NCBI GenBank assembly: GCA_011109175.1
Contig: RDEW01000024.1
Span: forward strand, 365,199-429,198
Direction of reading: 5' to 3'
Length of the DNA: 64,000 nt
Origin: Dicyema japonicum
Taxonomy: Eukaryota > Animalia > Dicyemida
This document shows positions 1-64,000 of the stretch, in pieces. The notes under the pieces are model-generated. The model did not search any database. It saw nothing but the letters and a program-made list of their open reading frames with translations, and had not been told where the DNA came from. Each line of letters starts with the position of its first letter. The stretch's first letter is position 1. Made by a program: the position numbers and the translations under genes.

Positions 1-1420
1 TTAGTTACAATGACTGTTCTTAACTTAAAAAAGTGTGTTTCATGGACTTATTTTCTTTCTGGACTGGCATTAGTACCTTTATTCCAAACTCTGAAAAGTC
101 CTTGTTAGCTTTCATATCGTTCAGTAATCTTAAAAGTTTATCTGCAAGTTCTCCTGTGCCAAACTTTAATAATTCTGAGGATATGTTGTCTGGTCCCAGA
201 GAACGACCAAATTTGAGCTTCTTTATCGCTTTGGAGTCCACTTCCGGTAAGATGATCTGTTCGAGTTTTGTGTCTTATGGCGTGAAATTCAATTTTTTTT
301 TTCACAAAGAAAAGTCGTTCAAACTTGATGCGACAAACCCTATCTGTTTGGCAGCATTTCTTATTGTTTTTCCTTTTCTGTCGTGTAAAAGAAGCTTCCC
401 TGATTGGTTCTTCCCCCGCAATAGTCGCATAGCCATAAATGTTTTTAATCTTGTTTTCCAAGTGGGTGATGTGATGTCGCTTGTTTGAGTTTGATTTCTT
501 CTAGAATTGACTTCGTTCTTGTTTCAGTTTGGAAACAATTTGCGGATGCGCAGTTTTTTAGGATCTGATCCTTAAACCCTTCTGCAGATTCAATAGAGCT
601 GGCATATCTGGGTGACGCTGACTGTTTTGGAGTTTAGGTTTCCCAAGGTGTTTATCAGTCGCGGAAATGATTCTCCTCACAGTTTTGAAACATGCATTTC
701 CCGGTAGAAGATCAGTTCATATATATTTCTGATTGACTCTGATACACACTCTTGATACTCTACTTGCAGTCTTCTGACGAGCCCGAGAGTTCAGTAATAT
801 ACCTTCTTCTTGATCCTGTGGAAAGCACAAGACATTGTGTTTGGATGAAGCATCTCCTGCTAGATTTCAAGTGGAGAAACATACCCATTCTCCGGACTTA
901 GACAAGATTTTAGGTTGAATTTTGCAGACACAATTATGTGGTCACCTCCATAACATCTCGAGTCGCTTAAGAAAAATTTGTCTTTTATTCGACAACAATA
1001 TAATCGATTATAAATCTTTATCGGATTTCCGGTATTCGAAAGTCGGGAGCCTACCCACGTTGTTTTATGTCCTGCGGAATGTTCCTGATCATAGTTCCTG
1101 ATCCCTCTTTTGTGTGGCCTATAAAACGTTCGTATCCTTTTCGTATCCCAAATTTAGCATTTTAATCGCTGTCAATAAATTAGAAGAAATATGAATGAAG
1201 AAGATTTCAGGTGTATAGCGAACCCCTGTCCATAATATTTACAGTCCTATTGAATTAAGATTATTCTGTAGTTTCCAGAACGTTAGTCAAATCCTCCTCT
1301 GACCTTCGTCTCTCGGAAAGGGCAGATTGAACATCGATACATCTCAAGGTCCAGACATAGTTGATGCCTCTTTGACCAGTCTAGACCCCTGGCGTTGAAT
1401 GTGATGGTAGAAAACCAGGA
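1..1420 (-). mobile_element. Decayed RTE-clade non-LTR retrotransposon (APE endonuclease to pre-RT region, runs off window start)
   Basis: Frameshifted minus-strand motifs in order: TFNARG (~1410), D*NAKFG (~1160), HKTTW...IDYIV (~1040), GGDHIIVSAKF (~940), then KLKFGRSLGPDNISSELLK (ORF 20-241). Collinear with the RTE at 57378-60422. Confidence 0.85.
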
Positions 1421-1449
1421 AATATACTTAAGTTATTAAAATTAAATTT

Positions 1450-2700
1450 AAATTTATTAAACCAGAAAACCACCGTCATAGCCAGAATGAAAAAATTCAG
1501 GTGATCACGGCCTATCTCAGCAGTCTTCATATGCTCGGACTTGAAGGAAGTGCCGTCCAGGGAGAGCTCCTATGGATGGTCGCATTTCCTATTTTTCGAT
1601 CTGACAAATATTGATATTCCATATAGATTCTAATTTGGTGAAGGACAAAATTTAAGATTACACACTAAACATAATTTTTAGGTAAATTTATATTCTAATT
1701 TGCTGGAAAAACAGTATTTTTTTAGATTATAAAGTGATTGGCAGAATTCATCTCTCAGGAATTTTATGATCTGTTTGATACGTTTATTTAGTTGTCTGAT
1801 GGATTCAACTCCGTCGGATGGCATCATTTCATTTGGTCTTTCCTTTTATGAGTGTAAGTGTCCGGGAATTGAGAGTAGGTATAAAATACGTGAAAGATGA
1901 GAGAAGAATAAATATGTTGTCATCTTTTTGAATAGCCACAGTGATGATTTTTGCGGCTTCATATGGATGATAGTCATTTGACCAATCCAGGTCTAAGATG
2001 TCAGAGAAGCCAGGGTAGTCAAACTTCTTATAATTCTTGATACTTTTCACTTCCGTCAGCAATGTCCGGCGTCTCAGAAATCTTTTTACGTAAGATGGAT
2101 GGGATTATGGTGGCTTGAGAAACTATAGTTCACGTCCCATGTAGTGATTTCTGTTAAAGTGTATGAACATAGGCTTAAATCAGGAGAGGTGCAGCTATCA
2201 GTGCTCTTTAATTCTTGTGTGTAATTCACGATAAACATAACATAAGACCATTTGCGATGAACTCGCTTCGGATGTCAGAGGACTGTGAAGGTAGCCAATC
2301 ATGGTCACGGTCATTTAGGTCACCACATATTAGAGCGTTCTATAGTATTGAGAGTCGGGGTATATTTGTGGTGTATAATTTTAGACAGGATACCTGTGGT
2401 GGAAATTATAGGTTAATCAAGTTGATTCAAAAAGACGACTATAGATCCGTTTTGATCCACTCTATTCCGTTATTTATAACAGTAAGTATCCCCCACCTGG
2501 TCTTCCCTGAGATCCTTACAGATTACTTGGAAGATGAGAGCGTAAATTCCTGGAAGATAGCAAAGTCAGTTCGAGTTGCGGATAGGAGAGCTCGAAGTTC
2601 TAGAATCTTCCTTTTTATTCCACATTTATTTTTTTATTTAGTTGTAGAATTATGTCACATGGGCAATCTGAAGCCAATAGGCAACCTGTTTTTTACGTGG
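1450..2700 (-). mobile_element. I/Jockey-type LINE ORF2 remnant (APE domain and downstream linker)
   Basis: Minus-strand ALICGDLNDRDHDW and SPDLSLCS...WDVNYSFSSHHNPI (APE motifs), followed by the KKFDY linker (ORF 1829-2062). The 1540-1590 segment resembles 63545-63590 on the opposite strand. Confidence 0.6.
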
Positions 2701-2810
2701 TTCTAGGAAAACCAGAGATATACTACATAATATGACTTTTTTGTAACTATTATAATAACAACATTTAATTTTTTTTAGCACAAAAATTTTTTTTAACAAT
2801 TAAACAAATG

Positions 2811-3225
2811 TCAGTTGAGGAAGCCTGCTGCGTGGATTGCGAACGAGTTCCCTCGGAGTATGGCTATTCCGATCTTTTGTCTTAGCCATAACCCTTCTCT
2901 TTGATCCCTTTTCTTTCTGGCAAGCAATCCTCCAAGTTCTTGCAAGAATTCAGCCGTCATTGGACCAACGGCTCCCGATGATTCGGTCGCAACAGGAGTA
3001 AATCGGTAGCGATCCCGAGGCAAGAATATTTCTTGATTTTTAGGTTTTCCGCAGTCGAAGCAGCTGCTCCAGGTGTCTGAACAGATTTAAAAATGTTCGT
3101 GCTTGAGAACGTGTCTATGCAAGTTGCGTCCCAGACCAAAGATCTTCCAGACTTGAAGGGGAAAAGGGTCATCCCGTCAGGTCTCTTCCCATCTCCTCGA
3201 TCAAGACACAACATTTAATTAACTC
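2811..3225 (-). mobile_element. CRE-clade non-LTR retrotransposon 3' fragment (restriction-like endonuclease)
   Basis: DGKRPDGMTLFPFKSGRSLVWDATCIDTF...AAASTAENLKIKKY / RFTPVATESSG...WLRQKIGIAILRGN, with one frameshift, followed by an A-rich tail. Confidence 0.8.
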
Positions 3226-3799
3226 ATCAATTCGAAATAAAAAATTAATACAAACTGTATTTATTTTATGGCTAACTTGATTTCTTTTAATTTTAACAGC
3301 ATGGATTTAGTGAGTTTTATGTCTCAATTTAGGGGATATATCAAAGATCTTGTCGAATATGAAAAAATTAGACAGATCTTATGTGGAATCGATCTTGAAG
3401 ATATAAGTACTCAAATGAAACGGAGAGTATGAGAAATGGCCTCACAATTTTCGCTTAGAAACGATTAGTTTAATTCTGATTTAATTTAGACTTTTCTTAA
3501 AAAGACAGAAAAGTTGAAATCTGGTTGAAGTGGAACTAACTAACTATACCATTTTCAGTTCAATTCTGACAATTTTAGAATCTAATTAGACCATGCGATG
3601 TTCTATTTGACATTTTTAAATCTATTTTGACAAAACAATATTCATAATTGACATTTTTTACATCAATTTTAACTATGGGATGTTCAATTTTAACATTTTA
3701 AAAATCTATTTTAACATTGAAATATACATCTTTGATGGAATTAAAATTATTAATTAACAACTTAATCATTTAATGGAATCCCAAGCGTACAATTTCTAA

Positions 3800-4020
3800 T
3801 TATTTTTACGACATTCCTGTAAAAATGTCGTATTTTCTCTAGCGTTTAATTTGTTATAGAATAGTCCAAAGCATTTTGTAGTAATTGAGCTCGAAATTCG
3901 GTCAGAGTTGCATTTCCTGCTGCAATAACATCATTATGTTAGATAAATACGTCTTCATTCCACCCTTAAGAATGGAAAAACAGCCTTCGAATGGATTAAG
4001 TTAGGAGACAATGGTGCATC
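3800..4020 (-). mobile_element. Tc1/IS630-type transposase C-terminal remnant
   Basis: Correcting one frameshift gives APLSPNL(N)PFEGCFSILKGGMKTYL, matching the PYSPxLNPIExxFSxLK motif. Confidence 0.45.
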
Positions 4021-5714
4021 AAATCTTCGTATAGTATGTTCTACTCGTATACCTTCAAAATTTCCTTCCTTGCAGGATTGTATGATGATTCCTGATTAAA
4101 TAGAGTTAGAATATTTAGGTCGTCGTTTCAATGTTATTACCTCTTTCGCTCATGCAGATTTTCTGCCTTGCATAACCACAAAAGACTTTCTCCCTTTTTC
4201 TATTGGGTCCTCCTACACTGTGGTGGTGTCAAATCACACGCACATATCCCTTGACGTTTTCTGAGAAATTGATGAAAATCCATAACTTATAGCCTTAAAC
4301 TCTACGATAGAATATCAGTTGTATCGATATTGTCCCTTATTCAATAAAATAGCTTTCGTAACCATAACTAATGAACGACATTCAAAATTTATATTAACTT
4401 ATAATCCCAAGATAATAAAATATTATCTTAATTAATTATTAATTTGACATATTTAAAACTATGTTAAAAATTCTACATGTAGCCACGTGTTACCATGTCT
4501 CTCAATTCTAAGTTAAATCAATGTTGAAGACATCTAGTTATTTCCTTGAGAACTAGAGCTAAAAGCTATTTAATAAATTAATATTATTTAAAAAAATATT
4601 AATATTATTTAAAATTAATAATAACAAGTCAACAACTAACTCTAATTTAAGTTCTCATGCACGTGAATTAGTATCTTCGTACGTAGCTCGATCATTGGAG
4701 GTAACAATATTACTGCTTGGATGGATTACATACGATGGAAATGAATAGGAATATGACTATAGTATAATCAAGTTACTGACTCAAACATTGAATATGAATT
4801 GGCTGCATTTTAATATCAAATGATGATGGTCTTCTCCCGTCAATCCACTAAAGGATCTGATGATAGGTTTGAGATTGGAAATTTTTATCGTTACCATACT
4901 TAAAAAACAATGTATAATAATCATATTCTGCAAACATTTTAATTGAAATCGCAAGCATTTAGGGGCAATCACAAATTTTTCTGATGTGAGTTGCATTCAT
5001 ATAATTAAAGCCAATAGAATTATCTGTAGCAATATTAGACCCAATTAAAAGTGTTCTGTTGATATAAGGAAGAACAATCAACATTCTGTTATAACAATGA
5101 TGTCCGCAATATGGTGTTTAAGGGAATAATATAAAAATATTGGATTGTTGTATAAGAATTTGGAAAATGAAGACAATAACTCGTATGTGAATATATTAAA
5201 TCGTAGAATTATCGTTATTGAAAGAACACAGCTTGATTAGAAGTTACCAAAATAATTGAGCGTCGACCATTTTGATAACAGCCAGATTAAATTCAATAAC
5301 AAAAATACGACAGAATACTCCACTAAAGATATATATCAATAGCTGATGTATTATTGTTAAATTGGTTAACCACCTAAAAAATAAAAGTAACCATATTTTT
5401 AATATTTATATTATTGATAATTTTTCTTAATTATCTTCTAAAATAATAATTTTTTAAAAACTGAAGTTGATCACTTGATATTTGGAGAACCGTTATGGAT
5501 TTATAGGTCAAAATTAGGAATACAATTCCATAGACATTGCTTCAATCCTTAATCTACGTCAATGATGAATGAAGTGAGATGAAAATTATTTTAAAATCTG
5601 ACAATAAATTAATAAAAAATTAATTGATATTTAGTTTTAATGAAAAGTTAAATCGGTCAAATGGAAAAAATGACCTTAAGTTAAATAGGTCAAATTTTTC
5701 ATCGACCTGGGGAC

Positions 5715-6165
5715 TTCCAAAACCGAACTACTTGTAAAGATTCTTTCCTCTGAAGACAACATAGATCCTTACTAGAACTGAACTGGCCAACAAGAATAAA
5801 CAAGGAATAACTAAATAAGAGATGTTGTACGGGTCCACAGAGTCTCAAAATTATTGTTATGCGTTGGAAGATATTTGAACATATCTTAGAATGGACTTGG
5901 CTGCTCTAGCCAGCATAGCAATGGAGAATACTTCATGAGAAATAAATAGTGTTTATGTGGACGTCTGCGTGTTACACTACAAGAAACAATTGATGGAGAT
6001 CTAGAGCATGTGAACAAATGTCTAAGAAATGGAGACGATCTGGACGAGTTGAGGAAACTCTATACGATCAAGGAGGTTGAAAGAGGTTGGTTCAGAAGAT
6101 TCATTCGAGTGCTGCACTAGTGAAATTATTACTGTTATGGTTCTACTCATGCTGCTTAAAAATAT
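5715..6165 (+). mobile_element. RTE 3' fragment
   Basis: RRQLRSLLELNWPTRIN, MRWKIFGHILR and NGDDLDELRKL motifs with frameshifts. Also present at ~20705-21165 and ~21385-21730. Confidence 0.8.
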
Positions 6166-6334
6166 GTCAAGTTTGGAATTAATTAACCTATTATTTATAT
6201 TCACAGGGTAATTCGATATAAATTATATAAATTATGAAGGTATCCCTTCATTTTCTGTGCTTTTTTCTATGTACAAGAGATTCATCCATCTGAACTATTA
6301 ACAACTTTCTCAGTGTACTCAAGTTTAATAAAAA

Positions 6335-6995
6335 AAAGGAACATCGAAGAATAAACAGAGACATACAAAACATTTTCTTCGCATAAAGCAATCCCAATTC
6401 GTTGCTTTAGCCAGACCGTTTCCTGCACGTCTTTTCTACAGTGTTCCAATTTCCCCCGTTACTTCAAGAAAATGGCTGTGATACTTCTCGCAGATGGTTT
6501 CGATTGCCACTAGTACAAAACGAAAGCGGTTTCCCATTTCACTATATTTTTTAATCTTGATTTTCTCGGCCAGATCTGCTCCTGATCCAGCAGACTGCGC
6601 CAAGCTGATTATCATAGAGATCGAGAAAGAATCCAAAACAGTGCAGTCCCATTCAAACGATTTTGCCTAAGTGAACGAAAGGATAGTTTAGCGTATCCTA
6701 TCTTTCCCCGTCTCCGTGATTCAATCCCACAGGCTCCATGATTGCTGGGAAGCCTGTAGCTTCAAGAGCATGTTTGACAATGTCGTTCATAGCAAAATGG
6801 CGGGGTGCTCTGCTAGCATTCGTTTTACACGAAAGCGGATGCAGCATTTTGACATCGATGATCCCACCATAATGACATTGGTATTCGACACAAACATCAA
6901 CTCCCAAGCGCAATGCGATCCCAATCCAAATAAAGTCATTGTCAAAAATAGTCCATAAGGAGGAACACGAGAGTGCATCGAGCCACGCTCGCTCC
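6335..6995 (-). mobile_element. CRE-clade retrotransposon 3' fragment (CCHC knuckle plus RLE)
   Basis: ALRLG...CHYG...HPLSC...RHFAMNDIVKHAL...EPVGLNHGDGER, then AEKIKIKKY...RFVLVAIET and WLKQRIGIA. Confidence 0.8.
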
Positions 6996-7143
6996 CATTT
7001 TTTTTCAAGTAGAAAAAATGAAATTTTAATAAAGTTGATCTTTTTGATATCAATATCAATGATCTTTTGGGAATTGTCTAAAAAAGGAAAATTCACTTAT
7101 TAATCAACGTAAAATTTTAGTATACGAATCATTGCTTTTTTGG

Positions 7144-8849
7144 ATATTTTATTTATTATTTAAGAACTTCACGAGAGCCATACTAATTCATGTGCAGCAA
7201 AAGAAACAAGGTTAGATGTCAACCTTTTCCATGCTCCCCTGTTCCAAGACAAGGGTCTCATGCTGTCCAGGTCGTCGGCATTATTAGATTTTTTTTGATA
7301 CTGACCAGGTCTATTTGTAAGCCTATTGGCAGTGTTGTTCTTGGTCTTCCACAATAGCGGCCTTCTTGACTAACATAGTATGTTTCCATAGATATGTTCG
7401 ATGGGGATGTTAATTCCATCCTCAACACGTGTCCTAAGAGCCTCCATCGGGATTCCAGTACTTTTAAGCTGATAGGTCTAGTGCTGCATCTCTTATATAA
7501 AGCGTTCCTCGATATTCTCGTAGGCCAAGTAGTTCCTGTTATTTTTCTCAGCTGACCTCTGTGGAACGAGTCTAGTTTTTCATATCCGCTGATGAGGTCG
7601 CCCAAGTTCCAGCGTTATATAAAAGTACGGGTTTTATGAATGAGTCGTATAGTAGGATTCTCATTTTCGTGTCAATGCCTTTTTGAATTGAGCCATAATT
7701 CTTCAGTTTATATAACGCAGCATTGGCTAGAGTTTTCCTACGTAAAATATCTTCGCTATCTCCCATAAGTGAACCGAGTTTCTTTACTTGTCGCCACTTT
7801 CTTCTAGGACGTTACTCATCCTTCTTATCTCTGTGAGTTCTGTTTTTTCTCTGTTCACAGTAAGAAACCATTTCCCTAGTACATCTGGTGCTTTTTCTAA
7901 TAGGTTTTCCAGGACCTCTTTGTCTTCAGAAATTAGGTCTACATCGTCCGCGTAGATTACTTCTTCCGTCTTTCCTTGGTATGACGGTCTAAGTTCCCTC
8001 ATAGCGGCTTCCAAATAAATTGTGAATAGAAGAGGAGAAAGAGAGTCTCCTTCTGGAGTGCCCGTATTTGTTTCAAATTTTCTTGAATAGGCTTTTCCGA
8101 CTCTCACAAGGAGCTCAGTGTTAGAAAGTAGAATTCGGATCATCCTTAGACTCGATTCATCAAGAAATCCGCTCAGTATTCCCATTAATTTGTTCCTGTT
8201 AACCGTATCAAAAGCTCTTGATAGGTCAATTCCCAAAATATTGGTGGCGTTACGGTATCTTTGATATGTTGCACACCTTTATCTGTGACTCCATACCTCA
8301 TCAGCTGTTGATCTCCCTTCTCGAAAACCACTTTGACTATCTGGTAGGTATTTGTAAGCAGATCCTTTTATTCGTTCAAGCACAATGTTTGCCAAGATTT
8401 TGCGTAATGAATTTAGTAGTATGATGGGTAGCGAATTTTCGATCGGTCCTCTGTTTTTGTTGGTTTTTTGTATGGGGATTAGTAGTCCCGTACCCAGCAG
8501 TAGAGTTGAGTTAGTTGAAAACATTTCATTTAGTAGTGTAGCGATTTTTTCAAAAAGGAGGTCAGGGCCGTATTTCATAGTTCTGGGTTTATCGCATCCG
8601 GTCCGGTGCTTCCGTTATTCTTGAGTTTTCGGCAGGCCGTTTTGATTTCCTCGGCCGTGATTGGTATCTCAAGGGTTCTTGGCCTTCCATCAAATGAGTG
8701 ATTTCTATGGTTTTGATGTTGAAAAGCTTCTCAAAGTGAGCCGCGATGGCTTCAGTTTGTTCTTTGGTGTTCAGTATTAGCTTATCGTTCTCGTCTTTTA
8801 TGGTTAGTCGGTTTCGGTTTGTTCGCCGCAGCAAACGGGCAGCGACGTA
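7144..8849 (-). mobile_element. 5'-truncated RTE retrotransposon with 9-bp TSD
   Basis: RT motifs GIDLSRAFD, GTPEGDSLSPLLF and YADD; C-terminal RWRLLGHVLR. TSD CTTTTTTGG at 7135-7143 and 8850-8858. The empty site is present in the duplicated copy near 22670. Confidence 0.92.
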
Positions 8850-9789
8850 CTTTTTTGGTTATAAATTAAAATTCCCTTCAAAAAATATATTTTCAATATA
8901 AAACTAATATAAAAATAATAATTTAATAATAAAATTTAAATAATTGCGGAATTTGATCGTCCAATAATCTTGGGTGTTAAATAAATAAATAAAATGGTGT
9001 GCGGTATAATAACATTGTATGAAATTGAAAGAAATACATTTTTCATAGATAATTTAGGCAAATGCAATCTGATTCTGTGCTGTTATCTAAAAAATTACAA
9101 TTTTTAACCTGTTGCGCAAAAGTAATGAAATTACCTAAATACAAAAAACTTGTAAACCACATTCTCTATTTAGACTAACAAAAACAAAGAACGGATCAGG
9201 AAGAAACAACATTCTCAATTACGGAATAACCGAATATGTTCATTAATTTCCAGTATAGTTCGAAAGGGATGAGCTTTTCTAAAATTTCCACCAAAACAGG
9301 TCTGTTGATTAAAAATAGCAGAATCCCTCCAAAAATTCATCCACCCATCATCTCATCCAAACATTACTGAAGAAGTAGTCTCTGAGTTTTCCAATGGGCA
9401 ATTTCAACTCCTGCAAGTGGAAGGTATGGGATATTCTAGAAGGTTATAAAACAATCATTCTCTGAATCCCTCAATAATCGATTGCCATTCGAAACCTAGT
9501 AGGTTGAGGTGTATTAATGATTTGTTAGACGAGGAATCCAATATCCCCATAGTAAACAGTAGATCATATTTCAGACTTATCCTAAGTCATCCCGTAATAT
9601 GACTCACTTGTCTGCCCCTAATACTATCAAAGAAAGACCAACAATCATCACAGACCACGTGGATCTTCCCAATGATCCCAAAGAAGGCCAGACTATCAAC
9701 ACAGCACATGTGATTCTTCCTAATATCAACTCTGAATTACAGACCATGAGGGCGTGCCTGATGTCTCCACAATATAGACCCGAAATTGT

Positions 9790-11010
9790 TCGAACGTAAA
9801 TTTAGTTACATTATACATAATTTGATTGATAACACTGTTAATTCTACATTGGAGGGATGGAAGAAATTTAATTAAAAGGTCTTAGTTTTCATTAAATTTA
9901 GGTATTTAGAGGAAATCGGAGTTGATGACTTTTTAGTTGACGACGAGATTCACATTTCCGTCTTAAATTTGACCTTCCACAACATAAAGAGCTTACTAAG
10001 AACAATTTTGACAGGAAGAAATAAGAAAATTGATAATATTATTTTTATAGAAGAGAATATATTAAGTGAAACAGAAATTGAGGATGAATTCATAAACAGT
10101 CCTAATTCCCAGGATTCACTTCACTATGATAATGAACATTCTTTGCCGTTAAGGCAAAAGCTTGATGAAATCAAAAAATACAATGTTTGTCTTTTATAGT
10201 AAACTTTAGCCTAATTTTCCCGCTAAAACTATCGAAATTTGTTATGGGTTTGTTATAATATAACTAAGTCATCTTCTGTCTTCTAGAGCTACTGCTTTCC
10301 ACCCTAAACTGCCTCTATTAGCTACTGGATCAGATGACCACCTTGTTAGACTCTGGTATTTGGATTTAAATAACGAAAAGTATTATTTTTGAATAACTAA
10401 GTGAACTATTGTACCAAGTCTCACATACTATGGAAGTCTGTCCCCAGTTCTTTGCATTGTATTCACAGAGGATGGTTGTAAATTTGTCGCAGGCACCTTA
10501 ACTGGGAATGTTATATTCTGGAATTGTCCTCGTGATCCTTTGATTGAAAACTTTAATAATTTATATTATTCAGAATTAACAAAAAGTGTGGAGATTTGCA
10601 CACGTTTGGATGCAGTAATGAACATTTGTATGAATTCTAATTTTGTGATATCTCTGTTTGCTGATGGTTGGATTAAGATGACCAGTTTGACAACGTTGAG
10701 TCTTGATAAGTCCTTTCAGTTGATAGGAGGTATACAGTCATGTATTCAAAGACAGGAGAGCGGTTTCGATGACTGTGGCTGATGGAAGATTGTTGATAAG
10801 TTATTCATTGTAAAAGACCGATAGTTATGTGAAAGTATTGAATATTGAACCAAATGACTGTGTATATGAATTTAAATTTGAAATGAGTAATTTTGATGAA
10901 TGTGTTGTTTTTGTCGGATTTGATAGACTGAGAGATCTCAATGCTGTTTCCTTTGGTGATGGCTCAATTGTAATGTTATATGGAGGTTATTATTGACTCT
11001 TTATGGTTAA
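9790..11010 (+). pseudogene. STRN: Striatin-like (STRIPAK scaffold, WD40) pseudogene or truncated gene with micro-introns
   Basis: Introns 9879-9901 (23 nt), 10185-10209 (25 nt) and 10248-10268 (21 nt) splice in frame. They give WRDGRNLIKRYLEEIG (cf. striatin WKQGRQLLRQYLQEVG) and GHLLSSRATAFHPKLPLLATGSDDHLVRLW (first WD40). Next is SLTYYGSLSPVLCIVFTEDG. Frameshifts near 9848, 10402 and 10768, an in-frame TAA near 10811, and no N-terminal coiled coil. Confidence 0.8.
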
Positions 11011-12096
11011 TCAGTTTTTTCTGTGTTTTTTGTAGTTATCATCCCTAAAGTTTGTAATTTAACATATGAAATCAAATTTTATTTAGCTAGTCTTAATTAA
11101 TTGGAATCTTCTTAGCTTAGCGAATTCTGAAATCTGCCTCCATTATCAGAGCTTTCAGTACCTCCATGTCCGAAATAATCCACTGTTTCGGATTCTTTGG
11201 TTAGCAATTACAATCGCATTCGCAATTCGGCTCCTCAAATCTCACTTCTATGAAATAATCAAACGTGGTATACAGCTTTCTTCTCTGCTGATGCTAGCCG
11301 CTCCTGCAGAGAGTCACAAGTCATCTTCTCAATCCTTTCAGTATCCTCATCCATTTTCCTTTTCAGGTCTTCCATCATAGAGGGCACAATCAGTTCTTCA
11401 CGTTCTTTTAGCCTCTTCTTCGCACCATTAATTTCCTCAACTTTAATATGGAAGTACACCATTAGTTCATCCCTCTGAGTGTCTCAATATTCCAAATAAA
11501 GGAGTTAGCATATTCAATAATTTGCTTTAACAACTGCCAGTCCTCATTCTACTTTAAATCAGGAGTCATTTTAATTTGGCGTATTTTCTTAGTCCCTATA
11601 TATTCTTGTACTGTCATGCATACTACTTGAATACCTCTTATAATATCTTATTGATATTCTATAATATTCTGAAATTTCATCTAAGGCTATTCTGCTACTC
11701 ACATTCTCGGAGCACTCATATACAAGTTCCTCCAGCTGTCATATTTTTTCAGTATATGTTGGTATTTTAATATATTGAGGGTTTCTTCTACCATTTTTAG
11801 AGTTTCTGGTTTCAAGGTCTCGCACGTGTTTTTTTAACTGTTAAGCATTTGTAGTGAATTTTTTGGAGACATAACTATAATAGACTCACTCGTGGAGGGT
11901 TAGGTTCATATATGCTAATGTGATTACTTCCATTCCTGCCTTAGTGAGTGAGCACGTAATTAGTCCGGTGTAAAAGGAAGGAGTGGTTTGTTAGCGACAC
12001 AAAACGACCATGCTGCTTACATTATTATTAATATTATTAACCCAAGAACACCAATAGTTAATTTAATTATTAAATTAATTAAGTGATCTCGAAGGC

Positions 12097-12457
12097 AAAA
12101 CAGAACCATTATCCATGGAAATCAGAAGATCGAGATGGAGACTGTTCGGTCACATTCTGAAGATGGACCTGGATCTCCCGGCAAATCACGTAATAGATGA
12201 ATATTTCATGGAAAAACAAAATCATTCCGAGGAAGGCCTAGAACAACCTTACCTATCATGCTAATGAAGACCTAAAAGCCATAGACAGGGAGTTGAAAAC
12301 AATGGATGACCTCGATGAACTAAGAGATCTTGCGAAACGGAGAGGCCTTTGGATGCGATTGGTGCAAAGGGTGGCCGGCGCGGCACAAGGGAACCTTAAT
12401 TGACTTTTGTTTTTTTATGTGTTCTCGGCAGTGCTCTCGGCAGTGCTGATAATAATA
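12097..12457 (+). mobile_element. ~360-bp RTE 3' stub with 11-bp TSD
   Basis: RWRLFGHIL and DDLDELRDLA motifs, (TAA)n tail, TSD ATCTCGAAGGC at 12086-12096 and 12458-12468. Confidence 0.9.
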
Positions 12458-13271
12458 ATCTCGAAGGCCTCAATCAGAATTCTCATTTTCTCCTCGTGCG
12501 CCTTCTGGAATCCAACACAACTAATCTGTGAGCGGGGTGGTTTCGGAATAAGAATTGGAGATGTATACCCTTCTCATAAGACACGTCGTGGCTGTGTATT
12601 GTTGAGAGTTCACTGCTTGCACAGAGTAGCAAATCCCTTTACATTTTGTTGGATAAGGTCTTCAAGTGATGAATGTATTAGTTTTTATAGTTTCCCGAGA
12701 TTAGTAATAGAAGTGGCTGTTAAAGCCTAAATGTCCCGGATTCTTTGTTTGTTCGTCCAGGACAGATTGATTCCTCATGACGTACAGGCATAGCTGACAG
12801 ATGGTTCAATGACTGTTTGATGTCTCATGAACTCCGGATACGTCATTAATCTATGACTGGGAGATTATATTTGAAGTACCTGTGAAATTAATCTCGTGGA
12901 ACTGTGGGATATCCAACTGACAATATCAATGGAACCAATAATAATTAGTAATAATAAGGCAAATTTCCACCTATCTAACATATATAGTTAGTTTCCAATC
13001 AAATTCAATAAAACAGTGAAGAATACTACAATATACAACTAAAATGGTTATACCACTCCATATAGTTTAGAGGTTCAAGAATCTTACTCTTTATTCTGTT
13101 TACATTTAATTGTACTATCCTAGTTGGTGCAGGATTTTGATTAACATCTCTACATAAACATAGTTCTTCCTTGTTGGTACATCTAAAATGGATAGAAAAC
13201 GCTAAGCTCCCTTCTGTCAAATATAAAACGTCAACGGGGATCCACATTACATTTTTTGTAATTTCTATTTA

Positions 13272-13471
13272 CAGGGTTTTCCTATTTATTTAATAACTTT
13301 GTCATAAAATTTAATAACTTTGTCAAAAAATTTAATAACTTTGTCAAAAAATTTAATAACTTTGTCATAAAATTTAATAACTTTGTCAAAATGTTTAATA
13401 ATTCGTCAAAATACTTAATAACTTTGTCAAAATGTTTAATAACTTTGTCAAAATGTTTAATAACTTTGTCA
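13272..13471. repeat. Left TIR: about nine ~21-bp direct repeats (TAATAACTTTGTCAAAAAATT consensus)
   Basis: Repeat units read directly from the sequence; inverted counterpart at 14711-14866. Confidence 0.95.
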
Positions 13472-13526
13472 AGGGTCAAATTAAAAGAAACCAATTTCAT
13501 AATTAATTGAAAAAAACAACTATAAA

Positions 13527-14577
13527 TTAAAATTCTTCATAAGCCAATGCTTTAACTAAATAGCTCCGCATGTGGCTATACAAATTATTGCACACATCTG
13601 ATGGAATTTCTCCGATGTTTTGGATTGCGTTTATTAATTCCTCAGAGTTCTTACAATTTTTCTTTTTGATGTTATTTTTCCAAACAGAAAAAAACTCTTC
13701 AATTGGATTGAGTTGAGGAGTATAAGGAGGCAAAAAATACAATTCATACCCTATACACGTTAAAAATTAATTGGATACCAGTTCCGAATACAACATTTTT
13801 TAATTGCTCGCTCTTGTGAATTGATGCATTGTCACATATCAATACCATGTCTTAAATATAATATATAACCATACTTTTTTTCCCTGCATGTTCAAGCTTA
13901 TAATTAAGCTGTATTACAAAATCAATGAACGTCTCTGCGCGATAAGGGGAGGAATTGATTTCGTAATGTAAAAGGCCGTCCACAGAAATAGCAGCACAAA
14001 TAGAAAAATTTTTCTCTCTTATGTTTCTAATACATTTTTTCGGAGTAACTCCTTTTATAGATCTTCCAAATTTGGATCTCATCGAACAATTGACTCCCAT
14101 TTCGTCTATAAAAATAAGCCGTTGATTATCAATTTCAATTATTTTTCTGGCAAATCTATATCTTTCTTCCATATTTATTGTAGAATTTCTCGCCATAGGT
14201 ACAAATTGAATCTTTTTAAAACTATATCCAAATGTATCTAGCGTCCTATTTATTGTCGATAAAGAGACATTTTTTCTTTGCACATCAAATAAAGAATTTT
14301 TTAAATTTTTCAGAGTAAATGAAGCATCTTCTTCAATTTTTTTAGTCAAAAATAAGATGTCCGATGAATTAAGTTTTTTCTTTCGTCCACAATTATTTTT
14401 TGTTGAAGCAAAACTTCCTGTATTTTTGTATTTTTTGACGATAGAAACAACTGTCTGATAGTTAATACAGATGTCTTCGCTTATTTTTGAATAAGCCAAC
14501 CCTGCTTCATATTTATTTATAATAAGTTTTCGGTTATCCTCGGATACAGTAGTATTTTTGTTTTTGTAACTATTCAT
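13527..14577 (-). CDS. DD34E transposase, 332 aa, three exons (14577-13875, 13850-13779, 13750-13527)
   Basis: GT-AG introns 13874-13851 (24 nt) and 13778-13751 (28 nt) join ORFs 13852-14577 and 13527-13742 into 999 nt in frame. N-terminal HTH region; triad FIDE / CDNASIH / LNPIE with 34 residues between the second D and E. Confidence 0.9.
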
Positions 14578-14624
14578 TTAATTCAATTTGCGCTAAAATT
14601 TGTATTTATAGGAACTTAATAATC

Positions 14625-14710
14625 CAAATAAATATAAATAATGATCTAATAAATATAAATAATGATCTCAAAAATATAAATAATAATCCCAAAAATATAA
14701 ATAATAATCT
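14625..14710. repeat. Four ~21-22-bp subterminal direct repeats upstream of the transposase ATG
   Basis: AAATATAAATAAT(G/A)AT unit repeated four times. Confidence 0.8.
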
Positions 14711-14866
14711 TTACAAAGTTATTAACATTTTGACAAAGTTATTAAAAATTTTAACAAAGTTATTAAGTATTTTGACGAATTATTAAACATTTTGACAAAG
14801 TTATTAAATTTTTGACAAAGTTATTAAATTTTATGACAAAGTTATTAAATAAATAGGAAAACCCTG
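14711..14866. repeat. Right TIR: about seven ~21-bp direct repeats
   Basis: TTTTGACAAAGTTATTAA units, the reverse complement of the left TIR units. Confidence 0.95.
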
Positions 14867-15299
14867 TATAATTAAATACTATAATTATATTAATAATTAT
14901 GTTAAATAGATTTAAAAAATAGCTTTAAATTTTTAAAACCAATTTATTACAACTGCTGCTTTTTGTTTTTAAAAAAAGCACTTATTTTACTGCTTTTGAG
15001 GATCGGATTCTTAAGATTTAACCCCACGTTCCCAAAACTTTTTGGGGTACGCATTTTCCCACATGTTACACCTTCAGAGTTGGCATACTTGTCTAAACCT
15101 TAGGTCCACCAGAGACCAGATAATCAGAGTTTAAGTTTTTTCAATTTTTGATAAACATAACGCCTGTCAATTGGGGTACCTCAATGCTATTTTCCAAAAA
15201 CTTTCACTTTATATTTTCTATGTTTTAACACAAGTTCCCAGACATGGTCAATGGGGAACAACTCACGTAGGTCAAAAATCATAATTTATTTTTTTTCAA

Positions 15300-16260
15300 T
15301 CTCACAATATGCTCTTTCTTATAACAAATGCAATGCTTCTTGCACATGTCTTGTTGATCGAGTATTCGGAAGATCCGCAGGATCTATTCGATCACCTCCT
15401 GCGGATCATTGAATTCTTTAAATCCTCTTTCCACCATGGTGTTGAAGACTTTGGCCCAGGCAACATGGCTCAGCTAAAAGTTCGAAGATTTCCCAACTTT
15501 GCACAGTCCCCTTCATAACGATTGCGGCGCGTTCCAGGAAAATACACTTGGATTTAAAAGTCACTCAAAGGTACCTCATCCTCTATGACGCTAAACGTGT
15601 GGGGCTTAACAACGACCCTAATGGAATTCGTCTAAACAAACTAGATCGGCATCTTTATGCATCATGTAGTTAGTTCTGACTTCCAAGAAGCAGGGGATCG
15701 ACTTCTTCGCTCCATGGTATTGTCTTGGTAATGCCAAACATTGTAGAACGTCCACTACACATTCAGAAATAGCGCTACCGAGCATTGTTTCAGCCTTTTT
15801 GGTTGCGAATCTTTAAAGGTCAATTTCCAGAGGTAGTCGTGTACCACAATGTCTGGCCCATAGTGGTTGGCTAGCACCGAGATCAGATAACACTGTCTAT
15901 CTTGATTTGGACCCTATTGTTCTATACTACAGATTGCACTTTATGAATCCGCAACTTTCTGGTGTGCGAATGCCATACTTATAGCATAGTAGAAGACTTT
16001 TTGCTACCTCGTTATTATCTGTGAAGCAGACAAATCTGTTCAAATATTTCCAATCACAAATCGACAACAATCTTTCATGAAACTCTGAGAAATCGCTGTC
16101 CGCAGAATAGACCCAATTCCACAGTTTTTTCCTAGTGCATATGGGTAGAAAAGAAAATCAGAAACATCACCGAAAAGCATCTAGTTGATGAAAAGAAGGA
16201 TTCTCCCTGAAGTATGGTCCAAGATATCCTAAAGTGTCGGTATATCGAAATCATAACTTT
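15300..16260 (-). mobile_element. PIF/Harbinger (DDE_Tnp_4)-like transposase remnant
   Basis: One long stop-riddled frame containing MLFG, YYAISMAF, GPNQDRQCY, HYGPDIVVHD and TVQSWEIF, resembling the RP..QR..Y / YGP..G.RHD / VEW.F motifs. Confidence 0.5.
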
Positions 16261-16639
16261 GATTGGTAAACGTAATTTTTATATTGTGTGACTTAAATCA
16301 CTAAGCTATAACACTTCCAGAAACAAAATAACACTAAAAGGCATGTTTTAAATTAAATTAAAAAAATTTGGTTGGTAGTTTGGTCACTGGTGGAATGTTC
16401 CGTAGATTTTGTGAGTTATTTGATCTTAGAGCACATAATTAGTTTATTTAACCATTCTTTAATGGTGGTCTTGAAGTTACATAAGTAATAATATATGTAA
16501 AAAATGACACGTGGCTCATCTATGTAGAGGCGTTTTTTACTTGAATTGTTAGAATAGAGTTTCAACCTCCTATCCAGCATCATGGAGGAGGAGATTGTGT
16601 TTTATCCTGCTTCTTTGCTGGGGAGACGTCGACGAAAAT

Positions 16640-17190
16640 CTTTGACAAGATCTCATCATAATGCAAGTTAACTCTAATGAAATCAAGACGAATATTACCG
16701 AACTATAACGCTTTAACTTCAGCATTCTGTAGATATCGCTATTTTCGAGCCAAACTCCTCATGCCCCCGTTACTACCGCCTGGGTACTCAAGCGATTCAT
16801 TTGGATAGAAAATACGATTATCTGTATGCTAAAAAACAAGTGGAGAATATTATAATATGTGGAGATCTCAACGCCAAATGTCTTCAATGGCAGACTACTC
16901 AATTAGCCGACAAAAAAGTAATCTAATTTTTGACTCTTTAGAAAGCCTAAATCTCCCGAACATTTAACACTGCGAAGAAATCATAATCAACTTCACTCGG
17001 CTTGTCCATTCTTCCTCAAAGATCAAGATTGTCCACTAATTTCCTGGAACGTCTCCCAAGAATTCCATAGTGATCATACTCCATTTATACTAAGTTACGC
17101 CATTTCAAAACCCCACACGGAGACAAAACAACATTAATGAATTACAAAAAAGCCAGACTTGCTAAATTCCAAGCAATTTGCTCACCGTAC
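16640..17190 (+). mobile_element. LINE APE endonuclease remnant (I/Jockey type)
   Basis: IICGDLNAKCLQW, FHSDHTPFIL and NYKKA motifs. Confidence 0.6.
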
Positions 17191-17584
17191 CGTAATTGAA
17201 TTTTTACATTTAATTCTATCGACATGAGATTGAATCATCTAAATAGTTTTGTCGCTAGAAAAAAAAGCTATCATCTTTCGGGCAGTGTATAAATACATAA
17301 TACTACGAGGGTCGTGAGATCAAAATCAAGTCTACTCTAAAATGTTATCGTCAAGGATCGCTTTACAATTTATTCTTAGTCGAAGTATCCTGTCCGAGAG
17401 GGCTTGATTCAACGTTTCTAACATATGTTGACAATTTAATTATTGCTAGCTGAGACAGTTACGTGGATCTGCAAAATCAAAACATTATTCACACCTAATC
17501 GCTATAAGGTATGCTGACTTCGATTCATGTTGTGAATCTTTCGACTACTTTCCATAATTGCTCATATAAATGTTAGATTATATA

Positions 17585-18855
17585 CAGTAAAGTCTCTCGA
17601 ATCCGCAAATTCTTAAATTCGCCACTTCTTTTAATTTTAAATAACTTTTAAAATAAACTTATTAACACGTTGTCATTATTTATCGTTGTTTTCTTAAAAC
17701 GTAACTGTACACGATTAAAAAAACAAACAAAAAATTGCCATTTTAAAGTTTATTGAATCGAATATTGAATTACCTATTAAAATTTCAGAAATTTTTTTTC
17801 CAAAAAATATATTTCTCGTAGATTTATTTATGATCTGAGAAATAAAAGCAGATCTGAATATATGTTGAATAACTTACGATCTGACACTTCTCGCAAAGAA
17901 TATTAAAAGTTAGTTTCAGTCATGTTATGTACCAATTTGGACAGTACAGATAACGAACACCCTTACTAATTGGGATGTTTAAAAATCCTAGATGTTTCAA
18001 TAATTTTATATTAAAAAATATGTCACATATTCTAATTCAAAAAAGCATTGATGGATAGCCGAATTTTTAATCAATTTCTTTTGAAATATGAATTAGAATT
18101 TCTTTTGTTGATCAATGTTCTGCACATAAGGTGAATATCAAAAATTTACAGTATGTTTTGGTTGAATTAAGCAAATTGAAGTAATATATCTACCAGCGAA
18201 TACAACGTCGTTTTGCAACCACTAGATCAGGGTATAATCAAATAGTAAAATGCAATTACAATTTTCTTAAATTTTCTAATATTATTCAAAAAATTGAAGA
18301 TGGGATAAATCCCTATTGTGCATACAAAAATTAAAGTTAAAAGATGCAATATTCTTTCATATTATGCTTGAACAAGATAGATAGTTCTTTAATATTCAAA
18401 TGCTTCACACACGCAAAATGGATTCGAAACATTGAAAATATTATGAAAACCCTGTATTGAAAAATTACGAATATATTCTAGACAAAATTAACATACTAGA
18501 TCCTTTAGAAGAGAAACTTTTATATTGATTACAATGAAAATGAAGAAATTGATTTGAATGATTTGAGAACATAGAAAAAGAATTTGATGGTGAAGAGCCC
18601 ATTGAAGAAAGTCGGAAAAGTGTAAATATAAGCGATACTTTTCTAGCCTTAAATAAATTAAAAGAATTCTATAATCAAGAAAAATTCCTTAATGTCGAAA
18701 ATCTTGAGTCTATTGAAAAGATTGGTACTTCAATGATCCAAAAAAGAAGCAAATCAAAACTTGGAGGAGAGACATCGTTACTAAATTTCACAAAAAATAT
18801 TGAGATAGTTTGTCGTGGAAACGAATATCTCATTATATTCTAGGGACTTTGACCA
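17585..18855 (+). mobile_element. pogo/Tigger-like DNA transposon, decayed
   Basis: Left end TA|CAGTAAAGTCTCTCGAATCCG. DDE_1 motifs LLIGMFKNPRCF, LLVDQCSAH and LPANTTS.LQPLDQGII. Degenerate right TIR near 18835-18853. Confidence 0.8.
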
Positions 18856-20814
18856 AAACCCCATAAAAGAGTGTCCTCGATAGACGCAGATCAAACTTTC
18901 AAATTCCATTTACCTCACAAAATGCTTCTCTTTCATAAATTAAATAATTTATTAACAACTGCAAATAATAGAAATTGAGAATCATCGATGAAAAAAGTTA
19001 GATAAATATTCAGTTACAATTGACATATTTTAGTCGACCTGAAATCTCATATAACCAAGTGTCAGATTGTTGATGTAGCGGGATTCCTTGCAGGATTGTA
19101 TGATGATTCCTGATTAAATAGAGTTAGAATATTTAGGTCGTCCTTTCAATGTTATTACCTCTTTCGGTAAGATTTTCTGCCTTGCATAACCACAAAAGAC
19201 TTTCTCCCTTTTCTATTGGATCCTCCTACACTGTGGTGGTGTCAAATCACACGCACATATCCCTTGACGTTTTCTGAGAAATTGATGAAAATCCATAACT
19301 TATAGCCTTAAACTCTACGATAGAATATCAGGTGTATCAATATTGTCCCTTATTCAATAAAATAACTTTTAAAACCCTATCCATAACATATGAACGACAT
19401 TCAAAAATTATATTAACTTATCCCAAGATAATAAAATATTATTTTAATTCTTAATTTGACATATTTAAAACTATGTTAAGAATTCTACGTTGTAGCCACG
19501 TGTTATCATGTCTCTCAATTCTAAGTTAAATCAATGTTGAAGACATCTAGTTATTTCCTTGAGAACTAGAGCTAAAAGCTATTTAATAAATTAATATTAT
19601 TTAAAATTCAATAATAACAAGTCAACAACTAACTCTAATTTAAGTTCTCAGGCACGTGAATTAGTATCTTCGTACGTAGCTCGTCCATTGGAGGTAACAT
19701 ATTACTGCTTGGATGGATTACATACGATGGAAATGAATAGGAATATGACTATAGTAGAATCAAGTTACTGACTCAAACATTGAATATGAATTGGCTGCAT
19801 TTTAATATCAAATGATGATGGTCTTCTCCCGTCGATCCACTAAAGGATCTGATGATAGGTTTGAGATTGGAAATTTTTATCGTTACCATTATTAAAAAAC
19901 AATGTATAATAATCATATTCTGCAAACATTTTATTTGAAATCGCGAGCATTTAGGGGACATCACAAATTTTCCTGATGTGAGTTGCATTCATATAATTAA
20001 AGCCAATAGAATTATCTGTAGCAATATTTGACTCAATTTAACGTGTTCTGTTAATATAAGGAAGAACAATCAATATTCTATTATAACGATGATGTCCGCT
20101 ATATGGTATTTTAGGGAATGATATAAAAATATTGGATTGTTGTATAAGAATTTGGAAAATGAAACAGTAACTCGTATGTGAATATATTAAATCGTAGAAT
20201 TCTAGTTATTGAAGGAATACAGCTTTATTAGAAGTTACCAAAATAATTGAGCGTTGACCATTTTGATAACAGCCAGATTAAATTCAATAACAAAAAATAC
20301 GACAGAATATTCCACTAAAGATATATCAATAGCTGATGTATTATTGTTAAATTGGTTAACCACCTAAAAATAAAAGTAACCAATTTTTAATATTTATATT
20401 AGATAATTTTATTTTTCTTAATTATCTTCTAAATTAATAATTTTTTAAAAACTGAAGTTGATCACTTGATATTTGGAGAACCGTTAAGGATTTATAGGTC
20501 AAAATTAGGAATACAATTCCATAAAATTGCTTCAATCCTTAATCCAGGTCAATGATGAATGAAGTGAGATGAAAATTATTTTAAAATCTGACAATAAATT
20601 AATAAAAAATTAATTGATATTTAGTTTTAATGAAAAGTTAAATAGGTAAAATGGAAAAAATGACCTTAAGTTAAATAGGTCAAATTTTTTCATCGACCTG
20701 GGGGACTTCCAAAACCGAACTACTTGTAAAGATTCTATCCACCGAAGACAACTTAGATCCTTACTAGGATGAACTGGCCAACAAGAATAAACAAGGAATC
20801 ACTTATATAAGAGA

Positions 20815-21960
20815 TGTTGTAGAGTCCACAGAGTCTCAAAATTATTGATATGCGTTGGAAGCTATTTGGACATATCTTGAGAAAGGACTTGGATGCTCCA
20901 CCTAATAAAGCAATGGAGAATACTTCATGAGAAATAAAACGTGTTTATGTGGACGTCTCGTGTTACACTACAAGAAACAATTGATGGAGATCTAAAGCAT
21001 GTGAACAAATGTCTAAGAAATGGAGACGATCTGGACGAGTTGAGGAAACTCTATACGATCAGGGTAATTGAAAGAGGTTGGTCTGAAGATTGTTTCGATG
21101 CTGCACGAGTGAAATTATAACTGTTATGGTTTACTCATGCTGCTTAAAAATATGTCAAGTTTGAATTTAACCTATTATTTTATCCACAGGGTAATTGATA
21201 TAAATTATATAGATTATGAAGGTATCCCCATTTTCTGTGTTTCTTTTATGTTCAACAACATCATTGCTCTATCTGTATCAGGTAGCATCTATTGCTTGGA
21301 CAGCACTAAAGGGATAATTTGTCTCACAACTGCATGTTATCGTGGGATATTAGAAAGTCCCTAGTTCTGTGACCTGGGAAATATTAGTTGTACGGGTCCA
21401 CAGAGTCTCAAAATTATTGTTATGCGTTGGAAGATATTTGGACATATCTTTAGAATGGAGTTGGCTGCTCTAACCGGCATAGCAATGGAGAATACTTCAT
21501 GAGAAATAAAACGTGTTTATGTGGACGTCTCGTGTTACACTAAAAGAAACAATTTATGGAGATCTAAAGCATGTGAACAAAAGTCTAAGAAATGGAGACG
21601 AGCTGAACGAGTTGAGGAAACTCTATACGATCAAGGACGTTGAAAGAAGTTGGTTCTGAAGATTGTTTCGAGTGCTGCACGAGTGAAATTATAACTGTTA
21701 TGGTTCTACTCATGCTGCTTAAAAATATTCAGGTTTTGAATTAATTAACCTATTATTTTATTTTCACAGGGCAATTCGATATAAATTATATATTATGATG
21801 GTATCCCTTCATTTTCTGTGCTTTTTTCTATGTTAAGAGATTCTTCCATCTGTCTAAGGAAGCACCTATTGCTTGGACAGCACGAAAGGGGATAGTTTTT
21901 ATTACAACTGCATGTTCTCGTTGGATATTAGAAGGTCCCTACCTCTGTGACATGGGAAAC
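20815..21960 (+). repeat. ~570-bp diverged tandem duplication (RTE 3' end plus downstream flank)
   Basis: gtccacagagtctcaaaattattg at ~20824 and ~21395; both units end in ...gggaaa(t/c)attagt. Confidence 0.9.
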
Positions 21961-22029
21961 ATTAGTCATTAACTATTAACAACTTTCTCAGTGTACTCAG
22001 GTTTAATAAAAATAAAGGAACATCGAAGA

Positions 22030-22645
22030 ATAAACACTGACATACAAAAATTTTCCTCGCATAAAGCAATCCCAATTCGTTGCTTTAGCAAGACTGTTTC
22101 CCGCACGTCTTTTCTACAGTGTGCCAATTTCCCCCGTTTCTTTCAAGAAAGAGGCTATGATACTTCTCGCAGATGTTTCATTGCCATTGTATAAAACGAA
22201 AACGGATTGCATTTTCACTATAACTTTTAATTTTGATTTTCTCGGCCAGATATGATGCTGATCCAGCAGGTGCACCGAGCTGATTATATAGAGTTCGAGA
22301 AAGAATCCAAAACAGTGCAGTCCATTCGAGCGATTTTGCCTCGTGAACGGAAGAATTAGTTAGTCAATCCGGTCTTTCCCAGTCTCCGTGATTCAATCCA
22401 CAAGCTCCAGCATTGTGGAAGCCTGTAGCATTAAGAGCATGCATGACAATGTTGTTCATAAAAACATGGCAGGGTGCTCTGCTAGCACTCGTTTTGCACG
22501 AAAACGGAAGCAGCACTTTGACATCGACGATCCCATAATGACATTGGTATTCGACAAACATCAACTCCCAGGCGAGTGCGATCCCAATTCAAATAAAGTC
22601 ATCTTCAAAAAGTCCATAAGGAGGAACACGAGAGTACATCGAGGA
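22030..22645 (-). mobile_element. CRE-clade 3' fragment (duplicate of 6335-6995)
   Basis: Same CCHC/RLE motifs (ORF 22364-22564). Confidence 0.8.
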
Positions 22646-24244
22646 AATTATTGTATACGAATCATTGTTTTTTTGGTTGTAAATTAAAATTCCCCAAAAA
22701 ATATATTTTTAATATAAAACTAATAAAAAATAACAATTTAATAATAAAATTTAAATAATGGCGGAATTTGATTGTCTAATGGTGTGCTGTCTAATAACAT
22801 TAGTATGAAATTAAAATAAATACATTCTTTCATAAAGAATTTAATTAAATGCTATCTGATTCTGTGCTGTTATCTAAAAAAATAAATTCAATTTTTAATC
22901 TGTTTCGCAAAAGTAATGAAATCACCTATATACAAAAAACTTGTAAAGCACATTCTATATTTAGGTTAACAAAACAAAATAACTTATCAGAAATTCAATT
23001 TTCTCATTCCTGAATATCTGAATTTATTTCCACCTAATATGTTTATTAATTTCCAGTTCAGTTAGAAATGTATAAGATTTTTATCAAATCAGTTCTGTTG
23101 ATTAAAAATAGCTGAAATCTTCCAAAAATCCTTTTCCGCCAATTTTCGCATACAATCATTATCTAAAACGTATTCTCTTAGTTTTCCAAATGACAAATTC
23201 AACATATGGAAGTGGAAGGTATGGGAACTTTTTGGTGTTTGTAGAACAGCCGTTTTCCGAATCTCTATAATCGATTGCACTCCGAAAAAGTAGGTTCGAG
23301 GTGTATTAATTATTTGTTAGACGAAGAATCCAATATCCCATAGTAAACAGTAGATCATATTTTTGACTTATCATAAGTCATCCCGTAATATGACTCACTT
23401 GTCTGTTTCTAATACTATCAAAGAAAGACCAACAATCATCACAGACCACGTGGATCTTCCTAATGATCCCAAAGAATGCCAGACTATCAACACAGCCCAT
23501 GTGATTGTTCTTAATATCAACTCTGAGTTACAGACCATGAGGGCGTGCCTGATGTCTCCACAAAAGGACTAAATATCAGCGTTACTTATTCTCCTAATAT
23601 TGCCAAAAAGAACCAACTATTGGGGGATACTCAGAGAAAGTATATATTCTATTTATATAGTCACTAAACTCACCTGATTTGTTTTGTTAATGTTTGTGTC
23701 GTTTATATTATAGAATAAACAACGTGTTTTTGGTTCGACTGTCAAGAGTACTGTAAAAAAGATATTGAGGAGATCAAGGTTATTGAAGTCGGCTAAGGGG
23801 AAGAAAGTGAGGAGAATGAGAGGACGAACAATCTGGCAAAAAATATATTAGAGAATACTAAGAAGAGTGAGAACAGCTAAAAAAAGTCTCAAAAACCACG
23901 TGTTAGTTAGCAGTCTATGTGACCTTATCCGAAGCTATTCGAACATTTCAGGTTTCCGAATAATGTTGCTATTGCAGATATTATTACCAAAGTACACGCT
24001 TCATAATTGACAAGCTCTGAGATAAAGAATTTTCTAAGATCCAACAGACATTTTCTACCAGGAAATTTAGAAAATTATGTAATTTGTATGTGTAACAAAA
24101 AGTTTTAGTGTTTTTATTGTTTAGTTATAAAGTTAAATTTTTGGGTTAATTTTTTTAGTTTTTACGTTAATAAAGTTAATTTTTTAATAGGCACTTAATA
24201 TTCACTACAAAATGAAATCAAAAACGAACAATTATATAAGTTGA

Positions 24245-24610
24245 GCAAAACAGAACCGTTATCCATGGAAATCATAAGATCGAGATGGAGACTCTTCGGT
24301 CACATTCCGAGGATGGACCTGGATGTCCGTCAAATCACGTAATAGATGAATATTTCATGGAAAAAACAAAATCATTCCGAGGAAGGCCTAGAACAACCTT
24401 ACCTATCACGCTAAATGAAGACCTAAAAGCCATAGGCAGAGAGTTGAAAAACAATGGATGACCTCGATGAACTAAAAGATCTTGCGAAACGGAGAGGCCT
24501 TTGGATGCGATTGTGCAAAGGGTGGCCGGCGCGGCACAAGAGAACCTTAATTGACTTTTGTTTTTTTATGTGTTCTCGGCAGTGCTGATAATGATAATAA
24601 TAATAAAAAA
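24245..24610 (+). mobile_element. RTE 3' stub, same family as 12097-12457
   Basis: Near-identical sequence from gcaaaacagaacc to the (TAA)n tail, in different flanks. Confidence 0.9.
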
Positions 24611-24629
24611 ATTCGCCCTAATGATCATA

Positions 24630-25700
24630 TAAGTATGAGATTGTTCACGGAAAGGCCGGATGATCTGCTGCTTGTGCTGAAGAATCTATTTAACGCGAGT
24701 ATTACTCATGGATATGCCCCAATTCGATGGAAATGTTCTATTATCAGAATGGTACTCAAACCGGGAAAGTCGGGAGGAACCCTCTCAACTATAGACCGAT
24801 CAGCCTCATTTGCTCTATTTCCAAGATTGCTGAGCGAATTATCTTCAAGAGGCTGAACGAGCACATAGAAGAGAGTGGTTTCCTTCTCGCGGAACAATGG
24901 GGCTTCAGACCTGGAAAATCCTGTACGGACTGCATCTACCAGATTCACTTAACGGTATTGAGAGGTCTGGAATTCAAGAGACAAGTCAACCTAGTATGTT
25001 TGGATCTGTCTAAAGCTTTTGATAGCGTGTGTCACGAAGCCCTCCTATCTAAGACTAGCAACTGCGAATATCCGTAAAAAGCACTTTATATGGATAAAGA
25101 ACTTTCTAACGTAACGAACTTCCCGAATACGTGTCGGACCATATATGTCAAAAGATATTAGATTGAAGAGGGAGGTTCCACAGGGCTCTATCTTGAGCCC
25201 GCTGTTGTTCAATATATTCTTGTCAGACTTCCCAGTTCCACCAGATATGAACACCAAGATGTTGATACGCGGATGACATTCTAATCATGGATACTTCTGG
25301 AAAATCCACTTTATCGAAAATAGAATCAGGCTATTCGTTGATCAAGTTCAGGACTGGTGCTCCAAGAGAGGGATGACACTCTCTACCGAGAAATCGAGCC
25401 ATATGAGAGTAAGTCGCCTACGGAGGCATCGTGTACAGCCTTATTCACTTGGCATCTCAAAAGTGAATTCACTTGCTACCTCGGGTTAGCCATCGATGGA
25501 GAAAGTTCATTCATGGAATATATTTGACGAAGAAGAAAGAAAGCGCTACAAGCGCTTTTCTGTACAAGGAAGCTATCCGTAAGCATGGAGACCTTCCTGT
25601 TTGTTTTCAAGAGAGTTATTCTGCTTGAACTATTGTATGGTTGCGAAGCATGGTTTTTCTCACGCCATATAGATAGAATTATACTACTTAGGGAAAAATC
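24630..25700 (+). mobile_element. Jockey/I-type LINE reverse transcriptase remnant
   Basis: NYRPISLICSISKIAERII, QWGFRPGKS, LDLSKAFDSV and GVPQGSILSPLLF, with frameshifts. Confidence 0.85.
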
Positions 25701-25979
25701 AAGAAGGTCAGCAATAACGCTGGCCTTGGGGAAAAACTATTCAACACCCTCAGTATAGAAGATAAAATTCTTACTCCGGTGAGATACATTGTGGAGAAGA
25801 GGATCGATGGGATCCACCGATAGAATAAAAAGAAAATGAAGATGAGGTACGTCGGAAGAGTCCAGGCCACATAGGCGGACTCGCATAACCTCTTAATTAA
25901 CTTTAATTTTCTGGACTTCTGAGAAAATTGAACTGTTGCCGACCACATTAATAAAATGTCTTTGAAACACCAATTAAAG

Positions 25980-26979
25980 TCTGTTAAAATTTGACTATTT
26001 TTCAATTGCGATCGATGAAACAGTCGACAATGTCGGAATTGCACAATTGGCAATCTTTTTTAGAGCCTGTGATTCAGATTTTAATATTTATGAAGAACTG
26101 GTGTAAAGACATCTTTGTAAAACTACTACAAAAGAAGCATGTATGTTTGTGCACACATGGTGCTCCGAATGTGGTTGGACGACATTCTGGTGTTGCTGCC
26201 AAATTTCTGAAATAGAAAAGTTAAATCTCGGGTCATCATTTGTATTATTCATCAGCAAAATTTGTGCTAAAATATTTAAAAATGGAAAATACGATTAGTT
26301 TGGCCACGAAGACAGTAATATTTCAGAGTCATGTCCTCAACCACCTGTAGTTTAGTAAACTGATGATATATATGAATAATCAGTTCAGCGACATTCCTTT
26401 TTATACTCAAGTCCGCTGGTTATCACTTTACAAAGTTGAGAAAAATTTTATTTGTTGAGACCGGAAATAATTTTATTTATGGAAATGAAGGCCAATACAC
26501 AGACGAAATGAAAACCAGATGAAAGCTTACAAATGGAATTATTGTAAATCCAATCAGATTCTATACTTAAAGCTAAATATTTGGAGGTTGGAATCCCTGC
26601 TTTCTTTTCATATCTTCATGGAAAGTTTAAAAACTATGAAGTTTGCGATAAAAATCATTGCTATGCCTGTGAACAGCTTCTTCAATTTATGAAATTGATA
26701 AAAACTGCTCAAAGAACAAGAATCACTTATGAAAATTTATCCATTTTAATAAAAGTCGGAACTTCACGAATACGTGAATATCAAAAATTGTATCCAAAAA
26801 AGATGTAAAGTAGCTTTCACCAAAATTGAAGGGTTGTGATTAAATAAATAAGTTTCTCTTATTTTTGGTTTTTCATTATAATAAATAATTCTTAGAAATA
26901 ATATATCAGAACCAATCTTCCCTTGATGAGAAAATATTATAAATGCGGCCCTTGAAGCGAAATGAGTTTGACACCCCTG
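25980..26979 (+). mobile_element. hAT transposon remnant (GTF2IRD2/SPIN-like) with intact 3' TIR
   Basis: FSIAIDET, CTHGAPNVVG, CIIHQQNLCAK and QVRWLS motifs. 3' TIR GAGTTTGACACCCCTG (reverse complement CAGGGGTGTCAAACTC) is followed by CTGTAGAC (nnnTAnnn). No 5' TIR found. Confidence 0.85.
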
Positions 26980-27169
26980 CTGTAGACATTTCTCTCCCAG
27001 CATGTCTCTCGTCGCTAATGACCTGTAAAACCCTTGTTTTGAGGATTCTACACTCCTCTCTGAATTCTGTCGTGAGGCCTGGAGCCATACCTATAAGTTT
27101 TCCCTACCTTTCATGTTCTTTCATGCTGTATCCCAGAATTTATTTGAAGATCTTTTGGTGTCATCAAAC

Positions 27170-27530
27170 CAATATCGCCATGCCTGTTTGTTTTCGGGGC
27201 GTCTTTCGAGAGCGATGCATGGCTCAACGCCATTCCCAATTAAGTTAGGGTACCTTTCTGGATGATGAATTCGTCCATATTGGGATCTCATTACGACTGT
27301 GATTATAAGTCTGTGTGCCGCATCCATGCCGATCCGGGGACCAGATCGATTGTTATGGCTTACATCATTTTCTGAAAAAAAAGTGCAGGCAAATCTTCCA
27401 GACACATAGCCTTGAACGAAGTCGTTTGGGACGTCAACTGCACCGACACGTTTGCCTCTAGAAACACGGTCATCCTTAATGATTTTTTGTTTGTTCCACT
27501 TGCCATTGAATAAAGTTTAGTTTGGTTGGA
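27170..27530 (+). mobile_element. CRE-clade fragment
   Basis: AWLNAIP..KLG...DDEFVHIGI.LR and VVWDVNCTDTFA motifs. Confidence 0.7.
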
Positions 27531-27719
27531 ATGGTGCCCCAAACCGAGGTCGTACTGTATAATAGCACTTTCGCGAAAATATTCGTAAATCTAAGGATGC
27601 CTGCATACAGAAATTATATAATGATGAATAATCGAACGCATTATTAAAGACCAAGCATTTCCAAGTATCAACAGGCAAATTAAATTTCGTATTTTACAAA
27701 AAACCAGAACCTTCATGAT

Positions 27720-28500
27720 GATCAAAAACAAAATTTATTTTAAAGATCCGAATGGAAATCACGAGCTTGTCATTTGAATGGACAATGACAATGAAATGGA
27801 AGATTTAATCTCAGCACTCCATAACCAGACTCATTTTTGAATGAATAAAATGGAGGATCTCTACAATAAACACTACTTCCACATTAAAAGAAGTGTTATC
27901 CGCAGAGTAATTAATTCCTGTGAATCTTTAAGTTTTCTATTCATTTAAAAGTTTGTTTTTTGGTAATATTTCAATAGATAAGAAAATGGAGCAGCTGCTT
28001 CGACCGCGGAAAACCTAAAAATCAAGAAATATTCTTGCCTCGGGGATCGCTACGATTTACTCCTGTTGCGACCGAATCATCAGGAGCCGTTGGTCCAATG
28101 ACGGCTGAATTCTTGCAAGAACTCGGAGGATTGCTTGCCAGAAAGAAAAGGGATCAAAGAGAAGGGTTATGGCTAAGACAAAAGATCAGAATAGCCATAC
28201 TCCGAGGGAACTCGTTCGCAATCCACGCAGCAGGCTTCCTCAACTGATATTTGTTTAATTGTTAAAAAAAATTAATTTAAAAAAAATAAAATTAAAAAAC
28301 AAATCTGGTTTTGAATTAATATCATATATTTAATTAAAGTTTCAATGGACTTAAAATGCATACTCTATTAATATGGGCCTTTTATGATGTTACAACCAGA
28401 AAATGGTACAGAATTTAAAAATGATGATATTCGGGCTCTTACTAAAGAATTTAATATTAGTATTTCCAGAAACGAGGATCCCAAAGAAATCCAATACGTT
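27720..28500 (+). mobile_element. Retroviral-type DDE integrase remnant (Ginger/KRBA2-like), interrupted by a CRE fragment
   Basis: LHNQTH...NKMEDLYNKHYFHIKRSVIRRVINSCE (H2C2-like) and LQPENGTEFKN (cf. LQSDNGxEF). Confidence 0.5.
27985..28250 (+). mobile_element. CRE-clade 3' end, nearly identical to 2811-3070
   Basis: Same RFTPVATESSG...ILRGNSFAIHAAGFLN* C-terminus and A-rich tail. Confidence 0.85.
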
Positions 28501-28689
28501 GATTAAATCTACAATATTATAACGTACAAATTACCTTTCGATTTTTTCTTGAATTCAGGGGCTTGTGATTTCCCTTGGACTATTTTATGGAATATTTTAT
28601 GGACAATTCCTCCATTGAGTAATTGTAAAATTATTTTTAGTCAACACACCGATAACATATATTGAGAAAGAGTCCACAACAACTAAAAT

Positions 28690-28950
28690 CTAGACTCAAG
28701 GACCTGCTCTGCAGCCGTCAAGGCGGAGAAGGCCAAACTCGAAAAATACGTCGACCTTTCCGATAGTGTCAAATTTGTTCCCCTTGATATGGAAACTTCC
28801 GGATCCTACTCCCCCACTGCGCTAGAGTTTTTCGGACGTCTTGGAAACCGGATCACCTTATGCATTGAAGATCTCTGAGAACGCCGCTGGCTGTTTGAGC
28901 GAATTTCGCTCGCAATTCTGAGAGGGCGGCAGCTAACTAGTGTTTTGTCC
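28690..28950 (+). mobile_element. CRE-clade 3' end (divergent subfamily)
   Basis: AAVKAEKAKLEKY, KFVPLDMETSG, FFGRLGNRI and WLFERISLAILRG motifs. Confidence 0.75.
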
Positions 28951-30403
28951 TATCAATTTAAAAAAAATTTTTTATTGACCTAAAAAATTAAATTTTGACT
29001 TTTTTAAACTTCATAACTTTTGATTAATATAATATTTTTGATTAAAAACTACTTTGCTATAAATTTTAAACAATTTTTAAGAAATAAATTTTGACTTTAT
29101 TGACAAAATCGCCTCAAATTTTCGATTGAATTGTAATGAGTGTTTTTTGGCATATGTTTAACAGAGCCACGCCACCAGCTCAACCAAACAATTACAATAC
29201 AATTTCAAAAATATATTTTTTAACAAATAAGCTAAAAAATTGGAAAGCTGTAAAAATGGTATCTATCTCTTCTTAAAAAAATATAATTTACTCATGCCAT
29301 TTTAGGCTGAACATGCCAAAAATTATCATCTATAAGCCGAACATTGAGGATTTCCATTAACTATGAGTCTTTGCATGTCAAGTAATTACATATTACTTGA
29401 TTTTTCTTATGTATGGAACTTTACAAGAAAGTATTATGTCTCATTTGCATTTTTTATAGTATTTCCTTCCTTATTGATGTACTGGTTTTTATGTGTTTTG
29501 ATGCATTGAATCCTTCTGCAATAAATTGGGTGAAAACACCGTACTAAATTCTTGATAGTGGAATAATGGTTTGAGAATCCTGAGTAGTTTATTTAATTAC
29601 AAGATTAGTTTGTGGCAGTTCAACTGTCGAATTTGACATACCAGCTTAAGGAATGCAATGGGACTGATTGAGATGTTATAGAAAACTCAGAGTTTGGACT
29701 TTATCGATTTTTAGTTGAACATCTGTTAATTGCCATGGCTTCAATTCAACATTCGCACATAGGCCTAGGCAGTCCTTGATAGTATACACTTTTTGGTGAT
29801 ATTGAAATTGCGATTCTTTTATTAAACATTATCACGTGACAGTAAATCAAATTCATAGGAATACCGTAAATAATGCAACAAATCAAATGTAAACCAAAAT
29901 TCTTTACGTGACTATTAATGGTCAATTACACGAAACTAATTTGTGCATCAAATGTCATTACAACTGATCACCAATGTAGGAACAGTATTAGATAATCCAT
30001 GACTCCAAACTTTACTATAATGCTGTTCATATAATTTCATAGAGTTATCTATGATTATGTCTTTGGGTGATGAATTGTGCCCTTTTACCTGAAAAGACTT
30101 CGAAAGTGGTTGGTCCCTTCACAGAAGAGTTTTATATGTGACTTTGGATAGATAAGTTATTAATTTTAACTCATTCAATCGGTAAATATCATTTAGAATG
30201 GTTCACCGGGTAAGTTATTCAGAAAATGTAATAATAATGGAATAATAATGGGATTTAAAACGGTTCACCGGGTAAGTTATTCAGAAAATGTAATAATAAT
30301 GGAATATACCAAATATTCTAAAGACTTGAAAATCACCAATAACTCTTTATTATAACCCAATGAATCCCTGTTAGTAGATTAGTAAGTTAATGAATTCAAG
30401 AAT

Positions 30404-31195
30404 TCAAAGTGGGGGACATTCTCCATTATTAACGCAGTACTGTTCGGCAAGTCTCTTCACGTCGATATCCTCATTCGTCCAATAAGCCTGAATTATTAAA
30501 CTAACTACTCTATATTGGAGTCCCTTGCTTTTATAGTAAATGCAATATTTACAGGAGGAATAATCACGTGACTTTAATTAAAATAGACTTTACATTGTGG
30601 TGGTTTACATTGCGATTGTTATGTGGTGGTCGTTCTAAATAAATAAAATCACTAATATATGCATTATGATTGTTTTGCCGATTATGCTCATCTTCAGTAC
30701 GATTTTTATTGGCATCATCATTGTGATGGTTTCTATTTTCGTTGTGCTCATTATGATGGCGATTGTCATGATGGTTTCGATCATGGTTTTGCTGATTGTT
30801 ATCCCTATTATGGCGATTGTCATGATGGTTTCGATCATGGTTGTGCTCATTGTTATCCCTATTATGGCGATTGTCATGATGGTTTCTTTCTTGGTTGTGC
30901 TCATTGCTATCCCTATTATGGCGATTGTCATGATGGTTTCTTCTTGGTTGTGCTCATTATCCCTATTATGGCGATTGTCATGATGGTTTCGTTCTTGGTT
31001 GTGCTCATTGTTATCCCTATTATGGCGATTGTTATGATGGTTTCGTTCTTGGTTGTGCTCATTGTTATCCCTATTATGGCGATTGTTATGATGGTTTCTG
31101 TGATGTCGATGATTATATGAGTTGGCGACGAACATCTCAGATAATAGTACAATTCCTTTAATTAGTAATTTTTAAAAACCAATTAATCCAATCAT
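30404..31195 (-). CDS. Putative secreted His/Asn-rich tandem-repeat protein; one 1-nt deletion in the array (pseudogene or assembly error)
   Basis: ATG at 31195 and a 24-nt intron 31179-31156 give a signal-peptide-like MIGLIGIVLLSEMFVANS in frame with RNHHNNRHNRDNNEHNQE repeats. After restoring one base near 30940 the frame stays open through a 22-nt intron 30593-30572 to a Cys-containing tail ending in TGA at 30404. Confidence 0.6.
30715..31100. repeat. 54-bp coding minisatellite, about 7 units
   Basis: Unit gttcttggttgtgctcattgttatccctattatggcgattgttatgatggtttc. Confidence 0.95.
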
Positions 31196-31314
31196 TTTAT
31201 GAATTACCGAATGTTTTTAACATTTTATTATGAATTTATGGTTAACCATCAAATATTATTTAATTTATTTTTAAAAAAATGACAATTATTTAACAGAAAA
31301 TCAAATGTTAGTTG

Positions 31315-31445
31315 AGGAAGCCGGCTGCGTGAATCGAGAACGAGTTCTTTTGTAGTATGGCCATTCAAATCTTTTGTCTTAACCATAACCCTTCTCGCTG
31401 ATACCTTTTCTTCCTGGCATGCATTCCACCGAGTTCGCGCAAAAA
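31315..31445 (-). mobile_element. CRE-clade extreme 3' fragment
   Basis: Similar to the 2811-2945 end (LWLRQKI...NSFSIHAAGFLN*). Confidence 0.8.
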
Positions 31446-31519
31446 CTCAGATTAATACTGATTTCCTTTAAATTCTTTAATTTCTCTTAATTTAACTACA
31501 CTACGAACATCCAAATAAT

Positions 31520-32900
31520 CTCCGCAACCAGAAAAGGGCCTTCAAACTAACTGAGAGATGGTATACAGGGGAAAATGTGTGGCTTGTCGAAGATCCTCAC
31601 CTTAACTCATGGCTCATTCAACGTACTCGGACTTAATGACGATGTAAATAACATCACTTATGGCAAAATCTACTTAAATATCTATAATAAAGCAGCAGTC
31701 AAATATGGATGAAAATTATACACTGTCCTCTGCCGATTTTTGCGGAGGTGCCGTCATCCCGTTCTGCTCATCGCTGGAAAAGTTGAATGCGAGAGTAGAA
31801 GGGCATAATCTGGTGCATTGGATTTCATGAAAGTAACTTTCTGGTAATTGGTTGAATTCTGAGGTGGAAATTATCTATATTCATGCAACATCAGATTCAT
31901 GAACCCAACAAGACACGTAACCACATGGGCTGGGAGAAGAAGAAATCAACACGGAGATCCGATAAATAGAAAATTTGGCTAGACAGGTCCGGCGGAGATC
32001 GTCTGAGAACCAGAAGGGATACGAGATTCAGATACGTCGATGGTTGTTCATTCAAAGACTTGATTGCAACGCCTATTAGCTGGGCAAGACCACAGAATAT
32101 CGTACTTGCTTAGGGATTCGGATCGGATTCTTTTTTTCCTCCAAATTTTTTAGGTTAACAACAAGCGTTTCTTGTCAGCAAAAAGTGTTTCATCACGTGG
32201 GTGACTTGCATAATATGGGGAAATGACCAAAATATAAATTTCCGATTGGTATGGTTATCCTTGGTCTTTCTTCAGCCACAAATATGTCACTTCCTGGTTA
32301 TTTGTCTTCACATGTTTAACTCCTTGAAAATCGCCGTTTGACGAAAGCCATATCCGAACCTTAGAGTGAGAAAAAGTTATTAAAGCTTCTTTAAATTTTC
32401 CGTAATGAGGTTTCGACTATATACCAATCCTTTGCGTGAGTCGCGTGTTTGACATGCCTGGTCTAAATTTTTTTGGAGGACGAGAATCTCAGCATCGGTA
32501 TTGATATTTTGCGAACCTAACATGTGTCGTTGTGAGGCGATTATTGACCGAAAAAAGTAATTTTTTGCGGAAAGAGCGCATAAGGGTCCCCAAGAATCAC
32601 CACTCTCAACAAGATTATCAAACGTGTCTTTTAGTTGCTAGGTTTTCGTTTTTGATTGAACACCAAGGGTGTAACTGCTGAGATGATAAGAAACCTGAAT
32701 GGAAACTATTTTTCAAGCTTGCATGGAAGATCTCTCGTCTTGGAGATGGCATGAGTTCATTGGCTCATTCAGTCTCCCCAAATGCACTCGGGGAATTTAA
32801 CAAAAATACCAAGGGTTTCATCGATAATAGAAATTTCAAGAAATTGAGATTCGTGATATGTAAAACTAATAAAACTAAATTCTATTAATAAAATGAAAGA
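31520..32900 (-). mobile_element. Probable Gypsy-type LTR retrotransposon pol remnant (RNase H to integrase)
   Basis: KFRPGMSNTRLTQR resembles the YRPG..N..AD.LSR RNase H end. The rest is heavily decayed. Confidence 0.4.
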
Positions 32901-33039
32901 AAATCATAAGGAATGATAAGAATTCGCCGTTGAAACGTTTGTTACAAGTGAAATAAGTCCGAAATAATTACAATATAATATATTCAGTTTTACGGAATCA
33001 TTCCTCATTTTAAGTACCTCAGTCGTAAACATGGAGTAC

Positions 33040-33358
33040 AGGACTTGTTCATTTTGACAAAGTTATTAAATTTTATGACAAAGTTTATTAATAATAATAA
33101 TAACAGCCTTTTTCATCACGGAGCCGTGGTATTAGCTCCGCATAGGCAGGACACACTTTATTTAAGTAAAGAACAGTTAATTTAACTAATCGTAGAACCA
33201 AGGAATGATCTTCACTTCTTTTTTTTTTTTCTTGTGTGAGTGTCCTTTCTAGACAATCCAGTTCCGCAGTGAGTATTCACTGATGACGGCGTCACTCGTC
33301 AAACCCTTTCCGCATCGTAGATGCGTGGAACCTTCACCAGGTAACTTGGAAAACCATG
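33040..33358. mobile_element. Isolated TIR end of the 13272-14866 Tc1 family, split by a SINE
   Basis: TTTTGACAAAGTTATTAAATTTTATGACAAAG lies left of the SINE and GGAAAACCATG|TA right of it (cf. GGAAAACCCTG|TA). Confidence 0.7.
33085..33343 (-). mobile_element. SINE, 5'-truncated copy (lacks tRNA head)
   Basis: Collinear with the 34337-34653 body and tail; (TTA)n end. Confidence 0.9.
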
Positions 33359-33499
33359 TATTAGTCTACATATATTTAAATTTAAAATTTTATAATAATA
33401 ATAAAAAAATTAAATTACATGATTTGTGGCTCGTTTTTTCTTCATCAACTAACCTGGACTAGTGGACCGAAAGTACTAAAGAAATTACTCCTTGCTAGC

Positions 33500-34750
33500 C
33501 AGGAGAAGAACATATGGATACAGTATCTAAATACAGATGACCAACACACAAAATCACAGAATGAGAAAATATTAAAACAAGAAACACCATACGTTTGAGA
33601 ACAAATAATAGCATAATCGACAGATTAAAGTAATCGAAAACTTTAAAGGACAACGGAATGTTCTAAATTAGAGGAAATGTACTGAATCAGCCAGTATCGT
33701 CGTTATGACGGAGTCTAATTTATTCTAATCGAACGATCACGGTAGCATTTGTACTGTTCCAGAAGGGAACGAACTTCAAGAGGAAAAAAACTTGAAGTTG
33801 GGAGAGGTGGTCATTCAGAAGGCTCACAAACCAAGGAATAAAGTAGAAAATTTCAAACCAGTTATACTGAAACTATGGGCAAATATAATCACAGAGAGTG
33901 GAGAGTCGCTAGACTTTTATAGTCAACACACCATAACGACTTTCGTAAGGGCAGATCGACCTCGGATGTTGTGTGGAGCTACAAGTGGAAGTGAGGAATG
34001 TTCCAAAGGTTACGAAAATTCTTGGTGTTGACATGTAAAAGGCATTTGATTCGGTAAATCGGCGGAAATTGTAAAGTCATTGAAGGTTTCCTTGATAGTT
34101 TCACAATCAGGCTAATTAAGAAACTCGTAACGGACACGTAGCTGAATTTTATTATCAGGGGAACCTCCTCAAGATGATTAGAGACAACGGTGGGCGCCCC
34201 TAAAGAGATCCCCTATTTTGTTTGTCATCTACCTCGAGGCAGCCCTTCAGGACCTGGAGCCACTCCTTGAAGGTGGAACGAGCACAATAGCATACACAGA
34301 TGTGGTGAACTTAATTTCAAATAAAACATTTACTGCCGGGTGGCATAGTGGTTAGGTGTCGGGCTAAAGTGACTTAGGTTACGCGTTCGATTCTCGCTGC
34401 TGTTCACCTGGTGGAAAGTTCCACGCATCTACGATGCCAAAAGGCTTTGACGAGTGAGGCCGTCATCAGTGGATACTCACTGCGGAACTGGATTGTCTAG
34501 AAAGGACCCACACACATGAAAATGAAGTGAAGATCATTCCTTGGTTCTACAATTAGTTAAAATTAACTGTTCTTTACTTAAATAAAGTGTGTGTCCTGCC
34601 TATGCGGAGCTATAAATATTATGGCTCTCGTGAAAAAGCTGTTATTATTATTATTACTGCTTTATTTGAGGAAATAGCGTGAGAGCTTGCTGAATGGTTC
34701 TTATCTGTAAACCTCGGATAAAACCGACAGAGGAGTATTGACACAAAATC
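33500..34750 (+). mobile_element. Decayed RTE RT region, interrupted by a SINE
   Basis: FRKGRSTSDVVW, LFVIYLEAAL and AYTDVVNLIS before the SINE; AEWFLSVN after it. Confidence 0.7.
34337..34653 (+). mobile_element. Full-length tRNA-derived SINE (~317 bp)
   Basis: A box TGGCATAGTGG, B box GTTCGATTC, hairpin-rich core, RTE-like 3' tail and (TTA)n. TSD TTACTGC at 34330-34336 and 34654-34660. Confidence 0.92.
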
Positions 34751-34867
34751 GACAAGTCTTGCTCCCTTCTGGTGGCTATTTTGGACTATTTTCTTAGAGT
34801 TTCCGTATCAACCAAGGACAACCCTGTTGACCATACTTATAGAAATAACTTAGAATATTTAAATATA

Positions 34868-36354
34868 CAGAAAACCCTCATTAATCCGAACTAAAAAAAT
34901 TTGGATGTCTATCGGATTGTGAAGGGAACAAATATATTAATTTCATTGTAGTTATATTATGTTTTCACATATAATAATAATTTCTCCATTTTAGCTTCAA
35001 TAATTTCCTCGTCGACATTATCATCTTCACAAAGAATTACGATTTGGTTCTCGTCGAACACTTCTGTTTGAGTTATTTCTTATTCATCAGCATGTTCAGT
35101 TCGTTCGGTACTCATTTAAAACAGGATCTTGCATTATATCTTCATTAGCAAATTAATAAAGACATTTAATTGCCTCAGTCTTTTTAAAACAATTTTTATG
35201 TCTTCTTTTACTTTGTGTGAGATTCAATGATGGCTTTCCGTAAATTCACAAAAAATCTTTTTCCAAATCAAGGGTAAATAATCCAAAATAAACCTTTTTC
35301 TCTAATAATGCTTAAAGTTCTTGATTATGCCTGCATCCACGGTTGAAGATGTGCAGTTGTGTTTTTTGGAAGAATAAATTTCAATTTTCAAAAAATTTCG
35401 TTAAAGCGTGGAACATTGTCAATCAGTAAAAAGAACTTTTTTCTGTACATTTTAATTCATCACTGTGATGACTGATGAAAACATAAAAAATTTGTTGTCA
35501 TTCAAATAATTACAATTTTCAAAGTCAAAATCTTTTAAAAATCTTGGTCTTTTATTATGACGAATAAAAAGGATTAATTTTTATTGTTCCAGTTTCATTA
35601 GCACAAAGAGCTATAGTAATCCTCACTTTTGATTGCTTTATGCCATTTCTATCTTTAGATGAAATTGTTTTAAAAGGGTAAGATTGAAAAAAAGTCTAGT
35701 TTCATCCATTTTAGCAATACGCCAGGTTTTCTAACTAACTATATTTGTATTCTAATTAACTTCATTTTGTGTTAATCTATTAACTAGCTCAACCATGAAA
35801 AACTTTTAGTTTAAGATAAAATCTTCCTTTAAGTCTGTGTAGCCTTTACTAACTTCAAACTTATTGATTCCAAGCTTTTCACGAAATACTTTAGATTATT
35901 AAATGATGATATCTTCAATAATAAAAATTTATTAATTTCATCCATTCAACAAGTGAATTGATGATGTTTACCAATTGGCTCTTTACTTGTTAATCGTAGT
36001 TTCACAGTTTTCCAACTTTCATGAGATTTTAAAATTTCTAAAAATATAGAAATTGTCAAATAAGGGTTTATTTTTATTTCACAAATATGGGATAATTATG
36101 AGAGTCATATTTGATGTATTTTATTTTTTTTATTACTTTTTTCTAACAATTTGTACTGTTAGATTTAAATAAATTCACCTGAATCCATGATAAAAACAAA
36201 ATAAATCAATCCGAAATTTTTAATAAATGTCTTTCGGATTGCGGATTATGAAGTTTCGGTTTATTGAAACCTGTTTGTAAGAAAACTTTATAAAATTTTG
36301 CTAACTCATCAAAAAATTCGGATTAATGAAGTTCGGATTAATGAGGGTTTACTG
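34868..36354 (-). mobile_element. pogo/Tigger-like DNA transposon with both TIRs, transposase decayed
   Basis: TIR CAG(A/T)AAACCCTCATTAATCCGAAC at both ends, flanked by TA. Motifs MDETRLFF, RITIALCAN, LLIDNV and LPKNTTAHLQP. Confidence 0.92.
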
Positions 36355-36576
36355 TATTAATAATTGGATCGTTTATCGCAAAGAGGAAAAAGGATGACAG
36401 ACGGAGATAGAATTTCTTACAAATCGTATGGAAATGCGTTTTCGATAAAGGGGCAGCCTTGACTTAAAAAAACATATAGTGGTTGTTAACTATTTGTGTT
36501 TTATCATTTTAATTTAATTCACCAAATATATTAATAAAATAATTTAAAATATAACCAAAATCTTTAAAATTTAATA

Positions 36577-37667
36577 TTAGCATTTTAAAAATTTAATATA
36601 TGAATAGCGAATATATTTCTTGGAATCGAATGTTTTATCGCGAATTTCTTTCAGATTCAAATCCTAAATATTATCCTTAAAATTTACGTCAAAAAAAGGA
36701 TGATTCGGTACATCACTATCATTCGAATATCCAAGTCGATCCTTTTTACATTTAATGAGCAACTGAGATGTAATAACTTCAAACCTTTAATATTAAATCC
36801 TTGCAGTCTTCGTTCACAATCCCCGTTAAGTTCGGTTCAAGTCGTTGGATATCTTGTAAAACTTCATTCTTTGTATTCTTAAAGAAAGGAAGCTAAATTT
36901 GATAAAAAATATACTTTGTTGAAATACATGGTATATATGATTATACCAAGGCACCACCAATCCGTACTGTGGCAACATTCTTTATGGGTTATTTGTTCGG
37001 GGGAAAAAGTAGTACAATGATCCAATCAGTGAGGGACAATTTGTCTTGGGAGGAACATTCACTTCACTTAAACCGAAATCAGTGATCTTCACATAGCCAT
37101 CTGACCCCAACAATAAATTTTCTAACTTAAGGTCCCTAAAGTACATGACTATAAATACCCGTGAATGATGTCGTTATTATGAAGAAACTCTACTCCAAGG
37201 CTACACAAGCGGAGTAAAACTTTATTTGTCTTAAAGTAAAGGGTTTTTTCTTTAGTAATTTTACCAAATTCTCCAACTCAATGTATTCCAAAACATAACA
37301 AATATAAGACTAATATTATGCCCGAATAAACCTCATCATAATAATATGAATTTATGTGAACGAATAGGTGATGATTTACCTTTGTCACCAAATCGAAGAC
37401 TTTCAGTTCGCTTATTATTCGATTACAGTCTCGTAGAGATGAGAGATTTTGGCGTTTTATAGCAAAATTTTCATGATTTTTGTTTTCGTATAAATCAACC
37501 TATTTATCATTTAAACTAAACTACTGTTCCAAAACTCCCCTGCGCGATTTTTATCAGATTGAATTCCGTCACATCGGATCTAATTGTCACAATTGAATAT
37601 ACATTTTTACATCAAAATTTTGTAAACTCAACGTTATTTTTAATTCTTCAACATTTATGCTTGTCAT
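36577..37667 (-). pseudogene. Divergent PKN-like AGC kinase pseudogene with 7 micro-introns
   Basis: Seven 22-25 nt GT-AG introns at the same positions as in 46633-47778. Motifs AQGSFG, FAIK, FYSACVA, HGDLKLENLLL and DFG. Two frameshifts (~37200 and ~37003). Confidence 0.88.
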
Positions 37668-37884
37668 TAAATATTAGATTGCATTTTGTTTTTATAATTA
37701 CAGCGTTATTTTTCATTAGAAATTATTGTTTAGTAATGACTTATTTTTCTATCTATTTTATTTCATTTTAGAATTTGCTAATTATTTTTTAATTTAACAA
37801 AAATATAAAATATGCTATTTATTATTGGTAAAAAATTAATTAACAATAAAATATTATTTGGAGAGCGACTGCTGACATTACTGA

Positions 37885-37995
37885 GTAAGCGTTTCCGCGG
37901 GCAACTGCGATCCCAATTAGTTGCCTCAGCCAGACCGCTTCCCGCACGTCTTTCTTGTGGTGGCCCAATTTCCTCCCGATTTCCTTCAGGAAAGA
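37885..37995 (-). mobile_element. CRE-clade 3' fragment
   Basis: Similar to 6385-6480 (AVWLRQLIGIA). Confidence 0.65.
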
Positions 37996-40830
37996 GGCTG
38001 TAATATTTATTATTGACTTGGGAATTTTTGCAAATAAACAGTTTGGTAGTTATCAGATAATGAGTATTCTTGAGGTCTTAGTCCATGCGAACATAACATA
38101 ACATTTTTATTGAAGACCAAGTCGTAACGATAGTTAGGGGGATTAAAAATCCTGCCACGAAGCCTGGATTCTTTCGCAGTTTTATTCCCTCTAGCTTCAA
38201 AGTCTTGTCTGAACGTAAGTGTCATCCACTCTGGCCTTTAGAAGAAAACCCCTAAACCGTTCCACTACTACCAAATAACGAAGATCAACATTGATACCAC
38301 CGAACTTTTCGAGACGTCTGATATCAATTCCCGAAATAATTACGTTAGTACTAGGATTTCTGGGAGCCGTAAAATTCCTCATAAATATACCGAAGAACAG
38401 AGGACTCAAGACTGAGCCTTGTGGCACTTCCCCTTCATTACAATCACTTCAGAAGTGAGTCTTCCGCATCTCACAAATGATTTTCTCCCCGCCAGAAGAT
38501 TCATTAACCAATCGACTAAAAGTTTTGAAATTTCAGCTGCGACTAGCTGATAAACAGTGCATCATGTCAGACACGATCGAGATCCTTCGATATATCTAGG
38601 CAGACTCACTCAGCTGATAGTTGAAATTCTGGCCTTCGAAATTCCTGGCTCGTCCACGATTTTCATACTCGAAAGAGATTCTTCGCTACTAGATCCTTTG
38701 GATCAATCCCTTGAATTCTCTCGAGCAGCTCCAGAAAGGCATTAGGAATATCCGCTTCGGTGACATACTGTTTCTCTTTAAAATAACAGCATCTCATTTA
38801 TATCCAGGAGCTACAAGCCTCCATAAGACTTCCAGAATGTTGGTTCTTGTTGTCTACCCTGCCTTAGTTCTCCATTTATGACTTGTTTAAATAAAAATCT
38901 ATAGTCTCTGAGTATATTGAATTCTTCTCTTTAGATAATTCCTGATCCACACAATCCACACTATCTTAGTTTTGCCGAAGGCGATTCTCTGAAATTTCCA
39001 ACCTTGATATGGGTAAGACAGCGTCTTTAGAATATCCGAGAAAAAGGTGTAGTAAAACAATTTAGATACTCCTTCATATGTACTCACAATGTTTGCGAAA
39101 ACAGTCCACATCACACCTGGCGAAAACATAGACGTCGATAAAGAACATAGCTTATCAGTCATGAAAGTCCTGTAAGACTCCAATTGACATTATTAGTATC
39201 AAATTTCATAAAACTCCCGCAATACGTGGCCGACTTTAAATTAACACATAAGATTTTGGGAATATGGTCGCTTCCGAAGAATAGTAGTATCCAAATGCGC
39301 AGTAAGATGTGAAGACACTAGCAAAACACAAAGTTTACCACCACCTGTGTATGAATAATGATTTGGTTCCTTGGATGTCAAAACCTTGAAGCCAAGCGAG
39401 TCGGATAAATGTCTCAATCTTCGTCCATTCTGATTGGTCGAACCACACTTAAAAGCAACATGTTTAGAACTAAGACCTCCAACCAAAATAGATTCCGGGT
39501 TGTCGATAAAAAATTGGCGTATACTGTGCATACATTTTATAAGAATCTCGAATACACTCCTCCAATAGTAATCCCCACATCGTCACTGCAAATGTGAAAA
39601 GAATTAAATTCATATTCAGTGTTCCCTGTGATTGGGGCCTTCGACTATATAGATGTCATAGATAAAAGAGATGTTCCCGTATCAGCAGCAGCTCTTTCCT
39701 TCCATATAATATCTACAGACGAAAAACCATATAGAATGAAATCTTATTCTCTGATTTTAGTCTCGTTAACGACGATAATATCAGTCTCCTCGGCTTTCAC
39801 CAGTTCATCATGCCTTTTCCGAATGGATTCACCAGCATTATTTTTACATTTCTTGCTTTCAACAACTTTTCAGGTGGTCTAGCCTCTTCAGGTCTAGTGC
39901 CACCACATTCAGTAAATCCACATTTGCCTTCGAACATTCGTGGTGATAATGAAAGTCATCTCTTTTGAGTCATTCCCTTTCAGTTTCGAGTTTTTTTTCT
40001 CATTTTGTTTTCATCTTATTTTGAAGCATTCTATCCGTTTGCATGGTTTGCGTAATCTCCTTAAAGTCTTCAGTTTACTTACAAGTTTCGCAAGTAGACC
40101 CGCAGATTTCTTCAACTGATTGGACCATCTCGGGTTTATCTCATCTGACAGATTCATGAAAGTTAGTTTGGCGAACGCGCAATTCCTGAGTCTTCGCCAC
40201 AAGGAAACTTTTATAACACGACCAACAGTAGTTGATGCACTTCTCCGATCTCCTTTAAAGAGACAGCTGCTAAGTCCCGTGTTCCTCTCCACAAATAAAG
40301 TATTTCTCCCTTTCAATGCATCGAGATGCAACAAATTTATGGCATCTGAAACATCGGATTGCAGAGTCTTATTAGAGACGTAGCCTCAGCTCTTGATTTG
40401 AAGGTCAATTTTCCCACCTAAGGTTGTAACCTTCTTTCTTGAAGCAGTTGAAAGAAAATCCTGGCTGAAGAGTCACCAAAGATCTTCGTCAGTATTCCAC
40501 GAGGGGATCACCTTCAGAAACCACTTCAGATGGGGTAAACTCGGTGTGGAAATTCTGTGCCCATTCACACCAAATATGAAACTTTTTCCAGCTCTTAGTA
40601 AAAGCATATCTGTCTTTAATATTGAGAATTCAAGTGTTAAAGAACCCGATTTCCTCGGACTAATTCGAGCTTTACGTGCAGTTTCCAAATTAGCCAAAGT
40701 GTTAAAACAGTGAATCTTTCCAAATGCAGGATTAGTGATCACAAGAGAGACCACTGTTAGTCAGTTATATTAACTAGATGTAGTTGCTTCCAGAGAAGAC
40801 TTCTCATCACTTCGATTAGTAATACCTTTA
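37995..40830 (-). mobile_element. I/Jockey-type LINE, decayed: ORF1 zinc knuckles, APE and RT
   Basis: RCFRCHKF..SRC...ICGEEH (~40330), ILVGGLSSKH..NQNGRRL (39241-39531) and PQGSVLSPLFF (38197-38427). Confidence 0.8.
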
Positions 40831-41168
40831 ATGTTCTCAACAAAATTAATTTTTAAAAAATTAATGTTAAATATATTTAAGTCAATTAGTCAGTAGTAAT
40901 ATTTTTCAAATTACAATCCCTACAGCGTCATATTTTGAACTACTCATTTAAGCTAATCGTGGGGTATTTAACTGTGAGAATCTTAAGAAAGCAAAATGTG
41001 TTTGCCACTTAGACAAGACTGTCGAGAACTTAAATAGGACTGACCAGGAAAGCGAACTAATAATTGACTCGAGACTTATGAGAACTATCAAAATCATGGA
41101 TTCCCTAACTTCTAAATGAACATGCATAAAATAGTTCTAAACCCATTCCAATTAGATTTGTTAGTAAA

Positions 41169-41457
41169 TCAAGGATTTGAAGTTAATGCGAATTGGCTGT
41201 TAATTTGGTCCTTTAAATTAGTGATCAGAATACCAGCTTCTTTTTACGATGTCGAAAATAAATCAATATTAAGATTAATATTACAAAAGTGACCCCGAAA
41301 ATAGAAAAATTGACTATATTTTGGGTAGTATTCCATTCATATAACAATTGATCAGATATTGCTGTAAATGGAACAAAGGAATTTATGAAGAATATTGTGG
41401 AGAGAAATGATGGAAATAACTAAAATGCAAAATTTAAAGACAAACGATAATTCTCAT
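41169..41457 (-). pseudogene. Frameshifted paralog of the small membrane-protein gene at 43262-43552
   Basis: Same 26-nt first intron and a 23-nt second intron. Begins MRII|LFPSFLSTIFF and ends RHRKKKL|DQINSQFALTSNP*. The middle exon is out of frame. Lies in a ~600-bp direct repeat (~40950-41560 vs ~43110-43665). Confidence 0.7.
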
Positions 41458-41574
41458 GAAATTAGGTTAATATGTCAACTTTTATTTAATTTTATTAATT
41501 ACAATTTTTATTGGATAAAATTAAATATTATTTAAAATATATTTAATAATCGAACAATTAAAAAAATTTCATGA

Positions 41575-42410
41575 CAGATTGTCCTAACGAAAAACCAGGA
41601 CAGAAAAAGACGATTGTATGCTCAATTGATATCCAGAAGGCTTTTGACTCTTTTTTGAGGAAGATTATAACTCACAAAATATATTCGTCGAACATTGACG
41701 AAAATCTGAAATTATGGTTGGGAAATTTCTTAAGTGATCGACGAGGAAGAGTACACTATGGCAATCGATGTTCCGTATTGAGACTATTTGCAAATGGCGT
41801 TCCTAAGGGATCCCCATTATCTCCCCTCTTGTTTAACCTTATGATGAATGAGTTGCCACTCCCACAGGGGGATGATGACATATATTAACGTATACAGATG
41901 ATATAGTCATTTCTTCGAAGGATGTGAGTATTATCGAAGCAACGAGAAGAGTAAAGGACAATCTGAATAAACTAAGTTATGGCTTTGAGAAAATCAATTG
42001 ACTGCTAGCCCGGAGAAGTCGGTGTTGACCCTATTCACGACAAACAGAAGACTAGAAAAAGTATCAATTGACTAGGGAAAGTCACATTGGATGGGAAAAA
42101 TATCCCGCAAAACAAATACCAGAAAATCCTAGGAGTTACCTTTGACACCTTCTTAACCTTTACAAAACACGTCTAAAATATGTTATTGACTTGTACGAAG
42201 AAAATCAACTTCCTGAATGCGTTCTTGGGAAACCTAAGAGACAAAAAAGATCTGAATGGACTGGATGTCATATATAAACAGTTCATCGAGTCTAATATAG
42301 GATACGCATGTACTGTCTGGAGATCTAACCTTGCTGCAACGAATTTGGACAAGATCTGCAACATTCAAGTGAAGGCAGCAAACCTACTAAGGAAATCTTC
42401 CCGTGTGGAA
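41575..42410 (+). mobile_element. I-type LINE RT fragment
   Basis: SIDIQKAFDS, GVPKGSPLSPLLFN, YTDD and KILGVTFD motifs. Confidence 0.85.
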
Positions 42411-42900
42411 ATCCTACCCAGAAACCTTGAAAATATGATAGAGGCGACTGGAACAGTACCCGAGTATGCGGACCTCGCCCATATCGGTCCCTTGCTCTTT
42501 CCTGGTTTATGCAGAAGAATCAAAATTCCATCACCAAGTTTCAAGGGGGAATGCGTCTCAAATACCTCATTGAAAATCTTTGTAATGAAGGTTGTCAGTT
42601 TGCCTGGTGCATACTTGATCATTTCTCCATGTATGTTGTCTGGTCCCCCTGCCCAGATGTTGTTTAATTTAATGTTTCCTCTGTAGAGATCGGTAGATTC
42701 AAGCTTCTTGGTGATGGCTCTACATGTGAGGTTTCATTTTCATTCAAAATTCCTGAAATGTTCGGCAATAATCTCAGTTTTTTTTTATTATCCAATACAT
42801 TTTTTCCTTGACTGTCGTGAATACAAATATTCGTAGGTTGAACTCCCCTCTGCAAAAGGCGAACTGCTCGAAACATTTGTGTTCCGTATCCCAACTTCTC
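42410..42900 (-). mobile_element. RTE pre-RT fragment
   Basis: MIKYAPGKL...NEVFET...LGDGILILLHKPGKSKGP. Confidence 0.8.
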
Positions 42901-43261
42901 AAGTTGGCAGTTACCTCAACTAAATAAAGAAATTTTATTATTATTTTTACAAGAAAATTCGCTTTAGTGAATATTTCTTGAACAGTAGATCGTTCAACGG
43001 ATAAGTTTAGACTGAGAAGCTAAAAAGTTGGTTCTTGACTCAGGCATACTCCACCATTGCTTATGTAATCAAGCTAATTTTTCATTCGAGAGATAAAATA
43101 GTCATTTACGCTTAATCATGGGCTATTTAACTGTAACGAATGTAATAAAAACAAAACGTGTTTGCCACGTAGACAAGACTGTTGAGAATTTAAATAGCAA
43201 GGATTCAAGTGAACATAAAAAATTAAAATCTAAACCCTTTCCCATTAGATTTGTTAGTAAA

Positions 43262-43552
43262 TCAATGATTCGAAGTTAATGCGAATTGGTTGTTAATTTG
43301 GACCTAAAATTAGTGATCAAAATACCAGCTTTTTTCTACGATGTCGAAGGTATATAAAAAATCCGATTAATATTACACCAGCGACAGTGAAATAAGAAAT
43401 GATGCCAATAACTTTGCTAGTGTATTCCATATGAATCTCATATTGATCATTCATTGTTGTAAGTGGAGCAAAGCAATTTATGAAGAATATTGTGGAGAGA
43501 AATGATGGAAATAACTAAAATGCTAAATTGAAAGACAAACGATAATTCTCAT
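43262..43552 (-). CDS. Novel 80-aa type-I membrane protein (3 exons: 43552-43541, 43514-43326, 43303-43262)
   Basis: Introns of 26 and 22 nt splice in frame to MRIILFPSFLSTIFFINC (signal-like), a short ectodomain, VIGIISYFTVAGVILIGFFIYL (TM), RHRRKK (stop-transfer) and LVQINNQFALTSNH*. Splice sites and stop are conserved in the paralog at 41169-41457. Confidence 0.65.
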
Positions 43553-43699
43553 GAAATTAGGTTAATATGTCAACTTTTATTTAATTTTATTAATTACAAT
43601 TTTTATTGGATAAAATAAAGTATTATTAAAATATATTTAATAATCGAACAAATAAAAAAAATTTCCGAACAATTAATACGAGGACCTCTGACTTATCCA

Positions 43700-45330
43700 C
43701 TTAGCATTTGATTAGTTTGGCTCACACGATGCTGTCAGTGGTTGGTTGTTCAGTTAAGAAGACTAATGTGTAGTTCACATTATGCAAGTCCCCGTCTTTA
43801 CACAAGAATGCCGAAAATGGGATCTAGTGAAAAACATTGAACTAAGATGAGGAAGCTGTTGAAACCACGTTTCAGTATATCAGAGATCTCGTACTTTGTG
43901 ATCTCTGAGAAGGGAAACCTCCCATCAGTGTGTTAAATAACAGTGTTCAAAATAGATCTTTGCAAGACTTTTTTCTCAAATAATATAATATTTATTAGAA
44001 AAGTATGTGTCCCTGGTATTATCCCTTCATTCTAAAGTATAGATATAGGTTCGAAACTTTTTTATCTTCGCTTCGTTGACAATTAAAATATCCTTGGCTT
44101 TTGCCAGGGAAACTAATTCCTGATGCCTCCTCAGGATTGATCGAAATTCATGAGAATGATTTTCATATTTCGATTACAGGTCTTGTCAATGTGATCTCTT
44201 CAGGAACAGAACCATACGTTAAGTAACGTTAAGTACAAAATTCAATTTACCACCTTCTTCACTCAGGCTGTTAATCTCCTGTTAACTCTGATTTTTTTCA
44301 GAGGGCCCTAGTAGGCTCCCAGCAAGACCTCTTTAGCTTTTCCTCCAGATATTAATTATCCACATTGACTTTTTCCATGTTGGCTTCACAATATCAGAGT
44401 TTAGGGTCTCATATTTGGTCATGATTTCATGCTTGTTTTTATTTGACTTCATATCTAGGTAACGTAAGGAAAAAGATTTTCGCATTTTTTCCACGTGTCC
44501 GAGACATGACAGTTATCTCCTTTTCTCATAGAGGTCACAGCTTCTCTGGCGATCGGACAACAATCATAGCCTGTTCTGTGGTTGCCTGACCCGCAGTTGA
44601 TACAAGATACGGGGAACTGTGGTCTTCCCATTAGAAACTGCAATGTCTTGCAATGTGTCCGAAATATTCAAATAAAAACATCTAGTGACGGTCTTCTGAC
44701 CTACTCAAAAAATATTTCTATCCATCCAATATAAAAAAAGCTTCTGTCTCAGTAGCTGCTCATCTTTACAACACTGAGTTTATTTCTATCTCTACTGGCG
44801 TTTATGGACTGGCGTTTTATGGATTCGGTGATAGGGGCAAGTTCTTTTTATAGACCATAAGTTCGTCGTTATCAGCCCATGTCGACACATTCACTAGAAA
44901 AATCTCCGTATACCTCTTTTGGATTTCGATTGTCTTATGATTGCCTATTCCTAAAGAAGACAAATTGATTTCTTCTATGAATGAGGTTTTGTCTGCCTTC
45001 TCTCAAAATTTAATTCGGAAAACTCCGTGACCTTTTTCCAATCACTCTGACATTCCTTAGGGATTTCAGTCCACATAATAGATCTTCAAACTTGATCTTT
45101 CCATACTCTTGTCAATGACTGAAAGATCAACTATTAAAACACTCGGATTCCGTTCATCTCCATAACTTATCTTTTATATTGTAGTTGAGTTGAGACTTTC
45201 TTTCTTTCTTGCTATGGTTGATTCGGACTTCTTCAGATTATTCCTGCAATTTTTTAGCTTTTCTTTTTTTGTTGTCAATACTTTTCAAACTTTTCTTTAA
45301 TGAAATTTTTGCACACATGGTCAAACTGTT
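43700..45330 (-). mobile_element. I/Jockey-type LINE ORF1 and APE start, decayed
   Basis: FGHIARHC and CINCGSGNHRTGYDCC zinc knuckles (44455-44690); DILIVNEAK-like APE start near 44100. Confidence 0.65.
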
Positions 45331-45699
45331 ATCCACGTTTTTTTGGATAACAGTTGCTTATGCTTTTGTATCTTGTCTCGACAAAAATAATGTATAGAAA
45401 TCAGTGGCTATATTCGTGTGAGGTTGAATGCATCAAGGCCTTTGGTAGACAGTAATTAGAAGAGGACGTTCGTAGAAGTAAAATATGTCAGCTTCAGATG
45501 TTGAAAGTTCACGATGAAAGAAATTTTTGACAAGTCAATGTGAAATCAGTAATATGTAGAAAAATATCAAATTCAACTTTTTTATTAGTTAAATAAAAAT
45601 ATCTCACATTTGTTTTTACATGGGGATCTAAGAAAAAGGACATTTTACTATGTCAAAAATACTGTTGAGAAAATATTCATTATTCGAGGATTACCTAAT

Positions 45700-46510
45700 C
45701 CCTTCGATTTCAGGAATGCAACAAGTGGATCTCCTCAGACCCTGTTGTTATTTCTGCCATCAATGTTCTCTCAGTGGGGTCTCTAACGGAGTCTGGACAA
45801 TGCTGTATACCTGAAGTCTTGAGGAAGATTTGCTAGTGTAATCTAACCAACATCGTCATGCCTGTTTGTTATCGGGGCCCTTCCTGGCTCAAAGTCAAAC
45901 CTAATGAAGTTTTTGGTATTTTTTCGAATGATGAATTCTTCCGTATTGGGATCTCATTCTGACTGAGATTGAAAGTATTGTGCCATATCCGTGTCAATGC
46001 GGAGACCAGATCGACTGTTTTGGCCTACACCCCTCTCCTGTATAAAGAATTAAAAAAGATCTTCTAGACAAATGACCTTAAACGAAGTCGTTAGGCGATC
46101 GTTGGACGCGTCCGGACAACACCAATACTCGAACCAGTCGGTCTTTGCAGGCGTGACGTTAAACGAAAAGATAAAGTGACCACCTTCCCCTTTCAGCCAG
46201 GAAACCTCTGATCTGGGACGTTTACCTTGCAACCTACTCCAGAGAGCTTCTGGAGTCTGTTTGGCTGATATGAAAGTCGTGAGGTTGACACGGGAAAAGT
46301 ACGTTGTCATTTCTAAGGAATTTTTGTTTGTTCAGCTCGCCATTGAGACTTCTGGTTCCCTTGCGCCTGCGACGCTGGAATTCTTGAGTCGTCTAGGGAA
46401 TCGTATTTCTATAGGATCGTGAGATCCCTGTGAGCGTTGCTGGTTATTTGAGCAAATCTTGCTCGCCATCATGAGAAGGAATACCCACGCAGTCAGGACG
46501 GCTGCTATAT
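45700..46510 (+). mobile_element. CRE-clade 3' fragment
   Basis: SGPFLAQ..LRIG, VKVP.GKR.DHVTP, FVQLAIETSGSL, FLSRLGNRI and WLFEQILLAIMRRN motifs. Confidence 0.7.
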
Positions 46511-46632
46511 GACCATTTGTTCACTTTATTTTGTCATTAATAAATAATTTAGATTTAAAAAAATTAATCAATATAAAAAATTAAATTTAACAAATTAATT
46601 AGTAATTAATTTAGTAATTGTAACAATTAAAA

Positions 46633-47778
46633 TCATAAACCGCAGTACATCGATCGTAGTAGTTTGAATGAAAATTTTTTCCCCTAAAATTACAAACTAT
46701 AAGAATACTTGAAAATATTCATCGGGGTTAAACTTTTTGTCACGAATTGTCTGAAAATTAAAACTCTGAATATTATTTTATGAATTGTACTTTAAAAAAT
46801 GGATGTTTAAGTACATCATCATCTTTTAAGGATCCTAGTCTATCGTGAGGGGATTTAATTAATAACTGAGATTCAACAAATTCAAAACCTTTGATATTAA
46901 ATTCCTACATTTCACATTAGTCATCATAGGGAAGTGAGGATTGTGATGTAGAATATCCCAGTAAAGTTCGCGAGTATTCGTTTTAAAATAAGGAAGCTAA
47001 AATTAGTAAAGTAAACTATACTTTTCCAAAGTACATGTAATAAATTATTATACCAAGGGACCACCAATCCGCACTATAGGAAATTTTATTGTATCTCAGT
47101 ATTTCGGGAGAAAAATAGTGAGGTGATCCATAGTTTGAATGACAAAATGATTTACGACTGTCGTTCATTTTACTCAAATGAAAATTAGTTATTTTCACAT
47201 AACCGTCAGTCCCCAACATTAGATTCTGTAACTTAAGATCGCTAAAATTTATAAAAGTAAAAACCTATGGATGATCTTGTTAGCATGCAAGAACTCTACT
47301 CCAAGAGCTACACAGGCTGAGTAAAACTTTATTTGTCTATAAGAGAAGCGTTGCTTTTGCATTAAACGTTCTAAATCACCCATCTGCATGTACTTCATTG
47401 GAAGGAAGAGATTAGACTAACAATTAATAGAATCCCAACATTATCAAAATAATATGACTTTAGGTGGACAAAAAATATATTATTTGTTCTTGTGACTAAA
47501 TCAAATACTTTCACTTCATTTATTATTCTTTGCAAGTCGACTGAAGCCGTAAGACTATGAAGTCTCACTGCGCATTTGTTTTGGTTTTTATCTTTGCACA
47601 AATCAACCTATTTATTAATATAACGTGACTTTTCCAAATGATCCATTTCCAATTTCTTTTACTATTGTGTAATCAGTTGGGATGGATCTATTAGAATATA
47701 TTATATTGTATACCTCTCAATTTGCAAATTCTGTTCGTCCAATGAATTTTGTAATTTTTCAATAATACTATTCTCCAT
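46633..47778 (-). CDS. Intact 317-aa divergent PKN-like AGC kinase, predicted pseudokinase; 9 exons
   Basis: Introns 47713-47688, 47629-47608, 47439-47417, 47264-47242, 47021-46997, 46888-46866, 46790-46766 and 46708-46684 (22-26 nt, all GT-AG) give 954 nt in frame. Motifs GNGSFG and FYSACVALGVEFLH..KIIH(S)DLKLQNLML..DGYVKI are PKN-like. The last exon is the least certain. Confidence 0.88.
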
Positions 47779-48469
47779 AATTCGAAAATATTTGCTTTTT
47801 CGTATTTATAGTCAAGGCATTAATTTTTATTACTAATTATTTGTTTAGTCACATAAATTTTCTACGTATTTCATTTCATACCTGAATTTTATTTTTCTTA
47901 TAAGCTAAATTTTATAAAATATTTTACATTATTACTTTTAGTTTCCATTAATGTTGCAACGTCTTGTGTGTTCTGGTAACGAAATAATAAAATAATAAAC
48001 TATGAACACATTACTAATATAAAATTTAATTTCAAGTTCGTGTTGAATTTTACAAATAACGCTAAAAAGTTAGTTTTTGATGTATTTAATAATACTTTAC
48101 TGAATTTATGCAATTTTTTGTAATCTCTGGTCATTTCCAATTAAAACTTTTTAATTTAAGAATCTTCTCATCATTAATTATATTGGCAAAAAAGTTCCCA
48201 TCTCCTATCGGATTCCTCTGCAGGAATGAGAAGGCTACTGTAGTAAGGACCACAAGTGTTGGATGGCTCAGTTGATTGCGGGAACTGGGATTACCTAACT
48301 TTTAACGTTTTTTCTGTGTTTCTTTCCCAATGATCCAGGGTTTTTAAATAAATAAACATTCTGGATATTATTTATTTCTCGGTTTGTTTGGTGAACGTTT
48401 ATATTTTGATTATCAAGAATAAACTCAACCTACATAAATCACGCTTCGTTGTTTTTTATGATTGCTTCC

Positions 48470-48720
48470 TTTTCTGCACTTTCCGAGGAGCCATATCAGC
48501 TATCACTCCCCTCAGGTAGAGCACACACTTTATTTTAAGCAAATAACAGATATCATAGCTAATCGATGAGGGAGAATCAAGGAATGCTCTTCACTTCTTT
48601 ATTTTTCTTTTTGTCGGGTGTATGTCCTTTATAGACGATTCTATTCCGCAATGAAATGTTCATTGATGACGCCGTCACTCGTCAAGCCAAAGCATAGAGA
48701 TGCGTGGAACCTTCAACCGA
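48470..48720 (-). mobile_element. SINE, divergent subfamily, 5'-truncated, different 3' tail
   Basis: Core collinear with the other copies; the tail ends ...GGCTCCTCGGAAAGTGCAG. Confidence 0.8.
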
Positions 48721-48749
48721 AATTTACAGTAACGGAATTTGAACTAGCG

Positions 48750-49880
48750 ACCTTCAGATCTTTTACCCGGCAACCGTTATACTGCACATCCTCACGATTG
48801 CTTTCGGTAGATTTTCTGATTTTAGCGATCATTAGATCTCATTTGAAATATTTGTATTGTTGTAAGTCTCCAGAAGGATCGAAGTCGTCATAACATAATT
48901 CAAATTTCTACAAATGCTTAGAGGTAATAGCAATCTTCAGGTCAGATTAAGTCAATAGAGCAGTGATTCCCAATTTTTAGGTGCTCGCGAAACCTTTTTG
49001 TGCTAATTTTTTTCGGAACCTTTCCAATTCAATTATTACAATTTTTACTTAAAACATTACCAAAAACAATTTTAATGTGAAAATTGAGGTAACTCTTTTA
49101 GCATAGTCATTAACAATTGATATATCATCATGATTGGTGGATATACACAATCTCTGAACGATCGGCGTTCATCGAATAATAGTAAGAACAGACTTTATGC
49201 TTGTAGAACCTCTGAGGTTCATTTAGTTTACATGACCGATTTTCGCGTGTGTCAATTCGCGTCCATTTGAATTGAAAATCACATTTATATGAGGGTGTAG
49301 ATTATCCCCAGAGACTTTGAACACCCACATCTTTAACCAACTTAGAGGCTCATGTATTTTGTTTTTTCAAAAGCAGCCTTTGATAAAGAGGAACCGCCAT
49401 AACAATCCAAATGACCAATTGTCACGATGTTAATGAATTTCCTTTCACTGTCTGTTCATATTATGCTCTTCGCCACAAATTAAGCCCTTTTTTGCAGAAA
49501 TTCTTAATATTTCCAAATTTTTGGACTCGGAAGCACCTAGTCACCGGTTTCCTGTACCATTCGAAATAAACTTTCTGGAGATTAAACATTATGCGAACCT
49601 CACAAGTAACATGGTTATCGCCTTCGAATTCAAAGTTGTTGAAACGTTTAATCTGTCCCAATGCCATGTTTTTAACTTCCAGGTTCACTACAATCATACG
49701 TCATGGTAGACGAAACAAATCGCTCAGAGTGTCCTTTTCATATGGAAGCAGCATCTTGATATTGTTCACTAATTCAATCTCCTTTTTTGGATTCAGACTT
49801 GTTTATGGGTTTATCTTCCTTAGCGAGTTTTTATTATTTTTGTTATTAGTCGTCGTCCATAGCCTGGACATTTGCCCATA
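48750..49880 (-). mobile_element. I/Jockey-type LINE ORF1 plus APE remnant
   Basis: YRKPVTRCFRVQKFGNIKNFC (degenerate gag knuckle), followed by decayed APE-like sequence. Confidence 0.6.
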
Positions 49881-50339
49881 AATTAAAAAAATATTTTAAA
49901 TAAAACTTCAGTACTGAAATTAATAGTGAATTAAAAAAATAATAAAACTGTCTATATTATCTTTAAATAACTAGAACTAGAAGGTGTCTTTTGTGGGTTT
50001 TTTTCCAAAATTCATTGAAAAAATCATGATTTATATATCATTTATAAAACTTACTAGATTAAATTAATATTTTAATAATAAAGACAATAAACACTTATAT
50101 TATTTTCAGACATCATATCATTTTTTCCTATGGGAACAATGTCGTTACTTGGAGACAAGTTCTTGGAATGAGTCAGGATCATGGAGTTAGTTTGGTTATC
50201 TTTGGTCTTTGGAATAATTTTAATTTAATTTCACAATCCGAAAGGGAACCCGAATTTTTTGTTACTGTATGTGAGTGTAAAATCATAATTATCAATTTAA
50301 TTTTTAATTTTCTGTAATTAAAAAAAATTTTGTCTTCTT

Positions 50340-50870
50340 TCTAATTCAATAACAGGCATCATCTGCCAAGAGACTGTTGGCCGTGTACGACAACAATTAA
50401 AAAAGTTCGTGGAATCAATACAACTCTCGTTATTTTCCAACCTGGACAAGATTCCAATCTCTAGGAAAACACCTCTGTAACATGCTCGACCACTCCCAAA
50501 GTCGCAAAAGTAATTAGGGAAAAGCGGAAACGATCCCGAAACGAAAATATTTACCTAACGTCCTCCGTTCGGCAAAGTCAGTTGAAAGAGAGTCCAAGTT
50601 ATTGCTGGGTATTATATTTGTCATCGAAAAAATAACAACACAGATAACATCCCATATGAGAGAGTGTTTTTGGCAATGTGAAAATTGTCATCCCGTCTGG
50701 TCGCCTCCATCACCTTTAATGGATCATCTCAACTGATACAACGATTTATCTCCTTGCCTGGCTGGCACGAAAAATGACCATTTGATTCCAAAACTCCACT
50801 AGAGGAGTTTCCACAACTGCAAATATGAACTTTTATGTTGATTCCAGATGGATTCTGTTTCTGTAGAAGT
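50340..50870 (-). mobile_element. CRE-clade 3' fragment, old
   Basis: RPDGMTIF and FRDRFRFSLITFATLG motifs. Confidence 0.6.
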
Positions 50871-53800
50871 GGAAACTGGATACACTTAATTAGTTGTTTA
50901 CTTTAACTTCTATCTCTGTGTATCCGGGGTTAATAAATTAAATTAGCCAATAATAATATTTTTTTAATTCATATCAATTTATATAATACAGCCACGTGGT
51001 TCCATGTGGTGCTATCTGCTATTTGGTCAAAAATCATTTTCCTTCCCTCCGATGACGTCATTGGACCCACCTTACAGAGGAGACGCCCAATGCCTAGTCG
51101 GCATCAAGAGTCTGCGACTATTCTTCTCTCTGGGGATAATTTCGTTAACATGAGACAAGTTCTGGAACGCAGGAACGAGGCAGGATCAATGAGTTAGTTT
51201 GGTTAATTTAATTAGCGGATTATGGTCTATATCACTCTTTCAAGATATTATATTCAACAAATAAAGATAAGACAACTCCTGAGACGGTTGATAGAAATGA
51301 GAGATACAGGATGCGATCCCTCTCCAATAATGATGGACACTAAACCAACAATTACACCAATAATAGCATATGCTCCACGTGACAGATAACTTGTTGACTT
51401 ACAGAGATATTCGGACTTTATGAGGATTACTCTTGGGTCTAATTTCATTTTATTAAAGGATTCTTTTACTGATGGATTCGAATATATTAAAGGGAATATT
51501 TACGTAATCAGTTCTTCAAATAGACACTAATTCCCTATGCGGTTGCAGATTCTTAGATTAATGTCATTAAGCTCTTTGTCTTTTTTTATTTTTTGATATA
51601 AAACGCAATTTATTTATTCAAAAAGTCTTATATAACCATAATAAAATTCCGAAATTCTTTATTTGAAGTAGTTCGCAAAAAAACGGAACACCTGTATACA
51701 AGGGCAAGTAGAGAGGTTATATATCTTATTTTTAGGTTTAACCAATCTATAAAGAGGTGGGTGTCAGTTACAAGCGATTCAAATGATAAAACCTGAATAT
51801 ATTTAACTAATAAAGAAAAGTATATGATTATAACACTTCTATGCATGACAGAACTCGTCTATTATTTTTATGAGGTTAAGAAGTAAAAAATGAACTTGAA
51901 TGCTTAAATACTTTTTTCTAAGATGAATCAGTAGAAACAATTGAAATTCCAGAGGATCTACTACCTATACGGAAAGATAAGAAAATATATGCTTTGAAAA
52001 ATATTAAAAAGTCAGCATCAAAGATGACAAAAAAGAAGATGGAAATTCAACAAGAGGATATATTAATAGGAAATAAATTCATTATGTGACAAGATAATGA
52101 CGGTAATCAAAATACTAGATTTCCACTGCATGATCAAGTCTTTTGTTGAGACTACTTGTTAGTACTAAATGAAACAATTTAGATGCAAGTTGTTATCACT
52201 TATACGGATTTCATGACTATTTAAAATTATTATATTAACATTTGCTGTAAATAAAGCAGATTATGAATCACTTTTTGTGCAAACTATCTATTTTTTACCT
52301 GTAATTCATTGTATTACTTTTACTCCTTTAGACACATCGAAACTTGTGTTGTTTGATTTATTGAGACATCTCGTTAAGAGAATTGGGGAGGATATTCTTT
52401 ACTTTATGACTATAATAAGACAAACTTTCTGTGATATGTATTCGAGAGCCTATCTATGTCTTCATTATGCTTATAAAATTGTTAACTGTCTTGTTGAGTT
52501 GTAAGAGGAGAGGTCGTGTCTAGATGTTAGGCTGTATAATATTGAAGCTGTCTATTCTGAGTGCTTCTACACATTAATTTTCCATGTAATATATTGGTTT
52601 TCATTGAAGAGAGTTTGTTAATATTTAATAATGATAATTCAGAGAAAAGCGACTCGATTTATGGGATTCTTATTTTCCTATTTCCATGATGTTCAACTTC
52701 ATAAGGCAGGTAAGATATATTTGATTCCATTTTTGTGGTTGTCTTATTCCTAGATTTAAAGAAAACTTATAAATGTTTCATTTACAGATGGAGTTTAGAC
52801 AGCTCTTTGTTAGATTATAAGACGTAATATGCGTAGTACGTATGTTTCCAAAACTTGCTAATTGATTTTTATCCATTGTAACTATTAGCCCAAATTCATC
52901 ATATTTTACTTTTATTTTAAGTAAGTGAAACCACATTGAGTTTTTCGCATCTTATCAGTCTTTTCATTTGATTTGGAGTTCATTATGTTCACTATTGTTG
53001 GAAATAGTTTAGAACATAAGAATATTCATGCTACCATATCATTATCAAACAGCTTGTTTATATCACTTTTAATTGACGTATTCTTCACCAATCAGCTTAT
53101 CATTTCCTGAATTTATTCTTCTTAAAAACAATTTTGTTGTACGGTTTCTCATTTAATAATATTCTTTTAAAATGTGCCTTTATTGTATTTCTTATTTTTT
53201 CATCAACTAGTGAGCTCATGATCTTTTTATATATGTATTTATGTATTTCTTTTCCACAATGATCTAGGATTTTATAATGTGTGCAAACTCTTTTCATAAT
53301 AATGACTTTTTATTATTGTATGTAGTGGATTCAAAATAGTTTTTCTGTACTCAATTAAGCAATTCAGCTATTATTGGTTGATTCAAATTGTAATCTCTTT
53401 GGTGCAATATATCTGCTAGCCATCCTCAGTTTGCGTCTTCCACATAATCTGTGTGTTCTAAGTCTACCATTTTGTAGATTGATTAAAATCCAAAATTTTC
53501 AGTGGTAGTGTTTTCTTTACTAAAAAGTTCATCTACATTATATTCATTTTTTGTTAAAGTTTTTTTTAATGATTACTTTTAAATAAGTTATGCTTAAATT
53601 AGTCTTAATATCTTGTATAGCTCATCATGTTCACTATACATTCTATCACACATAGATTACACTCCAGTTGTATATTAGTTGCGCGAAGGTCCTGCTAGAC
53701 CCTATCCACTCCCTCTCACAATTATTACACCCTGATGTTGTTTTTTCTACATTATTGCTGCTTGCCTAAATATTTTCTGAAAAACTTATTATATTTATTT

Positions 53801-54978
53801 CTTGTCCATACAATAGTCTTCTCAAACACCTCCATCAGTTGATCTGAGTAGAACCGTTTACGTCTTAGCCTTGCTCAGTCAACAATGTTTAATCTCATCA
53901 TGGATAATAAACTTCTATCTCGCCTTTTAACAACTACCCTAGGCATTGGCTTGTTATTGTTTAAATTTATTGTGCTTTCATAAAAAGCACTATACATTCT
54001 ATAAAATTTCACCCCTAAATCATATACTGTTTTCATAACATCATCTTTGCTTAACATAGTGACATTAACATTTTTCAATTTATAAGTGATTTTTCAGATA
54101 GCACTTTCATAGAGTTGCTGATATTGTGAAGATTATTCTTAAGTTCATTTAATTTTTGGGTCCTCAAATATGTCTCTAAAATATGGCAACTCAATCATAA
54201 ATATTAAATTAGGGGAAAACAATTTCTTAATACAGATATTACCTCAGGCATGTTTATATTCGCAACAACATTATTGGTTCATACAAGCACTCCAAGCACA
54301 TACTTATGTATAATAACTTTTGTTCTTCTGTTAGTCGAGTCATTTCTGTCATTTTAATCTTTTTATAATTGACAATTTCCATCATCACATCTGTTATATT
54401 TATTATGCTTTCATGAATTAAATATCGTGACAATTCTTCCATTATAGATCTTAGATCTTTTACATTAATGCTTTTTGATAAACTGATTGTATCATTTGTT
54501 GTGTTATTAATTTGTCTTTTGATATTCCTCTGATTTTTAACATACTTTTTCAATGTTTCTTGGATCTAATTCAAACTCAATGAGGAACTCCTGCGTCATT
54601 TAAATCACAACTTCCAATTCATAATTTATACTCTTCTGATTCATATTATTCTTTTTGTTGTTGTTTTTTTTCAATAAATATTAGTTAAAAATAAAAGAAA
54701 TATCCATTATTAGTCATAATCTTGCTCTCACAAAATTTCCATGAAATTCTCTTCCATTTCCTTGATTCTGCTCCACATTTTCATTATCCATTCTCTCATT
54801 AATTCCTGTGACTTCTGATTGGATGGAATCCGCCAAGTCTTTCTACCAACAACTGCTCTGGTCCCATTATAGCATGGAAAGTAAATTTTAATATCATACT
54901 AGATACTAGTGTCACACAACCAAATATTACTACAAACAAGACAATCTTTTTTACTTTCTCAAGTAATCAAAGTTTGTT

Positions 54979-55294
54979 TACTTAATAATAAAGCCTTTTC
55001 ACGAGAGCCATAATATTTATAGCTCCGCATAGGCAGGACACACACTTTATTTAAGTAAAGAACAGTTAATTTTAACTAATCGTAGAACCAAGATCTTCAC
55101 TTCTTTTTTTTCTTTTTCTTGTGTGAGTGTTTATTCTAGACAATCCAGTTCCGCAGTGAGTATCCACTGATGACGGCGTCACTCGTCAATCCCTTTTAGC
55201 ATCTTAGATGCGTGGAACCTTCCACCAGGTGAACAGCAGCGAGATTCGAACCCGTAGCCTAAACCACTTAAGCCCGACACCTAACTACTATGCC
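54979..55294 (-). mobile_element. Full-length tRNA-derived SINE
   Basis: GGCATAGTAGTTAG A box, GGTTCGAATC B box, core and tail as in 34337-34653. TSD AGTTTGTT at 54971-54978 and 55295-55302. Confidence 0.93.
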
Positions 55295-55989
55295 AGTTTG
55301 TTAAATTGTTGATGATTATTATAATCATTTAACATTACTTTTGACCTTTCTCTTCTTTAAGTGATTTAATCTTGTTTACTACAGTTTCTATATTAACTTC
55401 TTTTTTTGTAATATTAACTAACAAATCACAATCCATTATCCTGTCACTCATATCTGGAGATATCAACTCTTTTCTATAATTTATATATTTTCCATTTATT
55501 GTGTGTGTTTTGGGTTTACATTGCCCTTCCACGTTTATTATATTATCTTCAGATCATATACACCAAGACAGCATTCTTTCTGTTTGTTCTTACTCCCAAT
55601 GAATGTTTTCCATACATAATTTCCTTTCTTAGCATACAGTCCATTGAAGTTCAAAAGATATATATCACTTATTGTTGGGATTAGAGGTGATGATGAATGA
55701 AGGTCTGACTCCTTTATCATTTTTGATTTGGACTCTCAAAGTCTGATGATTTGATGTAACTCGGTTGCAAAAGGAACAGAAAACATCTTTTACATCATCA
55801 AGTTTACGTACGTAGGTAAAGAGGGATGGTGGCCATATCGTAGACGAGTCAGATTTACTCGGATATTCTTCGGAAGAGAGGATTCTGATTAGTCGATTAG
55901 AGAAGGGGTCGAAATAGTATTTTATTATTATCGAGTCTTCGGATGGTTCTTGTGGAAACAAAATCGTGTATTTGTTTCAATCGACTCCA

Positions 55990-57060
55990 GAAATTAAGGA
56001 TGGAAAGGATGGAGGATAGCAATCGAGACAAGTCATGGGTTTTTATAATGATTTTTATTTAGTTTAGAGATTTGCATAGAGTGACAGGGAAGGTCTAGGC
56101 TGTAGGCTTGGGAGAGCAACTTACAGAGCTCTCATTTTTTAATTTTTGATTCCCAGTTAAGAAAAATCAACGGGGGTTGATTTGAGACATACACTTTTTT
56201 GATGTTTTGGATTCTCTGTAGTTTGTTGATAGAATTGAGGGATACAGAAGTTGAACCGAGGGGATAGTTAATTGTTGTTCGAATGATTTGTTTATGGTTT
56301 GACCCTCTGTATGGATATCCTGACACAACTTTCAATATGTTGCTGGAGGCCTTTGTCCACTGTGTCTCAACATGTTTCGAGAAAGTCTGTAGTTGGTCGA
56401 ATATAACTCCAAGTATTTTGGGATGTTTCGTTAGTGATTGTCCATGAATTTTTATTATAGTAAAAAATTTAGTTGAATGTGAATATAATGATGGTGAATT
56501 TCAGCGGGGAAGATGATTTGCTTCAAGCCACTTTTCAAGAGAGTTCGAGTTGTTCTGGAAATCCTGTCTTTAGAGGCGATGATCAGGTTTTTCCTATCGT
56601 TTTCTCCACTCGGTAGCGGAATGTCAGCCAAGAATAAGTGGAAAGTAGCGAGGGTCTGGGAGACCCTATTAGGAAATAGCCTAGAGACTGACCGAATGTT
56701 CTCGAGGCAGGCTAGTCCCCTCCCCAACTAAATAAGTTAGCTGCCAGAGTTTAAAATTCCCAGAATTGTCAGTCTGAAATATTTTCAAAGTAAGATTCTT
56801 GCTGGAGTCGGAGACTTACAATGTCAAGTGGAAAGAAAGGTCTTTTGATGTCTGGGTTTATTGAGAGTAACCTTAGACTCCTTGATCTCTTTTTCCCAAC
56901 ATATGAATAACTTTCTGGCAAAGAACCTCCAATCAAAATCATTAAATCATTTCTAAACTCCAGGACCCAGCCTCACAAAAATGAACTTTTGTCTTAAAGT
57001 CGACAGTGGAGTATGTCTTGCCTCATGTGCTTTTGGAATTTCAATTTCGAACATCTACAC
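55990..57060 (-). mobile_element. I-type LINE RT and C-terminal remnant
   Basis: FHLFLADIPLP, HPKYLGVIFD (~56430) and LKVVSGYP motifs. Confidence 0.65.
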
Positions 57061-57377
57061 GTTTAATCTTTAGGAGCAAAAATGGTCAACTTAACTAATT
57101 TCTTTGTCCAACTCAGTCTTAGGTCTATGATCTTGTCGTCTCTATGTCGACCGTTACAGAAGTGTTTTGTTATAGTGTATAACCCAGAGGTTGTCAACGG
57201 TGTGCCGCGGCACACTAAGTGTGTGCCGCAAGACAATTCTAGTGTGCCGCCTGCCAAATACAAATTTGAATAAATTTATATACATTTTTGACCTAATTAA
57301 TTTAAAAAGATAAACGAATTAAAATAATTACTAAAATTAAAATAATCATTTTTTTTATTATACATTAAATGATATTT

Positions 57378-60300
57378 TTGGTGAGGTGGTGACGTGCCTC
57401 GTTTTCTTCTCTGTACAACGGTTAAGAAAAATGTCTGAAAAACACTCATCATACAATCGAGAACTCAGGCTAATGACGTTCAACGTACGTAGAATATCGA
57501 AAGATTGGACAAGGAAAGTACTTTGTGACGATCTCGAGAAATACAAAATATCTATTGGTTGCCTAGAAAAGACGAAAATCGAAAATGGACGCTATGAGAT
57601 ATGGAACAACTACCGACTGATTCTCTTCCCAACTGAATGCAAGCACTACGGCATGGGATTTGCCCTACACGTGGATTACATCAAAAAATTACATCGCTTT
57701 TGGAGAGTCAACGACCGAATAATGTGTCCTACAAGTCAAACTAAATGAACTATGCCCGTCCAAGAGTCTACTAACCGTCATAAATGTCTATGCACCACAC
57801 TGTGGACGAGTAATCAAGAAACCCCAGTGAATCGAGGAATTCTACTTCAGAACTATCAAGCACATACTCTAACAATGCTTCCTCGTCCCTTGTTTTTGTT
57901 GCGGGAGATATGAATGCAAAGGCCGGAATCCGAATGGGGCCTGAAGAATCCTCTATTGGAAGACACGGGCGCGGAAGGAGAAATGGATCTGGAGCCTCTC
58001 TGGTAAACTTCTGCGAGGCAAATAGCCTTTTCCTGTGCAACACGGCCTTCACGCACTCAGCTTGCCACAAGACGACGTGGCACGGACAAAGAAAAAACTC
58101 TGTCGGAGAGACCGTGAATATATATAATCAAATCGACTACATTATCTGCCGAAAGTCTGATAAACACCTGATAAATGATGCACGTTCCTACCAGGGAACA
58201 ACAACCGACAGCGACCACAGGATCGTCATTGCAAAACTTTGTGTAAAAAAACCTGACTGGGAAAAAATACATTGAAAACGCGAAGAAGGCGAGACAAAGA
58301 CCCAATATATACTTTCAGACAGAAAAATTGTGGTTAGAGCCAACTTGTAGAGCTAAATATCACGAACAAATCGAGACTCTTATGGTGAAAACCGCACCGG
58401 AATCATCAGTACGAACTCTGTGGGATCAAACAAAACAGGCAATCTCCAAGTCGGCCAAAATATGCCTTGGAGTCCGAAATCATCACGCCCTAAAATTGGA
58501 TCACCACCCGAACGTGCCAAATATGGCAAAGCATTGCAGAGAGCTACGACTAAAAGCGGCAAACACGTCAGACGAGAGTAAAAAAAAGAGCTTAATATCC
58601 AACAAAGGGAACTAAAGTGGAAAATCAAAAAGATGAACAGAAAACATTCACGGGAAATTATTACATCCCTATTAAAAGATGTGGAATGCTAAAAGACAAT
58701 TCAAAGATGTATGCGGCTTTGTTGCGGACAAAGAAAGGACAAAACATCCTTCACATCAAAGACAAAGATGGAAAATTCGTGGGTAACCCGAAAGAAAAAG
58801 CAGAATTGATTGCACGACACTTCGAAACACTGTTGAATAAAGAAAATAATGACTTTCCCCCTTTCCAAGGAAAAGCAAAGGCGCTAAAAATCCCAATCAC
58901 AGTGGAAGAGGTGGAATTAGCGATAAATAAACTGAAGAACAACAAGAGTGCTGGGCCGGACAACATAAGCCCTGAGCTCCTAAAATATGGGCCAAAAAAA
59001 CTTAGCGACACAATTGCAAAAACCCTAAATGACGTCTTTGAAACTAATACCGATCTAGGACTTGGAAATGGATTATTAATACCCATACAAAAACCGAACA
59101 AATCAAAAGGACCAGTAGAAAATCTCCGCCCGATAATACTTCTGAATTCGATACGCAAGGTGCTGGCAAACATTGCACTAAGCCGGATAAAGGGTGTGGC
59201 GATCTATACCTACCAGCAAGTCAAAGTGGGTTCCGAGAAGGGAGGTCTACGGCAGACATTGTATGGAGCCACAGATGGCGCTGCGCAACGCACCAAAGAT
59301 TCAAGAGCGCAACAACCGTGTTGGGAATAGATCTCTCCAGAGCTTTCGACTCAATAAACAGACAGAAACTGATGAATGTGCTTGAGCAAATATTGGATGA
59401 ATCGTCGGTTAGGATAATCAGACTACTACTTGCGAACACAAGACTATCTGTGAGGACAGAAGGAGCAACTTCCCGCAGTTTCAAAACAACGATTGGGACA
59501 CCCCAGGGTGATTCCCTCTCCCCTTTACTATTCACCATATACCTTGAATCTGCACTCCGCGACCTCCGTAAATGCTATATAGGAGACATAGAAGAGACAT
59601 CTTATGCGGATGATGTGGATTTTGTATCACGGGATGTGACCGCACTCCAACACCTGCTAGAAAATGCACCTGCGGAGCTTGAGAAATGGTTTCTCAGCGT
59701 AAATGTTAACAAAACTGAAATTACGGAAATCAAAAGAGAAGACGATATTACTCAAAAGATGGAGACGTACTAATAAGCTCGGCTCTCTACTAGGAGACGC
59801 TGAAGATGTACTAGGAGGAAAACACTGGCAAATGCGGCAATGGCTAAACTGAAGAAAGGATGGCTAAGGGCCAAAGGACTTGGAATTGACATCAGATGCA
59901 GGCTTTACAACGCGTTTGTGAAACCGATCCTACTGTATAACGCTGGGACATGGGGAAGTTCCTTCAACGAACTATTGAAACTGGATTCGTTCCATAGAAG
60001 GCAACTAAGAAGCTTACTCGGAATGGAGTGGCCACGTAGAATATCAACCACTGGTATCTACAACAAGTGTATGTGTTCTTACATCAGCAAGGATGTGATA
60101 GATGCCCGGTGGAGGCTATTTGGGCATGTACTAAGAATGAACCCGGACGCACCCGCTAACAAAGCGATGGAAGATTACTTTGACAGATGCGAAAAACCCT
60201 TCCGCGGACGACCTAGATCGACACTTCCGACAGCCCTAAACAAAGACTTAAATCGTGTGAGAAAAAATTTAAAGACGGGAGACGACCTGGACGAATTGAG

Positions 60301-60422
60301 ATCACTCGCATTCGACAGAGGAAATGGAAAAGACTAACTATAAATATTGTTTCTTTGAGTGTTGCACATGCGGGGCTATAATCATTATGGCTTTCGTGAA
60401 AGTGCTTTAATAATAATAATAA
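57378..60422 (+). mobile_element. Near full-length RTE LINE (~3.05 kb, single APE-RT ORF with several frameshifts/stops)
   Basis: ATG 57431 (MSEKH...MTFNVRR), GDMNAK, SDHRIV, GIDLSRAFDS, GTPQGDSLSP, YADD, RWRLFGH and a (TAA)n tail. Probable TSD TAAATGA(T/C)ATTT at 57366-57377 and 60423-60434. Confidence 0.95.
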
Positions 60423-60479
60423 TAAATGACATTTACATTGGTTAACCATTATTTATTAATTTTTTATAACGTGCGCATC

Positions 60480-61036
60480 AACGTGCTTATGTGTAAATCA
60501 GTTCGTCGTTTTTATAAAGATTCTTATTTGTCATTTGGATTTATATGCAAAGATAAAAATAAACTACCTCAATGTCTAATTTGCATGGATTTTTGGCAAG
60601 TGATGCGATGGTTCCTAGCAAACTAAAGAGACATTTTACTTCCAAGCATCCGGACTATTCCAAAAAATCTGTGGATTATTTTATCCATTTGAAAAAACAA
60701 CTTAAGTATTATTTGGTTTTTACTATGAATCGTAGATCTAGTCAAATGATGTTCAGTGAAACTTTTTTAAACACAAAGGAATCATTGAAATGTTCATACC
60801 TGATCTCAGAAGTGATAGCAAAACAACTAAAACCTCACACTATTGGCAAAAACTTGATAATCCCTGCTTGTCGTATTATTGCTCGGACTATGTTTGGTCA
60901 TAAATATGAACAAAAAATAATGAAGATACCTTTGTCAGATAACACTGTTTCTCGTCGGATTTGTGCTGAAATGCGAGTGCCTTTGTTAACCATTCGACCT
61001 GATATTAATGATATATGCAAAAACAATAATAATTAA
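60480..61036 (+). pseudogene. Buster/ZBED8-like transposase remnant
   Basis: YLSFGF...PQCLIC, MVPSKLKRHF..KHP, KPHTIGKNLI and PLSDNTVSRRI fused directly to the C-terminal AEMRVPLLTIRPDI; the DDE core is deleted. Confidence 0.9.
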
Positions 61037-62967
61037 GAATTCATTTTTTTATTAATAAAAATTTGGGCATTAAATTACCAATTTTTGTACTTAGTTTTAC
61101 ACATCTTAAAAAATTAATTTTTTATTTTTTAATGTGTGCCGTGGATTATTTTTTACGATTAGTGTGCCGCGAGAATTATTTTTGAAAAGCTCTGGTATAA
61201 CCTGTCTTTGAATTAATAGTGGCAGTGTTATCTTTGTAGCATAATTATCATAATATTTTATTAAAATTAATTATTAAACACATATTTATATATTTATATA
61301 TAAAGACTTTTAAACGAGCATTCATCACAGCATAAAACAACCTCCTCATAAAACCGTTGTACTCATGTCTTTCTTAGGTTATCAGCCAATTTACATCAAC
61401 CTCATCGTAAAGTTATTAATTCGTCAACTTAATGTTAAAATGACAAATATCTTTGGAAAGTGAATGAACATACTTCTGTCTTAAAATCCATCCGTCATTT
61501 GACTAAAATGAACTGATCTCCAAATTATTCACGACATCCCTAAATTGTTCATCAACATTACTCGAACGGCACTGTTACATAATTGTAGATTATTTATCAA
61601 TAAAGAGCGTCTCCTGAGTAAAGTGGATCCAATGATTCAGAAGGAAGAAGTAACTAATCAAGTAGCTACATAGAGCACATGGCAAACGGGAAAATAATAA
61701 TTTATGTCATACCTGACAATTTCATGGAAAAAAATTATTTATTAAAATTGTTCAACAAATCACAAAAAATGCTTGGAGTAATTTTAGGTAAGCACACATG
61801 CTTCTCCCGACTAGGCGAAAATCTGGTGTGAAGTGCCAAGAGAACCATTCAGATGAAGCTTTTTAACTATCGAAATTGGTTTGTGGTCGCATATTGAATC
61901 ATAAGTCACCAAGGCTTTATTAATTACAGGGAAGGGGAACAAAGGGAGACAGAGTATTCTTGCGTTTTTGATGGCTCATTCATGATCGTCAATGGCCTCT
62001 GTGACAGCAGAAGTCTCCCTCTTATTTCGGAGGGTAGACTTAATAGCCACAACAGGTATTTTGCATTCATGTCCCCACAGATGGGAGCGTTGGCCAAGAT
62101 AGAAAGATCAGATAGTTCGGCTATAACAAAGTCATTCGGACATTAGCATGGTGGTGGGAATATATGCTAATAATGGAAATTTTTTTTATTTTGAAGTGGA
62201 ATTAAAATTTCAAAAAAAATAATTCCCGTTTATAGATTCTAACCGACATTTTGAGAACAAGGTAACTTCTCTGAAGAAAATGATAATTCTAAAAACTGTC
62301 TCAAAAACACTTGAGCCTTGTCACAGTTTATGAACAATTTATCTGACCCACGATGACGTGTGCAAACCCATAGTGGCCAATGCCGATTTCTCACTCCTCG
62401 TCCATGAAACTATCAGCAGTCAGAAGGCTGCATTAAATTTAATTGTACCAGAACACAAAATCTTAATAGAATTACAACAGAAACTCTTAAAGGAGGCTAG
62501 TCTACCGAATGCCCTCTGTTCCATAAACTATCAAAATATCTACAATCATAAAGTTTGAGTCGATGTCATGCCCAATTAGAAGTGCTGTATAGGATTATCG
62601 ACCCCACCGGACTCGTCCTCTCCCTTGTCGGTCTGGGATCACTTAGTTAATCGAGAACGTTTATTTCTTTCTCTTTGACTTAGTGAAAGAATAATAATTA
62701 TACAAAGACTTGTAGCTTCTTAAACAATAGACATGAAAACTTATTTAGTATAAAATGAAATTCTGGTTTTTATCTAATGGTGTCTCCAATTTTCTACACT
62801 TACGTTCGCTTTCTTCAGCCTAAAACTGCCTTCTGGTCTCATCCTCCTAAAACCCAATTATGATCAGACAAATAATTAGCAAAGCAATAGGACGCCAAAT
62901 AGACTCTACCTCCTTCTGATCAGTCCACTTAACACCCAATAAAATAAAGTAACGAAAACTATTAAAA

Positions 62968-63357
62968 CTATAAACTAGATCCATATGATCGTAAGGCTGA
63001 TTTGAATTTGCTTATCTTAACCTCTTCATGAGATATTTTTTGAATTGATTCTCGGATTTTCTAGTATTAGGTAATATTACAACATCAATATTATCCTCAA
63101 TAATCTTTCCTTCTTGTTCATAAGCATTGTACAAGTTCTCTTCGATGGACTGAAATGTGGTCATTACCTTCCAATAATGAAAATTAATTACTAGTTTTTC
63201 CATTTCTTCCTTGAATTTGTTTAGAATTAATATATCCTCATCTCTCTTTTTATTCAAATCAGAGATTATCTCCTGAAGTGAGTTGTTTAGATCAGTGGAA
63301 AAATTACTAATATTATTTAGTAGATTACCACTTCTGACTGTCTCCCTCCTGGCTCAT
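62968..63357 (-). CDS. SYCE2: SYCE2-like synaptonemal complex central element protein, 106 aa, 4 exons (63357-63329, 63306-63192, 63167-63084, 63060-62968)
   Basis: Introns of 22, 24 and 23 nt give 321 nt in frame: ...QEIISDLNKKRDEDILILNKFKEEMEKLVMTTFQSIEENLYNAYEQEGKIIEDNIDKIRESIQKISHEE... This aligns without gaps to the SYCE2 helical core as I recall it (QELIENINKSRQKD...LEERIYQIY...KII...KISHLE). Confidence 0.7.
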
Positions 63358-64000
63358 TTTATATTTATCAAATTTACCGCCTAATTTAAATTTTTAATTT
63401 AATTTTTTTAATTAATTAAATAAAATAAAAATTATAAAGGGACTACTGACAAACTGGGTAAATAAAAAAATAAGACAATAGTATTTGGTTACAAATAAAT
63501 ATGAGACATAATCAAATAAGTCTTCCTAATGCTGAGTAGGTCACGTTTCAACCATCCAGAGGAGTTCTTCTTGGACGGCACTGGGAAGCTTCCAAAGATC
63601 AATTGTGGAGACTTTTAAATTAATTTCTTATTTTGATAACTGAGTCAGTTGCTTGGTCACTTTTCTTCGTAAAATGGATTGGTTTTCATTTACCGTATAT
63701 CCTCATGCCTTCTGCACTATTGAAGTAGTGTGTTATCAAGGGACTTGAAGTTAGTCGAGTTGAAATCAATAAATAATAGTCGACCAAGTCAACAAACTTT
63801 CTCCTCGACATTTTTGTAGTCAGTGAATAACATGAGTTTCCCGAAAACGATGCCACAAGGCGGCGAAAAGGAAAAAAGGTTATTTTCCCTAACTATTATT
63901 TCTTTGCCTACTAATGAGTTAAATGGTAAAAACGATAATCGTGGCACTAGATTAAAGTTGTGTAAGAAGAATTGTGCTCCATGGAACTCGATAACTATTA

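Follow-up and report, generated by a model that had tools for sequence, protein, structure and literature searches.

The DNA analysed here, a 64,000-nucleotide stretch of contig RDEW01000024.1 of Dicyema japonicum, a parasite of octopuses (hereafter the window), carries a Tc1-like transposon with an apparently broken transposase gene, raising the question of whether this gene is a pseudogene or becomes whole when two very short segments are removed as introns of the host's own type. The evidence assembled below suggests that the element is probably a full-length, recently amplified Tc1 (DD34E) transposon whose minus-strand gene needs two host-type micro-introns to be spliced before a transposase of 332 aa can be made.

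Architecture of the element and its transposase gene

The element occupies positions 13272-14866 of the window, is 1,595 bp long with 74% AT, and is flanked on both sides by TA, the left copy of the target-site duplication being read from the sequence at 13270..13271 and the right copy from the sequence and DNA contigs at 14867..14868. Its 26-nt termini (CAGGGTTTTCCTATTTATTTAATAAC) are identical at both ends and the inverted arms extend over 72-89 nt with 93-98% complementarity. The inverted end on the 3' side of the gene (13272..13480), where word depth peaked in the DNA contigs along the stretch 12900-15200, begins with this terminus and continues in 21-nt units, and the same terminus and units make up the end on the 5' side (14711..14866). 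The unit ATTTAATAACTTTGTCAAAAA is present in 8.9 copies at 13288-13472 and in 6.8 copies at 14713-14851, such that the inverted ends are unequal and approximately 200 nt long. These units are putative transposase-binding sites. A unit of 21 nt spans two helical turns, and every unit on the 3' side includes ATTAAA in the orientation of the gene. A second 21-nt tandem array of 4.4 copies (unit TAATAATCTAAAAAATATAAA; 14617..14710) lies between the inner edge of the 5'-side inverted end and the gene, and a possible TATA box on the minus strand (TATAAATA; 14603..14610), as read from the sequence, starts 33 nt upstream of the ATG. Repeated ...TTT(T/G)TCAAAA(T)-like motifs were also observed in contig ends of the nearest relatives (L004 positions 1-56 and L005 positions 1-71), the contigs stopping within the motifs, and multi-site ends may for this reason be common to the whole Tc1-like clade.

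The coding region is split on the minus strand into ORF pieces at 14577-13852 (241 aa), 13848-13744 (34 aa), and 13742-13527 (71 aa). The first two share one frame and are parted only by a TAA, so the first break is a stop and not a frameshift, and the third piece lies in another frame. Exon 1 (13875..14577; 703 nt) starts with the ATG at 14577 and encodes the HTH DNA-binding region plus the first part of the DDE domain, including D158 (14106-14104). It is followed by candidate intron 1 (13851..13874; GTATGG..TTTAAG; GTATGGTTATATATTATATTTAAG), a phase 1 segment of 24 nt, and thus a multiple of three, that contains an in-frame TAA. Exon 2 (13779..13850; 72 nt) carries D241 (13833-13831) within ICDNASIHK and is separated by the 28-nt (3n+1) candidate intron 2 (13751..13778; GTATCC..GTATAG; GTATCCAATTAATTTTTAACGTGTATAG), also in phase 1, from exon 3 (13527..13750; 224 nt), which contains E276 (13700-13698) in PPYTPQLNPIEEFF and the TAA stop at 13529-13527. 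Without the two segments, all on the minus strand, a 999-nt CDS encodes a 332-aa transposase. The triad D158, D241, and E276, with 82 and then 34 residues between its members (DD34E), is complete only after both segments have been removed.

These results confirmed the observations of an earlier sequence-only reading of the locus, which had described intact inverted repeats and TA duplication, two broken ORFs that form a single 332-aa transposase with a D/D/E triad when GT-AG segments of 24 and 28 nt (at the coordinates confirmed here) are taken out, and a second catalytic Asp situated in a 72-nt middle exon.

Pfam profiles matched the protein at residues 7-55 (HTH_SB; 1.7e-8) and 78-145 (HTH_Tnp_Tc3_2; 7e-7), with HTH_23 also above the cut-off. 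The three pieces match the DDE_3 profile in collinear order (positions 1-78, 81-111, and 110-146), with no part missing; the exon 1 match covers residues 153-231, and only the exon 3 piece (positions 110-146; 31.4 bits) passes the curated cut-off alone. Relatives of the transposase carry PF13358. The only solved structures matched in a PDB search were the Sleeping Beauty PAI subdomain and the SB100X catalytic domain. Sleeping Beauty and Tc1 resemble the Dicyema element in their HTH_SB and DDE_3 domains, DD34E spacing, and direct repeats within the inverted ends, whereas the match to Sleeping Beauty is remote (E about 5e-6) and elements of the Sleeping Beauty type lack introns and carry two binding sites at each end. 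The transposase is Tc1-like and not mariner-like. The TA duplication, the terminal inverted repeats, the paired-like HTH with a DDE_3-type domain, and the D/D/34/E triad were all found, and these sequence tests support a complete DD34E Tc1-like element of the IS630-Tc1-mariner superfamily.

In the proposed mechanism, a single gene would be transcribed from the minus strand, and its pre-mRNA would encode the 332-aa transposase once two phase-1 spliceosomal micro-introns (24 and 28 nt) had been removed. The N-terminal paired-like HTH of this protein would presumably bind the 21-nt repeats of the inverted ends and its RNase-H-like catalytic domain would carry the three triad residues. Unspliced RNA would give a product ending at 241 aa, at the in-frame TAA of intron 1, and retention of intron 2 alone would shift the frame and end the product at 269 aa; as read from the sequence, both retention products lack a complete active site.

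Boundaries of the candidate introns and splicing signals of the host

Both segments start with GTAT and end with AG. As 0.28% of arbitrary 24- or 28-nt stretches in the window are bounded by GT..AG, the probability that both segments have such bounds by chance is about 1.5e-5, with the two equivalent placements of intron 2 taken into account, and falls to about 7e-7 for GTA..AG bounds. Their AT content is 83% (intron 1) and 75% (intron 2) vs. 65-71% in the exons. GC content across the analysed DNA is 29-43% per 2-kb interval and mostly 32-37%, and the published D. japonicum genome has 36.7% GC and 49% repeats (PMC6736024). In this species only GTa and AG remain as splice signals (PMC13644364), and the introns include abundant 20-27-nt classes and have a mean length of 38 bp (PMC13644364, PMC6736024). 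Introns of this type are also predicted elsewhere in the window, where a kinase-like host gene (47778-46684, minus strand) forms one open frame of approximately 320 aa only without eight GT..AG segments of 22-26 nt. One of these inferred introns, of 22 nt (47629-47608), begins with GTC instead of GTA, and the gene product has HSDLK in place of the HRDLK of kinases. At 28 nt, candidate intron 2 is longer than all eight and sits at the upper edge of the host range, and candidate intron 1 ends in AAG while the eight host introns end in TAG or CAG.

The effect of removing the segments was evaluated against relatives of the transposase, 73 of which were recovered by word-based and profile searches. 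Almost all of them consist of a continuous 320-370-aa ORF on a contig of approximately 1.2 kb, and those with named sources come from mites and microsporidia. A MAFFT alignment of the spliced protein with the 55 full-length relatives had zero gaps at both junctions (e.g., KLEHAGKKNMVLICDNAS vs. ELKDTNMTEMIIICDNVA and VFGTGYELYFLPPYTPQLNPIEE vs. VESNSHSFCFLPSYTPQLNPIEE), D158, D241, and E276 aligned with the invariant D/D/E of these relatives, and the spliced protein retained 48 of the 49 columns conserved at 80% or more. The segments thus combine GT..AG borders and lengths in the host range with restoration of frame and colinearity upon removal, supporting their prediction as introns with host-type boundaries and sizes. 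In a host with GTa and AG as its only signals, such segments would be expected to be spliced, and the micro-intron reading passes every sequence-level test that was run.

Different readings of the breaks were also considered and rejected. A ciliate origin, with TAA decoded as Gln, was disfavored as CAA or CAG is used for each of the nine Gln residues of the transposase and the relatives lack an 8-residue insertion at the first break, and also by a GC content of about 34% and the presence of other genes with animal-type micro-introns. The 28-nt segment was additionally considered as an internal eliminated sequence (IES) of the Paramecium type, but on inspection an excision bounded by TA would take out 22 or 24 nt instead of 28 and would match the relatives less well.

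Copies, empty sites, and the state of the family

The abundance of the element was assessed with contigs from three data sets of one sample (X1, X3, and X4) placed on 12900-15200, which cover the flanks and the element alike and so behave like DNA. In X1, the coding part had approximately 25x the word depth of the flank, which is itself repeated, and 1317 of the 3213 placed contigs were at least 99% alike. Joints corresponding to flank versions without the element were identified at 13269>14867 (with a single TA) and 13271>14872, consistent with cut-and-paste mobility. Together, the depth and the near identity of the contigs support a multi-copy, young, and recently amplified family. The recent origin proposed by the sequence-only reading was accordingly borne out by near-identical contigs, coding depth, TA duplication, and empty sites, and the many near-identical genomic copies that it had suggested searching for were found. 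Copies with the segments absent, which it had named as evidence against itself, did not appear: none of the joints listed for X1, X3, and X4 (at least 85% likeness) skips either segment, indicating that intronless copies at this likeness are absent or rare, and intron 2 is present in all listed DNA contigs.

Low-depth contigs approximately 96% identical to the element at 13531-13828 and 14013-14283 were detected in a further run (X5), which was filed in 2015 with another organism label, including a 297-nt contig that spans 13531-13828 with intron 2 in place. Their source could be a related dicyemid or dicyemid DNA within a host sample. The DNA at the insertion site (12900-13271 and 14867-15200) is itself a repeat, occurring in several paralogous contig versions of which most are without the insertion. 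A tblastn search identified no second copy of the family within the 64-kb window. An isolated 40-nt fragment at 33052-33091, with two units of the 21-nt end repeat at approximately 97% match and neither a terminus nor a coding part, may be a remnant of another copy. Scans of the window for tRNA genes and Rfam families gave no matches.

A 1-nt deletion in the A7 run at 13875-13881, on the border of exon 1 and intron 1, accounts for about 23% of X1 depth (14 contigs), and other indels are rarer among the DNA contigs of the family. With the deletion in about a quarter of the depth, many copies would be defective; the A6 copies possibly represent a frameshifted subfamily, or a homopolymer error. 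At seven well-supported coding positions the present copy departs from the majority, with synonymous changes at five and amino acid replacements at two (K292R and I183T), a synonymous excess that is weak by binomial estimate (p about 0.01-0.1).

Such frameshifted defective copies, common in the family, would fit a dead or non-autonomous lineage in which the segments are disabling intron-like insertions that are never spliced and the copies were multiplied by a transposase acting in trans, and non-autonomous amplification is common among Tc1/mariner elements. Against this, both insertions have GTAT..AG borders and sizes of host introns and their removal restores exact colinearity, and 48 of 49 conserved columns are retained. 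In addition, the listed joints of the three DNA data sets contain no intronless variant at 85% likeness or more, and segments with the GTa and AG signals of this host would be expected to splice (PMC13644364). A lineage amplified in trans with a disabled gene is consequently considered decidedly unlikely.

The introns could alternatively be real and spliced within a family that is now extinct or silenced, the present copy being an intact-looking fossil without current transcription or mobility. The surrounding 10 kb is a decayed repeat region with no ORF longer than 110 aa apart from the transposase and many copies have indels, both as a fossil would have, whereas more than 40% of the placed contigs are at least 99% alike, the termini match exactly, and the ORF spans the full length of the family protein from N-terminus to C-terminus. 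This explanation also appears unlikely, if somewhat less so than that of trans amplification. The reading favored here, an intact element dependent on splicing, would further imply that the gene is expressed and the element autonomous.

Relatives, origin of the segments, and significance

In a maximum likelihood tree, the Dicyema protein nested beside eight relatives with continuous ORFs (98/85 support). These relatives (P0001-P0008), which have kin in mites and microsporidia, are compact Tc1-like elements of approximately 1.2 kb found in public read assemblies and resemble the Dicyema element in encoding proteins of 331-338 aa with a common PPYTPQLNPIEE motif and in having short repeated motifs in their ends. 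They differ in that all of their genes are uninterrupted and their identity to the Dicyema protein is 47% or less. For the five genes checked in DNA (P0001, P0002, P0003, P0004, and the mite protein P0033), the uninterrupted state was judged by a gene length of three times the protein length plus a stop codon. Neither site is interrupted in any of the 55 full-length relatives, one of which is a mite gene on an annotated chromosome. The tree and the comparison of intron presence proposed in the sequence-only reading hence gave a nested Dicyema protein among relatives lacking both interruptions, and on this placement both segments appear to be insertions specific to this lineage in a gene that is otherwise continuous.

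The introns might instead be ancestral to the transposon lineage and have merely shrunk along with those of the host, rather than having been gained in a dicyemid. The relatives were retrieved via continuous ORFs, a bias by which intron-bearing kin would be missed, and the nearest relative is only 47% identical to the Dicyema protein, leaving a long unsampled branch on which ancestral introns could be hidden. Among representatives of 15 billion proteins, an exhaustive HMMER search recovered none above 48% identity. As a search for a spliced protein, this and searches of protein collections with the 241-aa piece and the 71-aa exon 3 piece recovered nothing above 56% identity, which is uninformative either way, the repeat being fragmented into Dicyema contigs too short for such proteins. 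Shrinkage of old introns is nevertheless very unlikely given the 55 of 55 uninterrupted relatives, the annotated mite gene among them, and the nesting of the Dicyema protein within such relatives. With no interruption in the gene of any detectable relative, gain of the introns within the element after its entry into the host lineage is most likely, a timing that is presumed. Tandem duplication of adjacent exon sequence was rejected as a source of the introns, local alignments of introns with their flanks being no better than shuffles (p 0.17-0.7).

Intron-bearing elements of the Tc1 type are already known, as exemplified by Minos and the Paramecium Anchois element. Minos of Drosophila hydei is a Tc1-like element of approximately 1.8 kb with 254-bp inverted ends and one host-typical intron of 60 bp (PMC2874221). 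It shares long inverted ends, a TA target, and a transposase gene split by short host-typical intron sequence with the Dicyema element, a likeness in architecture, and moves by cut-and-paste, as the latter presumably does. The Dicyema element differs in its two predicted introns, of 24 and 28 nt, and in ends composed of 7-9 tandem 21-nt units. The germline Tc1/mariner elements Anchois, Sardine, and Thon of Paramecium are described with predicted introns in their transposase ORFs in a host with 20-30-nt introns (PMC3464196), making them likewise Tc1/mariner elements of a micro-intron host whose introns are predicted. Paramecium is a ciliate that uses a different genetic code and eliminates DNA in a programmed manner, whereas Dicyema is an animal. 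For animal introns a floor of roughly 30 nt has long been assumed, and those predicted here fall below it. The statement of the sequence-only reading that introns in such elements are not usually this small is fair for animals, but for Paramecium, also a host with micro-introns, predicted introns in Tc1/mariner transposase genes had already been published (PMC3464196).

A bolder proposal combines de novo gain of both micro-introns inside the transposon after it colonized dicyemids, a gain that could be dated, a transposase dependent on the spliceosome, and a damping role for the 241-aa protein; taken as a whole, it is a doubtful, if conceivable, scenario. Under it, the element would be inert in ordinary animals such as the cephalopod host, as its transposase would depend on a spliceosome that accepts introns shorter than 30 nt. 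The 241-aa protein from unspliced RNA, able only to bind DNA, could damp transposition. Intron retention has such an effect in the P element. The element may have adapted to the host spliceosome, while its restriction to this host and control by splicing are speculative, and the interpretation offered by the sequence-only reading is on the whole partly supported.

If splicing were confirmed, the genes of mobile elements in a micro-intron animal would carry the extreme intron type of their host, and introns would still be being gained in a lineage known for intron shrinkage. In a genome with 49% repeats, transposon annotation based on ORFs would then misclassify intact elements as pseudogenes. 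As a young, multi-copy element with two datable introns, it would be a handy substrate for studying recognition of 24-28-nt introns and could be a candidate native transposon tool for dicyemids. Judged from its sequence, its main value probably lies in providing a case of intron gain in a transposon and a warning for transposon annotation in micro-intron genomes.
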